Shown: positions 1 through 64,000 of the stretch, one piece after another
Layout: the number at the start of each line of letters is the position of its first letter
How positions within the stretch are numbered: the first letter of the stretch is position 1
NCBI GenBank assembly: GCA_963784645.1
Contig: CAWARY010000005.1
Span: 178,656-242,655 of the forward strand
DNA length: 64,000 bases
Direction of reading: 5' to 3'
Origin: an uncultured Actinomycetota bacterium
GTDB taxonomy: Bacteria > Actinomycetota > Actinomycetes > JACCUZ01
Program-made: the position numbers and the translations under genes
The notes under the pieces: model-generated
The model's input: the letters and a program-made list of their open reading frames with translations, nothing else
Databases searched by the model: none
Told to the model about the DNA's origin: nothing

Positions 1-2
1 AC

Positions 3-416
3 CTCGACGCCGCGTCCAAGGCGCAGCTGGCCCGAGGTGCCCGCCTGGTCGAGCTGCTCAAGCAGGGTCAGTACTCGCCGTACCCCGTCGAGCACGAGGT
101 CATCTCGATCTGGGCCGGGACGACCGGCAAGCTCGACGACGTCCCGATCGAGGACATCCGGCGCTTCGAGTCCGAGCTGCTCGACTACCTGCAGCGTCAG
201 CACAAGGGCCTGGTCGACGGACTGCGCGAGAGCAAGGAGCTCGGTGACGACACCGTCTCCTCCCTCGAGGACGCCGTCGCCGGCTTCAAGAAGCAGTTCG
301 AGACGTCGTCGGGCGAGCTGCTCGTCAACGACGAGCCGGTGGGTTCGATGGACGAGGACGAGGTCGAGCAGGAGACCATCAAGAAGCACGTCCGCAAGCC
401 GGCGAAGCAGCGCTAG
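3..416 (+). CDS. atpA: F1 ATP synthase alpha subunit, C-terminal fragment (5' partial at window edge)
   Basis: Frame-3 translation ...[30 protein letters not shown] ends at TAG 414-416. It is directly followed by the gamma, beta and epsilon subunit genes. Confidence 0.85.
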
Positions 417-419
417 CCC

Positions 420-1352
420 ATGGGTGCCCAGCTCCGGGTCTACCGCCGACGCATCAGGTCGGTCAACGCGACCAAGAAGATCACCAAGGCGATGGAGCTC
501 ATCGCCGCCTCACGCATCGTCAAGGCGCAGCAGCGGGTGTCGCAGTCCACGCCGTACGCCGAGGCGATCACCCGCGCAGTCTCCGCCGTGGCCAGCTACT
601 CCGACGTCGAGCACCCCCTCACGGGGACCCTGCCCGCCTCGGAGCAGGAGGGCCATGAAGGCCCGGCGCGGGCGGCGGTGCTCCTGGTCACGAGCGACCG
701 TGGGCTGGCCGGTGCCTACTCCTCCAACGCGCTCAAGGAGGGGGAGCGGCTCTCCAACCTGCTGCGCGACAACGGCAAGGAGGTCGTGCCGTTCCTCGTC
801 GGGCGCAAGGCGGTCGGCTTCTACCGATTCCGCAACCGCGAGGTGGCGGGGCAGTGGACCGGATTCTCGGAGAACCCGACGTACGCCGACGCGAAGAAGG
901 TCGCGGACGCTGTCATCGAGGCGTTCCTGACCTCCAACGACGAGGGCGGCGTCGACGAGATCCACCTCGTCTACACCCAGTTCCAGAGCATGGTCTCGCA
1001 GAAGACTGTGACCCGGCGGCTGCTGCCGCTGGAGATCGAGGAGACCGAGGAGGAGCCCGAGGGCGGGTCGTTCCCGCTCTACGAGTTCGAGCCGTCCGCG
1101 GAGGCAGTGCTCGACGCACTGCTCCCGCGCTACGTCGAGAGCCGCGTCTACAACGCGCTGCTCCAGTCGGCCGCCTCCGAGCTCGCGGCGAGGCGACGCG
1201 CGATGAAGTCCGCCACCGACAACGCCACCGAGCTCATCAAGACCTACACACGCATGGCCAACGCGGCCCGACAGGCCGAGATCACCCAAGAGATCAGCGA
1301 GATCGTCGGTGGCGCGGACGCGCTCGCCAGTGCGACTGCCGGGAGTGAGTGA
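420..1352 (+). CDS. atpG: F1 ATP synthase gamma subunit
   Basis: 310 aa ORF. The N-terminus [40 protein letters not shown] is the canonical gamma signature, and the gene sits between alpha and beta. Confidence 0.95.
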
Positions 1353-3204
<1,852 letters not shown>

Positions 3205-3236
3205 GGCGTGTCCGCGCCGACCACCACGGGGGCCCG

Positions 3237-3680
3237 ATGGGCCTGATCGGGGTGGTCGACGTGCTGGGGGCGCTCGTCGTCCTCGGTCTGGTCGCGATGG
3301 GCCTGCTCGTCCTGCGCCGCCGGTTCATCAGCCGCAGTGGCGGAACGTTCGACTGCAGCCTGCGGCTGCGCCCGACGTCGACCAGCCGCACCGGTCAGGG
3401 CTGGACTCTGGGCATCGCGCGCTACTCCGGGGACTCCCTCGAGTGGTACCGCGTCTTCTCCTACGCCCTGCGTCCCAAGCGGGTGCTCGGCCGCCGCGAC
3501 CTGCAGGTCGTCGAACGTCGCGCGCCGCGCGGTCCGGAGGTGTTCTCCCTGCTGTCCGGCGCCGTGGTGGTGCGATGCGTGGGTGACGGCGGCCCGGTCG
3601 AGTTCGCCATGAGCGAGGACACCCTGACCGGCTTCCTCTCCTGGGTCGAGTCGTCCCCGCCCGGCATCCCCGCCCCGTAG
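3237..3680 (+). CDS. DUF2550-family membrane-anchored protein, conserved downstream of atpC in actinobacteria
   Basis: 147 aa with an N-terminal TM helix. It occupies the same position as the M. tuberculosis Rv1312-like gene after atpC. Confidence 0.7.
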   Translation: MGLIGVVDVLGALVVLGLVAMGLLVLRRRFISRSGGTFDCSLRLRPTSTSRTGQGWTLGIARYSGDSLEWYRVFSYALRPKRVLGRRDLQVVERRAPRGPEVFSLLSGAVVVRCVGDGGPVEFAMSEDTLTGFLSWVESSPPGIPAP

Positions 3681-3698
3681 CGCCAACCCAGATCTTTT

Positions 3699-3745
3699 GT
3701 GCGCCGACACACCGGATCTTCGGCGTGTCCGGTGTGTCAGCGCAC
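3699..3745. terminator. Bidirectional hairpin terminator between convergent genes (17-bp stem GTGCGCCGACACACCGG / CCGGTGTGTCAGCGCAC, 13-nt loop)
   Basis: A near-perfect inverted repeat is seen directly in the sequence. It lies between the DUF2550 stop (3680) and the adenosyltransferase stop (3765). Confidence 0.5.
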
Positions 3746-3764
3746 ATTCCGCGGGCGAGCCGCG

Positions 3765-4337
3765 TCAGCGGTTGGCGCCGGGCACCCAGAGGACGTCGCC
3801 GAGCTCGCGGTTGGCGTAGCGGGCCAGGACGAAGAGCAGGTCCGAGAGCCGGTTGAGGTAGGTGGCCGTCAGCGGGTTGACCTGGTCGCGGTGCGCCTCG
3901 ACCGCCCGCCAGGTCGCCCGCTCCGCCCGGCGCACCACCGTGCGCGCCACGTGCAGGTGGGCGGCGGCCGCCGTCCCGCCGGCCAGGACGAACGAGCGCA
4001 GCGGCTCGAGGTCGGCGTTGAACCGGTCGATCTCGGCCTCCAGCGCGTCGACCTGGGCCTGGACCACGCGCAACGGCGGGTACTCCGGGTCGTCCTGCAC
4101 CGGGTTGCACAGGTCCGCGCCGACGTCGAAGAGGTCGTTCTGGACCCGGGCCACGACGGCGGCGACGTCGTCCGGCAGCCCCCCGGTCGCAAGGGCGACC
4201 CCGAGGAAGGCGCCGGCCTCGTCGCAGTCGGCATACGCCTCCAGCCGGAAGTCGTTCTTGGAGATCCGGCCGCGGCCGCCCCACCCGGTCGAGCCGTCGT
4301 CGCCGGTGCGCGTGTAGATGCGGGTGAGGTTGACCAT
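3765..4337 (-). CDS. PduO-type ATP:cob(I)alamin adenosyltransferase
   Basis: 190 aa, [42 protein letters not shown]..., the conserved PduO/CobO-type N-terminus. Synteny with M. tuberculosis Rv1314c next to murA. Confidence 0.8.
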
Positions 4338-4361
4338 GCGATCCACTCTAGGGTGACCCGC

Positions 4362-5645
4362 ATGGAGAGGTTCCGAGTCGTGGGTGGCGCCCGGCTCGAC
4401 GGCGAGGTCCGCGTCACGGGTGCCAAGAACAGCGTGCTCAAGACGATGGCCGCGGCGCTGCTCGCCGAGGGCCGGACCACGCTCACCGAGGTGCCGCACA
4501 TCCTCGACGTCGAGATCATGAGCGAGCTGCTGCGCCGGCTGGGCTGCACCGTCGACTACGAGCCGACGGCCTCGAAGGTCACGATCGACGTGCCGGCCGA
4601 GCTCGGCCACCAGGCCGACTACGACCTGGTCCGACGGATCCGGGCCTCGATCTGCGTGCTGGGCCCGCTGCTCGCGCGCTGCGGGCAGGCCGAGGTCGCG
4701 ATGCCCGGCGGCGACGCGATCGGCACCCGCCCGCTCGACTTCCACATGGCCGGGCTGACGAAGCTCGGTGCCGAGCTCGAGAACGAGCACGGCTACATCG
4801 TCGGCCGGGCTCCGAAGGGGCTGTCCGGGGCTACCGTCTGGCTGGACTTCCCGAGCGTCGGCGCGACCGAGAACGTCCTGATGGCGGCCGTCCTCGCCGA
4901 GGGCACCACGGTCGTCGACAACGCGGCGCGCGAGCCCGAGATCGTCGACCTGTGCCAGATGCTGCAGCAGATGGGCGCGCAGATCGACGGGCTGGGGACC
5001 TCGACGCTGACCATCGAGGGGGTCGAGCGCCTGTCGCCGACCACCCACGAGATCGTCCCGGACCGGATCGTCGCCGGCACCTGGGCGTTCGCGGCGGCCA
5101 TGACGCGCGGTGACATCACCGTGCGCAACGCGCGTCCCGAGCACCTCGAGATCGCCCTGGACAAGCTCACCGGTGCGGGTGCCCAGATCCAGGCGGTCGA
5201 GGACGGCTTCCGGGTCGTGCAGGACGCCCGGCCGGTCGCGGTCGACGCGGTGACCCTGCCGTACCCGGGGCTGGCCACCGACCTCCAGCCGCTGGTCATG
5301 GCGCTCAACTCCGTCGCCGACGGCGCCGCGATGATCACCGAGAACATCTTCGAGGGGCGCTTCGTCTTCGCCAGCGAGCTGGCCCGGCTCGGGGCGAACG
5401 TGCGCACCGACGGGCACCACGCGGTCGTCCGGGGCATCGAGCGGCTGTCCGGGGCGCCGGTGCGCGCGAGCGACATCCGGGCCGGCGCCGCGCTGACCCT
5501 GGCCGGGCTGGTGGGCGACGGCATCACCCACGTGCACGACATCTACCACGTCGACCGCGGCTACCCCGGCTTCGACCAGGCGCTGCGGAGCCTCGGGGCC
5601 GACGTCACCCGGGAGCAGGACCCGGACGCCGCGTTCGACCAGTAG
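4362..5645 (+). CDS. murA: UDP-N-acetylglucosamine 1-carboxyvinyltransferase
   Basis: 427 aa, [37 protein letters not shown]..., a full-length MurA. Its position matches Rv1315. Confidence 0.92.
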
Positions 5646-5666
5646 GTACCGCCCGGTCGCGGACTC

Positions 5667-5993
5667 TCAGGGCGAGGCGAGCAACCGGCGGGCGGTGGCC
5701 TCGTCCTCCTCGAGGACCATCAGTCGCGGCCCGTCGGTCGTGGTCACCAGCTGGGCCTTGATACCGGCGGCCGCCAGCCGCTGCCGGTCGACCTCGCCCT
5801 CGATGAACGTCCCGGGCGCGGCGATCGCGACCATGAGGCCGTAGTCGTCCGCTGTGCCGGCGCTCGGCCGGCGCGCGACGAGTGACGTGCTGCGGCCGCC
5901 GTACGCCCAGCGGAGCAGGAGGGCCAGGACGCCGACGACGAGCACGGACGTGATGAGCGAGGTCCAGTCCGGCACCGGCCCAGTCTCGCCCAT
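5667..5993 (-). CDS. Small membrane-anchored hypothetical protein
   Basis: 108 aa from the ATG at 5993 (MGETGPVPDWTSLITSVLVVGVLALLL...). It has a single TM segment, and the upstream in-frame extension is GC-frame noise. Confidence 0.5.
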   Translation of the reverse strand: MGETGPVPDWTSLITSVLVVGVLALLLRWAYGGRSTSLVARRPSAGTADDYGLMVAIAAPGTFIEGEVDRQRLAAAGIKAQLVTTTDGPRLMVLEEDEATARRLLASP

Positions 5994-6018
5994 GGCGCGC
6001 TGGCTAGGCTTCCGGCCC

Positions 6019-6876
6019 ATGACCGGAACCACTCTCGCCGTCGTCGGAGCGGGCCTCATGGGCTCCGGCATCGCCCAGGTCTCCGCGGTCGCGGGGCACG
6101 ACGTCGTGCTGCGCGACGTCACCGACGAGGCGCTCGGGCGCGGCCGTGCCGCGATCGAGAAGTCGCTGTCGCGGTTCGTGGCGAAGGGCACGCTCGAGCA
6201 GGCCGACGCCGAGGCCGCGCTGGGGCGGATCACGACGACCACCGACCTCGACGCTGCCGGCACCGCCGACGTCGTGGTCGAGGCGGCGTTCGAGGACGTC
6301 GAGGTCAAGCAGGAGGTCTTCCGCCAGCTGGACCGGATCTGCCACGAGGGCGCCGTCCTCGGGACCAACACCAGCGCGATCCCGATCACGACGATCGCGT
6401 CGGTGACCGGGCGGCCGGAGGCCGTGGTGGGCATGCACTTCTTCTCGCCGGTGCCGATGATGGCGCTCTGCGAGCTGGTGCGCGGCCACAAGACCAGTGA
6501 CGCGACCCTGGCCGCCGCCCGGGGGTTCGCCGAGGGGGTCGGCAAGACCTGCGTCGTCGTCAACCGCGACGTTGCCGGCTTCGTCACGACCCGGCTGATC
6601 TGTGCGCTCGCGATGGAGGCGATCCGGCTGGTCGAGAACGGCGTGGCCACCGCCGAGGACATCGACACCGCCTGCAAGCTGGGATTCGGGCACGCGATGG
6701 GCCCGCTGGCGACTACCGACCTCACCGGCGTCGACATCCTGCGCAACGCGAGCATGAACATCTACCGCGACACCGCGGACGAGAAGTTCTTCCCGCCGGA
6801 GACGCTCTCGCGGATGGTGGCCGCGGGCGACCTCGGCCGCAAGTCCGGCCAGGGCTTCTACTCCTACGAGAGCTGA
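6019..6876 (+). CDS. 3-hydroxybutyryl-CoA / 3-hydroxyacyl-CoA dehydrogenase
   Basis: 285 aa with an NAD-binding motif VVGAGLMGSGIAQ and the typical HBD C-terminal domain. Confidence 0.85.
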   Translation: MTGTTLAVVGAGLMGSGIAQVSAVAGHDVVLRDVTDEALGRGRAAIEKSLSRFVAKGTLEQADAEAALGRITTTTDLDAAGTADVVVEAAFEDVEVKQEVFRQLDRICHEGAVLGTNTSAIPITTIASVTGRPEAVVGMHFFSPVPMMALCELVRGHKTSDATLAAARGFAEGVGKTCVVVNRDVAGFVTTRLICALAMEAIRLVENGVATAEDIDTACKLGFGHAMGPLATTDLTGVDILRNASMNIYRDTADEKFFPPETLSRMVAAGDLGRKSGQGFYSYES

Positions 6877-6980
6877 GCCGCCCGCGCCCCTGCCGTGACC
6901 GGCCGGGGTCAGAGCGCTTCGGACAGGGGCCTGCTCGCCTGCCGGGCCGTCCGCCGTCGCCCAGGGGCACCCCGGTTTCC

Positions 6981-7033
6981 ATGATCCACAGGGGATCTGT
7001 TGGATATTTCCCAACGGATCCGCTGTGGATCAT
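6981..7033. repeat. Family-1 palindromic intergenic element, full copy (arms ATGATCCACAGGGGATCTGTTGG / CCAACGGATCCGCTGTGGATCAT, loop ATATTTC)
   Basis: Inverted repeat with 23-bp arms and 2 mismatches. Related copies occur at 44161-44217 and, truncated, at 32644-32688. Confidence 0.6.
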
Positions 7034-7091
7034 GAACTGGCGGGTGCATCAGGAGGGTTCCGGCGCTCTGACCTGGGACGAAGTGGTTCCG

Positions 7092-7138
7092 GTTCACTCG
7101 AGTCACACAAGTCACAGGCGTCACAGCGTGGCGTCAAG
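7092..7138. promoter_or_regulatory. Array of 4-5 (G)TCACA half-sites at about 10-bp phasing, upstream of the STAS gene
   Basis: GTTCAC-N4-GTCACA-N3-GTCACA-N3-GTCACA-N7-GTCAAG, read directly in the 368-bp intergenic region. Confidence 0.3.
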
Positions 7139-7244
7139 AATTCCTCAAGTCCTCGCTCTACCGTCAGGAACCACGAGAACGACGGCAACCTCGCCTCGCT
7201 CTCGCGCGTCTACTGGTACGAGAAGCAGGGTGGGGGTGACCGGG

Positions 7245-7562
7245 ATGGCTGTCGTCGTCGCAACGGAGCGCGAGATCGTGCTGTCCGGCCGGCTGGACGT
7301 GAGCAGCGCGGCCGATGTCCGCGCGGCACTGCACGAGGCCATCGACCTGGGGGCCGGCGACCTGGTGGTCGACCTGGCCGGGGTCGACTGGGTCGACGCC
7401 ACCGGGCTCGGTGTCCTGCTGGGTGCCGACCGCCGGGCCAAGCAGCTCGGCCGCCGGTTCGTCCTGCGCGATGCCGCCCCGCGCGTCCGCCGGATCCTGC
7501 GGGTCACCCGGCTGCACCGGGTCCTGACCCTGGACCAGGCTGCCGCGTCCGTCGCCGTCTGA
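7245..7562 (+). CDS. STAS-domain anti-sigma factor antagonist
   Basis: About 105 aa, MAVVVATEREIVLSGRLDVSSAADVRAALHEAIDLGAGDLVVDLAGVDWVDATGLGVLL, a SpoIIAA-like fold. Confidence 0.75.
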   Translation: MAVVVATEREIVLSGRLDVSSAADVRAALHEAIDLGAGDLVVDLAGVDWVDATGLGVLLGADRRAKQLGRRFVLRDAAPRVRRILRVTRLHRVLTLDQAAASVAV

Positions 7563-7612
7563 CCGGCCCGCGGACCAGCCGGTCCCGGGGGCCGGCAGCA
7601 GCGTAGTTACCG

Positions 7613-9667
7613 GTGAGTAGGATCCGTGCCGTGCGGGACCAGCCGTGGGTCATGCGGACGTACGCCGGGCACTCCTCGGCGGCGGAGTCGAACGCGCTGT
7701 ACCGGCGCAACCTCGGCAAGGGCCAGACCGGCCTCTCGGTGGCCTTCGACCTGCCGACCCAGACCGGCTACGACCCCGACCACGAGCTGTCCCGCGGTGA
7801 GGTCGGCAAGGTCGGGGTGCCGGTCAGCCACCTCGGCGATGTGCGCGCACTCTTCGACGGGATCCCCCTGACGGGGATGAACACGTCGATGACGATCAAC
7901 GCGACGGCGATGTGGCTGTTCGCGCTGTACGAGACGGTGGCGCTGGAGCAGGCGGGCATCGGACCCGACGGCTCGGGGGGCGGGGTGGACGGGGCGGCCG
8001 CGGCCGAGGTGCGCGGCCGGCTCGCGGGTACGACGCAGAACGACATCGTCAAGGAGTACCTCTCGCGCGGCACCTACGCGTTCCCCCCGGCGGCGTCGAT
8101 GCGGCTCACGACCGACCTCATCGCCCACACCGTCACCGAGGTGCCGAAGTTCAACCCGATCAACATCTGCAGCTACCACCTCCAGGAGGCCGGTGCGACG
8201 CCGGTACAGGAGATCGCGTTCGCGATGTCGACGGCGGTGGCCGTGCTCGACGCGGTGCGCGACGCCGGCCAGGTACCCCCGGAGCGGTTCGGCGATGTGG
8301 TGGCCCGGATCTCGTTCTTCGTCAACGCCGGCGTCCGGTTCGTCGAGGAGATGTGCAAGCTGCGCGCCCTGGTGCAGCTGTGGGACGAGACCACGCGCGA
8401 CCGGTACGGCGTCACCGACCCGAAGAACCGGCGGCTGCGCTACGGCGTGCAGGTCAACTCGCTCGGGCTCACCGAGGCGCAGCCTGAGAACAACGTGCAG
8501 CGGATCGTCCTGGAGATGCTCGCGGTAACCCTGTCCAAGGACGCCCGGGCGCGCGCGGTCCAGCTGCCGGCGTGGAACGAGGCGCTCGGCCTGCCGCGGC
8601 CGTGGGACCAGCAGTGGTCGCTGCGCATCCAGCAAGTGCTCGCCTACGAGTCCGACCTGCTCGAGCACGAGGACCTGTTCGCCGGCTCGCACGTGGTCGA
8701 GGCGAGGGTCGGTGAGATCGTGACGGCCGCACGCGCCGAGATGGCGACGATCGCGGACATGGGCGGCGCCGTCGCGGCGGTCGAGAACGGCTACCTCAAG
8801 TCCGAGCTGGTCTCGTCCCACGCCCGTCGACGGGCCCGCGTCGAGTCCGGCGAGGACGTCGTCGTGGGGGTCAACCGGTTCACCGAGACCGAGCCCAGCC
8901 CGCTCACCGCTGACCTCGACACCGCGATCCAGACCGTCGACAAGGACGTCGAGGAGCGCGCAGTCGCCGCCGTGCGAGCCTGGCGGGAAGGACGCGACGC
9001 CGGGGCCGTCGAGGCCGCGCTGGCGAGCCTGCGCGACGCCGCGACAGGCACCGGCAACCTCGTCCCGGCGTCACTGGCCTGCGCCCGTGCGGGCGTCACC
9101 ACGGGGGAGTGGGCCGGTGTGCTGCGGGAGGTCTTCGGTTCCTACCGCGCGGCGACCGGTGTCGCCGGAGCGGTCGGCATCAGCAGCCTGGTCGGCACGG
9201 CCGGCGACGACCTGCGGGCCGTGCGCGAGCTGGTGGCCCGCACCAACGGCGAGCTCGGTACCCGGCTGCGGCTCCTGGTCGGCAAGCCCGGCCTCGACGG
9301 CCACTCCAACGGTGCGGAGCAGATCGCCGTACGCGCCCGCGACGCCGGCCTCGAGGTCGTCTACCAGGGCATCCGGTTGACCCCGGGCGAGATCGCCGCG
9401 GCCGCCGTCGAGGAGGGCGTCCATGTCGTCGGGCTGTCGATCCTGTCGGGGTCGCACCGGGAGCTGGTGCCGGAGGTGCTGCAGCTGCTGCGCGACGCGG
9501 GGGCGGGCGAGCTGCCGGTCGTGGTCGGCGGGATCATCCCCGAGTCCGATGCCCGGTGGTTGCGCGAGCAGGGCGTGGCCGGCGTCTTCACGCCCAAGGA
9601 CTACGGCATCACCGAGATCATCGGCCGTATCGTCGAGCTCGTCCGCACCGCACACGACCTCGACTGA
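7613..9667 (+). CDS. Coenzyme B12-dependent acyl-CoA mutase, with catalytic and B12-binding domains fused (MeaA/Ecm-like ethylmalonyl-CoA or methylmalonyl-CoA mutase family)
   Basis: 684 aa. The N-terminal mutase barrel (MRTYAGHSSAAESNALYRRNLGKGQTGLSVAFDLPT) is followed by a C-terminal B12 domain carrying a DxHxxG motif (GLDGHSNGAE). Confidence 0.8.
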   Translation: MSRIRAVRDQPWVMRTYAGHSSAAESNALYRRNLGKGQTGLSVAFDLPTQTGYDPDHELSRGEVGKVGVPVSHLGDVRALFDGIPLTGMNTSMTINATAMWLFALYETVALEQAGIGPDGSGGGVDGAAAAEVRGRLAGTTQNDIVKEYLSRGTYAFPPAASMRLTTDLIAHTVTEVPKFNPINICSYHLQEAGATPVQEIAFAMSTAVAVLDAVRDAGQVPPERFGDVVARISFFVNAGVRFVEEMCKLRALVQLWDETTRDRYGVTDPKNRRLRYGVQVNSLGLTEAQPENNVQRIVLEMLAVTLSKDARARAVQLPAWNEALGLPRPWDQQWSLRIQQVLAYESDLLEHEDLFAGSHVVEARVGEIVTAARAEMATIADMGGAVAAVENGYLKSELVSSHARRRARVESGEDVVVGVNRFTETEPSPLTADLDTAIQTVDKDVEERAVAAVRAWREGRDAGAVEAALASLRDAATGTGNLVPASLACARAGVTTGEWAGVLREVFGSYRAATGVAGAVGISSLVGTAGDDLRAVRELVARTNGELGTRLRLLVGKPGLDGHSNGAEQIAVRARDAGLEVVYQGIRLTPGEIAAAAVEEGVHVVGLSILSGSHRELVPEVLQLLRDAGAGELPVVVGGIIPESDARWLREQGVAGVFTPKDYGITEIIGRIVELVRTAHDLD

Positions 9668-9715
9668 CGCCGCCCGGCACGCCCGGGAGGTACGGAGGAA
9701 GGACCGCCGCCCGCC

Positions 9716-10990
9716 GTGCCGCGCCCGCTGACGTCCGCGTTCCGCCGGGTCGCGGTCGACGTCACCCCGCTGCGGCAGCCGGACTTCCGCCGGCTCTTCA
9801 TCGGGCAGGGCGTGTCGTTCGTCGGCTACCAGCTCACCGCCGTCGCGGTGCCGGTGCAGATGTACGACGTCACCCGGTCGTCGCTGTGGGTCGGGCTCAT
9901 CGGTCTGGCAGCGTTCGTGCCGCTCGTCGTCTTCGGGCTCTACGGCGGTGCCGTCTCTGACGCGGTGGACCGGCGGCGGCTGTACATCGCGTCGTCGTGC
10001 CTGGTGTGGGGCGTCACCGGCGGCCTGCTCCTGCAGGCGCTGCTCGGGCTGGACAACCGCTGGGTCCTGCTCGGACTGGTCGCCCTCCAGTCGGTGGGCT
10101 TCGCGGTCTCCTCGCCCTTGCGCGGCGCGATCCTGCCCCGGCTGCTGCACCGCGACCAGGTCCCCGCGGCCAACACCCTCAACTTCACGATGAGCAGCGT
10201 CGGCACCGTCATCGGGCCGCTGACTGCGGGGCTGGTGCTCGCGAAGTCGACGTACGCCGTCGCGTACGGCATCGACGCGGCGTTGTTCACGGTCGGCTTC
10301 TACGCGGCCCTGCGGCTGCCGCCGCTCCCACCGGTCGGGGTCGTCGTCCGGCCGGGGCTGCGCTCGGTGCTCGACGGCCTGCGCTTCATCGCCGCCAAGC
10401 CGGTCGTGCTCATGTCGTTCGCGGTCGACATCGTGGCGATGCTGTTCGCGATGCCGCGTGCGCTGTTCCCGGAGGCGGCCGAGCAGCGGTTCCACGACCA
10501 GGCCGCGGTGGGCTGGCTGTTCGCGGCGATCGCGATCGGCGCAGTCGTCGGCGGGCTGGCCAGTGGCTGGATCGGACGGGTGCAGCGGCAGGGCGTGGCA
10601 CTGGTGGCCGCGGTGTGCGGCTGGGGCGTCGCCGTCGCCCTTGCCGGGCTCGCGCACGCGCTGTGGCTCGCCGTGCTGCTGCTCGCGGTGGCCGGTGCGG
10701 CCGACCTGGTGTCGGCCGTCTACCGGCAGACGATCCTGCAGACCTACGCGCCCGACGAGATGCGCGGCCGGATGCAGGGCGTCTTCATCGTCGTGGTGGC
10801 CGGCGGCCCGCGCCTCGGCGACCTGCGGGCCGGCGGCACGGCCGCGGCGGTGGGCGCGACGACGTCATGGGTCGGCGGCGGCATCGCCTGCGTCGTCGTG
10901 GTGCTCGGTCTGGCCCTCGCCGTCCCGGCGCTGGTGCGCTACCGGACGCCGCCGCCGAATCCGGTCGACCCGGTGACCGGCCCGGCCTAG
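9716..10990 (+). CDS. MFS transporter (EntS/enterobactin-exporter-like)
   Basis: 424 aa with about 12 TM helices. GTG start with an upstream GGAGGAAGGA ribosome-binding site. Confidence 0.8.
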   Translation: MPRPLTSAFRRVAVDVTPLRQPDFRRLFIGQGVSFVGYQLTAVAVPVQMYDVTRSSLWVGLIGLAAFVPLVVFGLYGGAVSDAVDRRRLYIASSCLVWGVTGGLLLQALLGLDNRWVLLGLVALQSVGFAVSSPLRGAILPRLLHRDQVPAANTLNFTMSSVGTVIGPLTAGLVLAKSTYAVAYGIDAALFTVGFYAALRLPPLPPVGVVVRPGLRSVLDGLRFIAAKPVVLMSFAVDIVAMLFAMPRALFPEAAEQRFHDQAAVGWLFAAIAIGAVVGGLASGWIGRVQRQGVALVAAVCGWGVAVALAGLAHALWLAVLLLAVAGAADLVSAVYRQTILQTYAPDEMRGRMQGVFIVVVAGGPRLGDLRAGGTAAAVGATTSWVGGGIACVVVVLGLALAVPALVRYRTPPPNPVDPVTGPA

Positions 10991-11001
10991 CGTCCTGTCC
11001 C

Positions 11002-11868
11002 ATGCCGTACGCCAGCACGCGGACCGGCCGGGCCGACGCCGCGGAGATCACCGCCGCCCTCGCGGCGTGGACACCGCCGACCTGGACAGGCCAGCTGCAC
11101 CCGGGCGACATCGGCTGGCAGCTGCGGCTGGAGGACGAGCAGGTCGACGGGTCGTTCCTCGTGGTCCGGGACGGCGCGACGATCGTCGCGGTCGCGCTGG
11201 TCGACGACCCGCACACGGTCCGGCTCGCCGTCGACCCGGCGCGCGCGCACCACACCCCGCTGGCTGACTTCCTCGCCGACGCGGTCGAGGACCTGGTCGG
11301 CGACGGGGAGGCGTGGGCTGCCGGACTGCCGCTCGCAGGCTGGGGCGCCGTGCTGGCGGACCGGGGCTGGTCGGCTGACGGTGACCCGTGGGTCGCGCTG
11401 CACCGCGCGCTCACGGGAGCCGGCCGCGCAGCCCTCCCCGACGGGGTCGCTCCGGTGGCCGGCGACAGGGATGTCGCCGACCGGGTCGCCGTGCAACGGG
11501 CGGCCTTCGAGCGCTCCACGTTCACGGCGGCGCGCTGGGCGCTGATGGCCGCCGGTCCGTCGTACGACGGCGGGCTGGACCTGCTCGCGCGCGACCGGGA
11601 CGGGACGCCGGTGGCCGCCGGGACGGCGTGGCACGCGGGCGCGGGACGCTGCGCGGTGCTCGAGCCCGTCGGCACGCACCGCGACCACCAGCGGCTCGGC
11701 CACGGCCGGCGGCTCCTCGACGGGCTCTGCTCCCAGCTTGCGGCGGCGGGTTCCGCCAGCGTGGCCGTCGCGACACCGGCCTCGAACGAGGGAGCCGTGC
11801 GCGCCTACACGGCCGCGGGGTTCCGCGTGCTGGGGCTGCTCACGGACGTGCACCGGCCGGCTGGCTGA
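11002..11868 (+). CDS. GNAT-family N-acetyltransferase
   Basis: 288 aa. The C-terminal region carries an acetyl-CoA binding-like motif (RLGHGRRLLDGL). Confidence 0.6.
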   Translation: MPYASTRTGRADAAEITAALAAWTPPTWTGQLHPGDIGWQLRLEDEQVDGSFLVVRDGATIVAVALVDDPHTVRLAVDPARAHHTPLADFLADAVEDLVGDGEAWAAGLPLAGWGAVLADRGWSADGDPWVALHRALTGAGRAALPDGVAPVAGDRDVADRVAVQRAAFERSTFTAARWALMAAGPSYDGGLDLLARDRDGTPVAAGTAWHAGAGRCAVLEPVGTHRDHQRLGHGRRLLDGLCSQLAAAGSASVAVATPASNEGAVRAYTAAGFRVLGLLTDVHRPAG

Positions 11869-12841
11869 CCGGCTCGGCCGAGGGGATGCCGGCCAGCAGG
11901 GCTTCGACCTGGGCGAGCACGTCGTCGGCGCAACCCCAGGACAGCGTGACGCCGGCGCCGCCGTGGCCGTAGCAGTGCACCACGCCGCCGGGGGAACCGT
12001 CGGCGTGCGGCACGGTCTCCAGGCGTACCGAGGGCCGGGCCGGCCGCAGGCCGACGCGGTGGCCGAGGACCCGCGCCCCGCGCAGGGCCGGCACCAGCTC
12101 GACCGCCCGCGCCAGCATCTCGCTGGCGGTGGTGGGGTCGGGCTGCAGCGTCCAGTCGCCGTCCTGCGCGGTGCCGCCGACGACGACGTCGTGCTCCCGC
12201 GGGACGACGTACATCGGGCGCTCGTCGGGTGAGGTCTCGGAGACGAGCAGCCACTCGTGGACACCGGTCTGCGCGACCCGCACGACCTGGCCGCGCACCG
12301 GGTGCAGGGACGGGTCGTGGGCCAGGGCCCGGGATGCCAGCCCGGTGGCGTTGACGACCACGCCGGAGGTGGGCAGCCCACTCAGCCGGGCCCGGGTGAC
12401 AGTGCCGCCGGTCTGCTCGAGGCGGCGCACCAGGTGCGCGAGGTAGCTGCCCATCTCGGCGATCGGGAGCGCCAGCCGCCAGCCCCTGCTGAAGCCGGGC
12501 GCCGGGTCGACGACCGTGTCCAGCCGCGGGACGGCCGACCGCCACCAGGGCTGCTCGGGAGCGCCGCCGGGCAGCAGCTCGACGCCCTCGCGGACCCGCA
12601 CCCCGGTGCCGGGGGAGCCGGCCAGCTCGGTGAGCACGTCGTAGGTGCGAGCCGACCAGGCGGTGACCTTGTCCTGCGGGAGGGCCCGGTAGGGGTACCA
12701 GAGCGCCGCGGCCACCGACGAGGTCGTCTCGGCGGGGAGGTCGCGGGCCAGCACGTGGGTCTCGTGGCCGGCCTCGGCCAGCCGGACCGCGCAGGTCAGC
12801 CCGGTCACCCCGGCGCCCACCACGATCACCCGCACACCCAC
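11840..12841 (-). CDS. FAD-dependent oxidoreductase, D-amino-acid oxidase family
   Basis: GTG start with an N-terminal Rossmann motif VIVVGAGVTGLTCAVRLAEAGHE. The C-terminus (...HCYGHGGAGVTLSWGCA) is DAO-like. Confidence 0.7.
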   Translation of the reverse strand: MGVRVIVVGAGVTGLTCAVRLAEAGHETHVLARDLPAETTSSVAAALWYPYRALPQDKVTAWSARTYDVLTELAGSPGTGVRVREGVELLPGGAPEQPWWRSAVPRLDTVVDPAPGFSRGWRLALPIAEMGSYLAHLVRRLEQTGGTVTRARLSGLPTSGVVVNATGLASRALAHDPSLHPVRGQVVRVAQTGVHEWLLVSETSPDERPMYVVPREHDVVVGGTAQDGDWTLQPDPTTASEMLARAVELVPALRGARVLGHRVGLRPARPSVRLETVPHADGSPGGVVHCYGHGGAGVTLSWGCADDVLAQVEALLAGIPSAEPVSQPAGARP

Positions 12842-12920
12842 AGCGACCCAGCCTGCCGTACGCCGCCCGGCCGGGGAAGTCCCGCGCCGTGGAAGCCGCC
12901 CGCGCGTCGCCAGGAAAGAT

Positions 12921-12988
12921 CGTTTGCGACCTGAGCCCCGGACACGCCGGGGTACCCACCGGCGTGTCGGGGATCCAGGTCGCAAACG
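12921..12988. repeat. Family-2 palindromic intergenic element (nested inverted repeats CGTTTGCGACCTG...GACACGCCGG / CCGGCGTGTC...CAGGTCGCAAACG)
   Basis: A 68-bp hairpin-forming element. The second copy is at 60540-60607. Confidence 0.6.
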
Positions 12989-13085
12989 AGCGCCCTCCGG
13001 GTGCGGCACCCCGGGGGAGGCAGGCTGCGGGCCATCTTTGCCAAGAAGTGTTGGCAAAGGAGTGTTGGCATGGCATCCTCGGGGC

Positions 13086-13658
13086 ATGGCCGACCGCTTC
13101 CTCGACGTCTCCGACCCGCTGGCGCTGCGCGCCCTGGCCCACCCGCTGCGCGTCCGGCTGCTGCGGCTGGTCCGCGAGCACCGGCCGGTGACCAACGCCG
13201 AGCTGGCGGCGCTGGTGGGGGAGTCGACCGCGAACGTGAGCTACCACCTCTCGGTGCTGGCCCGGCACGGCTTCGTGGAGCCGGACCCCACGCCCGGCGC
13301 CACCCGCCGGCACAAGCCGTGGCGCACGACGTACGACCGGATGCGGATGCACTCGAGCGAGGGCGCCACGCCGCTGGAGAGCTCCGGCGGCGGTGCGCTC
13401 GCGGCGCTGCTGGCCGACGACCGCGCGACGCAGGACGCCTACCTGGCGGCGCCGAGCGCGCCGGAGGGCAGCACGTGGGACGCCGCCGTCTTCCAGATCT
13501 CCCGGCTGGTGCTCGACGCCGCGCGTGCCGAGGAGCTCGCCACCGAGGTGAGCGCCCTGCTCGACCGCTACCACGGCGACGCCGACCCCGGCCCGGACGA
13601 GGCACGGTTCGCCGTGTCGTTCGTGGCCGTCCCGGTCGGCGAGGGGGTGCCGCGATGA
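13086..13658 (+). CDS. ArsR/SmtB-family HTH transcriptional regulator
   Basis: MADRFLDVSDPLALRALAHPLRVRLLRLVREHRPVTNAELAALVGESTANVSYHLSVLARHGFV. It overlaps the MFS start (ATGA). Confidence 0.75.
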   Translation: MADRFLDVSDPLALRALAHPLRVRLLRLVREHRPVTNAELAALVGESTANVSYHLSVLARHGFVEPDPTPGATRRHKPWRTTYDRMRMHSSEGATPLESSGGGALAALLADDRATQDAYLAAPSAPEGSTWDAAVFQISRLVLDAARAEELATEVSALLDRYHGDADPGPDEARFAVSFVAVPVGEGVPR

Positions 13659-14911
13659 GTCCGCTCACCGGCCCGCTCCGGCGTCGCGACGTGCGGTTGC
13701 TGATCACCGGGTCGACGGTGTCCCTGGTCGGCGACGGCATCTACGGCATCGCGATGGCGGTGGCCGTCCTGCACCTCACCGGCAGCGCCACCGCCCTGGC
13801 GGCGATGGCGGTCGTGAACCTCGTGCCGCGGGTGGCCTTCGGGCTGATGGGCGGCGTGCTGGCCGACCGGCTCAGCCGCCGGGCGATCCTCGCGGTATGC
13901 GACCTGGTGCGGCTCGTCGTGGTCGCCGCCCTCGGTGCGCTGCTGCTCGCCGGTGACCCGCCGCTGTGGCTGCTGCTGGTGCTGGTCGCGCCGCTGGGTG
14001 CCGCCTCCGGTGCTGCGAACCCGGCCTTCAGCGCGATCCTGCCGGACCTCGTCGACGAGGAGGAGCTGGTCGCCACCGGCGGCCTGCTCGGCACGGTCAG
14101 TCCGATGGCGCAGATGGTGGTCGGCCCGGCCGTCGGCGGTGTGCTGGCGGCCTGGCACCCGGGGGCGGCGCTGCTCGTCGACGCCGCGACGTTCGCCGTG
14201 TCGGCCTGGTGCGTGCTGCTGCTCCGCCCGCCCGTGCTGCACGCGCCGGGCGAGGGCCCCCGGCCGCTGCCGTGGGCCGACTTCCGGGAGGGACTGGCCT
14301 ACGTCCGGCGCACGCCGTGGCTCGCCGTCAACCTGCTCTCCGGGCTCGTCATCACCTTCACCGTGTCCGGGACCATGCAGATGCTCCCGGTGCTGGTCTC
14401 CCGCGGCTACGGCGCACCGGTCGCGAGCTTCGGCTACCTGATCGCCGCGGGCGGGGTCGCCGCCACCGTCGCAGCGGCCGTCGTCGGCTCCCGGCCGCGC
14501 CCCCGGCGCCCGCTGGCGACGTCGTACGCGACGTACGCCCTGGGCCTGGGCGCCGTCGCCGGCCTGGGCGTCGCGCCGGGGCCGGTGGTCGGCGCGGTGT
14601 TCATGGTGGTGTTCTTCGTCGGTGCGACGGCGGGCAACGTGCTGCAGGACAGCGTCCTGGGCTCCCGGGTGCCCCGGGAGCTGCGCGGCCGGGTCGGGTC
14701 GCTCGACTGGGTCGCGGCGACGGCGGCCGCTCCGCTCTCGGTCGTGGTCGCCGCGCTCTCGGCCGACCATGCCGGCATCCGCCCGACGTACGTCGTGGCC
14801 GGCCTGGCCGCCGCCCTGTGCTCGCTCGCGGGGCTGGTGCTGCTGCGCCGCACCGGCGAGCCGACCGACACCCCGGCCCCGTCCGCCACGGCCCTGCAGT
14901 CGATCACGTAA
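13655..14911 (+). CDS. MFS transporter
   Basis: 418 aa, polytopic. It appears translationally coupled to the ArsR regulator. Confidence 0.85.
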   Translation: MSPLTGPLRRRDVRLLITGSTVSLVGDGIYGIAMAVAVLHLTGSATALAAMAVVNLVPRVAFGLMGGVLADRLSRRAILAVCDLVRLVVVAALGALLLAGDPPLWLLLVLVAPLGAASGAANPAFSAILPDLVDEEELVATGGLLGTVSPMAQMVVGPAVGGVLAAWHPGAALLVDAATFAVSAWCVLLLRPPVLHAPGEGPRPLPWADFREGLAYVRRTPWLAVNLLSGLVITFTVSGTMQMLPVLVSRGYGAPVASFGYLIAAGGVAATVAAAVVGSRPRPRRPLATSYATYALGLGAVAGLGVAPGPVVGAVFMVVFFVGATAGNVLQDSVLGSRVPRELRGRVGSLDWVAATAAAPLSVVVAALSADHAGIRPTYVVAGLAAALCSLAGLVLLRRTGEPTDTPAPSATALQSIT

Positions 14912-14981
14912 ACGTGATCCACCGTCTCCTCACACGGGTTGCACGCCGTGCAAGGCGCATGTCGACCACGTTTACGTGATC
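14902..14981. repeat. Nested dyad-symmetry element: outer arms GATCACGTAAACGTGATCC / ACCACGTTTACGTGATC around an inner palindrome TTGCACGCCGTGCAA
   Basis: Read directly. It overlaps the MFS stop codon and lies between the convergent MFS and nucS genes. Confidence 0.5.
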
Positions 14982-14989
14982 GCCGGACG

Positions 14990-15041
14990 AGGGGGGAACG
15001 GGGCCGGACGAGGAGCGGGGCGGGGGCGGGGGGGGCGGGGG
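14990..15041. other. G-run tract (GGGGGG, GGGG, GGGG, GGGGG, GGGGGGGG, GGGGG), potential G-quadruplex; C-rich on the nucS strand
   Basis: Six G-runs of 4 or more fall within 52 nt, immediately 3' of the nucS stop. Confidence 0.4.
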
Positions 15042-15713
15042 TCAGAACAGGCGGGCGCCGACGTCGTCGACACCGCGCAGCGCGTCGTAGTCGAGGACGA
15101 CGCAGTCGATGCCGCGGTCGGTGGCCAGGACCCGGGCCTGCGGCTTGATCTCCTGGGCGGCGAACACGCCGCGTACCGGCATCAGGTGCGGGTCGCGGTT
15201 GAGCAGCTCGAGGTAGCGGGTGAGCTGCTCGACGCCGTCGATCTCGCCGCGCCGCTTGATCTCGATCGCCACGGTCGCCCCGCTGCGGTCGCGAGCCAGG
15301 AGGTCGACCGGACCGATCGCCGTCGGGTACTCGCGGCGCACCAGCCGCCAGCCGGCGCCGAGGGTCTCGATCTGGTCGGCGAGCAGCGCCTGCAGGTGGG
15401 CCTCGACACCGTCCTTCACCAGTCCCGGGTCGACGCCGAGCTGGTGACTGGTGTCGTCCAGGACCTCCTCGACCGTGATGACCAGCTGCTCGCCGCCCTT
15501 GTTCGTGACGGTCCAGACGCCCTCGTCCGGACCGGTGCCGACGCGCAGCGTGCACGGCGGCGTCATCCACATCAGCGGCTTGTAGCCGCCGGCGTCGGAG
15601 TGCACGAGCACCGAGCCGTCGGACTTGACCAGCAGCAGCCGGGGAGCGCTCGGGAGGTGGGCGGTCAGCCGGCCGACGTAGTCGACCGAGCACCGGGCGA
15701 TGACCATCCGCAC
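15042..15713 (-). CDS. nucS: Endonuclease NucS (mismatch-specific endonuclease)
   Basis: 223 aa, [40 protein letters not shown]..., the conserved NucS family. Confidence 0.9.
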
Positions 15714-15724
15714 GAGGGGCGAGG

Positions 15725-16111
15725 CTAGCCGACCGGCGGGGCCGCCTCGTCAGCGGCGAGCATGTCCTCCAGCTCGAGGAGCCGCAGCAGCCGCAGCACG
15801 CTGCGCCGGCAGTGCCGCAGCTCGACGCTCCCGGAGCGCTTGGCGAGCATCGCCCGGGCGAGCAGCAGCGGCGAGATCCCCGAGGCGTCGGCGAAGCCCA
15901 CGCCGCTCATGTCGACCACCAGGCGGGTGCACAGGGGTGCGCGCCGGGCCGCGAGCGCCTGGTCGACGACGGCCTGCAGCAGCGGCGAACTGGTGATGTC
16001 GAGCTCGCCGTCCAGGCGGACGGTCACCGTGGCCCCCTCCGGCCGGACGTCGACGGCAAGCGTCGACTGAGCGCTGCGCAAGCCCCGTGCTCCCTCTCCC
16101 ACGACGGCCAC
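15725..16111 (-). CDS. STAS-domain anti-sigma factor antagonist (start uncertain, GTG)
   Basis: The C-terminal 110 aa, [56 protein letters not shown], are SpoIIAA-like. The upstream ORF extension is GC noise. Confidence 0.55.
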
Positions 16112-16218
16112 CCCGTCGGGACCGTCTGGCACGGCCGCGCGCGGGCGACCGTGCGACCTGTCTACCCCATCGGACCCCTGGCATGCCCGGCGCCGCAGGA
16201 CCTGGGAGGATCGACCGC

Positions 16219-17994
16219 ATGTCACGTGACTTCCGCACCGTGGGCGTCGTGGGTCTGGGCACCATGGGTGCCGGGATCGTCGAGGTGTTCGCCCGCGAGG
16301 GGCTGCAGGTCGTGGGCGTCGAGCCCACCGAGGAGGCCCTCGAGCGCGGCCGCGGCCACCTGCGCAACTCCACCGACCGCGCGGTCAGCCGGGGAAAGCT
16401 CACCGAGGCCGACCGGGACGCCCTCGTGGCCCGGGTCACGTTCACGACGTCGATGGAGGACCTCGCCGACGTCGACCTCCTCGTCGAGGCGGTGCCCGAG
16501 CGGCTGGACCTCAAGCAGGAGGTCTTCGCGGCCGCGGACAAGATCTGCCGGCCCGACACCGTGCTCGCCACCAACACCTCCTCGCTGTCGGTCACCGAGA
16601 TCTCGGTGGCCACCTCGCGGCCGTCGCAGGTCGTCGGCATGCACTGGTTCAACCCGGCGCCGGTCCTCAAGCTGGTCGAGGTGGTACGCACCGTCGTGAC
16701 CGAGCAGGAGGTCGTCGACGACGTCACCGCGCTGGCCGAGCGGCTCGGGAAGAAGCCGGTCGTCATCGGTGACAAGGCGGGGTTCATCGCCAACGCCCTG
16801 CTGTTCGGCTACCTCAACCACGCGGTGTCGATGCTCGAGTCGCGCTATGCGACCCGCGAGGACATCGACGCAGCGATGCGGCTGGGCTGCGGCTACCCGA
16901 TGGGTCCGCTGGCCCTGTTGGACCTGATCGGTCTCGACACGGCGTACGAGATCCTCGACACGATGTACCGGCAGTCGCGCGACCGGCTGCACGCGCCGGC
17001 GCCGATCCTCAAGCAGATGGTCACGGCCGGTCTCCGGGGTCGCAAGACCGGGCGCGGCTTCTACACCTACGAAGGCCCCGACTCGCCCAAGGTCGTCGAC
17101 GACGCCCTGACACCGGGTGCGGGCGGCGCACACCAGGCCGGTCGCGACGTCCGGCGCATCGGCGTCGTCGGCTCGGGCACGATGGCCACCGGCATCGTCG
17201 AGGTGCTCGCCAAGGCGGGCTACGACGTGCTGTACGTCGCGCGCGGTGCCGAGAAGGTCGCCCGGGTGCGCGCCGACCTCGAGCGGTCGCTGGACAAGGC
17301 CGTGCTGCGCGGCAAGCTCGAGCAGGCCGATCGCGACGCCGCCGTGTCACGGGTCACCGGGTCGGCGCGGCTCGACGACCTCGCCGACCGCGACCTCGTC
17401 GTCGAGGCGGTCGTCGAGGAGCTGTCGGTCAAGCAGGCGCTGTTCTCTACCCTCGACGAGATCTGCCGGCCCGGCACCGTCCTCGCGACCACGACCTCGT
17501 CGCTGCCGGTGGTCGAGCTGGCCGCCGCCACCGGCCGGCCGGCCGACGTCGTCGGCCTGCACTTCTTCAACCCCGCGCCGGTGATGAAGCTGGTCGAGGT
17601 CGTGAGCACGGTGTCGACCGCGGACGACGTCGTCGCCACCGTCCGGCAGGTCTGCGAGCGGGCCGGCAAGCACGCCGTCGAGTGCGGCGACCGGGCCGGG
17701 TTCATCGTCAACGCGCTGCTGTTCCCCTACCTCAACGACGCCGTGAAGATGCTCCAGGCGCACTACGCGAGCGTCGAGGACATCGACGCCGCGATGATCG
17801 TCGGCTGCGGCTACCCCCTTGGTCCGTTCGACCTGCTCGACGTCGTCGGCCTCGACGTCGCGTACGCCATCCAGCGCACGCTCTACCTCGAGTTCCGCGA
17901 ACCGGGGTTCGCGCCGGCGCCGCTGCTCGAGCAGCTCGTCACCGCCGGCTACCTCGGTCGCAAGGCCGGCCGCGGGTTCCGCGACTACCGCTGA
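16219..17994 (+). CDS. Tandem-duplicated 3-hydroxyacyl-CoA dehydrogenase (two complete HBD modules fused)
   Basis: 591 aa carrying two NAD-binding motifs (VGVVGLGTMGAGIVEV and IGVVGSGTMATGIVEV), each followed by an HBD C-terminal domain. Confidence 0.85.
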   Translation: MSRDFRTVGVVGLGTMGAGIVEVFAREGLQVVGVEPTEEALERGRGHLRNSTDRAVSRGKLTEADRDALVARVTFTTSMEDLADVDLLVEAVPERLDLKQEVFAAADKICRPDTVLATNTSSLSVTEISVATSRPSQVVGMHWFNPAPVLKLVEVVRTVVTEQEVVDDVTALAERLGKKPVVIGDKAGFIANALLFGYLNHAVSMLESRYATREDIDAAMRLGCGYPMGPLALLDLIGLDTAYEILDTMYRQSRDRLHAPAPILKQMVTAGLRGRKTGRGFYTYEGPDSPKVVDDALTPGAGGAHQAGRDVRRIGVVGSGTMATGIVEVLAKAGYDVLYVARGAEKVARVRADLERSLDKAVLRGKLEQADRDAAVSRVTGSARLDDLADRDLVVEAVVEELSVKQALFSTLDEICRPGTVLATTTSSLPVVELAAATGRPADVVGLHFFNPAPVMKLVEVVSTVSTADDVVATVRQVCERAGKHAVECGDRAGFIVNALLFPYLNDAVKMLQAHYASVEDIDAAMIVGCGYPLGPFDLLDVVGLDVAYAIQRTLYLEFREPGFAPAPLLEQLVTAGYLGRKAGRGFRDYR

Positions 17995-18004
17995 TCGGCG
18001 GCAC

Positions 18005-18259
18005 GTGAGCGACGACTGGGTGGTGCGGCAGGTCACAGGCTCCGCCTCGACCCGCGCCTACCGCTGCCCGGGGTGCGACCACGAGATCCGCCCGGCCACC
18101 CCGCACGTCGTCGCCTGGCCGGCCACCTACGGCGGTGAGGGCGACCGCGACGAGGACGCCGGTCTCGGTGAGCGGCGGCACTGGCACACCGCCTGCTGGC
18201 GGGCGCGCGACCGGCGGGCGCCGAAGACGCAGCGGTCGCGCAACGCGCCGCGCTACTGA
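18005..18259 (+). CDS. Small conserved hypothetical protein with CxxC...H...C (zinc-ribbon-like)
   Basis: 84 aa from a GTG start, VSDDWVVRQVTGSASTRAYRCPGCDHEIRPATPHVVAWP...HWHTACW. Confidence 0.45.
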   Translation: MSDDWVVRQVTGSASTRAYRCPGCDHEIRPATPHVVAWPATYGGEGDRDEDAGLGERRHWHTACWRARDRRAPKTQRSRNAPRY

Positions 18260-18268
18260 AGGAGCCGG

Positions 18269-19042
18269 ATGACCGAGCACCACCTGTCGACCTACGGCGC
18301 CGAGGAGCTGCGCGCCGCGACGGTGCTGCCCGCTGACCGGAGGCCGATCGAGCTGAACACCGCCGACGGCCTGCGCCTGGTCGGCGAGCTGGCCCTGCCG
18401 GTCGACCGCCCTCCGGTCGCGACCTTGATCTGCCTGCACCCGCTGCCGACCCATGGCGGGTTCATGGACAGCCACGTGCTGCGCAAGGCGTCCTACCGGC
18501 TGCCGGCTCTCGCCGGGATCGCGGTGCTGCGGTTCAACACGCGGGGCACGTCGTCGCCGGCCGGCACCAGCGAGGGTGCCTTCGACAACGCGGTCGGCGA
18601 GCGCTTCGACGTCGCAGCCGCCATCGAGTACGCCGAGTTCCACGACGACCCGCCCCTGCCGGACAGGTGGCTGCTGGGCTGGTCGTTCGGCACCGACCTG
18701 GCACTGATGCACGGGCTGGACCCGTCGGTCACCGGCGCGATCCTGCTGTCCCCGCCGCTGCGGTTCAGCAGCGACGAGCACCTCGACGAGTGGGCCGCGT
18801 CGGGCCGGCCGGTGCTGGCCCTGGTGCCCGAGCACGACGACTACCTCCGGCCCCCCGAGGCGCGCGTGCGGTTCGGGCGCATCCCGCAGGCCGAGGTCGT
18901 CGGGGTCGACGGCGCCAAGCACCTCTGGGTGGGGGAGCCAGCCGTGCGCCGGGTGCTCGACGAGATCGTCCGGCGGGTCGCCCCGGACGCATACCCGCTG
19001 CCCACCACGGTGCCGCCGGGGATGCCCACGGCCGAGGGGTAG
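18269..19042 (+). CDS. Alpha/beta hydrolase fold protein
   Basis: 257 aa with a nucleophile-elbow-like GWSFG motif. Confidence 0.7.
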   Translation: MTEHHLSTYGAEELRAATVLPADRRPIELNTADGLRLVGELALPVDRPPVATLICLHPLPTHGGFMDSHVLRKASYRLPALAGIAVLRFNTRGTSSPAGTSEGAFDNAVGERFDVAAAIEYAEFHDDPPLPDRWLLGWSFGTDLALMHGLDPSVTGAILLSPPLRFSSDEHLDEWAASGRPVLALVPEHDDYLRPPEARVRFGRIPQAEVVGVDGAKHLWVGEPAVRRVLDEIVRRVAPDAYPLPTTVPPGMPTAEG

Positions 19043-19132
19043 CAGCGTGGGGATCATGACGGGCCGGTGACGTCCGACCGGGACACCGGTCGGGACCGCG
19101 CGGCGCGGGGACCGGCGACGTAGCGTGACGCC

Positions 19133-20275
19133 ATGAGCGTCGCGACCAGGGGCACGGCACGTCGCTGGGCCGCGGCGCTGGCCGGCCTGGTCGCCGTCGC
19201 GGCGGCACCGTCGGCGTGGGCGCACGTCCCGGCGGCGGAGTCGGAGCTGTCACCGCGGCAGCTCCTCGCCCGGGCGCAAGGCTCGGCGGCAGTGCCCCAC
19301 CACGGGCTGGCGGAGAGCGTCGGGACCCTGGGGCTGCCCGACCTGCCCCGGCTCGGCGACGTCGCGGCGCTGCTCGGCTCCACCACGAGGACCCGGGTCT
19401 GGTGGCGGTCGCCGGACGCCTGGCGGGTCGACCGGATCACCCCCACCGGTGAGTCCGGCACCTACGCGATCCCCGGGGGCGTCCAGACCTGGGACTTCGA
19501 GTCCGGGGCCGTGCGCCGCGAGCTCGGCGCCACCCCTGTCCGGCTGCCGCGCGTCGACGACGTCCTGCCGCCGCAGGCGGCCCGCCGGGCCCTGGCCGGT
19601 GTCACCGCGCGGGACCGGGTCACCGCGCTGCCCGCCCGCCGGGTGGCGGGGCGGACCGCGGACGGCCTCCGGGTGGTGCCCACCGACCACCGCAGCACGG
19701 TGGGGCACCTCGACGTCTACGTCGACAAGGCGACCGGGCTGCCGCTGTCGGTCGTCGTCGTGCCGCGCGGCACCGACGTGGCGGCCATGCGCTCCGCGTT
19801 CGTCGACGTCACGATCGGCCGCCCGGCCGCCGGCGCCCTGGAGCCCCGGGTGCCGCGGTTCGGTCGGATCCGCACCACGCGGACCCCCGACCTGGCCGCT
19901 GCGGTGGACCGCTTCGCCCCCTTCGCGTTACCTGTCGAGCTTGCCGGGCTCACCCGCGGGCCGGACATCCTCGGCAGCGGTGGCGGCACCGGGACGTACG
20001 GAGAGGGGCTCACGCGCTTTGTCGTCCTCCCGCTCTGGTCGAGCCTGGGCCGGTCCGCGTCGACCGCCGCCGCAGCGGGCGGCGGCACGGTGCTGGACGT
20101 CGGTCCGGCGGGTACGGCCGTCCTCGTGAGCACCCCGCTGCTCAACGCGGTCGTGGTGCGTGCGGGCGGCGGCGGCCGACGTACCCGTTCGTACCTGGTC
20201 GCCGGCACCGTTGTCCCCACCGTGCTGCAGGCCGCCGCGCGGGCCCTGCTCGACGACCCGCCGCCGTTCCGGTGA
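19133..20275 (+). CDS. Secreted protein (signal peptide ...AAAPSAWAHVPA) of unknown function, co-operonic with an ABC-2 exporter
   Basis: 380 aa with an N-terminal signal peptide. Its stop overlaps the GTG start of the ABC ATPase. Confidence 0.55.
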   Translation: MSVATRGTARRWAAALAGLVAVAAAPSAWAHVPAAESELSPRQLLARAQGSAAVPHHGLAESVGTLGLPDLPRLGDVAALLGSTTRTRVWWRSPDAWRVDRITPTGESGTYAIPGGVQTWDFESGAVRRELGATPVRLPRVDDVLPPQAARRALAGVTARDRVTALPARRVAGRTADGLRVVPTDHRSTVGHLDVYVDKATGLPLSVVVVPRGTDVAAMRSAFVDVTIGRPAAGALEPRVPRFGRIRTTRTPDLAAAVDRFAPFALPVELAGLTRGPDILGSGGGTGTYGEGLTRFVVLPLWSSLGRSASTAAAAGGGTVLDVGPAGTAVLVSTPLLNAVVVRAGGGGRRTRSYLVAGTVVPTVLQAAARALLDDPPPFR

Positions 20276-21210
20276 CGGACCGCGCGGACGAGGTCGTCGC
20301 GACGAGCGGGCTGACGAAGCGCTTCGGCTCCGTGCTCGCGGTCGACGACGTGTCGATCGAGGTCCGCCAGGGCGACCGCTACGGCTTCCTCGGACCGAAC
20401 GGCTCCGGCAAGACCACCACGGTGCGGATGCTGCTCGGCCTGGTCTATGCGACGTCGGGCAGCGTGGAGCTCTTCGGCCGCCGGATGCCCGGCCCGGCGC
20501 GCGGCACGCTGTCGGACGTCGGCGCGCTGATCGAGGGGCCGGCGTCCTACGGCCACCTCTCGGCGCGGACCAACCTCGCCCTGATGGACGCCGCCGGCCC
20601 GGGCAGCTCCCGGCGCACCCGGCGCCGGCGGATCGAGGGCGTGCTCGAGCAGGTGGGGCTCGACGGAGTCGGTCGACGGCCGGTGAAGGCCTTCTCGCTC
20701 GGGATGAAGGCCCGGCTCGGTCTGGCCGGCGCACTGCTCCGCCGGCCGCGGCTGCTGGTGCTCGACGAACCGACCAACGGGCTCGATCCGCAAGGGATCC
20801 ACGAGGTGCGCGACCTGCTCCTCGAGCTCAACCGTGGCGGCACGACCCTCTTCGTGTCGAGCCACCTGCTGGCCGAGGTCGAGAGCCTGTGCACACGGGT
20901 CGGCATCCTGCAGGCCGGTCGGCTCGTCGCGCAGGACGACCTCGCCACGCTGCAGGCGCCGACCGGGCTGGTACTGGTGCGGACGCCGGACCCGGACCTG
21001 GCGGTCTCGGTGCTCGACGGCCGGGTCGAGCGCCGCCACGGCAACCTGCTGGCCGTCCGCGCCTCGACCGCGGAGGAGCTGGCGGGGCTGCTCGTCCAGA
21101 GCGGTGTCCGGCTCACCGAGCTGCGCGCCGAGCGGCGGACCCTCGAGGAGGTCGTGCTCGAGCTGACCGGGCCCGGCTCGGACCGGGTGGCGCGAGGGCC
21201 GGACCGGTGA
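20272..21210 (+). CDS. ABC transporter ATP-binding protein
   Basis: Walker A GPNGSGKTT, signature LSLGMKARL and Walker B LLVLDEPTNGLD. Confidence 0.9.
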   Translation: MTDRADEVVATSGLTKRFGSVLAVDDVSIEVRQGDRYGFLGPNGSGKTTTVRMLLGLVYATSGSVELFGRRMPGPARGTLSDVGALIEGPASYGHLSARTNLALMDAAGPGSSRRTRRRRIEGVLEQVGLDGVGRRPVKAFSLGMKARLGLAGALLRRPRLLVLDEPTNGLDPQGIHEVRDLLLELNRGGTTLFVSSHLLAEVESLCTRVGILQAGRLVAQDDLATLQAPTGLVLVRTPDPDLAVSVLDGRVERRHGNLLAVRASTAEELAGLLVQSGVRLTELRAERRTLEEVVLELTGPGSDRVARGPDR

Positions 21211-22028
21211 TCGCCGTCGAGCTGGTCAAGCTCTTCCGCCGGCCGCGCACCTGGGTCACGGTCGGGCTGCTCTGCTTGCTGCCCACCGTCGTCGCGGTCT
21301 TCCTCGCAGTGACCGACGTGGCCCCCCGCCCGGGCGAGGGACCGGCCTTCCTGTCCGCGGTGCTCGCCAACGGTGCCCTGTTCCCGGCTGCCGCGCTCGG
21401 CATCGTGCTCCCGCTGTTCCTGCCGGTGGCCGTCGCCGTCGTGGCCGGTGACGCGGTAGCGGGCGAGTCGGCCGCGGGGACGCTGCGCTACCTGCTCGTC
21501 CGCCCGGTAGGACGCACCCGGTTGCTGCTGGCCAAGCTGCTGTCGGTGGTGGTGTTCCTCGTCGTCGCCGTCACCGCGGTCGCGGCGACCGCCTACGAGG
21601 TGGGTACACGCCTGTTCGTGCCGGTGGCCGGCTCGCCGGCGGAGGTGGTCACCGGCCTGTCGGGCAGCACCCTGACCTCGCAGCAGCTCGCCGTCCGCAC
21701 GATGCTGGTCATCGGCTACATCACGTGGTCGATGCTCGGGGTCGCGGCGGTCGCGCTTTTCCTGTCGACTCTCACCGACTCGCCGCTCGCGGCCGCACTC
21801 GGGGCGCTCGCGGTGCTCGTCACCAGCCAGGTGCTCGTCACCCTCGACGCGGCCTCGTCGGTGAAGCAGTACCTGCCGACGCGTTACTGGCTGGCCTGGG
21901 TCGACTTCTTCCGCGACCCCATCCTGTGGCACGACATCCGGCTCGGGGTGCTCGTGCAGGGCGCCTACGCCGTCGTCTTCCTCGGCCTCGCCTGGGCGGC
22001 GTTCACGACCCGCGACGTCACGAGCTGA
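21207..22028 (+). CDS. ABC-2 type transporter permease
   Basis: 273 aa with six predicted TM segments. The GTG start overlaps the ATPase stop. Confidence 0.7.
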   Translation: MIAVELVKLFRRPRTWVTVGLLCLLPTVVAVFLAVTDVAPRPGEGPAFLSAVLANGALFPAAALGIVLPLFLPVAVAVVAGDAVAGESAAGTLRYLLVRPVGRTRLLLAKLLSVVVFLVVAVTAVAATAYEVGTRLFVPVAGSPAEVVTGLSGSTLTSQQLAVRTMLVIGYITWSMLGVAAVALFLSTLTDSPLAAALGALAVLVTSQVLVTLDAASSVKQYLPTRYWLAWVDFFRDPILWHDIRLGVLVQGAYAVVFLGLAWAAFTTRDVTS

Positions 22029-22029
22029 C

Positions 22030-22800
22030 TCACCCGGGGCACGCCGCAGGTGCCTGCGGCCTCGGCACCCGCAAGGCGTCGAGCACGAGCGACTGCACCG
22101 CGGTGTCGGTGGGGAGCTGACCGTGGGCGACCCGCCTCCCGGGGCAGACGTCCTGCACGACGAGGTCGAGGGCGCCCTCGAGGTCGGCGCTGTCCGACGG
22201 CGTGACCACCTGGTCGTCGGTGGTGCGGATGCTCACCCAGATCGGGCCGGGCGGCGTCTCGTCGCCACGGTTGAGGCGGCCCAGCAACGGGCTGTCGGGC
22301 GCGAGCTCCTGGCAGGCGGGTGGGCAGGAGTCCGGCGCCAGCACCGACGCCAGTGCCGCGATCTCGGTGCCGTGATGGGGGGACCCGAGCGTGACGACCC
22401 GTCGGGCCTGGCCTGCGCCGCCGCCCTCCGCGACCCACAGCCGGGCCACCACGCCGCCGGCGGAGTACCCCACGACGTCGACCGAGGGCGCTCCCGCCGC
22501 CAGCGCCGCGTCGGCGGCCGTCGCCAAGGCGGCTGCCTGGTCGGCGAGCGGTCCGGTGCCGTCGCCCGGCAGCCGGACGACGGTCGCCTCGCGGCCGGCC
22601 GCCCGCAGCACGGCGGCCAGCCGGTCGAGGGCCGTCGCGCTGCCGCCGTACCCGGGCACGAGCAGGACGGGACCGGGCCGGTCCTGGGCCACCGGCGTGG
22701 TGGGCTGCCGCGACCCGCGGAGCGCGACGGCCACCACGACCAGCGCCAGCAGCACCAGTGCCACCACCACGGCGACGAAGACCCGGCGGCGCGCACTCAC
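22030..22800 (-). CDS. Membrane-anchored alpha/beta hydrolase (lipase/esterase-like)
   Basis: GTG start at 22800. An N-terminal TM segment is followed by a VGYSAGG nucleophile motif. Confidence 0.6.
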   Translation of the reverse strand: MSARRRVFVAVVVALVLLALVVVAVALRGSRQPTTPVAQDRPGPVLLVPGYGGSATALDRLAAVLRAAGREATVVRLPGDGTGPLADQAAALATAADAALAAGAPSVDVVGYSAGGVVARLWVAEGGGAGQARRVVTLGSPHHGTEIAALASVLAPDSCPPACQELAPDSPLLGRLNRGDETPPGPIWVSIRTTDDQVVTPSDSADLEGALDLVVQDVCPGRRVAHGQLPTDTAVQSLVLDALRVPRPQAPAACPG

Positions 22801-22852
22801 CCCCCGACCGTACGGTGGGCCACTGCCGAGCACCGCCGTGGAGGAGGACCCT

Positions 22853-23917
22853 GTGCACGTCCTGGTCACCGGAGGTTGCGGCTTCGTCGGCTCCCACGTC
22901 GTGGAGGAGCTGCTCGCGTCGGGTCACGACGTGCGCGTGCTCGACGACCTGTCGACCGGCCGTCGGGAGCACCTCCCGGCCGGGGTCGACATGCGGGTGG
23001 GTGACGTCACTGTGGAGGGCGACGTCGCGGCCGCCCTCGACGGCGTCGACGCCGTGTGCCACCAGGCGGCGAAGGTCGGGCTCGGCAGCGGGGTCGCCGA
23101 CCTCGCCGACTACGTGCGTCGCAACGACCTCGGTACAGCGGTGCTGCTGTCGGCGATGGCAGCGGCCGGCACCGCCCGGCTGGTGCTCGCGTCGTCGATG
23201 GTGGTCTACGGCGAGGGCGGCTACGACTGCGCGGAGCACGGGGCCGTGACGCCGGGAGCGCGCCTGCGTGCCGACCTCGACGACGGCCGGTTCGAGCCGC
23301 CGTGCCCCGTGTGCGCGGCGCCGTTGTCGGTGCGGGAGGTCGACGAGTCGGCGCGGCTGGACCCGCGCAACGGCTACGCCGCCTCGAAGGTGGCTCAGGA
23401 GCACCTGGCCGCCACCTGGTCAGCGGTCACCGGGGGACCAGCGGTGGCGCTGCGCTACCACAACGTCTACGGCCGACGGCTGCCCCGCGACACGCCGTAC
23501 GCCGGCGTGGCGGCGCTGTTCCGGTCGGCCCTGGCCCGTGGCGAGGCGCCCAGGGTCTTCGAGGACGGCCGGCAGCTGCGCGACTTCGTGCACGTGCGGG
23601 ACGTCGCGGTCGCCAACCGGCTGGCCCTCGAGTCGTCCGGCGTCGCGGCCGGTCGGCTCACGGCGTACAACATCGCGAGCGGTCGGCCGCGCACGGTGGG
23701 CGAGCTGGCCGTGGCACTCGCGGACGCCGTGGGTGGACCACGTCCGGTGGTGACGCGGGAGTTCCGGATCGGCGACGTGCGGCACGTCGTCGCCTCGCCG
23801 GCGCGGGCCGGCGCGGAGCTCGGCTTCCGCGCGGCCACCGGGCTCGAGGCCGGTGCGGGTGACTTCGCGGCCGAGGACACCGGTGCCGGAGGTCGGGCAG
23901 GTCTTACGGGTTCGTGA
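22853..23917 (+). CDS. NAD-dependent epimerase/dehydratase (UDP-sugar 4-epimerase-like)
   Basis: VLVTGGCGFVGSHVVEEL Rossmann motif with a YxxxK-type catalytic region. GTG start behind a GGAGGAGG ribosome-binding site. Confidence 0.8.
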   Translation: MHVLVTGGCGFVGSHVVEELLASGHDVRVLDDLSTGRREHLPAGVDMRVGDVTVEGDVAAALDGVDAVCHQAAKVGLGSGVADLADYVRRNDLGTAVLLSAMAAAGTARLVLASSMVVYGEGGYDCAEHGAVTPGARLRADLDDGRFEPPCPVCAAPLSVREVDESARLDPRNGYAASKVAQEHLAATWSAVTGGPAVALRYHNVYGRRLPRDTPYAGVAALFRSALARGEAPRVFEDGRQLRDFVHVRDVAVANRLALESSGVAAGRLTAYNIASGRPRTVGELAVALADAVGGPRPVVTREFRIGDVRHVVASPARAGAELGFRAATGLEAGAGDFAAEDTGAGGRAGLTGS

Positions 23918-23987
23918 CGTCCGCGGCAGGTCGGTCCGTGCTGCTCTAGCGTCGGGGGCGCAGGTCACGACCGTCCGGAGGAGCCAG

Positions 23988-24686
23988 GTGTCCCGCACCA
24001 AGATCCTCGTCGCCGAGGACGACCCGACGATCGCCGACGTCGTCTGCCGCTACCTGGTGCACGACGGTCACGAGGTCGAGCACGTCGCCGACGGCACCAC
24101 GGCGCTCAACCGGGCCCTGTCCGGCAGCCCCGACCTCGTGGTGCTCGACGTCATGCTGCCGGGGATGGACGGTTTCGAGGTCTGCCGTCGCATGCGGCGG
24201 TCCGTGACGACGCCGGTCGTCCTGCTCACTGCGCTCGGCTCCGAGAGCGACCGGATCACCGGGCTCGAGATCGGCGCCGACGACTACCTCACGAAGCCGT
24301 TCAGCCCGCGGGAGCTGACCCTGCGGGTGCAGGCGGTGCTCCGCAGGGCCAGGGGCTCGGCGGGCGCCCGGCAGGTCGGGGTGCAGCGCGACGGCGACCT
24401 CACGGTCGACCTCGGCGCGCGACAGGCGGTGCGCCGCGGCGCCGAGCTGGTGCTCACCACCCGGGAGTTCGACCTGCTCGCGTTCTTCCTCAGCAATCCC
24501 GGCCAGGTGTTCTCCCGCAAGGAGCTGCTCTCGAGCGTCTGGGGCTGGACCGTGGGCGACGAGTCGACGGTCACGGTGCACGTCCGCCGCCTGCGGGCAA
24601 AGGTCGAGGACGACCCGGCGGTCCCGCAGCGCGTCCTCACGGTGTGGGGCTCGGGCTACCGCTACCAGCCGCAGGAGCAGTCGTGA
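23988..24686 (+). CDS. OmpR-family response regulator
   Basis: Receiver domain (KILVAEDDPTIAD...LVVLDVMLPGMDG) plus a winged-helix C-terminal domain. Confidence 0.9.
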   Translation: MSRTKILVAEDDPTIADVVCRYLVHDGHEVEHVADGTTALNRALSGSPDLVVLDVMLPGMDGFEVCRRMRRSVTTPVVLLTALGSESDRITGLEIGADDYLTKPFSPRELTLRVQAVLRRARGSAGARQVGVQRDGDLTVDLGARQAVRRGAELVLTTREFDLLAFFLSNPGQVFSRKELLSSVWGWTVGDESTVTVHVRRLRAKVEDDPAVPQRVLTVWGSGYRYQPQEQS

Positions 24687-25831
24687 TCCCGGCGGCGGAC
24701 GTCGGTGTCGTCGCCGAGCTGACCGTCGCCTGCGCGGTCGTCGCCCTCGTCGTCGGAGGTGCGCTGCTGCGGCTGCTGCGCGGCCGCTCGGTGGTCACGC
24801 ACCTGCTGGTCGTCAGCTCTGCGGCGCTGGCAACCGTCGCCGGCGCCGTTCTCCTCACCACCCGGCAGATGTTCCTCTCCTCGCACGACTCGCGGGTGGT
24901 CCTCGTCGTCAGCGCGCTGGCGACCGTCTCGGCCGTCGGTGTGGCCCTGCTGCTGGGCGGCTCGCTCCGCCGGGCGGGACGGGCGCTGGCGACCGCCGCG
25001 GTGAAGGTCGGCGAGCCGGCGTACGACGGGTCGCCTGACATGCCGACCGGCGAGCTGCGCACCGTCGCTGCTGCGCTGGACGACGCGCACGCCCGGCTGG
25101 CCCGCGCCCGCGCCGCCGTCGAGGCCACCGAGCAGAGCAGGCGGCAGCTCGTGGCCGGCATGAGCCACGACCTTCGCACGCCCCTCGCCGGGATGCGCGC
25201 GATGGTCGAGTCGCTGGAGGACGGCGTCGTGGCCGACCCCGAGACGGTGCGCCGGTACCACCGTCAGCTGGGTGTCGAGGTCGACCGCGTCGCCCAGATG
25301 GTCAGCGACCTGTTCGAGCTGTCGCGCGTCGAGGGGCCGATGCGCCTGCACCTGGAGCGCGTCGCGGCCGGGGACCTCGTCGACGAGGCGTTGGCCAGCG
25401 CAGACCCCGTGGCGCGGGTCAAGGGGATCCGGCTGGTGGGGGAGGCCTCGCCGGCGCTACCGGTCGACGTCGACCCGGACGAGTTCGGCCGGGTGATGCG
25501 CAACCTGCTGCTCAACGCGATCCGGCACACGCCCAGCGACGGGACGATCGCTGTGACCGCCGTCGGCGGCAGCGACGGCGGTCGTGACGGCGGCATGGTC
25601 CGCATCACGGTCTCGGACGCCTGCGGCGGCATCCCCGACGACGACCTGCCACGGCTGTTCGAGACGGCGTTCCGCGGCAGTGCCTCCCGGAGCTCGGCCG
25701 ACGGCGAGGGCGGCGGCTACGGGCTGGCGATCGCACGCGGCATCGTCGAGGCTCATCGCGGCGCGATCGCGGTGGCCAACCACCACCCCGGCTGCCGCTT
25801 CGAGATCCTCCTCCCGCTCGCCGCCGACTGA
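24683..25831 (+). CDS. Sensor histidine kinase
   Basis: Two TM helices, an H-box (MSHDLRTPL) and N/G boxes (LLNAIRHT, GGGYGLAIARGIV). The GTGA overlap indicates translational coupling to the response regulator. Confidence 0.85.
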   Translation: MIPAADVGVVAELTVACAVVALVVGGALLRLLRGRSVVTHLLVVSSAALATVAGAVLLTTRQMFLSSHDSRVVLVVSALATVSAVGVALLLGGSLRRAGRALATAAVKVGEPAYDGSPDMPTGELRTVAAALDDAHARLARARAAVEATEQSRRQLVAGMSHDLRTPLAGMRAMVESLEDGVVADPETVRRYHRQLGVEVDRVAQMVSDLFELSRVEGPMRLHLERVAAGDLVDEALASADPVARVKGIRLVGEASPALPVDVDPDEFGRVMRNLLLNAIRHTPSDGTIAVTAVGGSDGGRDGGMVRITVSDACGGIPDDDLPRLFETAFRGSASRSSADGEGGGYGLAIARGIVEAHRGAIAVANHHPGCRFEILLPLAAD

Positions 25832-25863
25832 CGGTCCGCCCGTAGGGTCGGGTCCGGAGCCTC

Positions 25864-27180
25864 TCACCAGACGTCGCGGACGAGCAGCTGGAAGGCGAGG
25901 GCGCAGGCCGCGTTGACGGCGAGCCAGCCACGGGCCCGACCGGGGAGGCCGGCGGTCAGCAGCACCAGCCACGGCGCGAACGGCAGCCAGATCCGCTCCA
26001 CCTCCAGGCGCGTGACGCCACTGACCGCGAGGAGCAGCAGGGCGACGGCGGCGGATCCGGCCAGCACGGTCGGCACCCGACCCGGGCGACGGGTCAGCGC
26101 CGCGGCGGTGGCCGGGCCCACGAGGACGCCCAGGATCGCGAGGTCGGCGACGAGGGAGTAGAGGTAGGGCCGGTCGTCACCCTTCCCGAGCTGCCAGGCC
26201 CGGTGGGTGGCCTGGACGCCGTCGAACCACCAGAAGCCGGCGGCCGTGAAGGCGGCGGGAACGACAGCGAGACCGGCAAGCAGGGCGACCACCGGACCCA
26301 CCAGCGAGCGGCCGCCGCCGCCCGGCAGCCCGTGTCGTCGTACGCCGAGCCAGCCCACGGCGGCCAGCACCGCGCCGTAGGGGAGCAGGCCGTAGCTCAG
26401 GTACGGCAGCGAGCCGGCGAGCAGGCCGGCGACCACGAGCAGCGGCCACGACCCGCGGCGCAGCGCGACCGCCAGCGTCGCGGCCGACCAGGCACCGACG
26501 CCGAGGAAGAACGCGTCCGCGCTGGTCGCCACGGTGATGGCGAACGGGGCCAGGACGAGGAACGGCAGGGCCCGCCGTGCGGTGTCCTCGTCGCCCAGGG
26601 CCCGCACGGTGACCAGCACGGCGGCGACGGCGGAGCTGCCGACGGCGATGACGAGCGCGCCCGCCCACCCTGGACCGGTCGCGCCGAGGCGGTCCCACGC
26701 CCAGAACACGAGGACCATCAGCGGCGGGTGGCCGTTCACGTGCACCGGCAGGTCGCGGTGGGCAACCGCGTCGGCGAAGCCGACCAGGAAGGCGTGCGGG
26801 TCGTTGCCCACCCGCGGGACTGCTGGCAGGTACTCGTGGGCCCGGCCGAGCGGGCCGCCGATGGAGTCGTGTCCGTCCCAGACCGCGAGACCGACGGCCC
26901 AGGCGGCGGCCGCCGCGGCTGCGCCCACCGGCAGCACCCGCCAGGCCAGCCGCTGGGCGACCACCGGCAGCACGACGACGCCCAGGACGGCCAGCAGCGT
27001 CCCCGGGACGACCGCGCGGGGCAGGAACCGGTAGTGCCCCTGGAACGGCGGGGCGTGCACGTTGAGCGTGCCGTCGGGGAGCAGGTCGTGGCCCCAGACC
27101 ACCGCGACGGCGAGCAGCAGCAGCCAGCCGGCGAGCGCGGCTGCCACCGGCCGGAGGGAGCGAGCTGGGCCTCCGCGCAC
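25864..27180 (-). CDS. Polytopic integral membrane protein (GT-C / DUF2029-like, possible glycosyltransferase)
   Basis: 438 aa with more than 10 TM helices and a GTG start. It is divergent from the GT2 operon. Confidence 0.5.
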   Translation of the reverse strand: MRGGPARSLRPVAAALAGWLLLLAVAVVWGHDLLPDGTLNVHAPPFQGHYRFLPRAVVPGTLLAVLGVVVLPVVAQRLAWRVLPVGAAAAAAAWAVGLAVWDGHDSIGGPLGRAHEYLPAVPRVGNDPHAFLVGFADAVAHRDLPVHVNGHPPLMVLVFWAWDRLGATGPGWAGALVIAVGSSAVAAVLVTVRALGDEDTARRALPFLVLAPFAITVATSADAFFLGVGAWSAATLAVALRRGSWPLLVVAGLLAGSLPYLSYGLLPYGAVLAAVGWLGVRRHGLPGGGGRSLVGPVVALLAGLAVVPAAFTAAGFWWFDGVQATHRAWQLGKGDDRPYLYSLVADLAILGVLVGPATAAALTRRPGRVPTVLAGSAAVALLLLAVSGVTRLEVERIWLPFAPWLVLLTAGLPGRARGWLAVNAACALAFQLLVRDVW

Positions 27181-27280
27181 CTGCCGAGGCTATGTGACCC
27201 TCACGCCTGCCGGGTCCTCCGGATCCGCCTGTCATCGTTCGGTAAGGGTTGAGGTGCGCCGAGGGTGGCAACATCACCGG

Positions 27281-27931
27281 GTGATCGTCGACGTGCTGCT
27301 CCCGTGTCTCGACGAGGCGGCGGCGCTCCCCTGGGTCCTCGACCGGATGCCGGTCGGCTACCGGGCGATCGTGGTGGACAACGGCTCGGTCGACGGATCG
27401 GCCGACGTCGCCCGGGCGCACGGCGCCGCCGTTGTCGTGGCGACGCAGCGCGGCTACGGCGCCGCCTGCCACGCGGGGCTGCTCGCGTCGACCAGCGACG
27501 TGGTGTGCGTCATGGACGCCGACGCCTCGCTCGACCCGGCCCAGCTCCCCGAGGTGGCAGCACCCGTGCTGGCCGGCGCGGCCGACCTGGTCCTCGGCCG
27601 CCGCACCACGCGGTCGCTGAGCGCCTGGCCGGTCCCGGCCCGGCTGGCCAACATCGCTCTGGCGCGGACCGTCCGGCGTCGCACCGGGCTCGCCGTGCGC
27701 GACCTGGGTCCGGTGCGCGCGTTCCGTCGCGAGGACCTGCTCGCACTCGACCTCAGGGACCGCCGGTCCGGCTACCCGCTCCAGACGCTGCTCGCTGCCC
27801 ACGCCGCTGGCTGGCGGGTCGCGGAGGTGCCGGTGAGGTACCTGCCCCGGGTCGGCAGGTCCAAGGTCACCGGCACCCTGCCCGGGTACGTCCGTGCGGT
27901 CCGCGACATGCGCGCGGTGCTGGCGCAGTGA
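27281..27931 (+). CDS. Family-2 glycosyltransferase (polyprenol-phosphate sugar synthase-like)
   Basis: DxD-type GT-A fold with VVDNGSVDGS and VMDADAS motifs. Confidence 0.75.
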   Translation: MIVDVLLPCLDEAAALPWVLDRMPVGYRAIVVDNGSVDGSADVARAHGAAVVVATQRGYGAACHAGLLASTSDVVCVMDADASLDPAQLPEVAAPVLAGAADLVLGRRTTRSLSAWPVPARLANIALARTVRRRTGLAVRDLGPVRAFRREDLLALDLRDRRSGYPLQTLLAAHAAGWRVAEVPVRYLPRVGRSKVTGTLPGYVRAVRDMRAVLAQ

Positions 27932-28590
27932 CCGGCCCGGTGCCGCGTCCGGCGCAGGTCGTCGTCCTGGCCAAGACCCCGGTGCCCGGCCGGGTGAAGA
28001 CCCGGCTCACGCCGCCTTACGCGCCGGTGGAGGCGGCCGCTCTGGCCGAGGCCGCCCTCGTCGACACCTTGCGCGCTGCGTCGGGCGCCGCCGTGACCAG
28101 GGTCCTGCTCGTGCTGGACGGTGAGCCCGGTGAGTGGCTGCCGGCGGGTGTCGCCGTCCGTCGGCAGCGACCGGGCGGCCTGGACGAGCGGATCGCGCAC
28201 GCCCTGGTCGACGCCCACCTCGACCTCGAGCTGCCCGTGCTCCTCGTGGGCATGGACACCCCGCAGCTCGCAGCGGCCGATCTCGACCACGCCGTCGACC
28301 GGCTGCTCGAGCCCGGCACCGACGCCGTGCTCGGCCCGGCCGTCGACGGGGGCTACTGGGCACTGGGGCTGCACCGGCCACTCCTCGAGCACGTCCTGTC
28401 GGTGCCGATGTCCCGCCACGACACCGGCACCCGGCAGCTGGACCGGCTCGAGTCGTGCGGTCTGCGGGTGCGGCTGCTCGAGACCCGTCGCGATGTCGAT
28501 CGGGCTGCCGACGCGGCGCTGGTCGCCGCCGAGGCGCCGCACAGCGCGTTCGCCGCAGCGCTGGCCCGGCTCTCGGCCGGCGCCGCATGA
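27928..28590 (+). CDS. DUF2064 / TIGR04282-family protein (nucleotidyltransferase-like, glycosyltransferase-associated)
   Basis: 220 aa, VVVLAKTPVPGRVKTRLTPPYAPVEAAALAEAALVDTL. It overlaps the start and stop codons of both neighbours. Confidence 0.6.
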   Translation: MTGPVPRPAQVVVLAKTPVPGRVKTRLTPPYAPVEAAALAEAALVDTLRAASGAAVTRVLLVLDGEPGEWLPAGVAVRRQRPGGLDERIAHALVDAHLDLELPVLLVGMDTPQLAAADLDHAVDRLLEPGTDAVLGPAVDGGYWALGLHRPLLEHVLSVPMSRHDTGTRQLDRLESCGLRVRLLETRRDVDRAADAALVAAEAPHSAFAAALARLSAGAA

Positions 28591-29210
28591 TGGGCCGGCT
28601 CTACTCCGGCGCCCTGCGCGACGGTGGCCGGCTGGAAGCGGTCTACCCGGACGGCACCCGCGTGGCCGTCCCGGTGGAGTCGTGGCGGGGACCGCTGCAG
28701 CCGGGCGACGTCGGCCTGCTCGACCGCTGCACCGGTGAGACCCTCGACGTCGGGTGCGGCCCGGGGCGGCTCGCTGCCGCGCTACGGCGGCGCGGCGTCC
28801 CGTCGGTCGGCATCGACGTGAACCCCGACGCGCTCCGGCTCGCCCGGGCGGCCGGTGCACGCGTGCACCGGTGCTCGGTGTTCGGCGACGTCCCACGGCC
28901 CGGCCGCTGGGCCACCATCCTGCTCGTGGACGGCAACATCGGCATCGGCGGCGTCCCCGTGGTGCTGCTCCGCCGGATCGGCGCACTGCTGTCCCCGAAC
29001 GGCCGCGCTCTCGTCGAGGTGGAGGGTCCCGACTCCTCCAGCAGTCGGACCCGGCTCAGGCTGGCCAGCGGCGAGCACCTGTCGCAGCCGTTCCCGTGGG
29101 CGCACCTGGCCCTGCGCGACACCGACGGCGTCGCAGCGCTGGCGGGGCTGCGTGCCGACGAATCGTGGCAGGACTCCGGCCGCTGGTTCGTCGCGCTGCG
29201 ACACGCCTGA
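28587..29210 (+). CDS. Class I SAM-dependent methyltransferase
   Basis: LDVGCGPGRLAAAL is a SAM-binding motif I. Confidence 0.6.
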   Translation: MMGRLYSGALRDGGRLEAVYPDGTRVAVPVESWRGPLQPGDVGLLDRCTGETLDVGCGPGRLAAALRRRGVPSVGIDVNPDALRLARAAGARVHRCSVFGDVPRPGRWATILLVDGNIGIGGVPVVLLRRIGALLSPNGRALVEVEGPDSSSSRTRLRLASGEHLSQPFPWAHLALRDTDGVAALAGLRADESWQDSGRWFVALRHA

Positions 29211-29242
29211 GCCCCACCGTCGACCAAGAGGTTGTGACGCGC

Positions 29243-30448
29243 ATGGTGCCGAGGGTCCTGACCAACAGGCCACCCTTCTGGCCGAGGTTCACCAGCCCGG
29301 TCCGGTCGACGGCGGTGACCGCCCGGCTCGGCCGGGTGCTCGGGATCATGTTCGGGATCTGCTTCGTCACCGGCCTGGCCAGCCACTACCAGTACCACCC
29401 GTGGAGCTGGCTGCCCGAGCCGGCGAGCCCGGTGTGGCTCTACCGGGTGACGCAGGGAACTCACGTCGTGACCGGGATCGCGTGCATCCCGCTGCTCCTC
29501 GTGAAGCTCTGGTCGGTCTATCCGAACCTGTTCCGCTGGCCGGCCGTGCGGTCGGCCGCACAGGCGATCGAACGACTCTCGGTCTTCGTGCTCGTCTCGT
29601 CGTCGCTGCTCCAGCTGTTCACCGGGTTCTTCAACATCCTCGGCTGGTACCCGTGGCCGTGGCACTTCGTCCGGGTGCACCACTACCTGGCGTACGTGGT
29701 GATCGGCTCGATCCTGCTGCACATCGCCGTGAAGCTCCCCGACATCGCCTACGGTCTCCGCACCCGCGTCGCCGACGGCGACGTCCTCACGGAGACACCG
29801 TGGAGCGAGAACCCGGACTCGCACAGCAACGCCGGCGCCGACGTGCTGCCGCCGCCACCGGAGGCCATCAGCCGCCGCGACCTCCTGCTGGTCACCGGCG
29901 CCGGTGTGGGCCTGGTGGTCGTCACCACCGCGGGACAGACACTGACACCGCTGCGTCCCCTGGGACTGCTCGCGGCCCGGGACCCGGGCAAGGGCACGCA
30001 GGGGCTGCCGGTCAACCGCACCGCGCTGCAGGCCGGCGTGGTCCAGACCGCCCGGGACCCCGACTGGACCCTCGAGGTCCAGGGCGACCGGCCCTACCGG
30101 ATCGACCTGGCCGAGCTCGAGTCGCTCGTCGACCACGAGGCCAGCCTGCCCATCTCCTGCGTCGAGGGCTGGAGCGCCGCTGCACACTGGCGCGGTGTGC
30201 GGCTGCTCGACCTCGTGCTCCGGGCCGGCGGGAGCTCCGCGTCGCGGGTCCGCCTCCTGTCGTTGCAGACCCGCGGCGCCTTCGGGAGCAGCGCCATCGA
30301 GGGGCCGCAGGTGGCACACGCCCTGCTGGCGACGCATCTCAACGGGCAGCGGATCGACATCGACCACGGCTACCCGCTGCGGCTGATCGCGCCCAACCGG
30401 GCCGGGGTGCTCAACACGAAGTGGCTGACGAAGATCGTGGTGAGCTGA
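29243..30448 (+). CDS. Molybdopterin-dependent oxidoreductase (sulfite-oxidase / MsrP-like catalytic domain) with an N-terminal 4-TM domain
   Basis: About 400 aa. An N-terminal membrane domain with conserved His is followed by a C-terminal Moco-binding domain (...SCVEGWSAAAHWRGVRL...). Confidence 0.7.
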   Translation: MVPRVLTNRPPFWPRFTSPVRSTAVTARLGRVLGIMFGICFVTGLASHYQYHPWSWLPEPASPVWLYRVTQGTHVVTGIACIPLLLVKLWSVYPNLFRWPAVRSAAQAIERLSVFVLVSSSLLQLFTGFFNILGWYPWPWHFVRVHHYLAYVVIGSILLHIAVKLPDIAYGLRTRVADGDVLTETPWSENPDSHSNAGADVLPPPPEAISRRDLLLVTGAGVGLVVVTTAGQTLTPLRPLGLLAARDPGKGTQGLPVNRTALQAGVVQTARDPDWTLEVQGDRPYRIDLAELESLVDHEASLPISCVEGWSAAAHWRGVRLLDLVLRAGGSSASRVRLLSLQTRGAFGSSAIEGPQVAHALLATHLNGQRIDIDHGYPLRLIAPNRAGVLNTKWLTKIVVS

Positions 30449-30449
30449 C

Positions 30450-30893
30450 GTGCGACGGTGGCGCCGCGTGCTGGGCGGCGCGGGCGTCCTGCTGCTCGGG
30501 TACGGCGGTCTGCAGCTGGTGACCGGCAACTCGACGGCCGACCTGCTGTCCATCGCGCTCTGGCTGGTTGCCGCGGTGGCGATCCACGACGGGCTGGTCT
30601 CGCCCACCGTCCTCGGGGCCGGCGCGATCTTGCGCCGCGTGCCTGCCGGGCCGCGCCGGTTCGCCCAGGCCGGGCTGGTCGTGGGGGCGATGCTCGTCGT
30701 GATCGCCGTCCCGCTGATCCACCGCGAGGGCACCCAGCCGGAGAGCAAGGCGCTGCTGCTGCGCGACTACGGCGCGAACCTCGCCGTGCTGCTGGCGTTG
30801 GTCGCGGTGGTCAGCGTGGTCGCCTACGTCGTGCACGTCGTCCGCGCGCGCGGCGATCGCCGCGGCACGGTGTCCGACCCGACCCGGGGCTAG
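30450..30893 (+). CDS. Small integral membrane protein (4 TM)
   Basis: 147 aa, hydrophobic. Its GTG start lies 2 nt after the preceding stop. Confidence 0.45.
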   Translation: MRRWRRVLGGAGVLLLGYGGLQLVTGNSTADLLSIALWLVAAVAIHDGLVSPTVLGAGAILRRVPAGPRRFAQAGLVVGAMLVVIAVPLIHREGTQPESKALLLRDYGANLAVLLALVAVVSVVAYVVHVVRARGDRRGTVSDPTRG

Positions 30894-30986
30894 CGTCCGC
30901 AGTACCTCCGGTGCGTGGGTCCCGCGCCTGCTGGCCGCAGACGTCGGGGATCTCCCGGCTCCGTGGCCGGGGTAGCGTCGCTCGGC

Positions 30987-31772
30987 ATGACCGTCGCGCT
31001 GCACGTCCGGGAGGCCGGCTCCGGCCGCCCCGTCGTCCTGCTGCACGCCTTCCCGCTGTCCTCGGCGATGTGGCTCGACCAGCGGAACGCGCTCGGGGAC
31101 CGCTACCGCGTCATCACCCCGGACCAGCGCGGCTTCGGCGGCTCGCCGCTGGGCGACGACCCCCCGTCGCTCGACGAGGCCGCCGACGACCTGGCCGCGG
31201 TGCTCGACGGGCTGGGTCTTGACCGGGTGGTTCTCGGCGGCCTGTCGATGGGCGCCTACGCAGCGATGGCGTTCCTGCGCCGGCACCCCGGCCGGGTGAG
31301 CGCCCTGGTGCTGGCCGACACCAAGGCGGGTGCCGACGCGCCGGAGGCCGCCGCCAACCGGGAGCGCATCGCGGCCCGGCTGGAGGCCGACGGCAGCACC
31401 GACGCGCTCGTCGAGGACGTGCTGCCGGCACTCCTCGGCGCCACGACGGTGCGCGAGCGACCGCTCGCTGCGGGACGGGTGCGGGCCCTGCTGTCGTCGG
31501 CTCCGCCCGCGGCGGCCGCGTGGGCGCAGCGGGCCATGGCCGCACGCCCGGACTCCATGCCCACGCTGCGCGAGGCCGACGTCCCCGCCCTGGTGCTGCG
31601 CGGCGACGAGGACGCGCTGTCGTCGCAGGACGACGCCGAGGCCATGGTCGAGGCGCTGCCGCAGTCCCGGCTGGTCGTGTTGCCCGGAGCCGGGCACCTC
31701 ACCGCGGTCGAGGTGCCCGAGGCGTTCGGCAAGGCGGTCGGCGCGTTCCTTGACGGGCTGCCGGGGGGCTGA
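30987..31772 (+). CDS. Alpha/beta hydrolase
   Basis: Contains HAFPLSSAMW and a GLSMGAY nucleophile elbow. Confidence 0.75.
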   Translation: MTVALHVREAGSGRPVVLLHAFPLSSAMWLDQRNALGDRYRVITPDQRGFGGSPLGDDPPSLDEAADDLAAVLDGLGLDRVVLGGLSMGAYAAMAFLRRHPGRVSALVLADTKAGADAPEAAANRERIAARLEADGSTDALVEDVLPALLGATTVRERPLAAGRVRALLSSAPPAAAAWAQRAMAARPDSMPTLREADVPALVLRGDEDALSSQDDAEAMVEALPQSRLVVLPGAGHLTAVEVPEAFGKAVGAFLDGLPGG

Positions 31773-31789
31773 GTCCGCGGGTCACCGGC

Positions 31790-32548
31790 TCAGGAGTCTG
31801 ACCTCGCCTCGATCGCATCCAGGTCGCGCACGGCGTAGCGGTGGTGCTCCCACTCCTCGCCCAGGATCACGTGCAGGCACGAGAGGACGGTCTCCGGGTA
31901 CTCGGGGGCGTGGGGGTTCCTGCGCGTCTCGGCCAGCACCTCCGGGGTGACGGAGGCGAGGAAGTCGCGCACCATCGCGACGCGACCCTCGCGGACCTCG
32001 AGCACCTCGGCATACGTCGGCGTCTCCGTGGCGAAGACCGACATGTCGCGGCCGTCGGCCTCGAAGCTGGCGTCCGGCTGGCCGATGGGGTGGAACGGCT
32101 GTTCGAGCTCCAGGACGGCCTTGCCCAGCCACATGTCCGTGGCGAGGACCAGGTGTCGCAACGTCTGCGCGAACGACCACTCGCCCCCCACCGAGACGTC
32201 GACCGTGCCGCCCGGCAACGCCGAGACCCGCTCGAGCGTGACCGCCCAGGTGCGCTCGAGCGCGGCCCAGGCGGCGCGCAGGCCGTCCGGGGCCCCGGCG
32301 CGGCGGTCGGCGCGGCCGGGGAAGCGGCGGTTGAGCTCGGCCTCGACGAGGGGGATCACGTCGACGCCGTTGACGCGCAGGAATCCCTCGCCGTCGAAGA
32401 GCCACGGCGCGTCGATGTCCGCCCCCAGCACGTCGACCGCACGCATCTGCACGCCGGACAGGTCTGCTCTGACGAACCGGGCGCCACGCAGGTCGGCGTC
32501 GACGAACTCCGCCCCCTGCAGGTCGTCGGAGCGGGTGAACGTTGCCAT
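31790..32548 (-). CDS. Pentapeptide-repeat plus DinB_2/DUF664-domain protein
   Basis: The N-terminus carries pentapeptide repeats (ADLRGARFVRADLSGVQMRAVDVLGADI). A strong AAGGAG ribosome-binding site precedes the ATG. Confidence 0.65.
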   Translation of the reverse strand: MATFTRSDDLQGAEFVDADLRGARFVRADLSGVQMRAVDVLGADIDAPWLFDGEGFLRVNGVDVIPLVEAELNRRFPGRADRRAGAPDGLRAAWAALERTWAVTLERVSALPGGTVDVSVGGEWSFAQTLRHLVLATDMWLGKAVLELEQPFHPIGQPDASFEADGRDMSVFATETPTYAEVLEVREGRVAMVRDFLASVTPEVLAETRRNPHAPEYPETVLSCLHVILGEEWEHHRYAVRDLDAIEARSDS

Positions 32549-32643
32549 GACTTCTCCTTGTCGAGCGCCGGTCGCCGCTGGCGCACGCTAGCCGTTGGTC
32601 GCGAGCCAGACGTGGATGTCGCCTCGCCCGTCGCATTTCCAGA

Positions 32644-32688
32644 GGAGATCTGTTGGAGAAACTGCTACCGATCCCCTGTGGATCACGG
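32644..32688. repeat. Family-1 palindromic element, truncated copy (lacks the left TGATCCACAG terminus)
   Basis: GGAGATCTGTTGG-AGAAACTGCTA-CCGATCCCCTGTGGATCACGG. It abuts the 80-bp repeat A. Confidence 0.5.
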
Positions 32689-32700
32689 GATGGACGGTCA

Positions 32701-32780
32701 GGGCGGGATCGCCGGGAAACCGTTGTGGACAAAGGGTTTCCACGGGTACGCGTGTGCGCTAGGCTTCGAACATACGTTCG
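32701..32780. repeat. 80-bp direct repeat, copy A (78/80 identical to copy B at 33461-33540)
   Basis: GGGCGGGATCGCCGGGAAACCGTTGTGGACAAAGGGTTTCCACGGGTACG... Similarity to copy B extends back to 32658 (AACTGCT). Confidence 0.7.
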
Positions 32781-32923
32781 CGAGCCTGACTGGGATATTC
32801 GCAACGATCCGGCGCGCGCCCTCCGACGGGCCGTCGATGCCGGGCCGGGCCGGGTGGTCATCGGGTGTGCACTCGTCGTGTGCCAGCTCCCGACGACGCG
32901 CGCCTGGGTAGCGCTCACACGTT

Positions 32924-33308
32924 GATCGTGAAGCCGAGCTCGTAGTCGCTGGCGGCCTCGCCGCCGGCGCCCCAGTTCTCCACAGCACTCTCCCTGAGCA
33001 GAATCGGACACGCCGTCACGCGGGATCCCCATCCCCTCAAGTCGCTGAACGATCTCGCGGTACAGATCGCGCTTTGCCTTGATGGTTCGGCCGGAGAAGC
33101 AGTCGATTGTGACGCGGGTATATGCGTCAGCCGCTCCGTCCTCGAGCCCGCTCACCATGCGGTGCGGCTCGAAGACGGCAAGTCGGATGTAGCGATCCTC
33201 TTCGGGGATCTTGAACGCGGCTACGAGGCTTTCGTGCACCGCGTTGATGATGGCGACTTCTTGCTCCGGCGTGTAGTGCCTGCGAACTTCGATCAGGGTG
33301 CTGGGCAT
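32924..33308 (-). pseudogene. Tautomerase-family (4-OT-like, Pro-1) gene interrupted by a +1 frameshift; low-GC codon usage
   Basis: The N-terminal 99 codons read MPSTLIEVRRHYTPEQEVAIINAVHESL...GIPRDGV. The conserved C-terminus ILLRESAVENWGAGGEAASDYELGFTINV* is in the +1 frame. The span is 385 nt (3n+1). Confidence 0.6.
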
Positions 33309-33460
33309 GTACCAGAGATATCAGGCCCGCACGTCCGTCGATCGGGCAACAGGCGTTCACGACGCGCTTGGCGTGTCTGTCATTTCGGGACCAGGGAAGA
33401 GGCATTGATTCGACGGGTTGTCCGCGATGAGCGCAGTCGCTAACTGCTGCACTCCCGGGC

Positions 33461-33540
33461 GGGCGGGATCGCCGGGAAACCGTTGTGGACAAAGGGTTTC
33501 CACGGGTACGGGTGTGCGCTAGACTTCGAACATACGTTCG
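33461..33540. repeat. 80-bp direct repeat, copy B, forming the leader/promoter region of the DUF222/HNH gene
   Basis: It ends 49 bp upstream of the HNH gene ATG. Confidence 0.7.
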
Positions 33541-33588
33541 AGCGGTCGGAGGTGGGGTGCGTGGAGGCGTCGCTCGCGCCGATGCTCG

Positions 33589-35055
33589 ATGCTGTCGCCG
33601 GACCCTGCCGACCTGCTGGACCCGGTGCTGGCGCCCGATCCGCTGCCCGACGGATGGCTGGACGGGTGCGCCGACCAGGCGCCGGACTTCTTCGTGCCGA
33701 TCGACTCGGTCGCCTGGGACGCGGACGGCGAGGGTGCCGAGGTGGATGGCTGGCCGCCGAGCGACCTGCTGAGCGACCTCGACGACGTGCCTCCGGGTCC
33801 GCTGCTGGCGAGCCTGCTGGCCGCGACCGACCTGGCGGGCTGCTCGGACTCGGACCTGGCGGGTGCGGTGCGTGCCGCGTACCGGTTGCAGTCGTGGGCG
33901 GCGGCGCTGGAGGTCGAGGCGACGAACGTGCTGGTGGACCGGTGCGCGTCCTGGCGCGGGGTGGCGCCTGCCGGGGAGCAGGTGGCGGGGGAGTCGGTGT
34001 CGGCGGAGCTGATGGCCGCGGTCGAGATCGGCTGCGCGCTGGACCTGGCCCCGCAGACCGCCCGCGCCAAGGTGGTGCTGGCCCGGGACCTGGCCCGGCT
34101 GCCCGCGACGCGGCTGGGCCTGGCCGCGGGGGTCCTCGACCTGGCGAAGGCGCGGCTGCTGGTCGACGAGCTGCGGCCCCTGGACGACGAGCTGGCCGCC
34201 GAGGTGGAGGCCCGGATCGTGCCCGGCGCCGCGGGCCGGACCCGGGCGCAGCTGCAGAGCCGGCTGCGGCGGGCGGTGCTCGCGGTCGACCCCGCGGCGG
34301 CGCTGGCCCGGCAGGAGAAAGCCATAGCCGACCGGCGGGTGGAGGTGTTCCCGCTCAGCGACGGGATGGCCGGGCTGACCTACACCGACACCGCGCAGAA
34401 GGTGCACGCCCTGTACCTGTGGCTGACCGGCCGCGCGCACGCCGCGCGAGGCCCGGCCGGGACCGACGACCGTACGATCGACCAGGTCCGGGCTGACGTG
34501 CTCGGTGACCTCGGGGAGCAGGGGCTGGCGTGCGGGGACCTGCCGGTGCGGCACGGGCGGCGCCCGCAGATCCAGGTCGTCGTGGGGGTCGGGACGCTGC
34601 TCGGGCTGGACGAGCTGCCCGGTGAGCTGGTCGGGTACGGGCCGGTCACCGCCGACACCGCCCGTCGGATCGCCGCCGACGGCACGTGGCGGCGGCTGCT
34701 GAGCGACCCGCGGACCGGCCGGTTCGACGAGCTGTCGGTCGAGAGCTACCAGCCCCCGCAGGACCTGGCCGACCACGTGATCACCCGGGACCGGACCTGC
34801 CGCACCCCCGGCTGCCGCACGGCGGCGCACCGCTGCGACCTGGACCACCGGGTGCCGCACCCGCGGGGCCCGACCTCGGCGGGCAACCTCGACGCGGCCT
34901 GCCGCAGCCACCACACCGTGAAGACCCACACCGACACCACCGTCGAGAGCGACGGTCACGGCGGGCTCCGGTTCACCCTGCCCTCCGGACGCACCTACCG
35001 GCGACCCGCCGACCCCGTCCAGGACGACCTGTTCAGCGACATCCCCCCGTACTGA
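33589..35055 (+). CDS. DUF222 plus HNH endonuclease domain protein (13E12-repeat family)
   Basis: 488 aa. The C-terminal HNH motif is ...TCRTPGCRTAAHRCDLDHRVPHPRGPTSAGNLDAACRSHHTVKTH. Confidence 0.85.
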   Translation: MLSPDPADLLDPVLAPDPLPDGWLDGCADQAPDFFVPIDSVAWDADGEGAEVDGWPPSDLLSDLDDVPPGPLLASLLAATDLAGCSDSDLAGAVRAAYRLQSWAAALEVEATNVLVDRCASWRGVAPAGEQVAGESVSAELMAAVEIGCALDLAPQTARAKVVLARDLARLPATRLGLAAGVLDLAKARLLVDELRPLDDELAAEVEARIVPGAAGRTRAQLQSRLRRAVLAVDPAAALARQEKAIADRRVEVFPLSDGMAGLTYTDTAQKVHALYLWLTGRAHAARGPAGTDDRTIDQVRADVLGDLGEQGLACGDLPVRHGRRPQIQVVVGVGTLLGLDELPGELVGYGPVTADTARRIAADGTWRRLLSDPRTGRFDELSVESYQPPQDLADHVITRDRTCRTPGCRTAAHRCDLDHRVPHPRGPTSAGNLDAACRSHHTVKTHTDTTVESDGHGGLRFTLPSGRTYRRPADPVQDDLFSDIPPY

Positions 35056-35176
35056 GAACGGGCCCGACGGCGCGACATCAGTGCCGGCAGCCGGACCGCC
35101 GTCACGACTGGTCGACGCCGCTGTCGGTCGCCCGACCTACGGTGGGGTGCAGGCACTCGCGGCGACGGAGGACCCC

Positions 35177-35734
35177 ATGACCACTCTCACCGGTCGGCCG
35201 AGGACCGCGCTGCTCGTCATCGACGTGCAGAACGGCGTCGTGGGCGAGGCGCACGAGCGTGACCGGGTCGTCGGCAACATCGTCGTCCTCGTCGACAAGG
35301 CCCGGGCGGAACAGGTACCCGTGGTCTGGGTGGCGCACTCCGACGAGGACGGGATGCCGCGGGGGTCGCAGGCCTGGCAGTACGTCGACGAGCTCCGCCG
35401 CGACGGATCGGAGCCGCTGGTGCACAAGACCTACGGCGACTCGTTCGAGGACACCGACCTCGAGTCGGTGCTCGCCGGCCTCGAGGTCGGCCGGCTGGTC
35501 GTCACCGGTGCGCAGACCGACGAGTGCATCCGGTCCACCCTGCACGGGGCGATCACGCGGGGCTACGACGCGACCCTGGTGGCTGACGCGCACACCACCG
35601 AGGACCTCAGTGAGTGGGGTGCGCCGCCGCCGGACCAGGTCATCTCGCACACCAACATGTACTGGTCCGGCCACCGCGCCCCTGGCCGCACGGCCGGCAC
35701 GGTCGACACCGCCGACGTGGACTTCACCGCCTGA
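35177..35734 (+). CDS. Isochorismatase-family hydrolase
   Basis: TALLVIDVQNGVV...GAQTDECIRSTL with a catalytic Cys. Confidence 0.8.
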   Translation: MTTLTGRPRTALLVIDVQNGVVGEAHERDRVVGNIVVLVDKARAEQVPVVWVAHSDEDGMPRGSQAWQYVDELRRDGSEPLVHKTYGDSFEDTDLESVLAGLEVGRLVVTGAQTDECIRSTLHGAITRGYDATLVADAHTTEDLSEWGAPPPDQVISHTNMYWSGHRAPGRTAGTVDTADVDFTA

Positions 35735-35809
35735 GGGCGACGGCGCCAGCAGGACCGCTCTCCACCGCTGCCGCCGCTCAGGTGACTCCGGGTAGCGCGA
35801 GGGCTGGGA

Positions 35810-37087
35810 TCAGGTGCGGTCCATGCGCGGGATCGCGACCTGGCGGACCACCAGCAGCAGCGCGGCCGCGATCGGGATCGCCAGCAGCGCACCGACCACA
35901 CCCAGCAGGGCTCCGCCGAGCAGCACGGCCACCACGGTGACCGGCGCCGGCACGTCGACGGCACGACGCATGACCCGGGGGTAGACGACGTAGTTCTCGA
36001 GCTGCTGGTACGCGACGTAGAACGCCACGCACAGCAGCCCGGTCGTCACCGACTGGGTGAAGCCGATCAGGGACACGACCGCCGCCGCGATGGTCGCGCC
36101 GACGAGCGGGACCAGGTCGAAGATCGCCACGAGCACGGCGAGCGCCAGGGCGAACGGCATCCCCACGGCGAGCAGGAAGGCGTAGGAGACCGTCCCCGCG
36201 ATGAACGCGACCGACAGGGCGCCGCTGACGAACCCGCCGATACGGTTGATGACCTCGTCGCTGAGCAGGGTCACCCGCTCGCGCCGGGTGGCCGGCACCA
36301 ACCGGTAGGCCTGACGCTTCATGCTGGGCAGAGCAGCAAGGAAGTACAGGGTCATGATGAGCAGCGAGAACGCGCTGAACAGCGTGCTGACGACGATCCG
36401 CCCGACACCCACGAGACCGCCGAACATCCGTTGTCCGAGGTCGCCGGAGGTCACGTAGTTCTGGGCCCGCTCGATGATCCCGTAGTCCTGGTCGAGCTGG
36501 CGGATCGTGGGGTTCCGGCGCAGGTCCGCGAGCAGGTCGGGCAGCTCCTTGATCAGCGCGTTGGTCTGCTCGACGACCGGCGGGACGACGGCGAAGCCGA
36601 AACCGACGAAGGCGCCGATCACGCCGACGAACACGATGGTGATGGCCATGCCGCGGCGCATGCCGCGGGACACCAGCCACTCGGTGACCGGGCTCAGGCC
36701 GATCGCGAGGAACAGCGCGACCACGATCAGGACGATGACGCTGCGGGCCTCGACGACCGCCTGCACGAGGAAGTAGGCGACGAAGACGCCGAGCGCGCCG
36801 AGGAAGCCCAGCATGAACGGCGAGTCGCGCCGGATCGGCCGACCCAACCGGCCGAAGGCCGGGTCCTCGCTGTCGGAGCGGGCCTCCAGCTCGCTCGCGT
36901 GGGCCGCCCGGGCGGACTGCCGCGCGTCGGTGTCGGCACGCACCGCCTCGTCGCGGGCGCCCTCGGCCTCGTCCCGCGCGTCCTCGGCCTCGTCGCGCGC
37001 ATCCTCCGCCTCGTCGAGGACCCGGTCCAGCGTCGTCTCGTCCACGGGGCCGGACGGGTCTCCGTCCGGCCCCCCGGCCCGTGCCAC
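35810..37087 (-). CDS. AI-2E family transporter (PerM-like permease)
   Basis: 425 aa. A low-complexity acidic N-terminus is followed by 7-8 TM helices. Confidence 0.8.
   Translation of the reverse strand: MARAGGPDGDPSGPVDETTLDRVLDEAEDARDEAEDARDEAEGARDEAVRADTDARQSARAAHASELEARSDSEDPAFGRLGRPIRRDSPFMLGFLGALGVFVAYFLVQAVVEARSVIVLIVVALFLAIGLSPVTEWLVSRGMRRGMAITIVFVGVIGAFVGFGFAVVPPVVEQTNALIKELPDLLADLRRNPTIRQLDQDYGIIERAQNYVTSGDLGQRMFGGLVGVGRIVVSTLFSAFSLLIMTLYFLAALPSMKRQAYRLVPATRRERVTLLSDEVINRIGGFVSGALSVAFIAGTVSYAFLLAVGMPFALALAVLVAIFDLVPLVGATIAAAVVSLIGFTQSVTTGLLCVAFYVAYQQLENYVVYPRVMRRAVDVPAPVTVVAVLLGGALLGVVGALLAIPIAAALLLVVRQVAIPRMDRT
36945..37020. repeat. 3.5 tandem copies of a 21-bp unit inside the AI-2E transporter CDS (encodes DEAEDAR x3)
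   Basis: gcctcgtcscgcgcrtcctcg units are visible directly. Confidence 0.6.
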
Positions 37088-37093
37088 CGAGGA

Positions 37094-38218
37094 CTAGCGC
37101 TTCGCTGCGGAGGACTTCTCCGGCGTGATCGTCGTCGTGGGTGCGGCGGTGGTGGGTTTGTCGCCGCCTCCGGTGTCCGCGCCCGCGTGGCCCGTCGCGT
37201 CGCCGGTGGCGTCCTTCGCGGCCGGCTGCTCGCCGGGTGCCGTGGAAGGCGAGGTCGCGGCCGCGTCGGTGCCGGCGACCTTGGTTGCCTTCGCACCATC
37301 GCTGGGCTGGGCCGGTCCGCTGGCCTGGGGGGTCTGGTCGGTGCCGTCGGTGCCGAGCGGGTCCGGCAGTGAGGCGCCGGTGAGCGTCGCCAGCATCTGC
37401 CGGACGTTGGTGAGCTGGGAGTTGATGCTGTCGCGGCGCTGGGTCGCGGCACTCAGCTCGCGCTCGGACTCGGTGCGGATGCGCTCAGCAGTGGCCTTCG
37501 CCTCCGCGACGATGTCGTCGGCCTGCCGGCTGGCCTCGTCGCTGGTCCGCTTGGACTTGCGGTCGGCGTCGGCACGCAGCTTCTCGGCCTCCAGCCGCAG
37601 CTGCTCGGCGCGGTTGCTCACCGCCGCGAGCTGCTGCTCGTTGGCCTTCATCTGCTCGGTGAAGTCGCGCTCCGACTGGTCGCGGCGGTGCGCGAGGGTC
37701 GTCTCGAAGTCCGCTGCGGCCTGGGCAGCCTTGGCGCGGTTGTTCTCGAACAGGGCCTCGGCCTCCTCGCGGCGAGCCTTCGCGTCGCGCTCCGAGTCGT
37801 CGCGCAGGGTGTCGGCCCGCTTCTTCGCGTCCTGCAGGACCTTCGCCGCCTCTGTGTCGGCGTCGGTCCGCCGCTCCTGGGCGTAGCGCTCGGCAGCCGT
37901 GCGGATCTTCTCCGCGTCCTGCTCGGCGAGCGTGCGGTGCTGGACCGTCTCGTCGACGGCGGCGGAGCGCAGCACCTGCGCCTCCTCCTCGGCGAGGCCG
38001 AGGATCTGCTCGATCCGCGCCCCCAGCCCGGCGAACGGTGCGCCCTTCTCGGCCGGGTCCTGCTGCGCGGGTGCCTCCTGCGCGCGCCGCTCGGCCTCGT
38101 CGGCCCGGCGGCGCTGCGTCTCGAGCTCCCGCTGCAACGCGGCGAGATGCTGGTCGACCTGAGAGGGCTCGTAGCCCCGTCGAACGACCTCGAAGGACTG
38201 GCTGGGGGTGTTGTTCAT
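37094..38218 (-). CDS. DivIVA-domain protein
   Basis: The N-terminus FEVVRRGYEPSQVDQHLAALQRELE is the DivIVA signature. A long coiled coil and a Thr/Ala/Pro-rich tail follow. Confidence 0.75.
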   Translation of the reverse strand: MNNTPSQSFEVVRRGYEPSQVDQHLAALQRELETQRRRADEAERRAQEAPAQQDPAEKGAPFAGLGARIEQILGLAEEEAQVLRSAAVDETVQHRTLAEQDAEKIRTAAERYAQERRTDADTEAAKVLQDAKKRADTLRDDSERDAKARREEAEALFENNRAKAAQAAADFETTLAHRRDQSERDFTEQMKANEQQLAAVSNRAEQLRLEAEKLRADADRKSKRTSDEASRQADDIVAEAKATAERIRTESERELSAATQRRDSINSQLTNVRQMLATLTGASLPDPLGTDGTDQTPQASGPAQPSDGAKATKVAGTDAAATSPSTAPGEQPAAKDATGDATGHAGADTGGGDKPTTAAPTTTITPEKSSAAKR

Positions 38219-38262
38219 GGATCAGGTCCTGTCGTCTACAGCAGTACGGAGCGGGGTTCGAG

Positions 38263-39747
38263 TCATCGTGCCACGTCGGCGTCCTGGGGGTCCCGGACCG
38301 GTGCGCCGGGGACCGAAAGCGCATCGATCACCCCGGACAGGCGACCGAGCTCGCCGGCGATCTCGTCCCGGCGGGTCGTGAGCGCGGCCACCTCGGCCCG
38401 GGCCTCGTCGAGCATCTGCTGGCCCTGGGTGCGCACCTCGTCGGCCTCGATCCGGGCGGCGCCCACGATGCGGACAGCCTCGGCCTGCGCGGTGCGACGG
38501 GCCTCCTGCGCCTCGCGCTGGGCGGCCGCCGTCTGCTCGGCCACTCGCTCGCGCAGCGCCTGGGTGTTGGCCTCGGCCTCGGTCTCCCGCCGGGTCGCCC
38601 GCGAGTCGATCTCGGCGACCTTGGCCAGCGACTCCTCGACCGTGCGGCTCGCCCGGTGGCTCGCGTCGGCCAGCCGGCGCTCGGCCTCGGCGTGGGCCGC
38701 GCCCAGCGCCTGCTCGGCCTCGGCCTCCATCGCGGCGGCCTTCGCCTCGGCCTCGGCCAGCCGCTGCTGGCACGAGGCCTGGGCGCCGGCGAGCAGGTCC
38801 TCGGCCTGTGCGCGTCGCTCGGCGACGGCCCGGGCGCCCTCGGCGTGCGCCTCGGCGCGGATCCGGTCGGCGTCGGTCGCGGCGGCGGCGAGCACCTCGT
38901 CGACGGTGCGCTTGGCCCACGCGGTCTGCTCGTTGGCCTCGGCCAGCAGCGCGTCGGCCTCCTGACGCGCCGCCGCGCGGAGCTTCTCGGCCTCGTCGGT
39001 GCCCGCCGCGAGCAGGGTGGCGTGCTCGGCACGCACCCGCCCGGTGTCCGCGTCCAGCGCCTCGCGGGCCTGGCGGGCCAGGTCGTGGGCCTCGGCGAGG
39101 GCCGCGTCGGCCTCCTGCCGGGCGGCGGCGACCATCGCCTCGACCTCGGCCTGCACCTCGGTGGCTCGCTGTGCGGCCTCCTCCTCGACCTCGCGGCGGC
39201 GACGGGCGGCTTCCTCCCGGGCTTCCGAGACGATCGCGTCGGCATCCTGGTGCGCCTTGTCGCGATGAGCCTGGGCCTGGGCCCGCATCGACTCGGCGTC
39301 GGCCGCGGCGACGTCGCGCAGGGTCCCGGCCTCGGCCTGGCCGCGCGCCACCAGGTCGTCGGCCGTCGCCGACGCGGACGACACGACCAGGGCAGCCTGG
39401 TCGGCGGCGTCGGTGAGCAGCTGGTGCGCCTCGTCGGCGGTGTCCGCGCGGAGCCGTTCGGACTCGAGGAGGGAGGTCTCGAGGCGCCGGGCCGCCTCTT
39501 CGAGCGCGTCGGCCCGGCGGCGTACGGCCTCCTCTTCGAGGCGGGTGGCGTCGGCGTGCCTGCCGGCGATCTCGGCGTGCAGGTGGCGGGCCTCGGCGTG
39601 CAGCGCGTCGGCCTCGGCACGCCGGTCGGCTGCCTCGCGCTCGGTCTGCTCGCGCAGGCGGTCGGCCTGCGCCTGGGCGGCCTGCAGGAGCCGGCCGGCC
39701 TGCTCGGCGACCGGCTCGTCGGCGTCCGACGACAGGTCCTGCACCAT
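38263..39747 (-). CDS. Ala/Glu/Arg-rich coiled-coil protein (apolipoprotein/ATP-synthase-B-like heptad repeats)
   Basis: 494 aa from the ATG at 39747 (MVQDLSSDADEPVAEQAGRLLQAAQAQADRLREQTEREAADRRAE...). Confidence 0.6.
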   Translation of the reverse strand: MVQDLSSDADEPVAEQAGRLLQAAQAQADRLREQTEREAADRRAEADALHAEARHLHAEIAGRHADATRLEEEAVRRRADALEEAARRLETSLLESERLRADTADEAHQLLTDAADQAALVVSSASATADDLVARGQAEAGTLRDVAAADAESMRAQAQAHRDKAHQDADAIVSEAREEAARRRREVEEEAAQRATEVQAEVEAMVAAARQEADAALAEAHDLARQAREALDADTGRVRAEHATLLAAGTDEAEKLRAAARQEADALLAEANEQTAWAKRTVDEVLAAAATDADRIRAEAHAEGARAVAERRAQAEDLLAGAQASCQQRLAEAEAKAAAMEAEAEQALGAAHAEAERRLADASHRASRTVEESLAKVAEIDSRATRRETEAEANTQALRERVAEQTAAAQREAQEARRTAQAEAVRIVGAARIEADEVRTQGQQMLDEARAEVAALTTRRDEIAGELGRLSGVIDALSVPGAPVRDPQDADVAR

Positions 39748-39845
39748 GGGGCAGCATCGTGTCAGACCCGGCGCCCGGCTGTCAGACCCGGTCGGCGCCC
39801 GTGGTGCGGTCTTGACCGTCGAGCGGGGTCCGGCCCGGACCTGCC

Positions 39846-41210
39846 TCAGACGTCGCGGAACCGGTTGATGGCGGTCTCGTGCCGCGAGCGGAGCTCGTGG
39901 TCGCGGATCCCGAGGCCTTCCTCGGGGGCGAGGCAGAGGACACCGACCTTGCCCTGGTGCACGTTCGTGTGCACGTCGTGGGCGGCCTGCCCGACCTGGT
40001 CGAGGGGGTAGCTGCGCGAGAGCGTGGGGTGGATCTTGCCCCGGGCGACCAGGCGGTTGGCCTCCCACGCCTCGCGGTAGTTGGCGAAGTGCGAGCCGAT
40101 GATCCGCTTGAGGCTCATCCAGAGGTAGCGGTTGTCGTACTCGTGCATGAACCCGCTGGTCGAGGCGCAGGTGACGATGGTGCCGCCCTTGCGCGCGACG
40201 AAGACCGATGCGCCGAAGGTCTCGCGGCCGGGGTGCTCGAAGACGATGTCGACGTCGTCGCCCCCGGTCAGCTCACGGATCTTCTTCCCCAGCCGCATCC
40301 ACTCCTTGGGGTCCTGCACCTGACGGCCGCCTTCGTCCTTCCAGAACCGGTAGTCCTCGGCGCTGCGGTCGATGACCAGCTCGGCGCCGATCGATCTGGC
40401 GATCGCGGCCTTCTCCTCGCTGGACACCACGCAGACCGGCGTCGCTCCGCCGTTGACCGCCAGCTGGGTGGCGTAGGAGCCCAGGCCGCCCGAGGCGCCC
40501 CAGATCAGCACGACGTCGCCCTGCTTCATGCCCGCACCGTTGCGCGAGACCAGCTGCCGGTACGCCGTGGAGTTGACCAGCCCGGGGCTGGCCGCCTCCT
40601 CCCAGGTGAGGTGGGCCGGCTTGGGCATCAGCTGGTTCGACTTCACCAGGGCGAGGTGCGCGAGGCCGCCGAAGTTCGTCTCGAACCCCCAGATCCGCTG
40701 CTCCGGGTCCAGCATCGTGTCGTTGTGCCCGTCGGGCGACTCCAGCTCGACGGACAGGCAGTGGGCGACGACCTCGTCGCCCGGCTTCCAGGCGTGCACG
40801 CCCGGTCCGGTGCGCAGGACGACGCCGGACAGGTCCGAGCCCAGCACGTGGTACGGCAGGTCGTGCCGTTTCGACAGCGGCGAGAGGCGCCCGTAGCGCT
40901 CCAGGAACGAGAACGTCGGCACCGGCTCGAAGATCGCCGACCAGACGGTGTTGTAGTTGATCGCCGAGGCCATCACCGCGACCAGCGCCTCGCCCGGGCC
41001 GAGCTCCGGGGTCGGCACGTCCTCGACGTGCAGCGACTCGCGCGGGTCCTTGTCGCGCGACGTCCGGCCCTCGAACATGGCGGTCTCGTCGCGGTGCACC
41101 GTCACGGCCCGGTAAGCCTCGGGTACCGGCAGCGCGGCCAGGTCGTCGGCCGACGCACCGGCCAGCACTGCCTCGAGGATCTCCTGCACGTCGGCCTCCG
41201 GGGGGCTCAC
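39846..41210 (-). CDS. ccr: Crotonyl-CoA carboxylase/reductase
   Basis: 454 aa. It carries MDR-family NADPH and enoyl-reductase motifs (IWGASGGLGSYATQLA) and is full-length Ccr-like. Confidence 0.85.
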   Translation of the reverse strand: MSPPEADVQEILEAVLAGASADDLAALPVPEAYRAVTVHRDETAMFEGRTSRDKDPRESLHVEDVPTPELGPGEALVAVMASAINYNTVWSAIFEPVPTFSFLERYGRLSPLSKRHDLPYHVLGSDLSGVVLRTGPGVHAWKPGDEVVAHCLSVELESPDGHNDTMLDPEQRIWGFETNFGGLAHLALVKSNQLMPKPAHLTWEEAASPGLVNSTAYRQLVSRNGAGMKQGDVVLIWGASGGLGSYATQLAVNGGATPVCVVSSEEKAAIARSIGAELVIDRSAEDYRFWKDEGGRQVQDPKEWMRLGKKIRELTGGDDVDIVFEHPGRETFGASVFVARKGGTIVTCASTSGFMHEYDNRYLWMSLKRIIGSHFANYREAWEANRLVARGKIHPTLSRSYPLDQVGQAAHDVHTNVHQGKVGVLCLAPEEGLGIRDHELRSRHETAINRFRDV

Positions 41211-41283
41211 GGGACGGGATGCTGCACTCGGGTCGGCCAGATGCTACTGGCCAGTAACCCGGTGCGGGCAGCCCGGGCCGGGA

Positions 41284-41466
41284 TCAGTCCTCGGAGGGGA
41301 TGAGCACCCAGAGCGCGACGTAGAGCAGGAACTGCGGGCCGGGCAGCAGGCACGACACGACGAACACCAGCCGTACCGTTGTCGTCGACCAGCCGAAGCG
41401 GCGGGCGATGCCGGCGCAGACTCCCGCGATCATGCGCCGGCGTGGTCGTACGAGGTCGGTGGTCAT
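41284..41466 (-). CDS. PspC-domain small membrane protein
   Basis: 60 aa, RMIAGVCAGIARRFGWSTTTVRLVFVV. Confidence 0.65.
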   Translation of the reverse strand: MTTDLVRPRRRMIAGVCAGIARRFGWSTTTVRLVFVVSCLLPGPQFLLYVALWVLIPSED

Positions 41467-41480
41467 GCCCCGACCGTACG

Positions 41481-41903
41481 TCAGTGGTCCGGGGTGGGCG
41501 CGGCCTCGACCAGCTCGACGAGGACGCCCATCGCGTCCTTCGGGTGCACGAAGTTGACCCGTGAGCCCGCCGTCCCGCGGCGCGCCTCGTCGTAGAGCAG
41601 CCGGACGCCCTTGGCACGCAGGTCGGCGCTGGTCACGTCGATGTCGTCGACGCCGTAGGCCACCTGCTGGACGCCCTGGCCCGAGCGGTCCAGGAACTTC
41701 GCGATCGGCGACTCGGGGGACAGCGGCGCGAGCAGCTGGATGCAGGACCCGGAGCCACCCACGTCGAGCATCGCCTCGCGCACCCCCTGCTCCTCGTTGA
41801 CCTCCTCGTGCACCACGTGGACGTCGAACGTGCGGGCGTAGAACGCGATGGCCTCGTCGAGGTCGCGCACGGCGAGGCCGACGTGGTCGATGCGGGTGAG
41901 CAT
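41481..41903 (-). CDS. mce: Methylmalonyl-CoA / ethylmalonyl-CoA epimerase (VOC family)
   Basis: 140 aa, MLTRIDHVGLAVRDLDEAIAFYARTFD. Confidence 0.8.
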   Translation of the reverse strand: MLTRIDHVGLAVRDLDEAIAFYARTFDVHVVHEEVNEEQGVREAMLDVGGSGSCIQLLAPLSPESPIAKFLDRSGQGVQQVAYGVDDIDVTSADLRAKGVRLLYDEARRGTAGSRVNFVHPKDAMGVLVELVEAAPTPDH

Positions 41904-41952
41904 GCGGCTATCGTGACAGCGCCGCACCCGACGTCGCGCAGGAGGTAACACC

Positions 41953-43152
41953 ATGAGCGGATCGACCGGTTCCGTCATCGTCGCCGGGGCCCGCACCCCG
42001 ATGGGCCGGCTGCTCGGGTCGCTGAAGGACTTCTCCGGGGCCGACCTCGGTGCCGTCGCGATCAAGGGCGCGCTCGAGAAGGCCGGTGTCGCTCCCGACC
42101 AGGTCGAGTACGTGATCATGGGCCAGGTCCTGCAGGCCGGCGCCGGCCAGATCTCGGCCCGCCAGGCCGCCGTCAAGGCGGGCATCCCGATGACCGTGCC
42201 GGCGCTGACCATCAACAAGGTCTGCCTCTCCGGCGTCGACGCGATCGCGCTCGCCGACCAGCTGATCCGCGCCGGCGAGTTCGACGTGGTGGTCGCCGGC
42301 GGGATGGAGTCGATGACCCAGGCGCCGCACTTCCTGCCCAAGTCGCGCGAGGGGGTGAAGTTCGGCGACGTGAAGCTCGTCGACTCGATGTCCTACGACG
42401 GGCTCTGGGACGTCTTCACCACCCAGGCCATGGGTGCGCTCACCGAGGCGTGCAACGCCGAGCTGGGCATCTCCCGCGAGGAGCAGGACGCGTTCTCCGC
42501 CCGGTCGCACCAGCGCGCTGCCGAGGCCTGGAAGAACGGCCTGTTCGACGACGAGGTCGTGCCGGTCGAGATCCCGCAGCGCAAGGGAGAGCCGGTGCAG
42601 TTCAAGGAGGACGAGGGCATCCGCGCTGACACCACTGCCGAGAGCCTCGGCAAGCTGCGCCCGGCGTTCAGCAGGGACGGCACCATCACGGCCGGCTCCT
42701 CGTCGCAGATCTCTGACGGCGCGGCCGCCGTGGTCGTCATGAGCAAGGCCAAGGCCGAGGAGCTGGGTCTCACCTGGCTGGCCGAGATCGGTTCCCACGG
42801 TGTCGTCGCCGGCCCGGACTCGACGCTCCAGTCGCAGCCGTCCGCGGCGATCCGGAAAGCCTGCGCCAAGGAGGGCATCAGCCCCGCCGACCTCGACCTG
42901 GTCGAGATCAACGAGGCATTCGCCAGCGTCGGCATCAAGTCGGTGCGCGACCTCGGCATCGACGAGGACAAGGTCAACGTCAACGGCGGTGCGATCGCCC
43001 TCGGGCATCCGATCGGCATGTCCGGTGCGCGGATCGCCCTGCACCTCGCGCTGGAGCTGAAGCGGCGCGGCGGTGGCGTCGGCGCGGCCGCCCTGTGCGG
43101 CGGCGGCGGACAGGGCGACGCCCTGGTGCTGCGCGTCCCGGCAGCCGGCTGA
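41953..43152 (+). CDS. Acetyl-CoA C-acetyltransferase (thiolase II)
   Basis: 399 aa with an active-site Cys in [10 protein letters not shown] and the C-terminal motif [11 protein letters not shown]. Confidence 0.92.
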
Positions 43153-43160
43153 CCCCGCAG

Positions 43161-44135
43161 GTGGTCGCGGCGCCGGGGGTCGGCGCGCTGGTCGAGCGTG
43201 CCCGGGAGGGCGACGCCCGGTCCGTCGCGAAGCTCATCTCGTTGGTCGAGGACGCGTCGCCGAGGCTGCGGGAGGCGATGGCGGCCCTGGCGCCGTACGG
43301 CGGCCGCGCGAGCGTCATCGGCCTGACCGGCGCTCCCGGCGTCGGCAAGTCGACGTCCACCAACGCGCTCGTGACGGCGTTCCGGGGGCGCGGCAAGCGG
43401 GTGGGCGTGCTCGCGGTCGACCCCTCGTCGCCGTTCTCGGGCGGGGCACTGCTCGGCGACCGGGTGCGGATGCAGGACCACGCGCTGGACCGCGATGTCT
43501 ACATCCGGTCGATGGCCAGCCGCGGCCACCTCGGCGGTCTCTCGTGGGCCACGCCGCAGGCGCTCCGGGTCCTGGACGCCGCCGGCTGCGACATCGTGCT
43601 CGTCGAGACCGTCGGCGTCGGCCAGTCCGAGGTGGAGGTGGCGCGGACGGCCGACACCACGGTGGTCCTGCTCGCCCCGGGGATGGGCGACGCCATCCAG
43701 GCCGCCAAGGCCGGCATCCTCGAGGTGGGCGACGTCTACGTCGTCAACAAGGCCGACCGCGACGGTGCCGACAACGCCGTGCGCGAGCTGCGCCACATGC
43801 TGACCCTCGGCGAGCGCCGGTCGCCGGGGGAGTGGCGGCCGCCGATCGTCAAGACCGTCGCCTCCCGCGGCGAGGGCCTCGACGAGCTGGTCGAGGCGCT
43901 GGACAAGCACCGCGCCTGGCTGGAGGAGACCGGCACGCTGCACGAGCGCCGCCTGCACCGCGCCGCCGACGAGGTCGAGGCGATCGCGCTGACCGCGCTG
44001 CGCGAACGCGTGGGCGACCTGCGGACGCGCGACGGCGAGGCCAACCTCGACGCTCTCGCCGCCGACGTCGTTGCCGGCCGCACCGACCCCTACGCCGCCG
44101 CGGATGCACTGCTCGCCGGTCTCACCGCCGGTTGA
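43161..44135 (+). CDS. meaB: MeaB/ArgK-family GTPase (B12 mutase chaperone)
   Basis: GTG start with a P-loop GLTGAPGVGKST. Confidence 0.85.
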   Translation: MVAAPGVGALVERAREGDARSVAKLISLVEDASPRLREAMAALAPYGGRASVIGLTGAPGVGKSTSTNALVTAFRGRGKRVGVLAVDPSSPFSGGALLGDRVRMQDHALDRDVYIRSMASRGHLGGLSWATPQALRVLDAAGCDIVLVETVGVGQSEVEVARTADTTVVLLAPGMGDAIQAAKAGILEVGDVYVVNKADRDGADNAVRELRHMLTLGERRSPGEWRPPIVKTVASRGEGLDELVEALDKHRAWLEETGTLHERRLHRAADEVEAIALTALRERVGDLRTRDGEANLDALAADVVAGRTDPYAAADALLAGLTAG

Positions 44136-44160
44136 CGACTCGCGGCCCTGACCCGCCGCC

Positions 44161-44217
44161 CCGTGATCCACAGCGGATCCATGTGGTTTTTCCTCACCAA
44201 TCCGCTGTGGATCACGG
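44161..44217. repeat. Family-1 palindromic intergenic element, full copy
   Basis: CCGTGATCCACAGCGGATCCATGTGG-TTTTTCCTCA-CCAATCCGCTGTGGATCACGG, with 18-bp perfect arms. Confidence 0.6.
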
Positions 44218-44240
44218 AACTGCGGGTGGCCGGGGCCGGC

Positions 44241-45293
44241 TCAGCGCCCGGTGGTCGGGGGCGGGCTGCTCGACGACGTCCCGGCAGGGCTGGAGGTCGA
44301 CGTCGACGGGGTGGGGTCGGTCGGCGTGGGGGTGGTCGTCGTCTCGGCCGGAGTGGGTGCCGGCGTCGTCGTGGGCTCGGCGGTGGTCGCGGGCGCCGTC
44401 GGGCAGGCGAAGGTGACGTCCTGCTCCACCGTGCGCCCGGCCGTCGTCGTGACGTCCGTGGTGCGACCGCGGGCGCCCAGGACGGACGTGCCGACCGGCG
44501 CGCCCGCGATGCGGTAGCGGTCGCCCTCGCCCAGCCCGCTCAGCCTGACCGCGCTGGTGCGCTGGCCGTCGATCCACAGCCACAGCGGGAAACGGGCGTC
44601 CGGGCAGCTGACGTCGGTCCGGACCCGGCCCTGGACGACCGCTCCGGGCACCAGCGTGGTGACACGCGGCTTGGTGCCGCGCGTACAGCTGAGGTCGTCG
44701 ACGAACATGGGGGCCCAGACCCCGACCGCGGCCGGACCGAGGTTGGTGTTGACACGCCATGACGTGACGAGGACCGGGGCACCGGTGCACGGCACCCGGT
44801 AGGCGCCTGTGACGTCCGTCGTGGCCGCCAGCCGGGTCGGGAGGTAGCCCTTCGCGGTCTGCTCCCCGGTCCAGACGTAGAGGCCGGCCACCGGGGCACC
44901 GGACGGGTCGACGACGCGGCCACGGACGAACGTGGGCGCCACCCGCTCCGGAGGCGCGGTGACCGCGCTGCTCGTCACGGGCGCGGCGGTCTTGCGGCCT
45001 GCGGTCGACGGGACCACCGAAGCCTGCCGGGTCTCCGGTGCGGCGGTCGACGTGCTCACGGACGGTGAGGGCGAGCCGCCGCGGGCGACGTTGACGATCG
45101 TGTTGCGTACGCCGCTCACGCCGCCGCCCAGCGCGAGGCCGCCGAAGATGCCGGAGAGGAAGACACCGGTGACACCGCAGACAGCGGCCGCCCGGTGGAA
45201 CCGACGGAACGTGGCCTCGCGGTACACGCGGCCGAAGCCGTCGGGCGGCGGGGGCAGCGGCTCGATCGGGCGACGGGGCAGGTGCCCCGTCAT
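44241..45293 (-). CDS. Membrane-spanning anti-sigma factor-like protein with an extracytoplasmic domain and a Thr/Pro-rich tail
   Basis: 350 aa from the ATG, which overlaps the sigma-factor stop (ATGA). One TM helix after a cytoplasmic N-terminus. Confidence 0.55.
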   Translation of the reverse strand: MTGHLPRRPIEPLPPPPDGFGRVYREATFRRFHRAAAVCGVTGVFLSGIFGGLALGGGVSGVRNTIVNVARGGSPSPSVSTSTAAPETRQASVVPSTAGRKTAAPVTSSAVTAPPERVAPTFVRGRVVDPSGAPVAGLYVWTGEQTAKGYLPTRLAATTDVTGAYRVPCTGAPVLVTSWRVNTNLGPAAVGVWAPMFVDDLSCTRGTKPRVTTLVPGAVVQGRVRTDVSCPDARFPLWLWIDGQRTSAVRLSGLGEGDRYRIAGAPVGTSVLGARGRTTDVTTTAGRTVEQDVTFACPTAPATTAEPTTTPAPTPAETTTTPTPTDPTPSTSTSSPAGTSSSSPPPTTGR

Positions 45294-45808
45294 CGGACGT
45301 CCTCCAGCCAGCTCGCGAGCCGGCCGCGCGCGTCGAACAGCATGCGCTTGATCGTTCCTTCCGGCTTCCTCAGCGCCGTCGCGACCTCGGCGACGCTCAT
45401 GTCGGCGTAGTAGTGCAGCAGGACGGGCATCCGGAGCCGGTCGGGGAGCCGCTCGACCATGTCCCGCAGCCACGGGTCCGCGGCCGGCGTGCTCACCGGC
45501 GTGGTCTCCTCGAGCCGCGCCTGCAGCTTGCGGTCGCGCTGCTCGCGGCGCCAGCGGTCGCGCACCAGGTTGGTGGCCGTGACGTAGAGGTAGCCCTTGG
45601 GGTCGTGGACCGTGAGCCAGCGCGACAGCAGCCGGGTGAACGCTTCCGAGGCGATGTCGTGCGCGGCGTCCCGGTCGCCGACCAGGGAGGCGCACCAGCC
45701 GGCCAGCTGCCCGTAGTGCTCGTTCCACAACGCCCGGGCAGCGTCCTCCCGGGCGGTCACGGCAGCTGCCGCCACACCCTGGGTGCGGGAGGTCCCCGCG
45801 GTCACCAT
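45290..45808 (-). CDS. ECF (sigma-70 group 4) RNA polymerase sigma factor
   Basis: 172 aa with region 2 (DIASEAFTRLL) and region 4 (MSVAEVATALRKPEGTIKRML). Confidence 0.8.
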   Translation of the reverse strand: MVTAGTSRTQGVAAAAVTAREDAARALWNEHYGQLAGWCASLVGDRDAAHDIASEAFTRLLSRWLTVHDPKGYLYVTATNLVRDRWRREQRDRKLQARLEETTPVSTPAADPWLRDMVERLPDRLRMPVLLHYYADMSVAEVATALRKPEGTIKRMLFDARGRLASWLEDVR

Positions 45809-46075
45809 GACGGCCACGAACCGAGGACGCCGATCGGCGCCGGTCGGTTCACCCCGGTCACGACGACCACGCGGTCCCGCGTGGAGCCGACGTCCCCGTT
45901 CCCGGGGAGCCGGTCGCCCGTCTCCATCCGACCGAGGGTAGCGGGCCGGCCCGTCCGCACCCGGGTACGCTCGGTCACGATCCGGACATGACGGCGCCTC
46001 GGAACCGCGATGGCGTCGTGTCACACGCGGCCACCACCCCGGCCGTCACCGGTGACGAGTCGCGAGGAGCCGCAG

Positions 46076-47749
46076 GTGGACGCCGAGGAGATCCAGCAGG
46101 GTCGGGAGCGCTGGCAGCGTCGTTTCGACGCGGCACGGGTGCGGGAGGCGGACTTCTCCACGCTGTCCGGCGTCGAGGTCGACCCGGTCTACGGCCCGGC
46201 GCCCGGCGACACGGTCGAGGGCTTCGAGCGGATCGGCTGGCCGGGCGAGTTCCCGTTCACCCGCGGCCTGTATCCGACGGGCTACCGCGGGCGCACCTGG
46301 ACGATCCGGCAGTTCGCCGGGTTCGGCAACGCGGCGCAGACCAACGAGCGCTACAAGATGATCCTGGCCGCAGGCGGCGGGGGTCTCTCGGTGGCCTTCG
46401 ACATGCCGACGCTGATGGGCCGCGACTCCGACGACCCGAAGTCCCTGGGCGAGGTGGGGCACTGCGGGGTCGCGATCGACTCCGCCACCGACATGGGTGT
46501 GCTCTTCTCCGACATCCCGCTGGGTGACGTCACCACGTCGATGACGATCAGTGGTCCCGCGGTGCCGGTGTTCTGCATGTACCTCGTCGCCGCCGAGCGG
46601 CAGGGCGTCGACCTCAGCGTGCTCAACGGCACCCTGCAGACCGACATCTTCAAGGAGTACATCGCGCAGAAGGAGTGGCTCTTCCCGCCGGAGCCGCACC
46701 TGCGGCTGATCGGCGACCTCATGCAGTACTGCGTCGAGAACATCCCGGCGTACAAGCCGCTGTCGGTCTCCGGGTACCACATCCGCGAGGCCGGCTCGAC
46801 GGCCGCACAGGAGCTGGCGTTCACCCTCGCCGACGGCTTCGGCTACGTCGAGCTGGGCCTGTCGCGTGGCATGGACGTCGACGAGTTCGCACCGGGCCTG
46901 TCGTTCTTCTTCGACGCGCACCTGGACTTCTTCGAGGAGATCGCGAAGTTCCGCGCGGCCCGCCGGATCTGGGCCCGCTGGCTGCGCGACGAGTACGGCG
47001 CTACCACCGAGAAGGCGCAGTGGCTGCGCTTCCACACCCAGACCGCCGGGGTCTCGCTGACGGCGCAGCAGCCCGACAACAACATCGTCCGTACCGCCGT
47101 CGAGGCGCTGGCGGCGGTCCTGGGCGGCACCAACTCGCTGCACACCAACGCCCTCGACGAGGTGCTGGCGCTGCCGAGTGAGAAGGCCGCCGAGATCGCC
47201 CTGCGCACCCAGCAGGTCATCATGGAGGAGACCGGCGTCGTCAACGTCGCCGACCCGCTCGGCGGGTCCTGGTACGTCGAGGCGCTCACCGACCGCATCG
47301 AGGCCGAGGCCGAGGCGGTCTTCGCCCGCATCCGCGCGATGGGCACGGACGGCTCGATCACCTCGGGCCTGCTGCGCGGCATCGAGGACGGCTGGTTCAT
47401 GTCCGAGATCGCCGAGGCGGCCTTCGCCTACCAGACCGGGCTGGAGAAGGGCGAGAAGAAGGTCGTCGGGGTCAACGTGCACACCTCGACCGTCGAGGAG
47501 CCCTTGGAGATCCTCCGCGTCTCCCACGAGGTCGAGCGCGAGCAGAACCGTGTCCTCGGTGCCCGCCGGGCCGACCGCGACGAGGCCGCCGCTCGCGCCG
47601 CCGTCGCGCGGATGGCCGAGGTCGCCCGCACCGACGAGAACATGGTGCCTGCGATGCTCGACGCCGTCCGGGCCGAGGCGACCCTCGGTGAGATCTGCGA
47701 CGCCCTGCGCGCCGAGTGGGGCGACTACCGCGAGCCGCCACGCTTCTGA
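46076..47749 (+). CDS. Acyl-CoA mutase large (substrate-binding) subunit lacking a B12 domain (IcmA/HcmA-like)
   Basis: GTG start behind a GAGGAG ribosome-binding site, VDAEEIQQGRERWQRRFDAARVREADFSTLSGVEVDPVYGP... There is no C-terminal DxHxxG domain. Confidence 0.8.
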   Translation: MDAEEIQQGRERWQRRFDAARVREADFSTLSGVEVDPVYGPAPGDTVEGFERIGWPGEFPFTRGLYPTGYRGRTWTIRQFAGFGNAAQTNERYKMILAAGGGGLSVAFDMPTLMGRDSDDPKSLGEVGHCGVAIDSATDMGVLFSDIPLGDVTTSMTISGPAVPVFCMYLVAAERQGVDLSVLNGTLQTDIFKEYIAQKEWLFPPEPHLRLIGDLMQYCVENIPAYKPLSVSGYHIREAGSTAAQELAFTLADGFGYVELGLSRGMDVDEFAPGLSFFFDAHLDFFEEIAKFRAARRIWARWLRDEYGATTEKAQWLRFHTQTAGVSLTAQQPDNNIVRTAVEALAAVLGGTNSLHTNALDEVLALPSEKAAEIALRTQQVIMEETGVVNVADPLGGSWYVEALTDRIEAEAEAVFARIRAMGTDGSITSGLLRGIEDGWFMSEIAEAAFAYQTGLEKGEKKVVGVNVHTSTVEEPLEILRVSHEVEREQNRVLGARRADRDEAAARAAVARMAEVARTDENMVPAMLDAVRAEATLGEICDALRAEWGDYREPPRF

Positions 47750-47756
47750 GCACCGT

Positions 47757-47811
47757 GAGTGGCGCGTTGTGGTGGTTCTGTACCGGTAAGAAGTGCCACA
47801 ACGCGCCACTC
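47757..47811. terminator. Perfect 16-bp stem hairpin (GAGTGGCGCGTTGTGG / CCACAACGCGCCACTC) with a 23-nt AT-richer loop, 8 nt after the mutase stop
   Basis: Read directly. Confidence 0.55.
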
Positions 47812-47946
47812 GACGATCGGGACAGGTACGGGAGGCGGGCGGCTGTCACCTCTCCTCCGAAGCCGCTCTGAGCTGCACCGCGACGGCGGGCCAGGGGGCA
47901 GGGGCCGTGTCGGCGGCACACCCGAGCGTGGGGGAGGATGGTCGGC

Positions 47947-48879
47947 ATGTCGCAGTCCAGCTTCAACCCGTACGGCGCCGTCGACCTCTCCGCGCTCGCC
48001 CGGCCGGCCGGCGCCGCCCCGAGCGGCGCCGACGCGCCGCCAGCCGCCGGCGGGGTGGTCGTCGACGTCACCGAGGCCGACTTCCAGGCGGTGGTCCTCG
48101 AGCAGTCGTTGACCGTCCCGGTCGTCATCGACTTCTGGGCCGACTGGTGCGGGCCGTGCAAGCAGCTGAGCCCGATCCTGGAGCGCCTGGCCGCGGCCGA
48201 CGGCGGGACCTGGCTGCTCGCCAAGATCGACCTGGACGCCAACCCGCAGCTCGGGCAGGCGTTCCAGGTGCAGAGCATCCCGGCGGTCTTCGCAGTGGTG
48301 AAGGGGCAGCCCATCCCGCTGTTCCAGGGCGCGCTCCCCGAGGCGCAGGTGCGGGAGTACCTCGACGAGCTGCTGCGCGTCGCCGAGGCGAACGGCGTCA
48401 GCGGTCGCCTCTCGCTCGACGGTGCTGCTCCGCAGCAGGAGGCCCAGGAGGCACCCGAGCCGGAGTCCGACCCGCGCTATGACGAGGCGTACGACGCCAT
48501 CGAGCGCGGCGACCTCGAGGCCGCGGCCGAGGCCTACCGTGGCCTGCTGGCCGATGCCCCCGCCGACCCCGACGCCCGGGCGGGGCTGGGGCAGGTCGAG
48601 CTGCTGCGCCGGACCCAGGGTGTCGACGAGCGGGCCGCGCGCCGGACCGCTGCCGAGAGCCCCGACGACGTCGCGGCCCAGACCGCGGTCGCCGATCTCG
48701 ACCTCCTCGGCGGGCACGTCGAGGATGCCTTCACCCGCCTCGTCGACCTGGTCCGCCGGTCCTCCGGGGCCGACCGCGATGCCGCCCGGGATCACCTCGT
48801 GGGGCTCTTCGAGCTGGTGGGCAGCCAGGACGACCGGGTCGCCAAGGCCCGTACCGCGCTGGCCAACGCCTTGTTCTGA
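47947..48879 (+). CDS. Thioredoxin-domain protein with a C-terminal TPR-like domain (YbbN/CnoX-like co-chaperone)
   Basis: WADWCGPCK active site. ATG with a GGAGGA ribosome-binding site. Confidence 0.8.
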   Translation: MSQSSFNPYGAVDLSALARPAGAAPSGADAPPAAGGVVVDVTEADFQAVVLEQSLTVPVVIDFWADWCGPCKQLSPILERLAAADGGTWLLAKIDLDANPQLGQAFQVQSIPAVFAVVKGQPIPLFQGALPEAQVREYLDELLRVAEANGVSGRLSLDGAAPQQEAQEAPEPESDPRYDEAYDAIERGDLEAAAEAYRGLLADAPADPDARAGLGQVELLRRTQGVDERAARRTAAESPDDVAAQTAVADLDLLGGHVEDAFTRLVDLVRRSSGADRDAARDHLVGLFELVGSQDDRVAKARTALANALF

Positions 48880-48897
48880 CGCAGTCCGCCCCGGCAC

Positions 48898-48939
48898 GAC
48901 GAAGACCGCTCCGGCCGGAGGCGGCGAGAGCGGTCTTCG
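48898..48939. terminator. Hairpin (12-bp stem ACGAAGACCGCTC / GAGCGGTCTTCG) between the convergent trx gene and the small-peptide gene
   Basis: Read directly. Confidence 0.4.
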
Positions 48940-48972
48940 AGGTCGGGCGGGGACGCGCGAGGCGTCCGCTTC

Positions 48973-49044
48973 CTAGAACAGGAAGATGATCAGCAGGATC
49001 ACAGCGATGACGAGTGCGGCGATGGCGATGGTGCGGGTGTTCAT
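48973..49044 (-). CDS. Unannotated 23-aa hydrophobic peptide MNTRTIAIAALVIAVILLIIFLF
   Basis: A GGAG ribosome-binding site lies 6 nt upstream of the ATG. The codons are GC3-rich, typical of the host genome, and the peptide forms a single TM helix. It is too short to appear in the ORF track. Confidence 0.4.
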   Translation of the reverse strand: MNTRTIAIAALVIAVILLIIFLF

Positions 49045-49170
49045 CGGGGCTCCGTTTCGGTGTGGGGCAGGGGTGCTGGACCCCCTGTCTCCCGGGAACG
49101 TCGCGACAAACGTCCGACGGTCCATGTGCAGAGCCGCCATCGCTCCGTGTAGTGAGAGAGTCGCCTTCCG

Positions 49171-50268
49171 TCACGGGTGCGGAGAAGGTGCCCTGAGCCT
49201 CCGACCCCAGAGGTCGCTGTCGCCGTCCAGCACGCCGCGGACCACAAGCTGCCAGCCCAGCCGGGCATAGAGCCGCGGCGCCGGCCGGTCGCTGGCATAC
49301 GTCGAGAGCAGCGCGCGCTCGTGCGGAAGGTCGAGCAGCAGGGCCTCCATCAACGACCGCCCGAAGCCCCGACCCTGCGCTGCCGGGTCGACGGCGAGCT
49401 CGACCACCTCGAAGTGCCCGCCGAGCCACTCGTCGAGCACCGGGCGTGAGCCCTCCGGCGCCGTCTCCTTGAGCCGCTCGGTCCACCACATCCCGTGCTC
49501 ACCGGTGAAGCCGTAGCCGAAGCCGCGCACCACGCCCGCCTCGCGGACCAGCACCAGCCGGAACGCATCGCGTGTCGCGTGGAGCGGGAGCATGTCGGTG
49601 GCGAACCGCTCGACCTGCTCCTCGGTCTCGTCGTAGCCGGGGGCGGTGAAGGCGGCCCGGTACGCCGCCACCACCTCGTCGACGACCGCCACCGCGCCCG
49701 GCCTGTCGAGCGTCTCCAGGGCCGGCGGGTCGGCGGTGAGCTGGTACTCCCACCCCTCCTGCCAGGCGAACGGCGCGTCGACCGACGCCTCGAGGGGCCG
49801 CGCGGTCAGCAACTGGTCCAGCGCGAACCGGGTGGCGGCGTGCCCGACCAGCAGCACGCGCTCGCCGTCGTGGTCGCGGCGCAGCTCATCGAGCAGCTCG
49901 GCGACGCCGCGGACGACGTCTCGGTAGCTCTGCCCGCCCGGGTAGGGCTCGTTCACCCGGCTACGCCGCTGCGCGTGCACCACGTCGAGCGGGGCGCCGG
50001 TCAGGTCGCCGAAGTCGACCTCGCGCAGGCGGGCGTCGGTGCGCACCGGCGGGCCGTCGTCGCTGAACGCCACCTCGACGGTCCGCGCCGCGCGGTGCAG
50101 GTCGGACGTGACGACCAGGTCGATCCCGTCGTCCCGGCGCCGTCGGCCGAGGTCGCGGGCTTGCTCGACCCCGGCGGCAGACAGCTCGCCGGGCAGCCAG
50201 CCGGTGGCCCGGCCGGCCTCGTTGTCCACCGTGGTCGCGTGCGTCTCGTAGACGAGCCGGACAGTCAT
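49171..50268 (-). CDS. Fusion protein: histidine phosphatase (phosphoglycerate-mutase family) N-domain plus GNAT acetyltransferase C-domain
   Basis: The N-terminus LVYETHATTVDNEAGRATGW...LVVTSDLHRAARTV has the RHG-like core. The C-terminus ...ELAVDPAAQGRGFGRSLMEALL is a GNAT motif A. Confidence 0.7.
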   Translation of the reverse strand: MTVRLVYETHATTVDNEAGRATGWLPGELSAAGVEQARDLGRRRRDDGIDLVVTSDLHRAARTVEVAFSDDGPPVRTDARLREVDFGDLTGAPLDVVHAQRRSRVNEPYPGGQSYRDVVRGVAELLDELRRDHDGERVLLVGHAATRFALDQLLTARPLEASVDAPFAWQEGWEYQLTADPPALETLDRPGAVAVVDEVVAAYRAAFTAPGYDETEEQVERFATDMLPLHATRDAFRLVLVREAGVVRGFGYGFTGEHGMWWTERLKETAPEGSRPVLDEWLGGHFEVVELAVDPAAQGRGFGRSLMEALLLDLPHERALLSTYASDRPAPRLYARLGWQLVVRGVLDGDSDLWGRRLRAPSPHP

Positions 50269-50280
50269 GCAGAGCGTCGG

Positions 50281-52566
<2,286 letters not shown>

Positions 52567-52571
52567 GCTGC

Positions 52572-53966
52572 TCACTCCTCGGTCGCGGCGAGTCTGTGGA
52601 TCGCCGCCATGGGGATCTCCAGCCAGGTCGGGCGGTTGCGGGCCTCGTAGAGGACCTCGTAGACCGCCTTGTCGGTCTCGAACGCCCTGAGCAGGACGGT
52701 CTGCGCGCGCGGGTCGGTGCCGCCCGCGCGGGCGTAGCCCTCGCAGAAGGCGTCCCGGTTGTGACCTGCCCACTCAGCGGCGCGGTACTCGCGCTGCGGG
52801 TCGTGGGGGTGGTCGGCGAGCAGGTGGCGCGCGGCGTAGTCGAAGGACCGCAGCATGCCGGCGACGTCCTTGAGCGGTGACTCCAGCCCACGACGCTCGG
52901 CGAGCGGCCGGGCCGGCTCGCCCTCGAAGTCGAGCAGCTTCCAGCCGTCCAGGGTCCGCATCACCTGGCCGAGGTGGTAGTCGCCGTGCACCCGCTGCAC
53001 GCCCACCGGGTGGTCGAGCGCCGCGACGTCGTCGAACGCGCTCTGCAGAGCCGCGACGTACGGCGCCAGCTCGTCGACCTCGGCCGCCGCCCGCTCGAGC
53101 CGGCCCTTCATGGCCTCGGCGAGCGCCGCCAGCTCCTTGCCGTCGAGCGTGCCGGTGGGGAGGACCGCGGCGAGCGCCAGGTGCACCTCGGCGGTCGCCG
53201 CACCGAGGCGCTGCGACTCGCCCGCGAAGTCGCCGCCCACCTCGTGCGCGTGCAGGTCGGCCTCGGCGTAGAGGTCGCGGACGCTGGTCAGCGCCAGCTC
53301 CCACCCGTCGGTCGCGTCCCGGAGGAACGTCTGTGCCATGGCGAGGCTGGCCGTCACAGGGCTGCCCTCCGGGCCCGGCCAGGTGCCCTCGACCCAGCCC
53401 AGCGGGGTGGCGATGTGCGTGCTGCCGGCAGCGGCCAGCGCGGAGTGGACCTCGATGTCGGGGTTGACCCCCGGGGACACCTTCCGGAACACCTTGAGGA
53501 TCACCGTGTCGCCGAAGATGACCGAGGTGTTGCTCTGCTCGGCACCGACCACGATGGACGGGCCGCCCGGGGGCAGCTCGGACAGGGCGGGGTCGCGGTG
53601 GAAGGCGATGCCCGGCACGCTGACCTCGCCGTCGATGCCGTCGATCCAGTGCACCGTCGCGTCCTTGTCGTGCAGTGCGTCGTAGAGGTGCCGGAGCCGG
53701 CCGTCGGCGTCGGTCTCCTCACCGACGAACGCGTGGGCGAGATGCTCCTGCGTGCTGTCGTAGGCCACGAGTGGCAGCTGGTAGGTCTCGGTGTCGCCGT
53801 CCTCGTAGGTGACGGTGACGAAGTCGATCCGGGTGTCGGCCGACGGCCGGCCCACGGTCGCGGTCCCCGTGACCTCCCAGGCCCGGCCCTTCCCCGCGAA
53901 CCACCTCTGGTGGCTCAGGTAGGACGTCAGGTCCAGGGCGTGTCCGGGAGCGGCCGGGGCAGACAT
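52572..53966 (-). CDS. mak: Maltokinase (maltose 1-phosphate-forming)
   Basis: 464 aa, [28 protein letters not shown]..., Pep2-like. The start overlaps the treS stop. Confidence 0.8.
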
Positions 53967-55699
53967 CAGCGGTCTCCTTCCGGAGGGGTCAGCCGGAACC
54001 AGTAGAAGCCGTGGCCGGCCAGGGTGAGCAGGTAGGGCAGCTCGCCGATCTGGGGGAAGTGCACGGTGCCGAGCAGCTCGACCGGGGTCCACGCCTCCCA
54101 GCGGCGCAGATCGAGCTCGACCGGCTGCGGGAAGCGGGAGAGGTTGTTGACGCAGAGGACGACGTCGTCACCGAAGGCGCGCACGAACGACAGGACGCTC
54201 GGGTTGGAGCCACCCAGGTCCTCCCAGCTGCCGAGGCCGAAGGCGGGGTTCTGCTTGCGGACCTCGATCATGCGCCGGGTCCAGTGCAGCAGGGAGGTCG
54301 AGCTGCCCAGCTGTGCCTCGACGTTGGTGACTGCGTGGCCGTAGATCGGGTCCATGATCGCGGGCAGGAACAGCTGACCCGGGTTGGAGGTCGAGAAGCC
54401 GGCGTTGCGGTCCGGCGTCCACTGCATCGGGGTGCGGACGCCGTCGCGGTCGCCGAGCCAGATGTTGTCGCCCATCCCGATCTCGTCGCCGTAGTACAGG
54501 ACCGGGGAGCCGGGCAGGGAGAGCAGCAGGGCGGTGAACAGCTCCAGCTGGTTGCGGTCGTTGTCCAGCAGCGGGGCCAGCCGGCGCCGGATGCCGATGT
54601 TGGCCTTCATGCGGGGGTCCTTGGCGTACTCGCCCCACATGTAGTCGCGTTCCTCGTCGGTGACCATCTCGAGGGTCAGCTCGTCGTGGTTGCGCAGGAA
54701 GATGCCCCACTGGCAGCTGTCCGGGATCGTCGGCGTCTGGGCCATGATCTCCGAGATCGGGTAACGCGACTCGCGCCGGACACCCATGAACAGCCGCGGC
54801 ATCACCGGGAAGTGGAAGGCCATCTGGCACTCGTCGCCGTCGTCGCCGAAGTACTCGACCACGTCGCCCGGCCACTGGTTCGCCTCGCAGAGCATCACCC
54901 GGTCGGGGTACTGCGCGTCGACCTCCTTGCGCACCCGCTTGAGCATCTCGTGGGTGCGGGGGAGGTTCTCGCAGTTGGTCCCCTCCTCCTCGAACAGGTA
55001 GGGCACGGCGTCGAGCCGGAACCCGTCGATGCCGAGGTCGAGCCAGAACTTCAGCGCCTCGATGATCGCGTCCTGCACGGAAGGGTTCTCGAAGTTGAGG
55101 TCCGGCTGGTGGCTGAAGAACCGGTGCCAGAAGTACTGCTTGCGCACCGGGTCGAACGTCCAGTTGGAGGACTCGGTGTCGACGAAGATGATCCGCGCGT
55201 CGGCGTAGCCCTCGTCGTCGTCGGCCCAGACGTAGAAGTCGCCGAACGGGCCGTCGGGGTCGGTGCGGGACGCCTGGAACCAGGCGTGCTGGTCCGACGT
55301 GTGGTTCATGACGAAGTCGATGATCACGCGGATGCCGCGCTCGTGCGCCGCGTCGACGAACTGCACGAAGTCGCCCAGCGTGCCGAACTCCGGCAGGACG
55401 TCGGTGTAGTCGGCGACGTCGTACCCGCCGTCGCGCAGTGGCGACTTGAAGAACGGCGGCAGCCAGATGCAGTCGACGCCGAGCCACTGGATGTAGTCGA
55501 GCTTCTCCATCAGCCCGAGCAGGTCGCCGTTGCCGTCTCCGTTGCTGTCCTTGAACGACCGGACCAGGACCTCGTAGAAGACGGCGCGCTTGTACCAGTG
55601 CGGGTCACGCTCCGCCTCGGGCAGGTCCGCGAAGTTGTCGATCGCGTGCGGCTCGTGGGAGGCGTGGGCTGGGTGCAGGTCCGGCGTCGCCTCGGTCAC
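53966..55699 (-). CDS. treS: Trehalose synthase (maltose alpha-D-glucosyltransferase)
   Basis: GH13, about 577 aa. The GTG start overlaps the glgE stop (GTGA). Confidence 0.9.
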
Positions 55700-57699
55700 T
55701 GGGCCGCTCCGACCTCGCGTCCGCGACGCTCCACGCGGAACACGTGGGCGGGCTCCCAGAAGGGGTCCAGCCGAACGTAGTTCGCCTGGCCCCAGACGTA
55801 CGTCTCGCCGCCGATCTCGTCGTGCACGGCCATGGTGTCGTCCCACTCCATCCCCAGTGCCGGCATGTCCAGCCGCACCGTCGTCTCGCGGGCCCCGTGC
55901 GGATCGAGGTTCACCACCACCAGAACGGTGTCGGTGTGGTGGCCGTCGCCACCGGTGACGGTCTTCGAGTAGCAGATGATCTGGTCGCTGTCGGTGTGGT
56001 GGAAGTGCAGGTTGCGCAGCTGCTGCAGCGCGGGGTGCTGGCGGCGCAGCTCGTTGAGCCGCGTGAGGTACGGCGCGAGCGTGCGCCCCTCGGACTCGGC
56101 GGCCGCCCAGTCACGCGGTCGCAGCTGGAACTTCTCGGTGTCGAGGTACTCCTCGCTGCCCGGTCGCAGCGCCACGTGCTCGAACAGCTCGAAGCCGGCG
56201 TAGATGCCGTAGGTGGGTGACAGGGTCGCGGCGAGCACGGCCCGGATCCGGAACGCCGGCGGGCCGCCGTACTGCAGGTAGGCGTGCAGGATGTCGGGGG
56301 TGTTGGTGAAGAAGTTGGGCCGCAGGAAGTGGCCGGTCTCGGTGGTGAGCTCGTTGAGGTACTCCTCGAGCTCCCACTTCTCGTTGCGCCAGGTGAAGTA
56401 GGTGTAGCTCTGGTGGAACCCGACCTTCGCGAGGGCGTGCATCATCGCGGGCCGGGTGAACGCCTCGGCGAGGAACAGGACGTCGGGGTCGGTCTTGCGG
56501 ACCTCGCCGAGCAGCCACTCCCAGAAGCTGACCGGCTTCGTGTGCGGGTTGTCGACGCGGAAGATGCGGACACCGAGGTCCATCCACGTGCGCACGATGC
56601 GCAGCACCTCGGCGTAGATGCCGTCGGGGTCGCGGTCGAAGTTGACCGGGTAGATGTCCTGGTACTTCTTCGGCGGGTTCTCGGCGTAGGCGATGGTGCC
56701 GTCGGCGAGCTCGGTGAACCACTCGGGGTGCGTCGTGACCCACGGGTGGTCGGGCGTGGCCTGCAGCGCGAGGTCGAGGGCGACCTCCATGCCGAGGTCG
56801 TTGGTCTTCTTCACGAAGGCGACGAAGTCCTTCTCGGTGCCGAGGTCCGGGTGGATGGCGTCGTGGCCGCCCTCCGGCGCGCCGATCGCCCACGGCGAGC
56901 CGACGTCGTCCGGCCCGGGGGTGAGCGTGTTGTTGGGGCCCTTGCGGTTCGTCGTGCCGATCGGGTGGATCGGGGGCAGGTAGACGACGTCGAAGCCCAT
57001 CGCCTGCACGGCCGGCAGCCGCTCGGCAGCCGTCGCGAAGGTGCCGGAGCGGAGCACGCCGTTCGCGTCGGGCGCCGCCCCCTCGGACCGCGGGAAGAAC
57101 TCGTACCAGCTGCCGTACAGGGCCCGCTCGCGGTCCACCCACAGCGGCATCCGTTCGGTGCCGGACACCATCTCGCGCAGCGGGAACTCCGCGAGCGTGG
57201 CCAGCACCTCCGCGGCGTCGGCCGCGGCGAGCCGGGCGGGGACCGGCCGCGACGTGTCGCGCAGCGCGGTCACGGCGTCGAGCAGGGCGCGGCGGCCGGG
57301 AGCGGGCCGGGACGAGGCGGCTGCCCGCTCGTGGACCCGGGCGCCCTCCTCGAGCATGAGCTCGACGTCGACCCCGGCGTCGATCTTGATGTGGGCGTCG
57401 TGCTGCCAGGTGGCGACCGGGTCGCTCCAGCCCTCGACCGCGAAGGTCCAGCGGCCCTCGCTCGTCGGGGTGACCCCGGCCGCCCACCGGTCGGTGCCGG
57501 GGGCGCCGGGGGACATCGGCGTATAGGGCCCCTTGCGACCCTGCGGGTCGCGCAGCACCACGTTGGCGTTGACCATGTCGTGCCCCTCGCGGAACACGGT
57601 CGCGGAGACGGTGAACGTCTCGCCGACGACAGCCTTGGCCGGCCAGCGGCCGCCGGAGACGACGGGCTGGACGTCGAGGATGGGGATGCGTCCGATCAT
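55696..57699 (-). CDS. glgE: Alpha-1,4-glucan:maltose-1-phosphate maltosyltransferase
   Basis: About 667 aa from [24 protein letters not shown]. The upstream in-frame extension is GC-rich noise. Confidence 0.9.
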
Positions 57700-57907
57700 C
57701 GGGCACGAACCTACCCACGCAGCACGCTGCTGCACACTCCGCGTCCGTCTCGTCCCGACAGCCGTCCGGCCGGCACCGGACCGTGGCCGGCGGTGCGAGG
57801 TCCCTCCTCGGTCGACCGGGCGACCGCCTGGTGCGGGTGCACCACGGGGCGTCCGCGGGGCGGGCACGTGGACCGAGCGGCCCCGGCCGCCGACTATCCT
57901 CCGGCCG

Positions 57908-60526
57908 GTGAAGGCGATCCGACGGTTCACCGTCCGTACCGTGCTGCCCCCCGCTCTGGCCCCGCTCGGCGAGCTGGCGCTGAACCTGCGCTGGTCGTGG
58001 GACACCGCGACCCAGCAGCTGTTCGAGGGGCTGGACCCGGTCCTGTGGGAGGAGGTCGGCGGCGACCCGGTGCAGCTGCTCGGCGCGCTCGGCCCGGAGC
58101 GGCTCGCCGCCCTGGGGCAGGACCAGGCCGTGGTCGGGCGGGTCCAGGCGGTCGCGAACGACCTGCGGGCCTACCTCGAGGGCGATCGCTGGTACCAGGG
58201 CGTCGCGGCGGCGGCGACCGGCGTCGACGACGCCGTGCCCGAGGCCATCGCCTACTTCTCGCCGGAGTACGGCATCGCCGCGGCGCTGCCGCAGTACTCC
58301 GGCGGCCTCGGGATCCTCGCCGGCGACCACCTCAAGGCGGCCTCGGACCTGGGTGTGCCGATCGTGGCCGTGGGCCTGCTGTACCGCTCCGGCTACTTCG
58401 CCCAGTCGCTGTCCCGCGAGGGGTGGCAGCAGGAGCGCTACCCGGTGCTGGACCCCGACGGCCTGCCGATCTCGCTGCTGCGCGAGGCCGGCGGCGAGCC
58501 GCTCAAGGTGCAGGTGGGCCTGCCCGGCGAACGTCGGCTGGTGGCGCAGGTCTGGAAGGCGCAGGTCGGCCGCGTGCCGTTGCTGCTGCTGGACTCCGAC
58601 GTCGAGGACAACGCCCCCGCCGAGCGGGAGGTCACCGACCGGCTGTACGGCGGTGGCAGCGAGCACCGACTCCTCCAGGAGATGCTGCTCGGCATCGGCG
58701 GCGTCCGGGCCCTGCGCGCGTTCAGCCGACTGACCGGCGCACCGGCGCCGACGGTGTTCCACACCAACGAGGGTCATGCGGGCTTCCTCGGCGTCGAGCG
58801 GATCCGCGAGCTCACTGAGGCCCACGGCCTGTCGTTCGACGAGGCCGTCGAGGCCGCCCGGTCGGCGACGCTGTTCACCACCCACACGCCCGTGCCCGCC
58901 GGCATCGACCGGTTCGCCCGCGACCTGGTCGCCCAGCACTTCGGCGGCGACAACGCCGCCCCCGGCGTGCCGGTCGACCGGGTGCTCGCGCTCGGCGCCG
59001 AGGACTACGAGGGCGGCGACCCGTCGGTCTTCAACATGGCCGTCATGGGCTTCCGGCTCGCGCAGCGCGCCAACGGCGTCTCCGAGCTGCACGGCCACGT
59101 CGCCCGGGAGATGTTCGCGCGGCTCTGGCCAGGCTTCGACGAGCCCGAGGTGCCGATCGGGTACATCACCAACGGCGTGCACGCCCCGACCTGGGTCGCG
59201 CCGGAGGTGCTCGAGCTGGCCGGCCCCGAGCTGGTCGAGAACCCGACCGAGCAGTCCGCCTGGGACGACGTCTCGCAGGTGTCCGACGCCGACATCTGGT
59301 CGGTGCGCGGCCTGCTGCGGGGCCGCCTGGTCGCCGACGCCCGCCGGCGGGTCCGGTACTCGTGGGTGCAGCGCGGTGCCAGCGAGGCCGAGCTGGGCTG
59401 GGTCGACAAGATCCTCGACCCCGAGGTGCTGACGATCGGTTTCGCGCGCCGGGTGCCGTCGTACAAGCGGCTCACGCTCATGATGCGCGACGAGGAGCGC
59501 CTCACCGCGCTGCTCACGCACCCGGAGCGCCCGATCCAGATCGTGGTCGCCGGCAAGGCGCACCCGGCTGACGACGGTGGCAAGAAGCTCATCCAGGAGC
59601 TGGTGCGTTTCGCGGACGCTCACGGCGTCCGCGACCGGATCGTCTTCCTGCCGAACTACGACATCGCGATGGCGCAGACCCTCTACCCGGGCTGCGACGT
59701 CTGGCTCAACAACCCGCTGCGCCCGCTCGAGGCGTGTGGCACGTCCGGCATGAAGGCGGCCCTCAACGGCTGCCTCAACCTGTCGGTGCTCGACGGCTGG
59801 TGGGACGAGTGGTTCGACGGCCACAACGGCTGGGCGATCCCCACCGCAGACGGTGTCACCGATGCCGACCACCGCGACGACCTCGAGGCGGCGGCGCTCT
59901 ACGACCTTCTCGAGAAGACGGTCTCGCCGTTGTTCTACGACCGCGACCAGCAGGGGCTGCCGGCCAGGTGGATCGAGATGGTCCGGCACACCCTGCAGAC
60001 CCTCGGCCCGAAGGTGCTCGCCACCCGGATGGTCCGCGACTACGTGGTCGGCCTGTACGCCCCGGCGTACCGCTCGGGTCGCGCGCTGGACGGCGGCTAC
60101 TCCGGCGCCAAGGAGCTCGCGGCGTGGAAGACCAAGGTGCGGACGGCCTGGCCGTCGGTGCGCGTCGACCACGTGGAGGCCTCCGGAGTCGACGACGCCG
60201 CCGAGGTCGGCAGCACGCTCGAGGTCCGGGCGTTCGTCTCGCTCGGCCACCTCGCGCCGGAGGACGTCGACGTGCAGGTCGTGCACGGCCGGGTCGACGA
60301 CAACGACCAGATCACCGGCACGTCGGCCGTGTCCCTGCGGCACGAGGAGGTCTACGAGGGCGGCCGGCACCGCTACGTCGGTCACCTCGTCCTGGACCGG
60401 CCCGGACCGTTCGGCTACACCGCCCGGGTCGTGCCGCACCACCGGCTCACGGCCTCCGCCGCCGAGCTCGGGCTCGCCGCGCTGCCCGCCGAGTCCGCGG
60501 GGATGGACTCCGGCGTCCTCCGCTAG
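57908..60526 (+). CDS. glgP: Alpha-glucan phosphorylase (GT35, maltodextrin/glycogen phosphorylase)
   Basis: 872 aa from a GTG start, VKAIRRFTVRTVLPPALAPLGELALNLRWSWD... Confidence 0.88.
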   Translation: MKAIRRFTVRTVLPPALAPLGELALNLRWSWDTATQQLFEGLDPVLWEEVGGDPVQLLGALGPERLAALGQDQAVVGRVQAVANDLRAYLEGDRWYQGVAAAATGVDDAVPEAIAYFSPEYGIAAALPQYSGGLGILAGDHLKAASDLGVPIVAVGLLYRSGYFAQSLSREGWQQERYPVLDPDGLPISLLREAGGEPLKVQVGLPGERRLVAQVWKAQVGRVPLLLLDSDVEDNAPAEREVTDRLYGGGSEHRLLQEMLLGIGGVRALRAFSRLTGAPAPTVFHTNEGHAGFLGVERIRELTEAHGLSFDEAVEAARSATLFTTHTPVPAGIDRFARDLVAQHFGGDNAAPGVPVDRVLALGAEDYEGGDPSVFNMAVMGFRLAQRANGVSELHGHVAREMFARLWPGFDEPEVPIGYITNGVHAPTWVAPEVLELAGPELVENPTEQSAWDDVSQVSDADIWSVRGLLRGRLVADARRRVRYSWVQRGASEAELGWVDKILDPEVLTIGFARRVPSYKRLTLMMRDEERLTALLTHPERPIQIVVAGKAHPADDGGKKLIQELVRFADAHGVRDRIVFLPNYDIAMAQTLYPGCDVWLNNPLRPLEACGTSGMKAALNGCLNLSVLDGWWDEWFDGHNGWAIPTADGVTDADHRDDLEAAALYDLLEKTVSPLFYDRDQQGLPARWIEMVRHTLQTLGPKVLATRMVRDYVVGLYAPAYRSGRALDGGYSGAKELAAWKTKVRTAWPSVRVDHVEASGVDDAAEVGSTLEVRAFVSLGHLAPEDVDVQVVHGRVDDNDQITGTSAVSLRHEEVYEGGRHRYVGHLVLDRPGPFGYTARVVPHHRLTASAAELGLAALPAESAGMDSGVLR

Positions 60527-60539
60527 CCCCACACCATCT

Positions 60540-60607
60540 CGTTTGCGACCTCACTCCCCGACACGCCGGGATGGCCGCCGGCGTGTCCGTGAGCCAGGTC
60601 GCAAACG
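60540..60607. repeat. Family-2 palindromic intergenic element, second copy
   Basis: CGTTTGCGACCTCACTCCCCGACACGCCGGG-ATGGCCG-CCGGCGTGTCCGTGAGCCAGGTCGCAAACG, lying between the glgP and glgX stops. Confidence 0.6.
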
Positions 60608-60643
60608 AGCGAGAGGGGTGGGCGGGCGGTGGGCCGCCGGACG

Positions 60644-62722
60644 TCAGCGGTGCGCGGCGAGGACGACGACCGTGCGGCCGGCGAGGGTAAGGTCGGCGGC
60701 GCTGTCGTGCCGGGCACCGGGGCCCGGCAGCTCGTCGGCGGTGTCGAGCAGCACGTCGTAGGCCGTGCCCCACGCCTTGCCGGGCAGCCGGACGGACACC
60801 GTCTCGGGACCGGTGTTGAGCAGGACGAGCAGCGGCACGGGCGACGAGCCGTCGGCGGCGGGCTTTCCGGACAGGTACATCCCGAGCAGCCTCAGGTCGT
60901 GGTCGAACCACTGCTCCGGTGACATCTCCTCCCCGTCGGGACCGAACCACGCCAGGTCCTTCGTGCCGTCGGCGTGGGCGGGCCGGCCGTCGAAGATCTC
61001 GTCGTGCCGCAGCACCGGGTATGCCGCACGCAGCGCCAGCAGGGCGCGCGTCCACTCGAGCTGCGCCCGCTGCCAGTCCTCGAGCTCCCACGACAGCCAG
61101 GACGTCTCGTCGTCGAGGCAGTACCCGTTGTTGTTGCCGCCCTGGGTGCGCGCGGCCTCGTCGCCGGCCGTGAGCATCGGCACGCCGGTCGAGACGAGCA
61201 GCGTCGTGAGCAGGTTGCGCATCATCCGTCGGCGCAGGGCGAGCACCCCGGCATCGTCGGTGGGACCCTCGGCGCCGCAGCCCCAGCTGTGGTTGTGGTC
61301 GGTGCCGTCGTGGTTGTCCTCGCCGTTGGCCTCGTTGTGCTTGCGGTCGTAGGAGACGACGTCGTGCAGCGTGAAGCCGTCGTGCGCGGTGACGAAGTTC
61401 ACCGACGCGAGCGGGCCGCGCGAGGAGAACAGGTCCGACGAGCCGGACAGCCGGTACGCCAGGTCCCGCACCCCGCCGGAGTGCCCGCGCGCGCCGTGCC
61501 CCGCCAACCAGGCGTCGCGGACGGTGTCGCGGTAGCGGTCGTTCCACTCGGCCCAGGGTGCGGGGAACGCGCCGAGCTGGTAGCCCCCCGGACCGACGTC
61601 CCACGGCTCGGCGACGAGCTTCACGTCCGACAGGACCGGGTCCTGCCCCAGCACCTGGAGGAACGTGCCGTCGGCCTCGAAGCCGTCGCCGCCGCGGGCC
61701 AGGGCCGGCGCGAGGTCGAAGCGGAAGCCGTCGACGTGCATCTCCTCGACCCAGTACCGGAGCGAGTCGGCGACCATCGCCAGGGTGCGGGGGTGGGTCA
61801 GGTCGAGCGTGTTCCCGCACCCGGTGACGTCGAGGTACCGGCGCCCGCCGGCGAGCCGGTAGTACGCCGCGTTGTCGAGGCCGCGCCACGACAGGGTCGG
61901 GCCGTCGGCGCCGCCCTCGGCGGTGTGGTTGTAGACGACGTCGAGCACGACCTCGAGACCGGCGGCGTGCAGCGTCCGCACCATGTCGCGGAACTCGGTG
62001 ACCTGCTGGCCGCGAGCGCCGGACGACGAGTAGCCGGCGTGCGGCGCGAAGAAGCCGAGGGTGTTGTAGCCCCAGTAGTTCGCGAGCCCGCGCCGCAGCA
62101 GCGCGGGCTCGCTGGACAGCTGCTGCACCGGCAGCAGCTCGACGGTCGTGACCCCGAGCGACACGAGGTGCTCCACGGCCGCGGGGTGGGCCAGTCCGGC
62201 GTAGCTGCCTCGCAGGTGCTCGGGAACCCCGTGGTGACGGGCGGTGAAGCCCTTGACGTGCGCCTCGTAGACGACGGTGTCGGCCCATGGCACCTGCGGA
62301 CGTCGGTCGCCCTGCCAGTCGTACCCGGGGTGGAAGACCACGGCGTGCGGCACGTACGCCGCCGAGTCGCGGTCGTCCGGGCTCCGGTCGTCGGTGCCCG
62401 GCCCGGGACCGAGCACGGCCGGGTCGAGCCGCAGACTTCCGTCGATGGCCCGGGCGTAGGGGTCGACGAGCAGCTTGGCGGGGTTGAACCGGTGGCCGTG
62501 AGCCGGGTCCCACGGCCCGTGGACGCGGTAGCCGTACCGCTGCCCCGGCCGGACGCCCGCGACGTACCCGTGCCACACGTCGTGGGTGCGCTCGGTGAGC
62601 CGGACCTGTCGCTCGCCGCCGTCGTCGTCCAGCAGGCAGAGGTCCACGGCCTCGCCCCGGCTGAACACCGCGAACGACGTCCCGTGGTCGTCGGGGTGGG
62701 CGCCGAGGCGGGGGACGAGCAC
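60644..62722 (-). CDS. glgX: Glycogen debranching enzyme
   Basis: About 692 aa from a GTG start (VLVPRLGAHPDDHGTSFAVFS...), GH13 with a CBM48 N-terminus. Confidence 0.88.
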   Translation of the reverse strand: MLVPRLGAHPDDHGTSFAVFSRGEAVDLCLLDDDGGERQVRLTERTHDVWHGYVAGVRPGQRYGYRVHGPWDPAHGHRFNPAKLLVDPYARAIDGSLRLDPAVLGPGPGTDDRSPDDRDSAAYVPHAVVFHPGYDWQGDRRPQVPWADTVVYEAHVKGFTARHHGVPEHLRGSYAGLAHPAAVEHLVSLGVTTVELLPVQQLSSEPALLRRGLANYWGYNTLGFFAPHAGYSSSGARGQQVTEFRDMVRTLHAAGLEVVLDVVYNHTAEGGADGPTLSWRGLDNAAYYRLAGGRRYLDVTGCGNTLDLTHPRTLAMVADSLRYWVEEMHVDGFRFDLAPALARGGDGFEADGTFLQVLGQDPVLSDVKLVAEPWDVGPGGYQLGAFPAPWAEWNDRYRDTVRDAWLAGHGARGHSGGVRDLAYRLSGSSDLFSSRGPLASVNFVTAHDGFTLHDVVSYDRKHNEANGEDNHDGTDHNHSWGCGAEGPTDDAGVLALRRRMMRNLLTTLLVSTGVPMLTAGDEAARTQGGNNNGYCLDDETSWLSWELEDWQRAQLEWTRALLALRAAYPVLRHDEIFDGRPAHADGTKDLAWFGPDGEEMSPEQWFDHDLRLLGMYLSGKPAADGSSPVPLLVLLNTGPETVSVRLPGKAWGTAYDVLLDTADELPGPGARHDSAADLTLAGRTVVVLAAHR

Positions 62723-62767
62723 CGGGCAACGGTAGGCGATCGCCGCGGGCTCGTTACGGTGACGCCC

Positions 62768-63550
62768 ATGACTGAGGCTCTCGTACGGCTCGAGGTGGAG
62801 GACGGGATCGGCACGATCCGCCTCGACCGCCCCCCGATGAACGCCCTCAGCGTGCAGGTCCAGGAGGAGCTGCGCGCGGCCGCCCACGAGGCCGGGGAGC
62901 GGTCCGACGTCGCGGCCGTGGTCCTGTACGGCGGCGAGAAGGTCTTCGCGGCCGGCGCGGACATCAAGGAGATGACCACGATGTCGTACGCCGACATGGT
63001 GGGCCGGTCCGGCCCGCTGCAGTCGTCGTTGACCGCCGTCGCCACGATCCCGAAGCCGGTGGTCGCCGCGATCACCGGCTACGCCCTCGGTGGCGGCTGC
63101 GAGCTCGCCTTGTGCGCCGACTTCCGGGTCGCGGGCGACAACGCCAAGCTCGGGCAGCCGGAGATCCAGCTCGGTGTCATCCCCGGTGCCGGCGGCACCC
63201 AGCGGCTGCCGCGGCTGGTCGGGCCCGCGCGGGCCAAGGACATCATCTTCAGCGGCCGCTTCGTCGACGCGCAGGAGGCGCTCGCGATCGGCCTGGTCGA
63301 CAAGGTCGTGCCGGCCGACGAGGTCTATGCCGCCGCGCGCGCGATGGTCGCGCGCTTCGTCGGCGGCCCGGCGCTCGCGCTGCGGGCCGCGAAGGCCGCG
63401 GTCGACGGCGGCCTCGAGACCGACCTCGCCACCGGTCTCGAGCTCGAGCGCCTGCAGTTCTCCAGCCTGTTCGCGACCGACGACCGCCGCATCGGCATGG
63501 AGTCGTTCGTCGCCAACGGTCCCGGCAAGGCCGAGTTCACCGGCCGGTGA
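62768..63550 (+). CDS. Enoyl-CoA hydratase/isomerase (crotonase family)
   Basis: 260 aa, MTEALVRLEVEDGIGTIRLDRPPMNAL... Confidence 0.85.
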   Translation: MTEALVRLEVEDGIGTIRLDRPPMNALSVQVQEELRAAAHEAGERSDVAAVVLYGGEKVFAAGADIKEMTTMSYADMVGRSGPLQSSLTAVATIPKPVVAAITGYALGGGCELALCADFRVAGDNAKLGQPEIQLGVIPGAGGTQRLPRLVGPARAKDIIFSGRFVDAQEALAIGLVDKVVPADEVYAAARAMVARFVGGPALALRAAKAAVDGGLETDLATGLELERLQFSSLFATDDRRIGMESFVANGPGKAEFTGR

Positions 63551-64000
63551 GCGCCGACCGCACCGCGGCGAGCAGCGACCCGGCCCCGAACCCCGAGCCC
63601 ACCGCGGCCGAGGTCGAGCGCGCGTGGCGCGACCCCAAGCTCGCGAACGTGCTCTACCACGACTGGGAGGCATCGACCTACGACGAGAAGTGGTCGATCT
63701 CCTACGACGAGCGGTGCATCGACTACGCCCGCGACCGGTTCGAGGCGATCGTGGGCCGCGACGACTCCGCGAGCTGGCCCTACGCCGACGCCCTCGAGCT
63801 CGGCAGCGGCACCGGCTTCTTCCTGCTCAACCTCATGCAGGCCGGCGTGGCGGCCACGGGCCACGTGACCGACCTGTCGCCGGGCATGGTCGAGGCCGCG
63901 GTGCGCAACGGAGCCGCCCTCGGCCTCGACGTCGACGGCCGGGTGGCCGACGCCGAGTCGATCCCGTACGGCGACGAGTCGTTCGACCTCGTGGTCGGCC
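63547..64000 (+). CDS. Class I SAM-dependent methyltransferase (3' partial at window edge)
   Basis: GTG overlaps the preceding stop. ...LELGSGTGFFLLNL is a SAM motif I. Confidence 0.55.
   Translation, partial: MSADRTAASSDPAPNPEPTAAEVERAWRDPKLANVLYHDWEASTYDEKWSISYDERCIDYARDRFEAIVGRDDSASWPYADALELGSGTGFFLLNLMQAGVAATGHVTDLSPGMVEAAVRNGAALGLDVDGRVADAESIPYGDESFDLVVG

Follow-up and report, generated by a model that had tools for sequence, protein, structure and literature searches.

A dispersed palindromic repeat of uncultured Actinomycetes and its positional link to a Vsr-like nuclease gene

Our comparative analysis shows that family 1, an intergenic repeat present in three copies in a 64-kb stretch of DNA (the whole stretch analysed, hereafter the window), is a conserved, covarying palindrome with a 51-bp core. 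Its copies have been gained, lost, extended and decayed over evolutionary time, and the survivors are found almost only just downstream of genes. Moreover, a vertically inherited, syntenic nuclease gene is linked to two copies of the dispersed palindrome type of its lineage; this is a positional association only, without any data on binding, cleavage or transposition. As an explanation of the whole, we favour by a modest margin a REPIN-like system with a winged-helix/Vsr-like nuclease as its partner, in which the link to the nuclease is positional only and the mechanism is inferred.

Results

Three copies of the palindrome in the window

A covariance model built from 41 family copies and run over the window gave exactly three matches, at 6968-7046 (78 bits), 44150-44228 (72 bits) and 32622-32699 (36 bits), and the best score after these was 14 bits. 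Copy 1 lies 90 nt past the stop codon (6876) of a 3-hydroxyacyl-CoA dehydrogenase gene (hbd) and has a STAS gene on its other side. Copy 3 lies between the gene for MeaB (stop at 44135) and a convergent gene that ends at 44241 and adjoins a sigma-70 gene, and copy 2 has a DinB_2 gene on one side and a tautomerase remnant on the other (all by Pfam or homology). Read directly, the core of copy 1 is TGATCCACAGGGGATCTGTTGG-ATATTTC-CCAACGGATCCGCTGTGGATCA and that of copy 3 is TGATCCACAGCGGATCCATGTGGTTTTTCCTCACCAATCCGCTGTGGATCA; both have the form TGATCCACAG-N31-CTGTGGATCA, that is, a 10-mer, 31 nt and the complementary 10-mer, which makes 51 bp exactly. Copy 1 has 22-nt arms with 2 mismatches, and both arms match the 16-nt arm TGATCCACAGSGGATC exactly. 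In copy 3 the arms are perfect over 16 nt, with 0 and 1 mismatch to TGATCCACAGSGGATC, around an imperfect interior of the CATGTGG-TTTTCT subfamily, which is common to loci L007 and L028. Pairing reaches the limits of the long form in either copy (Table 1). With 0-1 mismatch allowed, the arm TGATCCACAGSGGATC occurs 5 times in the window; with up to 3 allowed it occurs 6 times, where 0.87 would be expected, and 6 was not reached in any of 100 shuffles.

Table 1. Coordinates of the family-1 copies in the window
Feature	Position	Strand	Description
Copy 1, long form	6967..7047	.	Inverted repeat; ~80-nt hairpin with outer stem GCACCCCGGTTTCCA / TGAACTGGCGGGTGC flanking the 51-bp core
Copy 1, core (51 bp)	6982..7032	.	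Arm 6982-6997; inner stem and loop 6998-7016; arm 7017-7032
Copy 3, long form	44151..44227	.	Inverted repeat; occupies most of the 105-nt gap between meaB and the convergent gene; lineage-specific insertion
Copy 3, core (51 bp)	44164..44214	.	Arms 44164-44179 and 44199-44214
Copy 2, full length, decayed	32635..32685	.	Left arm 32635-32650 (10/16 positions kept); right arm 32670-32685 intact

As RNA, copies 1 and 3 fold on either strand into ~80-nt hairpins of -52 to -64 kcal/mol (z -6.6 to -10.4), with -58.5 kcal/mol (z -9.2) for copy 1 and -52.4 / -63.6 kcal/mol for copy 3; as DNA, both fold at about -32 kcal/mol. Copy 2 no longer has a stable fold (z about -1). An earlier sequence-only reading had claimed three palindromic copies in 64 kb, all of them intergenic and between the neighbours given above, and these claims held. 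Its arms of 18-23 bp for copies 1 and 3 held in part: the palindrome is real, but the hairpins are longer. Its description of copy 2 as a truncated element at 32644-32688 without a left terminus failed, because the 36-bit match spans the entire model, which makes this copy full length with a decayed left arm.

The genome of the window is rich in long hairpins without a U-tract. A second family of long palindromes, TCGTTTGCGACCT...AGGTCGCAAACGA, occurs at 12920-12989 and 60538-60609; both copies are intergenic with 31-32-nt arms and an 8-nt loop, and one lies between convergent genes after a glucan phosphorylase gene. Single long intergenic hairpins are also present at 3698-3746, 47757-47811 and 14901-14982, the last of which has 37-nt arms, contains GTGATCCACC and adjoins a gene at 15042-15749. 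An 80-nt direct repeat (32701-32780 and 33461-33540, 98% identical) carries TTGTGGACAA and the SOS-box-like TCGAACATACGTTCG; one copy is just upstream of a DUF222 gene (33523-35055), the other lies 15 nt past the right end of decayed copy 2, with the tautomerase remnant between the two. Upstream of the STAS gene, positions 7100-7215 are almost 100% identical to the closest relative, above the conservation of the flanking genes, and contain three GTCACA direct repeats (GAGTCACACAAGTCACAGGCGTCACAGCG); the block resembles either a response-regulator site or a 5' leader that has been conserved.

Family 1 in related genomes

Scanning 185,579 species genomes with the pattern TGATCCACAG-N25-40-CTGTGGATCA returned 58 stretches, and the 51-bp matches that also bear the GGATC/GATCC blocks are concentrated in the MAGs named below. 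The genome of the window itself is outside the scanned collection, and the copy number per genome (tens) is an estimate only. About 41 further copies with the 51-bp core were found in nine uncultured Actinomycetes MAGs, all of them extragenic (JBBRVW01, CAVVAH01, DATBDW01, DASYEF01, CAVSCX01, CAVYTH01, CAWJWE01 and CAVVAY01, plus CAVRTI01 with a 48-bp variant). The closest relative of the window is the syntenic locus L021 of CAVVAH01, at ~87% identity. Judged by MeaB homologs, the group belongs with soil Actinomycetes (80% identity to a Sporichthyaceae MAG), and the carriers of family 1 form a clade of uncultured Actinomycetes whose nearest named relatives by MeaB are Sporichthyaceae-like.

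The unit consists of two inverted 16-nt arms (TGATCCACAG-S-GGATC) with exactly 19 nt between them, and its variable interior is a mostly paired inner stem with an A/T-rich loop. Like copies 1 and 3, many members extend by an outer stem, ...CCGCCGTTTCCA / TGGAAACGGCGG..., to ~80 nt; many have a third arm, which is always exactly 22 nt from the neighbouring arm. The GGATC/GATCC blocks (core positions 12-16 and 36-40) were free in the search pattern, yet each of their positions is conserved at 93% or more in the 41 copies. The S position pairs across the arms as C-G in 19 copies, G-C in 6 and U-A in 5. Over the 23 core pairs, 89.2% of cells are paired versus 87.3 +/- 0.6% after shuffling, and the covariation score is 0.130 versus 0.098; neither observed value was reached in any of 500 shuffles. 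Controls slid out of register by 1-3 columns were merely 27-45% paired.

No known family accounts for the element in the databases searched. Rfam gave 0 matches at the gathering threshold over the whole window, and copy 1, searched at E up to 10, matched nothing but generic hairpins (miRNA precursors), far below threshold. The 75-nt consensus had no BLAST match in plasmids or phages, and a scan of viral contigs contained no family member, only two AT-rich chance matches without GGATC blocks. Matches in other phyla (Bacteroidota, Chloroflexota, Acidobacteriota and others) mostly had other lengths, with a few at 51 bp, and lacked the blocks; we regard them as chance matches, given that long palindromes abound and a given pair of 10-mers will recur among them. 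Matches in Pseudonocardiales and Streptomyces were also set aside, having only the 10-nt termini in common with family 1. Two of these, in a Pseudonocardiales MAG (L001 227-278) and in Streptomyces sp. NBC_00984 (L053 4907-4962), are perfect 52-56-bp palindromes with TGATCCACAG termini and unrelated interiors, without a homolog of the nuclease in the stretch examined, and could be either chance or distant relatives.

Gain, loss and decay of copies

Copy 3 is a lineage-specific insertion. The meaB junction is empty at five loci (L059-L063) from four relatives with MeaB 82-90% identical, where the meaB stop is 0-16 nt from the convergent gene or overlaps it, versus 105 nt in the window; one of these relatives, DATBDW01, carries family 1 elsewhere in its genome. 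Copy 1 is old, since L021 has a copy at the same place. At this locus L021 also has a second copy, a CACAC/GTGTG variant, which is missing from the window. Further differences are seen at orthologous loci, with two copies in L048 versus one in L002 and one more arm in L011 than in L029. Copies at unrelated loci of the same genome reach 94-97% identity in the unconstrained interior, and mean interior identity is 0.75 within genomes versus 0.68 between genomes. The nearest relative of copy 2, in L024, is in an unrelated gene context, and copies 2 and 3 are each most like copies at non-syntenic CAVVAH01 loci. Taken together, the empty sites, the extra copies and arms, the near-identical interiors and the non-syntenic nearest relatives show that the repeat is spread or homogenised as a unit, with decay afterwards.

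Such turnover could also be expected of MITEs, that is, deletion derivatives of an insertion sequence with TIRs starting in TGATCCACAG and moved by a DDE transposase. The termini do resemble inverted repeats, and insertion polymorphism is present. However, the unit is from end to end a single hairpin of just 51-85 bp, neither the copy 3 insertion nor the aligned flanks show a target-site duplication, and no longer element with the same ends was found in the sequence examined, nor any parent in plasmids, phages or viral contigs. We consider this alternative very unlikely.

Copies lie past the 3' ends of unrelated genes

With flanking genes called by codon-position GC, none of the 41 family-1 copies lies in a gene and none between divergent genes, while 11 are between convergent genes. 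Most are 0-70 nt past a stop codon, the majority within 40 nt, and at 9 gene ends among the 41 copies the terminal TGA of the element (TCA on the opposite strand) is itself the stop codon of the neighbour. Stops supplied by the element occur at L007, L012, L016, L028, L029, L030, L034 and L038. A sister family, here called GTGAG type, shows the same preference: 2/110 elements are between divergent genes, the median distance from the stop is 16.5 nt, and the terminal TGA is the stop in 20/116 gene ends. The host genes of the 3'-end sites are unrelated, e.g. hbd, meaB, an amidase and a hydrolase.

A U-tract does not follow the hairpins; the sequence past them is CGG/TGG A-rich or G-rich with no T-rich run, and a terminator scan was empty at copy 1. 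On the transcribed strand, G-U and A-C mismatches are balanced (17 versus 14, no bias), and the A/T-rich loop is found in both orientations, independent of the direction of transcription; there is therefore no sign of selection on one RNA strand.

Three simple candidates were rejected. The sites are not at promoters of one functional class, as a single-regulon transcription-factor operator would be; a canonical intrinsic terminator would have a U-tract directly after its GC-rich hairpin; and integron attC sites were dropped because the copies are scattered singly, without cassette arrays.

A broader alternative at the RNA level is that the elements are bidirectional terminators or hairpins that protect 3' ends in the manner of the mycobacterial TRIT elements, that the nuclease gene described below merely needs insulation on both sides, and that the spread is a by-product of an unknown process. 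This is supported by the very stable hairpins on both strands, by the position of copies tightly past stops and between convergent genes, and by the match in placement to TRIT, with 147 palindromic copies near stop codons in M. tuberculosis (PMC3152330). Against it stand the missing U-tract, the lack of a G-U excess over A-C and a loop orientation untied to transcription. Mycobacterial RNA polymerase did not terminate in vitro at U-less hairpins (PMC3993855). Moreover, a hairpin needs neither a strict 16-nt arm sequence nor a fixed length of 51 bp, and the linkage to the nuclease would remain unexplained. We therefore regard a purely RNA-level role as unlikely.

A syntenic nuclease gene is bracketed by two copies

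Among the loci of the first scan, only L034 and L038 have two copies a gene length (~1 kb) apart, and the same ~300-aa gene lies between them in both. The gene is single-copy and syntenic, with a product of ~295 aa, and the order bpa - element - gene - element - HAD hydrolase is kept across CACAG, CACAC and GTGAG lineages. Three further loci were fetched via the protein alone, blind to the DNA. In L064 (60% protein identity) the gene lies between two 56-nt copies of the CACAC variant that are 89% alike; in L065 (55% identity), between two 85-nt copies, 82% alike, of a different palindrome, TGATCGTGAGGGGATC..., of GTGAG type; and in L066 (Blastococcus sp., 42% identity), between two 46-nt copies, 87% alike, of yet another palindrome (Blastococcus type). 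The start-to-start spacing of the flanking elements in these three loci is always 995-1042 nt. In most lineages the stop codon of the nuclease gene is the TGA that opens the downstream element, and the two flanking copies appear to form a direct repeat, both bearing the third arm on the same side. In DATBDW01 the C-terminal residues DPQRIGA of the nuclease are encoded by the third arm.

The GTGAG-type sister family, whose termini are TGATCGTGAGG / CCTCACGATCA, has many copies in soil metagenomes. A scan of JGI soil metagenomes (L074-L193) gave at least 120 loci in 74 unrelated flank contexts, one of which is the nuclease locus, and 110 of the 123 elements are exactly 51 bp. All three metagenome contigs with two such elements ~1 kb apart have the nuclease gene between them; together with L034 and L038, the gene between two elements a gene length apart is the nuclease in 5/5 cases.

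The link is also supported by the complete 5.2-Mb genome of Acidothermaceae bacterium B102, whose single TGATCCACAG palindrome lies 72 nt upstream of a 29%-identical homolog. The pairing has limits. At the nuclease gene of L140 only the upstream copy is present. Distant homologs (30-39% identity) have a single unrelated hairpin near the gene and no matched pair, so that the pairing of gene and element may be restricted to part of the protein family. A profile search over ~1 Mb of locus sequence found elsewhere only one paralog and one weak match, neither beside an element. The same search detected no nuclease in the window, which does not contain the bpa-HAD locus.

The protein combines an AbiEi-like winged-helix N-terminus with a Vsr-like nuclease C-terminus. 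Its Pfam matches, to REase_MTES_1575 and DUF559, are sub-threshold, NCBIfam has no model for it, and a sequence search of the PDB detected no solved relative. Residues E196, D227, E238, D240 and H245 are invariant in 30 homologs, and in a structure model with a pLDDT of 92.5 the nuclease domain is closest in appearance to the catalytic domain of a homing endonuclease. Antitoxins of the AbiEi family are reported to bind inverted repeats at the promoters of their own genes (PMC7319586), and the bracketed locus has the layout of an AbiEi-type autoregulatory operator, with inverted repeats just upstream of a gene encoding an AbiEi-like winged-helix fold. In the literature searched that mentions DUF559 or MTES_1575, no title or abstract concerned such repeats.

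Irrespective of palindrome type, each syntenic nuclease gene is preceded at ~45 nt by a motif, CTGTGGA(T/C)(G/A)A (L064 1452-1461, L065 ~1434-1445, L066 1452-1461, L038 2394-2401, L005 6838-6847), which differs by one base from the arm end CTGTGGATCA of family 1. In L005 it has the opposite orientation and reads TTGTCCACAG, which we take to resemble an actinobacterial DnaA box.

The elements could also be static binding sites without mobility of their own, e.g. of a regulon, of chromosome organisation, of a DnaA-box-like kind or of the AbiEi-like protein acting purely as a regulator. The fixed arm sequence and spacings (inverted arms 19 nt apart, third arm 22 nt from its neighbour) would fit this, as would the presence in the arm of TGATCCACA, which we take to be one base off the E. 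coli DnaA box, and the related CTGTGGAYNA motif upstream of the nuclease gene. However, the copies are at 3' ends and not at promoters, their insertions, decay and near-identity at unrelated loci indicate spread as units, and covariation between arms is unexpected for independent protein sites. We give this possibility very little weight.

Finally, the elements could be canonical REPINs moved by a RAYT (a Y1 HUH transposase) encoded elsewhere in the genomes, which would make the link to the nuclease coincidental or secondary. Their build is like that of REPINs, in that two inverted units are kept at fixed spacing, decayed singlets and clusters occur, the sites are extragenic at 3' ends and the arms covary, and a hidden RAYT remains possible as whole genomes were not covered by the search. 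On the other hand, a GTAG or CGTC tag is absent from the consensus and its flanks, and the gene found between the elements does not encode a Y1 transposase. The HUH...Y...NP motif of Y1 transposases was not found in the window or in ~1 Mb of locus sequence, although a crude regular expression that did not cover whole genomes is a weak test. This alternative appears unlikely to us.

Discussion

The sequence-only reading had favoured a mobile or recombinogenic repeat of a REP/MITE-like kind over a single operator. This is supported in its REP/REPIN-like part, and the non-operator reading draws support from both the empty sites of copy 3 and the conservation of copy 1. The MITE label does not fit, because no target-site duplication is visible, no parent insertion sequence occurs in the sequence examined, and the whole unit is one hairpin. 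Two outcomes would have refuted the proposal, namely a lack of further copies or a restriction to one promoter class. Neither was met: many copies exist in related genomes in unrelated gene contexts, and they lie past gene 3' ends and never between divergent genes. Empty sites in relatives, which it had asked for, were found for copy 3 (L059-L063), and relatives have extra copies or an extra arm at other loci. The partner that it suggested, a RAYT/TnpB-like gene, was not found in the sequence examined (~1 Mb, crude motif); a Vsr-like nuclease gene is bracketed instead.

Family 1 works like the REP/REPIN-RAYT systems of Pseudomonas and Enterobacteria (PMC3116915, PMC3337134, preprint 10.1101/2022.05.22.493013), yet is outside that family as defined, since it is untagged and the gene between its copies encodes something other than a Y1 transposase. 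In common with these systems, it has two short inverted units at a fixed distance that form a long hairpin, decayed singlets, multi-unit arrays and covarying arms; it is extragenic and downstream of genes with tens of copies per genome (for family 1, an estimated figure); its partner gene is single-copy, vertically inherited and repeat-flanked; and the sequence of the repeat varies by lineage while the architecture is kept. It differs in lacking the conserved unpaired GTAG/CGTC tag (PMC3733652), its termini being TGATCCACAG / CTGTGGATCA; in its host phylum, Actinomycetota; in its flanked gene, which encodes an AbiEi-like winged helix with a Vsr-like PD-(D/E)xK nuclease instead of a Y1 HUH transposase; and in flanking copies that look direct, not inverted, with a core of strictly 51 bp. 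A survey of tagged REPs covered 8 phyla and never mentioned Actinobacteria (PMC3733652).

Other known elements share single features with family 1. TRIT of Mycobacterium (PMC3152330) is likewise an actinobacterial conserved palindrome, with ~150 copies that hug stop codons, are mostly bidirectional and have no canonical U-tract, and a bound factor is suspected; the family-1 motif is similarly at or overlapping stops (9 stops from the terminal TGA). In contrast, TRIT was reported as restricted to Mycobacterium (PMC3152330), no partner gene has been reported for it, and it is not among the Rfam families. The untagged REP-like stem-loops of M. tuberculosis, Deinococcus, Bordetella, Brucella and cyanobacteria (PMC3733652) are also extragenic palindromes without terminal tags or a known transposase, whereas family 1 has a candidate partner protein through the conserved linkage of gene and repeat. 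Unlike AbiEi antitoxins with their promoter repeats (PMC7319586; PDB 6y8q, 1zel), the bracketed protein has a C-terminal nuclease, its locus has no gene for an AbiEii toxin partner, and the "operator" is also dispersed over the chromosome. Unlike the Vsr-like homing endonuclease I-Bth0305I (PDB 3r3p) and DUF559 proteins (3hrl), the bracketed gene is in no intron or intein, and its position at one syntenic locus gives no sign that it is itself homing.

In the mechanism that we propose for the REPIN-like system, the nuclease protein would bind the arms through its winged-helix module, by analogy with AbiEi proteins at promoter inverted repeats. Nuclease activity at or near the hairpin or cruciform might then seed the copying of the element to new sites, or homogenise copies via break repair, and the nuclease would thus play for family 1 the part that RAYT plays for REPINs. 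Copies would persist at 3' ends, where a strong hairpin is harmless or useful, and may protect mRNA 3' ends or hinder read-through. Several points weigh against this explanation. Binding, cleavage and transposition are all undemonstrated, and the link to the nuclease is one of position only. The flanking copies look direct, not inverted; RAYT genes usually carry inverted flanking REPs. To our knowledge, there is no route by which a PD-(D/E)xK nuclease could copy a 51-bp hairpin to a new site. A RAYT elsewhere in the genomes is not excluded, as only ~1 Mb was scanned and with a crude motif only.

A bolder reading, which we put forward tentatively and would at present rather doubt than accept, is that several Actinomycetes lineages have a second REPIN-like system, in which the bracketed nuclease would take the place of RAYT: it would bind, maintain and spread the dispersed hairpins with their 51-bp core, and repeat and protein would co-diversify. 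The repeat types known so far under this reading would be CACAG, CACAC, GTGAG and the Blastococcus type.

REP/REPIN elements are among the commonest non-coding repeats of bacteria. They are not known to have a partner enzyme other than RAYT, and for whole classes of untagged palindromic repeats, mycobacterial TRIT included, no origin or binding factor is known to us. The repeat by itself would be of a REP-like kind that is already known; what is new here is the conserved nuclease partner. With family 1, a candidate partner from a different enzyme class becomes available for testing, in a phylum for which none has been described, and Blastococcus sp. SYSU D00813 and Acidothermaceae bacterium B102 provide cultured or complete-genome entry points. 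If the nuclease should prove not to act on the hairpins, family 1 would still be a clean new example of a 3'-end hairpin repeat, useful for the annotation of gene ends in actinomycete MAGs. If it does bind or cut them, this would explain the origin of such repeats in high-GC Gram-positive bacteria, and the protein may represent a sequence- and structure-specific nuclease.

What the first reader, a model, noticed from the sequence alone, without database searches (positions are those of the whole stretch)
12921..12988. Family-2 68-bp nested palindrome (CGTTTGCGACCTG / GACACGCCGG ... CCGGCGTGTC / CAGGTCGCAAACG); two copies
The copies lie at 12921-12988 and 60540-60607. The element has a 15-bp perfect outer inverted repeat and a 10-bp perfect inner one, giving a long cruciform or RNA hairpin. 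One copy sits in a divergent promoter region (FAD oxidoreductase / arsR-MFS). The other sits between the convergent glgP and glgX stops. The two contexts differ, and conservation is high (identical terminal 13-mers), so this points to a dispersed repeat family.
Basis: seen in the sequence. Interest (0 to 1): 0.65.

Follow-up and report, generated by a model that had tools for sequence, protein, structure and literature searches.

The report
Dispersed palindrome tied to nuclease gene
The two 68-bp palindromes belong to a family of about 74-bp repeats scattered between genes in a small group of uncultured soil actinomycetes, and the same palindrome brackets a single predicted DNA-binding nuclease gene, an arrangement like the REP/RAYT systems of proteobacteria but built on a different enzyme.

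Summary
They are the only two copies in the window.

The conserved unit is 74 bp. It has an outer box GMTCGTTTGCGACCT, an inner box GACACGCCG, and a free 9-10-nt centre.

A scan of 185,579 species genomes found it in only six uncultured Actinomycetota MAGs. This gave 104 non-redundant copies, mostly about 35 nt after stop codons and enriched between convergent genes.

Over half of the copies sit at orthologous positions in species with about 83% coding identity. In those pairs the boxes are about 98% identical and the centres about 48%.

Variable "paired" positions do not covary. No target-site duplications, no Rfam match and no U-tract were found.

In four of these genomes a roughly 320-aa protein gene next to dnaE is flanked on both sides by the element. 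The protein has an AbiEi-like N-terminal region and a Vsr/DUF559-type nuclease fold.

Homologues down to about 30% identity, in other gene contexts, are flanked by their own lineage-specific palindromes: 21 of 46 loci, against 0 of 61 control genes.

Best reading: a REP/RAYT-like palindrome-plus-nuclease system that I could not find described in the literature library searched.

The parts
12918..12991 (+). Copy 1, full 74-bp unit, canonical orientation. It lies in the 250-bp divergent gap between a FAD oxidoreductase gene (11840-12835, -) and an ArsR-type HTH gene (13086-13658, +).
12918..12932 (+). Copy 1, left outer box GATCGTTTGCGACCT.
   Evidence: Positions are invariant or nearly invariant in 75-104 copies
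12933..12940 (+). Copy 1, left variable segment (GAGCCCCG). It is the non-TGG half that forms the conserved mismatch opposite CCA.
12941..12949 (+). Copy 1, left inner box GACACGCCG.
12950..12959 (.). Copy 1, free central spacer or loop (10 nt). Its length is constrained and its sequence is not.
   Evidence: Loop is 9 nt in 57 copies and 10 nt in 42 of 104; 48% identity between orthologues
12960..12968 (+). Copy 1, right inner box CGGCGTGTC.
12969..12991 (+). Copy 1, right variable segment plus right outer box (GGGGATCCA GGTCGCAAACGAGC). The conserved CCA sets the orientation.
60537..60610 (+). Copy 2, full 74-bp unit. It lies 14 nt after the glgP-like stop codon (gene 57908-60526, +) and 37 nt before the stop of the convergent glgX-like gene (60644-62887, -). 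It is orthologous to L006:706-770.
60560..60587 (+). Copy 2, inner boxes GACACGCCG / CGGCGTGTC around the 10-nt spacer GGATGGCCGC.
   Evidence: The spacer differs almost completely from its orthologue while the boxes are identical

Best explanation
The two palindromes are members of a clade-restricted family of non-coding 74-bp palindromic elements. The family behaves like REP/REPIN elements, but its partner protein is not a RAYT.

Shown:
- The family is dispersed, with at least 12-29 near-exact copies in each of five well-sampled genomes. These counts cover only the 8-kb loci fetched around exact-arm hits, so they are minima.
- It is extragenic, sits just after stop codons, and is strongly enriched between convergent genes.
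- Much of it is inherited vertically.
- Two sequence boxes per arm are held nearly invariant at fixed spacing. The centre and a short internal segment drift freely.
- Exactly this palindrome flanks both sides of a single roughly 320-aa gene in four genomes. That gene's homologues in other lineages and other gene neighbourhoods are flanked by their own matching palindromes.

Inferred:
- The protein has an AbiEi-type DNA-binding N-terminal region fused to a Vsr/DUF559-type PD-(D/E)xK nuclease domain with invariant acidic and histidine residues.
- It binds the boxes sequence-specifically, probably as a symmetric multimer on duplex DNA.
- Its nicking or cleavage drives occasional copying of the palindrome to new intergenic sites, and/or keeps copies homogeneous.
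- Copies persist mainly 3' of genes because insertion there is tolerated. The very stable hairpin they add to transcripts may secondarily protect 3' ends or impede read-through between convergent genes.
For: - Dispersal and clade restriction.
- Unit boundaries and boxes.
- Position: 38 convergent, 46 tandem, 12 divergent and 1 intragenic. Against the other intergenic gaps of the same loci this gives chi-square p = 1.4e-10. Median distance is 35 nt from a facing stop codon and 105 nt from a facing start.
- Vertical retention: 56 of 104 copies fall in 21 orthologous groups. Coding DNA is about 83% identical, boxes about 98%, centre 48%, flanks about 65%.
- Sequence rather than pairing is constrained. 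At the polymorphic +/-3 pair the counts are CT 26, AG 24, CG 24, AT 18. There is no excess pairing at V7 or at loop-closing positions. Spacer length is fixed at 9-10 nt.
- Real asymmetry: one half is TGG/CCA-type and the other is not, 75 observed against 50 expected, p = 3e-7.
- A recent gain: a 74-nt insertion in L066 relative to L019, whose nearest relative is the copy 899 bp away.
- The gene is flanked by the element in four genomes.
- Homologues are flanked by cognate palindromes in 21 of 46 loci against 0 of 61 control genes, Fisher p = 7e-10.
- Upstream and downstream palindromes of one locus resemble each other (median 0.59) far more than palindromes of different loci (0.20). Palindrome similarity tracks protein similarity (rho 0.45, 0 of 2000 permutations).
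- Protein: AF2 model with pLDDT 91. Fold matches to AbiEi 6y8q, the I-Bth0305I catalytic domain 3r3p and the DUF559-like 3hrl. AbiEi profile hits at E 1e-8. Weak DUF559, MTES_1575 and DUF2726 hits. Invariant E205, S206, R209, D239, E250, D252, H256.
- I-Bth0305I is a homodimer that footprints about 60 bp on a pseudopalindromic site (PMC3239194).
Against: - No binding or cleavage has been measured. The nuclease-fold matches are weak (Foldseek E 0.3-2.4), and hmmscan of the protein itself finds no Pfam or NCBIfam family.
- The window does not contain the gene. I could not show that the window's own genome carries it.
- 17 of 46 homologue loci showed no flanking palindrome with my ungapped detector.
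- Dispersed copies were demonstrated only for this one clade.
- The protein/palindrome correlation could partly reflect plain co-inheritance.
- Only one clean filled/empty pair was found. Its boundaries are odd: the empty site already carries GATCGTT, identical to the element's end.
- Arm conservation among orthologues is partly imposed by how copies were collected, because near-exact arms were required.
Confidence: 0.6

Rival explanations
1. The elements are plain RNA-level devices. They act as bidirectional hairpin terminators or 3'-end stabilisers that spread by duplication, with no dedicated protein.
For: - Very stable hairpins on both strands.
- A median of 35 nt after stop codons, with 2.5-fold enrichment between convergent genes.
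- Orientation is unrelated to the direction of transcription, 16 against 11, as expected of a symmetric hairpin.
Against: - No U-tract and no terminator-like call at either window copy.
- No covariation at variable stem positions, and frequent mismatches inside the inner stem.
- Near-absolute sequence conservation of two boxes, a fixed 9-10-nt 'loop' far larger than stability would favour, and a conserved mismatch.
- 12% of copies, including window copy 1, lie in divergent promoter gaps.
- This reading does not explain why the same palindrome brackets one protein family across lineages.
Confidence: 0.15
2. The elements are operator sites of a regulon controlled by the AbiEi-like protein acting purely as a transcription factor. 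The gene-proximal copy would serve autoregulation.
For: - AbiEi antitoxins bind inverted repeats and autoregulate. The N-terminal region matches AbiEi.
- One copy always lies in the gene's promoter region, and extra solitary inner-box motifs lie there too.
- Lack of covariation and fixed spacing fit duplex binding.
Against: - 84 of 96 classified copies face at least one gene 3' end, and only 12 lie in divergent promoter gaps.
- A second copy lies downstream of the gene in most lineages.
- The C-terminal nuclease-type residues are invariant.
- One copy was gained recently as a precise 74-nt insertion.
Confidence: 0.12
3. The elements are classical MITEs left by a DDE-type insertion sequence whose terminal inverted repeats are the outer arms.
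For: Palindromic ends, small size, intergenic location, and one recent insertion.
Against: - No target-site duplication of 2-9 bp at any symmetric boundary, compared with non-cognate controls, and none at the filled/empty pair.
- Almost no solitary arms, and no longer element bounded by the arms, in 784 kb around copies.
- The conserved inner boxes and fixed spacing are not expected of a MITE interior.
Confidence: 0.05
4. The elements are attC-like recombination sites that mark gene-cassette boundaries.
For: - The anatomy resembles attC: outer and inner boxes, a variable centre, and a conserved unpaired asymmetry.
- They lie just after stop codons.
- Gene-sized indels of accessory genes abut elements in orthologous comparisons. 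One gene is flanked by two elements where a relative has a single element.
Against: - The outer boxes do not fit RYYYAAC...GTTRRRY, and their polarity is the reverse (read from the sequence).
- Copies are scattered singly beside housekeeping genes, not in arrays.
- No integrase was noticed among the recurrent protein clusters or the indel-adjacent genes scanned against Pfam. This was not a complete scan of all genes in the loci.
- Indels next to an intergenic element are expected at about 83% identity, and recombination between two palindromes explains the two-versus-one case.
Confidence: 0.05

Closest known systems
REP/REPIN elements with their RAYT (REP-associated tyrosine transposase) genes
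   Same: - Short extragenic palindromes in tens of copies.
- Concentrated after genes and between convergent genes.
- Vertically inherited and conserved across related species.
- A conserved asymmetry in the stem.
- The same repeat flanks both sides of one single-copy protein gene that diverges together with its repeats.
   Different: - The unit is one 74-bp hairpin with two boxes per arm, not a 20-40-bp REP or a doublet of self-folding REPs.
- It carries no GTAG or CGTC tag.
- The flanked gene is an AbiEi-like / Vsr-DUF559-fold protein, not an HUH Y1 transposase.
- The host is Actinomycetota, where tagged REPs were not reported (PMC3733652).
EDxHD/Vsr-fold homing endonuclease I-Bth0305I
   Same: The C-terminal domain of the flanked protein matches its catalytic domain (TM 0.71 on the target). 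That enzyme is a multidomain homodimer footprinting about 60 bp of pseudopalindromic DNA, a size and symmetry like the 74-bp element.
   Different: I-Bth0305I sits in a phage group I intron and cuts an intron-less allele. Here the gene is free-standing and chromosomal, is bracketed by complete palindromes, and has an AbiEi-type N-terminal region.
AbiEi antitoxin of the type IV AbiE toxin-antitoxin system
   Same: Best structural and profile match for residues of about 1-195. AbiEi binds inverted repeats.
   Different: There is no AbiEii partner gene beside it in any context examined. The AbiEi region is fused to a nuclease-type domain, and the cognate repeats are dispersed genome-wide.
Integron attC sites
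   Same: Imperfect palindrome of similar length with outer and inner boxes, a variable centre and a conserved unpaired feature, placed just after an ORF.
   Different: The box consensus and polarity do not match. There are no arrays and no integrase, and the neighbours are housekeeping genes.

Membership tests
REP/REPIN-RAYT | Dispersed, extragenic, imperfect palindromes in many copies per genome | tested here: met
   104 copies, at least 12-29 in each of five well-sampled genomes (counts limited to the fetched loci, so minima), and 103 of 104 are extragenic
REP/REPIN-RAYT | REP unit of 20-40 bp that folds on its own, often as an inverted doublet, with a GTAG or CGTC tag | tested here: not met
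   A half-element has no internal palindrome. The unit is a single 74-bp hairpin with ends GMTCG...CGAKC (criteria from PMC3733652)
REP/REPIN-RAYT | A cognate single-copy gene flanked by the repeats | tested here: met
   The gene is flanked on both sides in four genomes and, with lineage-specific palindromes, in 21 of 46 homologue loci against 0 of 61 controls
REP/REPIN-RAYT | That gene encodes an HUH Y1 (IS200-like) transposase | tested here: not met
MITE of a DDE insertion sequence | Target-site duplication flanking the element | tested here: not met
   No excess of 2-9-bp direct repeats at boundaries 0-15 nt outside the core. None at the filled/empty pair
MITE of a DDE insertion sequence | A parent element with the same ends that encodes a transposase | tested here: inconclusive
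   No longer element bounded by the arms, and only a handful of solitary arms, in about 784 kb. Whole genomes were not available
Intrinsic terminator | G+C-rich hairpin followed by a U-tract | tested here: not met
   The hairpin is present. The 3' flank is G-rich with only weak T enrichment at +6 to +10. The terminator scan finds none
Integron attC | R''/R' boxes RYYYAAC...GTTRRRY, cassette arrays, and an integron integrase | tested here: not met
   The outer boxes read GTTTGCGAC...GTCGCAAAC with opposite polarity. Copies are single and dispersed. No integrase was noticed among the recurrent clusters and indel-adjacent genes scanned
Type IV AbiE toxin-antitoxin | AbiEi encoded in an operon with the AbiEii nucleotidyltransferase toxin | tested here: not met
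   Neighbours are dnaE, mreB/ndk, DUF948/rarA and similar genes. No AbiEii-like gene appears in seven contexts
Vsr/DUF559/EDxHD nuclease group | Vsr-type PD-(D/E)xK fold with conserved catalytic acidic and histidine residues | tested here: inconclusive
Rfam RNA families | Score at or above a family's gathering threshold | tested here: not met
   No hit in the window at gathering thresholds. Only sub-threshold miRNA-hairpin noise on the element

The most novel reading that the evidence does not exclude
The palindromes and the AbiEi-Vsr-fold protein form a previously undescribed class of palindrome-plus-nuclease genetic element. It would be a functional counterpart of REPIN-RAYT systems that arose independently from a PD-(D/E)xK endonuclease. 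It is widespread in soil Actinomycetota, and each lineage has its own cognate palindrome. The nuclease would recognise the two-box arms and drive copying or homogenisation of the repeats.
Probability: 0.45. Interest if true: 0.85.

Novelty: new variant of a known kind. Interest (0 to 1): 0.78.

Why it matters
REP-type repeats with a dedicated, repeat-flanked enzyme have been characterised mainly in Proteobacteria and always with HUH transposases. The survey of tagged REPs that I read reports none in Actinobacteria.

If the association found here is functional, the 'palindrome family plus captive enzyme' lifestyle has evolved at least twice from unrelated nucleases. That would bear directly on the open question of whether such repeats are selfish, domesticated or beneficial.

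It would also give a testable function to a large group of unannotated AbiEi/DUF559-like actinobacterial proteins. In addition, it would define a long (about 74 bp), modular and naturally diversified recognition site.

Practically, the repeats appear to break short-read assemblies: at least one Logan contig ends at the palindrome. They also mark points of gene gain and loss in these genomes.

Full report
**1. Observation**

The two copies align over the palindrome and a few bases beyond it, but not in their flanks.

Each copy has a 14-bp perfect outer inverted repeat, not 15, and a perfect 10-bp inner repeat. The left 13-mer of copy 2 differs by one base. Either strand folds at -51 to -58 kcal/mol, with z about -7.5 to -8. 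A profile HMM built from the whole family finds only these two copies in the window.

**2. A dispersed family restricted to one clade**

I scanned one genome for each of 185,579 species with GTTTGCGACCT-N34-50-AGGTCGCAAAC. The scan returned 90 stretches, all from six uncultured Actinomycetota/Actinomycetes MAGs.

Allowing two mismatches per box gives 104 non-redundant copies. Five of the genomes carry 12-29 copies each and one fragmentary MAG carries one. These counts cover only the fetched 8-kb loci around exact-arm hits, so they are minima.

The window is not from any of these genomes. Its best match is 83.5% identity to L006. It comes from a 766-kb MAG contig whose relatives are labelled Sporichthyaceae bacterium.

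**3. Anatomy**

It reads:

G-M-TCGTTTGCGACCT / about 8 variable nt ending YC-MC-S / GACACGCCG / 9-10 free nt / CGGCGTGTC / variable / AGGTCGCAAACGA-K-C

- The flanks are C-rich on the 5' side and G-rich on the 3' side out to 30 nt. This is composition only, not specific pairing.
- There are no target-site duplications.
- There is no U-tract and no terminator-like call.
- There is no Rfam match.

**4. What is conserved is sequence and spacing, not pairing**

At the polymorphic +/-3 position the two sides vary independently: CT 26, AG 24, CG 24, AT 18. The same holds at an inner-stem position and at the loop-closing positions.

One arm keeps TGG/CCA next to the outer box while the opposite arm avoids the complement. 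Mixed halves number 75 against 50 expected, p = 3e-7. Each element therefore has an intrinsic orientation and a conserved mismatch. That orientation shows no clear relation to transcription, GC skew or contig position.

**5. Position**

Of 96 classifiable copies, 38 lie between convergent genes, 46 between tandem genes and 12 between divergent genes. Against the other gaps of the same loci this gives chi-square p = 1.4e-10. The median distance is 35 nt from a facing stop codon and 105 nt from a facing start.

**6. Evolution**

56 of the 104 copies fall into 21 orthologous groups across species whose flanking, mostly coding, DNA is about 83% identical. In 40 orthologous pairs the boxes are about 98% identical, the variable segments about 74%, the centre 48% and the adjacent 50 nt about 65%.

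Window copy 2 and its orthologue L006:706 show this directly. Arm identity is partly imposed by how copies were collected. Even so, intact arms surviving at more than half of the sites while the centres are saturated indicates constraint or homogenisation.

One clean gain exists. L066:3020 is a 74-nt insertion relative to L019, lies directly after a stop codon, and most resembles the copy 899 bp away. The empty site already carries GATCGTT, identical to the element's terminus.

Gene-sized indels of accessory genes abut elements in several orthologous comparisons. These include a glyoxalase-like gene, an MDMPI_N gene, an MFS plus ArsR-type pair and an MMPL plus TetR pair. One gene is bracketed by two elements where a relative has a single element.

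**7. The partner gene**

In four of the genomes a gene next to dnaE is flanked on both sides by family members.

By direct hmmscan the protein has no Pfam or NCBIfam family. However:
- PADLOC AbiEi models match residues of about 1-195 at E 1e-8.
- Some members weakly hit DUF559, REase_MTES_1575 and DUF2726. The PD-(D/E)xK review places Vsr, DUF559 and DUF2726 in one group together with structures 3hrl and 3r3p (PMC3424549).
- An AlphaFold model (pLDDT 91, pTM 0.88) matches AbiEi 6y8q best. Its C-terminal domain matches the I-Bth0305I catalytic domain 3r3p and the DUF559-like 3hrl.
- Invariant residues include E205, S206, R209, D239, E250, D252, H256 and R257.

**8. The association generalises**

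Homologues at 59-62% identity are still next to dnaE. Others at 42-55% identity lie between mreB and ndk, between DUF948 and rarA, or elsewhere. These too are flanked by related palindromes whose boxes differ, and in L093 the outer box is inverted relative to the inner one.

A metagenome scan with the protein alignment added 62 loci.
- Of 46 loci with enough flank, 21 have a palindrome with arms of at least 14 bp on both sides and 8 have one on a single side.
- Of 61 other genes in the same loci, none has palindromes on both sides. Fisher p = 7e-10.
- The two palindromes of a locus resemble each other (median 0.59) far more than palindromes of different loci (0.20).
- Palindrome similarity tracks protein similarity (rho 0.45, 0 of 2000 permutations). 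Part of this could be plain co-inheritance.

**9. Interpretation**

The closest known arrangement is REP/REPIN with RAYT. Both have a dispersed extragenic palindrome family and a single gene bracketed by the same repeat. Two defining features fail here: the REP unit type with its tag, and the HUH transposase.

I-Bth0305I, the fold relative of the C-terminal domain, is a homodimer that footprints about 60 bp of pseudopalindromic DNA. Recognition of a 74-bp two-box palindrome by a multimer of this protein is therefore plausible. It would also explain invariant boxes, fixed spacing, a free centre and the absence of covariation.

Binding, cleavage and the copying mechanism are inferred, not shown. 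Terminator-only, regulon, MITE and attC-like readings each explain part of the data but fail on specific tests. These are set out under the rival explanations and the membership tests.

**10. Limits**

- Only 8-kb neighbourhoods of exact-arm copies were available, not whole genomes.
- The window lacks the gene.
- Dispersal is demonstrated for one clade only.
- The nuclease assignment rests on weak fold and profile matches, and two fold libraries were unavailable.
- Literature searches in the held library found no description of this association. That is not proof that none exists.

Noticed in passing
window 6980-7034 and 44161-44216: A second palindrome family, TGATCCACAGSGGATC ... GATCCGCTGTGGATCA, with AT-rich centres. 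It starts with the same (A/T)GATC motif as many nuclease-associated palindromes. None was found in any of the 167 fetched loci. It could be the cognate repeat of a paralogous nuclease.
   Followed up: partly
window 14900-14982: An 83-bp imperfect palindrome, CGATCACGTAAACGTGATCC ... CACGTTTACGTGATCG, between the MFS gene and the next gene.
   Followed up: no
window 3698-3746: A 49-bp palindrome, TGTGCGCCGACACACCGGA / TCCGGTGTGTCAGCGCACA, containing an inner-box-like CGACACACCGG. It is a weak hit of the family profile, E = 0.006.
   Followed up: partly
window 47757-47811: A palindrome, GAGTGGCGCGTTGTGGTGGTTCT / AGAAGTGCCACAACGCGCCACTC, directly after a stop codon. It loosely recalls palindromes that flank distant nuclease homologues, such as L131.
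   Followed up: no
window 13034-13070: Repeats CTTTGCCAAGAAGTGTTGGCAAAGGAGTGTTGGCA just upstream of the ArsR-type gene. This is probably that regulator's own operator and is unrelated to the palindrome family.
   Followed up: no
L005, L018, L035, L054, L091, L102 (dnaE-proximal intergenic region): Extra solitary inner-box motifs in a conserved setting, CCCCAGCCCCCT-CGGCGTGTCGCC, between dnaE and the nuclease gene. This may be a further binding site near the dnaE promoter.
   Followed up: partly
all family copies, +/-11 to 30 nt outside the unit: The 5' flank is about 55% C and the 3' flank about 55-65% G on either strand. Cognate flanks pair no better than non-cognate ones. This may be a degenerate remnant of a longer ancestral palindrome or a target preference. 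It remains unexplained.
   Followed up: partly
L011:3339-3529 and L002:2681-2838: Two elements lie in tandem, 92-126 bp apart, where orthologous loci have one. This is a BIME-like clustering.
   Followed up: no
L031:2922 vs L088:6605-7560; L056 vs L040; L033 vs L086; L004 vs L087; L023 vs L075/L038: Accessory genes are present or absent immediately beside elements in orthologous comparisons. They include glyoxalase/pterin-dehydratase-like, MFS plus ArsR-type HTH, MMPL plus TetR, MDMPI_N and bleomycin-resistance-like genes. The elements may act as recombination points.
   Followed up: partly
L167 (Logan contig, 1,451 bp): This short-read contig carrying the nuclease gene ends at the downstream flanking palindrome. 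Many other homologue-bearing contigs are only about 1.0-1.5 kb long, which fits assemblies breaking at the repeats.
   Followed up: no

What the first reader, a model, noticed from the sequence alone, without database searches (positions are those of the whole stretch)
14902..15041. 80-bp nested cruciform followed by a 52-nt G-run tract between convergent MFS and nucS genes
The outer arms GATCACGTAAACGTGATCC (14902-14920, overlapping the MFS stop) and ACCACGTTTACGTGATC (14965-14981) match 15/16 in inverted orientation. Each is itself a near-palindrome of the type CACGT-AAA-ACGTG. An inner palindrome TTGCACGCCGTGCAA sits at 14939-14953. It is followed by six G-runs of 4-8 (14990-15041), which are C-runs on the nucS sense strand right after its stop. 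This is far more structure than a simple terminator needs. Candidate roles are a bidirectional terminator plus G-quadruplex, a binding site for a dimeric regulator (CACGTnnnACGTG resembles bHLH/E-box-like or MerR-like dyads), or a structured small RNA.
Basis: seen in the sequence. Interest (0 to 1): 0.65.

Follow-up and report, generated by a model that had tools for sequence, protein, structure and literature searches.

The report
Dispersed palindromic repeat with partner gene
The hairpin and G-run tract between nucS and the transporter gene is one copy of an apparently undescribed 82-bp palindromic repeat scattered through the genomes of uncultured soil and peat actinomycetes. Its conserved 18-bp core always brackets one AbiEi-like DNA-binding, nuclease-like gene, much as REP repeats bracket their RAYT transposase.

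Summary
It is not a locus-specific cruciform or operator.

It is one copy of a dispersed 82-bp element: an 18-bp dyad GAYCACGT-WW-ACGTGRTC, a 44-nt hairpin, and a second dyad. The dyad centres are always 62 bp apart. C-rich tracts run from the neighbouring stop codons to the dyads.

The sister MAG (NucS 98%) keeps this copy and has at least 14 more at unrelated gene 3' ends. Relatives at 93% and 87% NucS identity lack it, so it is an insertion. It now supplies the last codons and the stop codon of the MFS gene. The G-run tract is the fast-changing flank of the element.

In 8 of 8 lineages fetched by protein homology alone, the dyad+hairpin module brackets a ~325-aa gene in inverted orientation. 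That gene has an AbiEi-type wHTH and a C-terminal PD-(D/E)xK-like fold, and no AbiEii toxin neighbour. Across 57 modules the hairpin covaries strongly while the dyad stays fixed in sequence.

Best reading: a REP/REPIN- or MITE-like element whose dyad is the binding site of that protein, and which locally acts as a transcript-end hairpin. Binding, mobilisation and termination are all inferred. Novelty: new variant of a known kind.

The parts
14901..14982 (.). 82-bp core of the repeat element (dyad, 44-nt hairpin, dyad)
   Evidence: All 13 full-length family members are exactly 82 nt, with 89% mean column identity. nhmmer profiles find only this copy in the window.
14902..14919 (.). Dyad 1, GATCACGT-AA-ACGTGATC. 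A perfect 8+2+8 palindrome that carries the MFS stop codon TAA at 14909-14911.
   Evidence: The same 19-mer occurs at at least 15 loci of the sister MAG and in five other actinomycete MAGs.
14920..14963 (.). 44-nt inner hairpin. This copy is degenerate. It includes the palindrome TTGCACGCCGTGCAA at 14939-14953.
   Evidence: The hairpin columns covary across 57 modules of the superfamily.
14964..14981 (.). Dyad 2, GACCACGT-TT-ACGTGATC. Its centre lies 62 bp from the centre of dyad 1.
   Evidence: The same 62-bp spacing is seen in all full copies and in the variant soil family (L088, L090, L106).
14983..15041 (-). C-rich, G-poor tract on the nucS sense strand (the G-runs on the + strand). It runs from the nucS stop codon to dyad 2 and contains a 21-bp tandem duplication (GCCGGACGAGG at 14982-14992 and 15003-15013).
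   Evidence: Stop-to-dyad spacers of the family average C 0.58 and G 0.23, against 0.40 and 0.35 for ordinary gene 3' flanks (p = 6e-10). The tract is shorter in the sister MAG.
14892..14901 (+). Conserved outer flank CCCTGCAGTC (family consensus CNGCAGT/C next to the dyad). Here it is read as the codons for L-Q-S of the MFS tail.
   Evidence: One search shows the same flank in L020, L047, L022, L056, L008 and L050. One search gives the translation ...TALQSIT*.
13652..14911 (+). MFS transporter gene. Its last codons and its stop codon are supplied by the element.
   Evidence: Relatives have a different C-terminal tail: L002 ends ...EPSRA*, and in L086 the MFS gene overlaps nucS.
15042..15707 (-). 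nucS (endonuclease NucS/EndoMS). Its native stop codon is followed directly by the C-rich tract.

Best explanation
The feature is one copy of a dispersed, non-coding palindromic repeat element of the REP/REPIN or MITE kind. It is specific to a group of uncultured soil and peat actinomycetes.

Architecture. The unit is two copies of an 18-20-bp dyad, (T/G)CGA(T/C)CACGT-WW-ACGTG(A/G)TCG, exactly 62 bp apart (about six helical turns). They bracket a 44-nt hairpin. On each side a C-rich, G-poor tract fills the space back to the neighbouring stop codon.

The partner gene. In every genome examined, the same dyad+hairpin module, with dyads outward, brackets a single ~325-aa gene. That gene encodes an AbiEi-type winged-helix domain, the AbiEi core domain and a C-terminal PD-(D/E)xK-like (Vsr / I-Bth0305I-like) fold. 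The 82-bp form is what remains if the two end modules of that cassette collapse onto their shared palindromic hairpin.

Proposed working, with shown and inferred steps marked:
1. Inferred from the family's known behaviour: the wHTH protein binds the dyads.
2. Inferred: the protein, or host recombination acting on the palindromes, copies end modules to new sites. The copies that survive are those at gene 3' ends.
3. Shown by comparison: a copy entered the nucS/MFS spacer in the common ancestor of this genome and its sister MAG. It replaced the native spacer and the MFS C-terminal codons.
4. Inferred: the C-rich tract plus the long stem now acts as a bidirectional transcript-end or stabiliser structure for the two convergent genes. 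The C-rich tract could serve as a Rho-loading site.
For: Dispersed family
- The 19-mer CGATCACGTAAACGTGRTC gives 58 loci among 185,579 species genomes. They are concentrated in six actinomycete MAGs, with at least 15 loci in the sister MAG JBBRVW.
- The flanks are unrelated between loci, but the 82-nt core is 89% identical.

Position
- 20 of 22 copies have an incoming gene that ends 10-85 nt away. About half lie between convergent genes.
- Stop-to-dyad spacers are C-rich (C 0.58, G 0.23, n = 28; controls 0.40 and 0.35, n = 50; p = 6e-10). 22 of 28 start with CC right after the stop codon.

Insertion at this locus
- The element is present in the window and in JBBRVW (NucS 98%, 2 substitutions in the core).
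- The spacer is a different 58-nt hairpin in L002/L003 (NucS 93%). There is no spacer in L086 (87%).
- The MFS tail ...LQSIT* is encoded by the element.

Partner gene
- L058 and L035 were found through the dyad. Both carry 40%-identical 324-aa AbiEi_4 proteins bracketed by inverted modules.
- Homologs fetched by protein identity only (P0122, P0125, P0134, P0139, P0137, P0148) are bracketed by the dyad in every locus. Three genomic contexts are represented: GT87/Ala_racemase_N, aldolase, and ftsZ/ftsQ.
- Background for the strict dyad pattern is 4 stray hits in 648 kb.
- The hairpin type of the dispersed copies matches the hairpin type that flanks the gene in the same genome: type A in JBBRVW, type B in PLCK.

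Prediction test
- The variant dyad TCGACCACGTWWACGTGGTCGA gave 32 soil contigs in JGI metagenomes. All have the same dyad+hairpin geometry. Three have dyad pairs at 62 bp. One (L103) carries the gene.

Structure versus sequence
- In 57 modules the hairpin is 78.6% paired, against 56.6% in shuffles (0 of 500 reach it). There are 227 double-sided changes against 98. The covariation score is 0.52, against 0.18 for shuffles and 0.12-0.18 for slid controls.
- The dyad stays nearly invariant.

Protein
- The AF2 model has pLDDT 92.
- Foldseek matches AbiEi 6y8q (E = 1e-6) and Rv2827c 1zel for roughly the first two thirds. It matches the I-Bth0305I catalytic domain (prob 0.89, TMt 0.60) and Vsr for the C-terminal ~100 aa.
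- Acidic and basic residues of the C-terminal domain are invariant in 50 homologs.
- AbiEi-family proteins bind pairs of inverted repeats through the N-terminal wHTH (PMC7319586).

Local structure
- The nucS-sense RNA 14830-15047 folds into one long hairpin in which the C-tract pairs with the G-rich antisense of the MFS end (-119.9 kcal/mol, z = -4.6).
Against: - No binding, cleavage or transposition has been shown. The link between protein and dyad is genomic association only.
- The partner gene is syntenic and vertically inherited over 55-100% identity. It behaves like a resident gene rather than an active transposon.
- No target-site duplication was seen.
- The nuclease assignment of the C-terminal domain is weak (Foldseek E = 0.32). 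There is no Pfam, NCBIfam or PDB sequence match.
- Within the type-A family there is no compensatory evolution beyond descent from a palindromic ancestor.
- G.T and A.C mismatches are equally frequent (51 against 53), so nothing shows an RNA-level function on one strand.
- There is no U-tract terminator.
- Copy number is only tens per genome, far below classical REPs. It could be counted only through exact 19-mers in draft MAGs.
- The source genome itself could not be surveyed. There is only one copy in 64 kb.
Confidence: 0.7

Rival explanations
1. Regulon or roadblock model. The AbiEi-like protein is an ordinary sequence-specific DNA-binding protein. The dispersed dyads are its chromosomal binding sites, for example protein roadblocks that help end transcription at gene 3' ends, or nucleoid-organising sites. 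The sites are not mobile. They spread slowly or arose by duplication and are kept by host selection.
For: - The partner gene is syntenic and vertically inherited.
- The dyad is conserved in sequence across lineages while everything around it changes.
- The 62-bp spacing puts the two dyads on one face of the helix, which suits cooperative binding.
- AbiEi proteins are known autoregulators that bind inverted-repeat pairs.
- No target-site duplication or transposase fold was found.
Against: - Whole 82-nt units, hairpin and outer flanks included, are nearly identical at unrelated loci. That indicates copying of a unit, not convergent binding sites.
- There is presence/absence polymorphism at the nucS spacer.
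- The cassette occurs in three unrelated genomic contexts, including between ftsZ and ftsQ.
- The hairpin type of dispersed copies follows the hairpin type at the gene's own ends in each genome.
Confidence: 0.2
2. Plain bidirectional terminator. The hairpin is just the transcript-end structure of the convergent nucS and MFS genes. The similarity to other loci reflects a common terminator design of this organism, with no protein partner.
For: - It sits between convergent genes.
- The stem is long and stable, with z = -3.5 to -4.6 on the nucS strand.
- Relatives have a different simple hairpin at the same place.
- A second, unrelated palindrome with a C-tract and a G-tract sits between another convergent pair at 60527-60643.
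Against: - No U-tail, and the terminator scan finds nothing.
- A 19-nt exact sequence shared among dozens of loci and six MAGs, and always bracketing one gene family, is not explained by terminator function.
- There is no strand bias of wobble pairs.
Confidence: 0.07
3. Locus-specific operator plus G-quadruplex. A dimeric regulator binds the two dyads to control nucS or the HTH-MFS operon, and the G-runs form a regulatory G4.
For: - The sites have dyad symmetry.
- A G4-capable motif lies at 15017-15041, and the G-run density is unique in the window.
Against: - The sites lie downstream of both genes.
- The same unit occurs next to unrelated genes.
- It is absent from the same spacer in close relatives.
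- The G-tract differs in length and run structure even in the sister genome, and it is only the generic C/G-rich flank of the family.
Confidence: 0.03

Closest known systems
REP / REPIN elements and their RAYT (TnpA-REP) genes in Proteobacteria
   Same: - Short palindromic repeats dispersed in extragenic DNA, mostly downstream of genes and between convergent or co-directional ORFs.
- Often found as pairs that fold into a larger hairpin.
- A single, vertically inherited partner gene flanked by the same repeats in inverted orientation.
- The repeat type co-varies with the partner gene's own flanks.
(REP features from PMC3733652, and PMC5581495, listed. Features here.)
   Different: - The partner protein is not a HUH/Y1 transposase. 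It is an AbiEi-type wHTH protein with a PD-(D/E)xK-like C-terminus.
- There is no unpaired GTAG or CGTC tag.
- The conserved part is a perfect double-strand dyad rather than an imperfect stem-loop.
- Copy number is tens per genome, not hundreds.
- The hosts are Actinomycetes, which the REP survey I read does not mention.
MITEs with long terminal inverted repeats, such as the Correia elements of Neisseria (from my own knowledge)
   Same: - About 80-150 bp and non-coding.
- Terminal inverted repeats.
- Intergenic, and able to fold into one long hairpin in transcripts.
- Can supply transcript ends and alter gene termini.
- Interpretable as an internally deleted derivative of a gene-carrying parent.
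   Different: - No recognisable transposase in the parent cassette.
- No target-site duplication seen.
- The terminal repeats are themselves palindromes.
- The parent is single-copy and syntenic.
AbiEi antitoxins (S. agalactiae AbiEi, M. tuberculosis Rv2827c) and their operators
   Same: - The N-terminal wHTH plus core domain of the partner protein matches AbiEi and Rv2827c structurally and matches Pfam AbiEi_4 and AbiEi_1.
- These proteins bind pairs of inverted repeats near their own gene (PMC7319586).
   Different: - No AbiEii/DUF1814 toxin gene is adjacent.
- There is an extra C-terminal nuclease-like domain.
- The repeats lie on both sides of the gene, outside strong hairpins, and are dispersed through the genome.
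Tail-less ('I-shaped') hairpin terminators and Rho-dependent terminators of high-GC Actinobacteria (from my own knowledge)
   Same: - A GC-rich long stem without a U-tract between convergent genes.
- A C-rich, G-poor tract upstream, as in Rho-loading sites.
   Different: - The sequence is conserved and repeated.
- It is tied to a specific gene family.
- Termination has not been tested.

Membership tests
REP/REPIN-RAYT system | Short (20-40 bp) palindromic units present in many copies in extragenic DNA, mostly downstream of ORFs | tested here: met
   The 18-20-bp dyad plus hairpin occurs at at least 15 loci in the sister MAG and in five other MAGs. 20 of 22 copies lie 10-85 nt after a stop codon. 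Copy number is only tens per genome.
REP/REPIN-RAYT system | Units paired in opposite orientation so that they fold into a larger hairpin (REPIN) | tested here: inconclusive
   Two dyads at a fixed 62-bp spacing flank a hairpin. Each dyad is self-palindromic, and 9 of 13 copies carry the same central AA in both dyads, so orientation is not defined.
REP/REPIN-RAYT system | Unpaired GTAG or CGTC tag at one end of the palindrome | tested here: not met
   Position frequencies around the dyad give (G)(T)(C)GA(T/C)C as part of the paired palindrome. There is no GTAG or unpaired CGTC tag.
REP/REPIN-RAYT system | Partner gene is a RAYT (HUH/Y1 transposase, Pfam Y1_Tnp) flanked by the repeats | tested here: not met
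   A flanked partner gene exists in 8 of 8 lineages. It is AbiEi_4/AbiEi_1 plus a PD-(D/E)xK-like fold, with no Y1_Tnp match.
MITE (non-autonomous derivative of a transposon) | Terminal inverted repeats shared with a longer, gene-carrying parent element | tested here: met
   The cassette ends (dyad + hairpin + GCCGTGNGAAG) in L058, L066 and L069 match the dispersed 82-bp and one-ended copies of the same lineage.
MITE (non-autonomous derivative of a transposon) | Target-site duplication, and a parent that encodes a recognised transposase | tested here: not met
   No direct repeats are seen at the ends. The flanks are C-rich on one side and G-rich on the other. The only ORF of the cassette has no transposase domain.
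MITE (non-autonomous derivative of a transposon) | Insertion polymorphism between related genomes | tested here: met
   The nucS/MFS spacer is filled in the window and in JBBRVW. It is a different 58-nt hairpin in L002/L003 and is absent in L086. This is a single locus only.
AbiE type IV toxin-antitoxin operator | Inverted repeats in the promoter of an abiEi-abiEii operon, bound by AbiEi | tested here: not met
   No AbiEii/DUF1814 gene is adjacent. The repeats lie on both sides of the gene and at distant loci. Binding was not testable.
Intrinsic (Rho-independent) terminator | GC-rich stem-loop followed by a U-tract | tested here: not met
   The terminator scan finds none at 14500-15300. There is no T-run after the stem on either strand.
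G-quadruplex regulatory element | Four or more G-runs, conserved in position among relatives | tested here: inconclusive
   The motif is present at 15017-15041, with six G-runs in 52 nt. The tract differs in the sister genome and is absent in the next relatives. Folding was not testable.
Known RNA families (Rfam 15) | Match to a covariance model | tested here: not met
   No hit with E up to 1 in 14000-16000 on either strand.

The most novel reading that the evidence does not exclude
The AbiEi-like wHTH / PD-(D/E)xK-like protein is the dedicated partner of these repeats. It recognises the double-stranded dyad next to a hairpin or cruciform and cuts or nicks there, and so copies or maintains the elements. 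That would make it a functional analogue of RAYT and REPINs built on a completely different protein fold, widespread in soil Actinomycetes. It would be the first REP-like system with a non-HUH partner. It would also give a function to the many orphan 'AbiEi antitoxin domain' proteins of Actinobacteria that have no toxin.
Probability: 0.35. Interest if true: 0.8.

Novelty: new variant of a known kind. Interest (0 to 1): 0.62.

Why it matters
REP- and MITE-like repeats shape transcription ends, mRNA stability and genome rearrangement. The best-documented repeat-partner system I know of is REP/RAYT, found mainly in Proteobacteria.

Here a repeat family in uncultured high-GC soil actinomycetes shows the same population-genetic signature: a single vertically inherited gene bracketed by its own repeats, and tens of dispersed copies at gene 3' ends. 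The partner protein, however, is an AbiEi-type winged-helix protein with a nuclease-like tail.

If the link is functional, three things follow:
- Orphan AbiEi-like genes gain a role.
- There is a second, independent origin of a repeat/partner 'symbiosis'.
- There is a defined 18-bp site and a defined protein to test in vitro.

It also matters for annotation. The element rewrites gene ends, as with the MFS stop codon here. It also creates G/C homopolymer tracts that change quickly between close relatives.

Tried and rejected
- Rfam at a permissive threshold over 14000-16000 gave nothing.
- The consensus promoter and terminator scan gave nothing.
- Exact-protein look-ups of the window's NucS failed with either start, so the source genome is not in the collection.
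- A viral-contig scan for the dyad gave four hits, all with self-complementary AT or TA centres. These are few enough to be chance and were not examined further.
- Seven Acidobacteriaceae hits of the 19-mer lie in one conserved sequence context. In the one I checked, L026, that context is the carbamoyl-phosphate synthase large subunit gene. I read these hits as a coding coincidence, not as elements.
- Literature searches for the motif, for actinobacterial REP or MITE elements and for AbiEi+DUF559 found nothing relevant.
- NCBIfam, a PDB sequence search and a profile search of the partner protein found nothing for its C-terminal domain.
- Covariation within the 13 type-A copies showed none beyond shuffles, so the 80-bp 'outer stem' is not under detectable selection.
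- A wobble-pair strand bias would have pointed to an RNA function on one strand. There is none: 51 G.T against 53 A.C.
- Comparing the fold energies of the two strands across copies showed no consistent direction.
- A loose dyad pattern (degenerate centre, up to 3 mismatches) picks up GC-rich coding background. It was dropped in favour of the strict pattern.
- L022 looked like a possible orthologous nucS copy in another MAG, but tblastn shows it is a different locus.
- The second palindrome at 60527-60643 has no copies in the fetched loci.
Full report
**1. The observation**

The sequence is as described.
- GATCACGTAAACGTGATCC lies at 14902-14920 and overlaps the TAA stop (14909-14911) of an MFS transporter gene.
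- GACCACGTTTACGTGATC lies at 14964-14981.
- TTGCACGCCGTGCAA lies at 14939-14953.
- Six G-runs of 4-8 lie between 14991 and 15041. They end at the stop codon of nucS on the minus strand (15042-15044).
- Pfam confirms both genes.

The pattern is not chance.
- The 16-mer core with up to 2 mismatches occurs only at these two places in 64 kb, against 0.11 expected.
- The complementarity extends to 37-nt arms.
- No other 52-nt stretch of the window has even four G-runs of 4 or more.
- Single-strand folds are far more stable than shuffles: DNA z = -4.0 and nucS-sense RNA z = -3.5.

One correction matters. Each 'outer arm' is itself a perfect 8+2+8 palindrome. Two copies of one palindrome are bound to look like both direct and inverted repeats of each other.

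**2. It is a dispersed repeat, not a local structure**

I scanned one genome per species of GTDB for CGATCACGTAAACGTGRTC. This gave 58 loci. Most fall in six uncultured actinomycete MAGs:
- JBBRVW (La3_metabat2.260): at least 15 loci.
- DATBDW: 8.
- PLCK palsa_607: 8.
- JBDZVM: 7.
- CAWIJQ: 3.
- CAWALV: 1.

Seven Acidobacteriaceae hits lie in one conserved sequence context, which in the checked locus L026 is carB. I read them as a coding coincidence.

Printing the flanks shows a common unit in JBBRVW, DATBDW and the window:
- a stop codon;
- a C-rich, G-poor tract;
- GTCCGG or CNGCAGT;
- the dyad;
- a 44-nt hairpin with consensus GACYGTCGCCTTGCACGGGTTGCAACCCGTGCAAGGCGACRGTG;
- a second dyad.

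All 13 full copies are exactly 82 nt, with 89% mean identity. Their flanking genes are unrelated. Other copies carry one dyad, the hairpin, and a short motif GCCGTGNGAAG in place of the second dyad. In the other four MAGs the same dyad sits next to a different hairpin of the same length (CCCCCGAGGACAGG...CCTGTCCTCGGGGG).

The window holds only this one copy.

**3. Position and flanks**

Of 22 type-A copies, 20 have at least one gene ending 10-85 nt away and reading towards the element. About half sit between convergent genes.

The spacers from stop codon to dyad are C-rich on the incoming strand. They average C 0.58 and G 0.23 (n = 28). Ordinary gene 3' flanks of the window average 0.40 and 0.35 (n = 50; Mann-Whitney p = 6e-10). 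In 22 of 28 spacers the sequence starts with CC directly after the stop codon.

It changes fast. The sister genome has a tract 27 nt shorter and lacks the window's 21-bp tandem duplication.

In the window, the C-tract of the nucS transcript can pair with the G-rich antisense of the MFS 3' end. This extends the hairpin to about 180 nt (-119.9 kcal/mol, z = -4.6).

**4. It is an insertion at this locus**

The closest genome, JBBRVW, has NucS 98% and MFS 97% identical. It has the same element with two substitutions.

Two MAGs with 93% NucS identity keep the gene order. Their spacer is an unrelated 58-nt stretch with a simple hairpin, and their MFS C-terminus is different. A relative at 87% has nucS and MFS overlapping, with no spacer at all.

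In the window, the last MFS codons and the stop (…L Q S I T *) are read from the element's outer flank and its first dyad.

**5. A partner gene**

Two loci found only through the dyad carry 40%-identical 324-aa proteins with an N-terminal AbiEi_4 winged helix. These are L058 in JBBRVW and L035 in PLCK. Each protein gene is bracketed by two repeat modules in inverted orientation, with the dyads outward.

I then fetched homologs by protein identity alone, without reference to the dyad. Every locus with enough flank has the dyad on both sides:
- It lies 100-175 nt upstream of the start and 57-174 nt downstream of the stop.
- Each dyad has an adjacent hairpin.
- This holds in eight independent lineages at 55-100% protein identity.
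- Three genomic contexts are represented: between GT87 and an Ala_racemase_N gene, after an aldolase gene, and between ftsZ and ftsQ.

The strict dyad pattern gives only four stray hits in 648 kb of fetched DNA. The association is therefore far beyond chance.

The hairpin type that flanks the gene is the hairpin type of the dispersed copies in the same genome. No AbiEii/DUF1814 toxin gene is adjacent.

The 82-bp form is what results if the two end modules recombine across their shared palindromic hairpin. The one-ended form, which carries the inner GCCGTGNGAAG motif, is a single cassette end.

**6. A prediction that held**

The gene in several lineages is flanked by a variant dyad (GACC…GGTC). 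I predicted that dispersed copies of that variant exist.

A scan of JGI metagenomes for TCGACCACGTWWACGTGGTCGA returned 32 soil contigs.
- In all of them the dyad sits beside a ~40-nt hairpin of the same geometry.
- It often lies right after a stop codon.
- Three contigs have two dyads exactly 62 bp apart.
- One (L103) carries the AbiEi-like gene 78 nt from the dyad.

This is roughly one cassette per thirty dispersed copies.

**7. Structure against sequence**

An ungapped 68-column alignment of 57 non-redundant dyad+hairpin modules from all lineages shows the dyad nearly invariant while the hairpin turns over completely and stays paired:
- 78.6% of cells are paired, against 56.6% in shuffles (0 of 500 reach it).
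- There are 227 double-sided changes, against 98.
- 16 of 17 pairs show compensatory changes.
- The covariation score is 0.52, against 0.18 in shuffles and 0.12-0.18 with slid partners.

Palindromic DNA can keep its own symmetry by DNA-level processes, so this shows a constraint on symmetry or structure, not its level.

Within the 13 type-A copies there is no covariation beyond descent. In 9 of 13 the two dyads carry the same central AA, so the long 'outer stem' is not a selected structure.

G.T and A.C mismatches are equally common (51 against 53). Nothing points to an RNA that works from one strand only. There is no Rfam match and no U-tailed terminator.

**8. The protein**

An AlphaFold model built on 50 homologs is confident (pLDDT 92, pTM 0.88).

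Foldseek against the PDB matches roughly residues 1-205 to S. agalactiae AbiEi (6y8q, E = 1e-6) and M. tuberculosis Rv2827c (1zel). The last ~100 residues resemble the catalytic domain of the homing endonuclease I-Bth0305I (prob 0.89, TM 0.60 over the target) and Vsr. These are PD-(D/E)xK-type nucleases. The model has the alpha-beta-beta-beta-alpha-beta order. D236, D245, E254, D256, K260, E278, K279, E282 and D283 are invariant.

This assignment is weak. No Pfam, NCBIfam or PDB sequence match covers that domain.

AbiEi and Rv2827c are monomers that bind pairs of 23-bp inverted repeats through the wHTH (PMC7319586). That makes dyad binding by this protein a reasonable inference, but it remains an inference.

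**9. How it most likely works**

Shown:
- It is a dispersed, unit-like repeat.
- It inserted at this spacer in a recent ancestor.
- It supplies the MFS stop codon.
- It is tied to one gene family.
- The dyad is conserved by sequence and the hairpin by structure.

Inferred, with my estimates:
- The AbiEi-like protein binds the dyads (about 0.6). The 62-bp spacing places two sites on one face of the helix.
- The protein takes part in copying or maintaining the elements (about 0.35).
- At this locus the C-rich tract plus the long stem ends or stabilises both convergent transcripts (about 0.5). The C-rich tract could act as a Rho-loading site, with the stem or a bound protein as the stop.

The main rival is that the protein is simply a DNA-binding factor and the dyads are its non-mobile chromosomal sites.

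**10. Comparison with known systems**

The closest analogue is REP/REPIN with RAYT. Shared features are small palindromes downstream of genes, paired units, and a single vertically inherited partner gene flanked by its repeats (PMC3733652; PMC5581495).

It fails two defining tests of that family. There is no GTAG or CGTC tag, and the partner is not a HUH/Y1 transposase. It therefore works like a REP system without being a member.

It also resembles MITEs, since it shares its ends with a gene-carrying parent and shows an insertion polymorphism. It lacks a recognisable transposase and a target duplication.

It is not an AbiE toxin-antitoxin operator, because there is no toxin and the sites are dispersed.

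I found no paper that describes this motif, this repeat or this association.

**11. Verdict**

The local copy is probably of minor consequence for nucS. The family it reveals is a new variant of a known kind and gives a directly testable protein-site pair. Interest: 0.62.

Noticed in passing
window 60527-60643: A second long palindrome with the same overall design lies between another convergent gene pair. It has a C-rich tract, the arms CTCGTTTGCGACCT...AGGTCGCAAACGAG around an inner GC hairpin, and a G-rich tract. It has no dyad of the nucS type and no copies in the 86 loci fetched up to that point.
   Followed up: partly
window 14982-15013: A 21-bp tandem duplication (GCCGGACGAGG at 14982-14992 and 15003-15013) lies inside the G-run tract. 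It is absent from the sister MAG (L001 5667-5700). The homopolymer-rich flank is therefore evolving by slippage or duplication.
   Followed up: partly
L058 1406-1488; L069 ~990-1010; L070 ~2440-2460; L035 ~1470-1490; L083 ~2940-2960: A conserved motif CTGTGGACRG lies 40-90 nt upstream of the AbiEi-like gene in all lineages, between the end-module hairpin and the start codon. It could be the promoter or the true autoregulatory operator.
   Followed up: no
L073-L082 (JGI soil contigs): In one lineage the AbiEi-like cassette with its two dyad modules sits between ftsZ and ftsQ, inside the cell-division (dcw) gene cluster. This is an unusual place for an inserted gene.
   Followed up: no
L039 6976-7120; L048 ~7124-7200; L046 2595-2680; L027 234-330: Arrays lie next to elements. 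L039 has dyad-hairpin-dyad-hairpin-dyad in tandem, like a BIME. L048 has repeated half-hairpins (GGCCTGTCCTCGGGGGTGTT)n. L046 has a (CTGACGG)n heptamer array in the stop-to-dyad spacer. L027 has an 18-21-nt G-rich tandem repeat.
   Followed up: no
L054 927-944; L056 258-275; L047 5820-5837: Perfect palindromes of a related form, GATCACGG-NN-CCGTGATC, occur in the same MAGs. L047 has GATCACGGTTGCGTGATC. They may be a second dyad variant or decayed copies.
   Followed up: no
L083 2848-2865 and 4057-4074: In this cassette each dyad is a hybrid. The outer half-site is GACC and the inner half-site is GATC, on both ends. This suggests that the two half-sites are read separately.
   Followed up: no
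window ~13080-14911 and L001 5770-7607: The MFS_3 transporter is co-transcribed with an upstream HTH_20/ArsR-like regulator, with overlapping stop and start. It is divergent from a DAO-family oxidase. This gene order, and nucS with a STAS-domain gene upstream, is conserved in all relatives fetched.
   Followed up: no
L006, L016, L025, L026, L031, L051, L059: The exact 19-mer also occurs in Acidobacteriaceae, in one conserved sequence context. In L026, the only locus checked, that context is the carB gene, where it encodes ...HVYVIE... I read these hits as a coding coincidence that would contaminate any naive motif census.
   Followed up: yes

Follow-up and report, generated by a model that had tools for sequence, protein, structure and literature searches.

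The DUF222/HNH gene of 13E12 type found in the 64-kb stretch of DNA analysed here (hereafter the window) is preceded by an 80-nt sequence that occurs a second time at a spacing of 760 nt, where no such gene follows. Two questions arise from this arrangement: what the repeated sequence is, and how one copy of it came to stand without a gene. The two copies, A (without the gene) and B (next to it), are identical at 78 of 80 positions and differ at 32751/33511 (C/G) and 32763/33523 (G/A). A 27-nt core of the repeat has two matches in the 64 kb, with 0 expected by chance, and a profile of the homologous leaders, searched with nhmmer, picks up copies A and B alone within the window. An earlier note on this DNA had described a composite repeat of about 100 bp, of which the 78/80 core of 80 nt stands while the extension to 100-128 bp does not. 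The AACTGCT extension was rejected as a chance match, being a single common 7-mer whose spacing differs between the copies. Sharing of this kind is frequent by chance (it arises in 14% of shuffles and in 43% of random pairs of 60-nt segments taken from the window), and the repeat is therefore limited to the 80 nt. The interval of 49 nt from the end of copy B to the DUF222/HNH ATG at 33589 was confirmed, as was the lack of an HNH gene at copy A, where similarity to copy B goes no further than the final base of the SOS box described below and no HNH remnant comes after it. Likewise, neither an HNH remnant nor the 3' end of a unit was found in the two spacers around the tautomerase gene that lies between the copies.

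The repeat is very probably a LexA/SOS promoter module of the DUF222/HNH (13E12-type) gene, with copy B driving the gene and copy A being an orphan from a local rearrangement. In 5' to 3' order the module comprises a weak inverted repeat enclosing the box TTGTGGACAA, a -35-like TTTCCA, 17 nt, a predicted -10 and the LexA box TCGAACATACGTTCGA (Table 1). The -35 is weak, as is usual in high-GC actinobacteria, and a strict sigma-70 consensus scan called no promoter at the module. The SOS boxes were scored against TCGAAC(N4)GTTCGA, the mycobacterial/actinobacterial consensus (PMC3381160). Judged by this content, the 80-bp repeat reads as a promoter/operator module and not as an element terminus; the earlier note overlooked the promoter with a LexA SOS box inside the repeat.

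Table 1. Positions of the repeat copies, their promoter elements and the neighbouring features in the window
Feature	Position	Strand	Remarks
Pentapeptide/DinB_2 gene	31790..32548	-	last gene syntenic with the sister genomes
Decayed family-1 palindrome (P3)	32633..32690	.	adjoins copy A, outside the module
Copy A, orphan promoter/operator module	32701..32780	+	without downstream DUF222 gene; nhmmer E=3e-19, 78/80 to copy B
Box TTGTGGACAA, copy A	32723..32732	+	reverse complement contains TTGTCCACA; within GGAAACC (32715-32721)/GGTTTCC (32735-32741)
Predicted -10 TAGGCT, copy A	32760..32765	+	-35-like TTTCCA 32737-32742, 17-nt spacer; by eye
SOS (LexA) box TCGAACATACGTTCGc, copy A	32766..32781	.	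15/16 to TCGAAC-N4-GTTCGA
Unique spacer, copy A to tautomerase stop codon	32781..32914	.	no similarity to the HNH unit or any compared locus
Tautomerase-family (PptA-like) gene	32915..33308	-	one extra C at 33006-33007; Pfam Tautomerase_2/Tautomerase; alignment with L115, L116
Unique spacer, tautomerase start to copy B	33309..33460	.	about 35 nt beside the ATG conserved with tautomerase upstream regions elsewhere
Copy B, promoter/operator module of the DUF222/HNH gene	33461..33540	+	nhmmer E=1.1e-20
Box TTGTGGACAA, copy B	33483..33492	+	within inverted repeat GGAAACC (33475-33481)/GGTTTCC (33495-33501)
Predicted -10 TAGACT, copy B	33520..33525	+	-35-like TTTCCA 33497-33502, 17-nt spacer; by eye
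SOS (LexA) box TCGAACATACGTTCGA, copy B	33526..33541	.	16/16 to TCGAAC-N4-GTTCGA; kept in homologues
RBS GGAGGTG and probable ancestral GTG start	33548..33563	+	RBS 33548-33554, GTG 33561
DUF222/HNH-motif (13E12-type) gene	33589..35055	+	488 aa; Pfam DUF222 E=1.2e-19

By analogy with the M. tuberculosis 13E12 genes, for which such control has been demonstrated by experiment, we infer LexA binding, a transcription start and induction by DNA damage at the module. LexA bound to an operator predicted to cover the transcription start would block RNA polymerase, and upon DNA damage the RecA-stimulated cleavage of LexA would release the promoter. Once derepressed, copy B would lead to synthesis of the DUF222/HNH protein via the RBS at 33548, and transcription from copy A would pass through 134 nt of unique DNA and then run antisense into the 3' end of the tautomerase gene. 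Copy A is probably still active as a promoter, because its -10 variant TAGGCT is also present in a gene-linked leader, at the same position in locus L033, before a contig-truncated DUF222 gene. It probably also still binds LexA.

The product of the downstream gene matches Pfam PF02720 (DUF222) with 71.2 bits against a cut-off of 24.4, and 638 homologues of the protein were collected. Its C-terminal motif, CRTPGC...CDLDHRVP...GPT...NL...CRSHH..K (CxxxxC...DH...N...HH), was read by eye and is invariant in the homologue alignment; no HNH domain was matched in Pfam or NCBIfam, even at E<=10. The AlphaFold2 model has a mean pLDDT of 63.6 and is poor over residues 365-440, the HNH part; a Foldseek search of the model against the PDB gave no match at E<=0.001, and a PDB sequence profile search with the protein returned chance talin matches only. 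Owing to a 1-nt insertion relative to the paralogues, located between 33561 and 33589, the GTG at 33561 does not share the frame of the main ORF. Two of these, P0242 and P0056, begin MEASLA(S/P)MVVLSPDP, and the window read in that frame gives VEASLAPMLDAVAGP; the frameshift at the start of the DUF222 gene could be real or a sequencing error. At least five paralogues are assigned to the source genome (P0001, P0241, P0242, the frameshifted P0056 and P0019), for which we infer a single-genome origin; P0001, P0241, P0242 and P0056 fall in a common 90% cluster or share 96% identity.

The earlier proposal that the 80 bp are a conserved leader of the DUF222/HNH gene is borne out by homologues in many genomes, with homologous modules upstream of DUF222 genes at loci L001-L004, L020, L033 and L035-L050. 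The same architecture accompanies DUF222 homologues of 69-76% protein identity in metagenome-assembled genomes (MAGs) of uncultured Actinomycetota (L001-L004, L020, L033), and metagenome loci whose homologues share as little as about 30% protein identity show it too. A TAnnnT followed within 0-2 nt by CGAAC-N4-GTTCG was observed at 29 distinct sites upstream of DUF222 homologues, and 13 of these 29 distinct promoters also have a box TGTG[GC]A.. that begins 35-37 nt before the -10; as background, the strict 8-mer TGTG[GC]ACA occurs once per 17 kb. When whole genomes were scanned for the pattern of the box together with its GGGTTTC flank, nine actinobacterial matches were returned, seven of them directly upstream of DUF222 genes as determined by tblastn. 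At the remaining two, L022 and L033, the contigs end early, such that only DUF222-like N-termini are visible.

Among these nine matches, the promoters of the distant subfamilies L016-L018, L022 and L032 do not contain the SOS box. In its place, L018 and L022 have GTCGGTG-N8-TAnnnT directly after the upstream box, and L016, L017 and L032 have a looser TGTCC(A/G)AC-N8-TAnnnT. We take both forms to be of the RecA-NDp type, judged against the consensus tTGTCRgtg-N8-TAnnnT, which was reportedly given by Gamulin et al. in 2004. By inspection, no RecA-NDp element was seen 8 nt upstream of the -10 in either window copy (CGGGTACGG or CGGGTACGC). Thus, the subfamilies L016-L018, L022 and L032 resemble the RecA-NDp/PafBC-dependent DNA-damage promoters of Actinobacteria (PMC6789036, PMC8223512), from which both window copies differ in this respect.

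The segment between the two copies had been described as low in GC and as carrying a frameshifted tautomerase gene, and both statements hold (680 nt, GC 0.60-0.65 vs 0.73 for the window). The frameshift consists of one extra C in a CC run, and the gene is either a pseudogene or affected by a sequencing error. Its closest homologues are intact, 130 aa long and 82-86% identical, and come mostly from Micrococcales-type genomes; at L115 and L116 the neighbours of the tautomerase gene are unrelated to DUF222. Because the tautomerase gene has about 63% GC also in other hosts of 70-71% GC, the low GC is a property of this gene and no sign of recent import, and the proposal of a foreign insert was abandoned. 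Orphan copy A would have arisen by ectopic recombination, partial deletion or insertion among the near-identical DUF222 units, an origin that is likely because the source genome holds at least five paralogues. Either a Campbell-type insertion of a circle carrying the leader and the tautomerase segment or the loss of a former upstream HNH gene would fit. The earlier idea of a solo leader remnant or of repeat-mediated recombination therefore survives in part: copy A is solo and has no HNH remnant, and recombination is plausible given at least five paralogues and the documented recombination between 13E12 repeats in M. tuberculosis (PMC13157036), whereas the link to a palindrome (see below) fell away. 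An orphan promoter copy is a fairly ordinary outcome for a multi-copy family of this type.

Copy A could also have been exapted as an SOS-controlled promoter for a damage-inducible small RNA or for an antisense RNA to the tautomerase gene, a reading that we regard as unlikely. It would agree with promoter elements that are all intact in copy A, including an SOS box at 15/16, with the mere two substitutions since duplication, and with the LexA sites that are linked to small RNAs in M. tuberculosis (PMC3381160). However, a divergence of 2.5% is equally expected of a recent neutral duplicate, and the leader profile search found a solo leader at no other locus compared. Moreover, the 134-nt segment downstream of copy A displays no excess folding (z +0.5), no terminator and no homologue among the compared loci.

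The upstream box has the family consensus YTGTGSACAR and is near-palindromic. In closer relatives it reads TTGTGGACAA or TTGTGCACAA, and in more distant homologues it becomes the perfect palindrome CTGTGCACAG, a form that suggests recognition by a dimeric DNA-binding protein. The box accompanies DUF222 genes with SOS-type as well as RecA-NDp-type promoters and has a conserved GGGTTTC flank, and its centre would lie at about -45, assuming a start some 7 nt after the -10. We know of no description of a fixed upstream YTGTGSACAR box for M. tuberculosis. This fixed-position box is the sole modestly new item of the analysis and a candidate site of an extra regulator. As to what binds it, the DUF222/HNH protein itself might recognize the box, for autoregulation or self-directed cleavage/gene conversion, or the box might be a DnaA-box input; we rate this proposal as quite unlikely. 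On the DnaA side, both window boxes contain on the minus strand a perfect TTGTCCACA, the high-affinity DnaA box of M. tuberculosis and S. coelicolor (PMC4285127), and these are the only two perfect matches in the 64 kb. The motif is perfect in the window, L016-L018, L020, L022 and L033 and has one mismatch in L001-L004, whereas L044 has TTGTGCACAG and L035, L036 and L050 have the symmetric CTGTGCACAG, a pattern more to be expected of a dimeric regulator's site than of the asymmetric DnaA box. In addition, the boxes occur singly and not as a cluster, except for three similar boxes in L016 and L032. Were the DUF222/HNH protein to recognize the box, the module would act in cis as the end of a selfish unit induced by DNA damage, and copy A would be a trace left by the turnover of such units; were DnaA to do so, DUF222 genes would be coupled to replication status.

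The earlier note had placed the leader at the end of a mobile 13E12-type element, with the palindromes termed family-1 as its termini or target sites and copy A as what is left of a second, lost element. We consider this very improbable. The module is always found with the gene, the gene family is multi-copy, and homology between units begins at the box, all of which would suit such an element; so would the position of copy A, which starts 10 nt past a palindrome remnant, where the similarity to sister genomes is already gone. Nevertheless, the units lack the hallmarks of one. In pairwise blastn between units in different contexts, including the paralogues L001 and L003 within one MAG, homology sets in at the box (about 33469-33480) and ends with the stop codon at 35055; these unit-vs-unit comparisons yielded neither a terminal inverted repeat nor a target duplication, and the 3' side showed no conserved non-coding end. 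In two species, represented by L002 and L004, the gene occupies a syntenic site, and no relatives were found on plasmids (tblastn) or in viral contigs (IMG/VR scan). A mobile element with defined termini, be it IS/MITE-like or a homing unit, was rejected on the missing ends, terminal repeats and target duplication and on the family-1 palindromes, to which we now turn.

None of the 114 related loci (480 kb), which include about 30 upstream regions of DUF222 genes, contains the family-1 motif. Copy B has no family-1 palindrome either, and the two intact ones in the window, at 6972-7040 and 44155-44222, have no DUF222 gene in their neighbourhood. One follows a 3-hydroxyacyl-CoA dehydrogenase gene and lies upstream of an ORF that, judging by eye from its translation, is probably of STAS type, and the other follows meaB; with palindromes standing by genes of acyl-CoA metabolism and a STAS gene, their role as HNH termini or targets was not upheld. 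Beside copy A the family-1 motif lies at 32668-32688. Here the earlier description of a right arm only, deleted in copy B, did not stand up, as P3 is a decayed but complete copy whose left arm has an 8-nt gap relative to the copy at 6972-7040, and copy B shows no sign of a deletion.

The flank of copy A accounts for this neighbour. The sister genomes L117 (GCA_038246545.1, labelled Sporichthyaceae) and L118 (GCA_039930885.1) share 92-94% identity with the window between 30003 and 32562, where homology ends, 14 nt upstream of the DinB_2 start codon. Both have their own decayed family-1 element upstream of DinB_2, and no leader occurs in the following 130-216 nt of available sequence; in L117 a different gene comes after the decayed palindrome, and both contigs end there. 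Since the sister genomes carry a decayed copy at this place, the palindrome belongs to the upstream region of DinB_2, and its position beside copy A appears from these alignments to be a coincidence. The block that starts with copy A sits at a synteny break; to the right of the DUF222/HNH gene the window carries an isochorismatase gene at 35177-35734. For six neighbouring window proteins, tblastn against the related loci other than the sister genomes revealed no syntenic locus; the only matches, in L060 and L074, were weak ones to abhydrolase paralogues, at about 32% identity.

As a class of their own, the family-1 palindromes resemble REP/BIME-like palindromes or hairpin terminators without a U-tail. 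They are near-perfect intergenic hairpins of 60-70 nt just after gene ends, present in several copies per genome with compensatory differences between the arms, and the two intact copies fold as long hairpins (z -8.9 and -7.9, respectively). They differ from REP/BIME-like palindromes in that each arm contains a mini-palindrome, GATCC-N5-GGATC, on account of which a function as operator is possible.

That the two-copy arrangement or the frameshifts are artefacts of assembly or sequencing of a MAG is highly improbable. The sequence apparently comes from a MAG-type assembly (766-kb contig), related short-read MAG contigs break exactly at these repeats, and the extra C in the tautomerase gene would be in keeping with an error; however, a mis-join at an 80-bp repeat would leave one copy and not two flanking 680 nt of unique sequence, and the copies differ at two positions at which each variant occurs in homologues. 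Also highly improbable is the reading of the repeat as a structured RNA leader or a cis-acting DNA hairpin (GGAAACC...GGTTTCC) in the role of riboregulator, terminator or recombination hairpin, for although a 39-nt segment forms a more stable fold than its shuffled versions (z -2.5, under RNA and DNA parameters alike), the entire 80 nt do not (z -0.7 and -1.4), and the hairpin lies upstream of the -10 and hence outside the predicted transcript. Across ten distinct homologous motifs there is no compensatory pair, column 10 is unpaired in 6/10, none of the seven pairs of the inverted repeat is changed on both sides, and pairing is no better than in shuffles. The left arm drifts (GAATCC, GCATCC, GGAAGCC) against a constant right arm GGGTTTC, so that pairing is broken, and Rfam, searched at gathering score and at E<=1, gave no family match, apart from hits by chance on a viral frameshift element and a miRNA hairpin. 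With arms that show no compensatory change, a position upstream of the -10 and no Rfam match, the conserved feature is a sequence motif and not a structure.

The closest known counterpart of the LexA/SOS promoter module is found in the 13E12 genes (REP13E12, DUF222) of M. tuberculosis, where LexA ChIP-seq placed six of 25 peaks at 13E12 genes (Rv0336, Rv0515, Rv1702c, Rv2100, Rv1588c and Rv0095c being LexA-regulated) and other 13E12 genes use RecA-NDp promoters (PMC3381160). There, too, several paralogues per genome act as recombination substrates (PMC13157036) and the promoter SOS box is TCGAAC-N4-GTTCGA. The division into SOS-type and RecA-NDp-type wiring among the DUF222 relatives examined here mirrors that of the M. 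tuberculosis genes (PMC3381160). The two systems differ in that the window host is an uncultured Sporichthyaceae-like actinomycete, that the C-terminus of the window protein has no Pfam HNH match, and that no connection with a phage attachment site came to light; the leader sequence itself was compared over the SOS box.

In combination, these results reveal no new kind of element, and the association with the family-1 palindrome is unsupported by all comparisons made. Rather, they indicate that the control of DUF222/13E12-type genes by an SOS box, as known from M. tuberculosis, is conserved across uncultured Actinomycetota, and the orphan promoter provides a small example of how 13E12-type units may scatter LexA-controlled promoters and create rearrangement points.

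In the window copy of the HNH gene, which encodes a DUF222/HNH protein, the ancestral start appears from the sequence at 33548-33600 to have been lost. Its paralogues start with MEASLA(S/P)MVVLSPDP, from a GTG equivalent to window position 33561, where the codon is preceded by the RBS GGAGGTG. Relative to these paralogues the window copy carries a 1-nt insertion, and because of this the long ORF restarts at ATG 33589, before which no obvious RBS is present in the window sequence.

Further afield, the upstream motif of the window's repeat, CCGTTGTGGACAAAGGGTTTC, recurs at distant DUF222 genes of related MAGs (loci L018, at about 6930-7000 after orientation, L022, L016, L017 and L032). RecA-NDp-like promoters lie downstream of it in these loci, and the ATG starts of the genes are apparently leaderless; upstream of the DUF222 genes in L016 and L032, TGTGGA boxes occur three times in tandem. 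The sole non-DUF222 intergenic occurrence seen of the 20-mer CGTTGTGGTCAAAGGGTTTC was in Amycolatopsis, where it is kept in five species (L006, L012, L025, L030, L031), ~50 nt 5' of a Cys-rich ORF of ~130 aa and adjoining a DasR-box-like sequence; the match is probably coincidental and multiplied through orthology. Within the window, the SOS-box core CGAAC-N4-GTTCG has a third exact match at 17898-17911 (CGAACCGGGGTTCG), which falls in the coding region 16087-17994, and the number of such matches is within chance expectation.

The window is syntenic with two sister MAGs, labelled Sporichthyaceae, at 92-94% nucleotide identity up to about 32562, and the DinB_2 start codon lies 14 nt downstream of this end point. 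Beyond it the two sister contigs terminate within ~220 nt (L117 1-218, L118 1-132), and the neighbouring gene at the break differs in L117 (MDTTLDSMATKKK...). Between the two repeat copies, one additional C at 33006-33007 frameshifts the tautomerase gene relative to the intact homologues in L115 and L116; the gene could be a genuine pseudogene, or the extra base a sequencing error.

Elsewhere, GTCACA occurs three times as direct repeats at 7100-7130 (AGTCACACAAGTCACAGGCGTCACAGCG), similar to the MtrA motif GTCACAGCG. The repeats lie ~120 nt 5' of an unlisted ORF (7246-7563, ~105 aa) resembling a STAS-domain anti-sigma-factor antagonist and followed by a methylmalonyl-CoA-mutase-like gene (7613-9667).

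Family-1 palindromes in the window
Form	Position	Folding z
Near-perfect hairpin	6972-7040	-8.9
Near-perfect hairpin	44155-44222	-7.9
Decayed copy	32633-32690	

The hairpins of the family-1 palindromes span 60-70 nt, with compensatory differences between the arms. Each arm contains TGATCCACA, the Caulobacter-type DnaA box, one mismatch from the E. coli TTATCCACA, as well as the mini-palindrome GATCC-N5-GGATC. One near-perfect copy follows a 3-hydroxyacyl-CoA dehydrogenase gene, the other meaB. The family may represent REP-like elements, terminators or operators.
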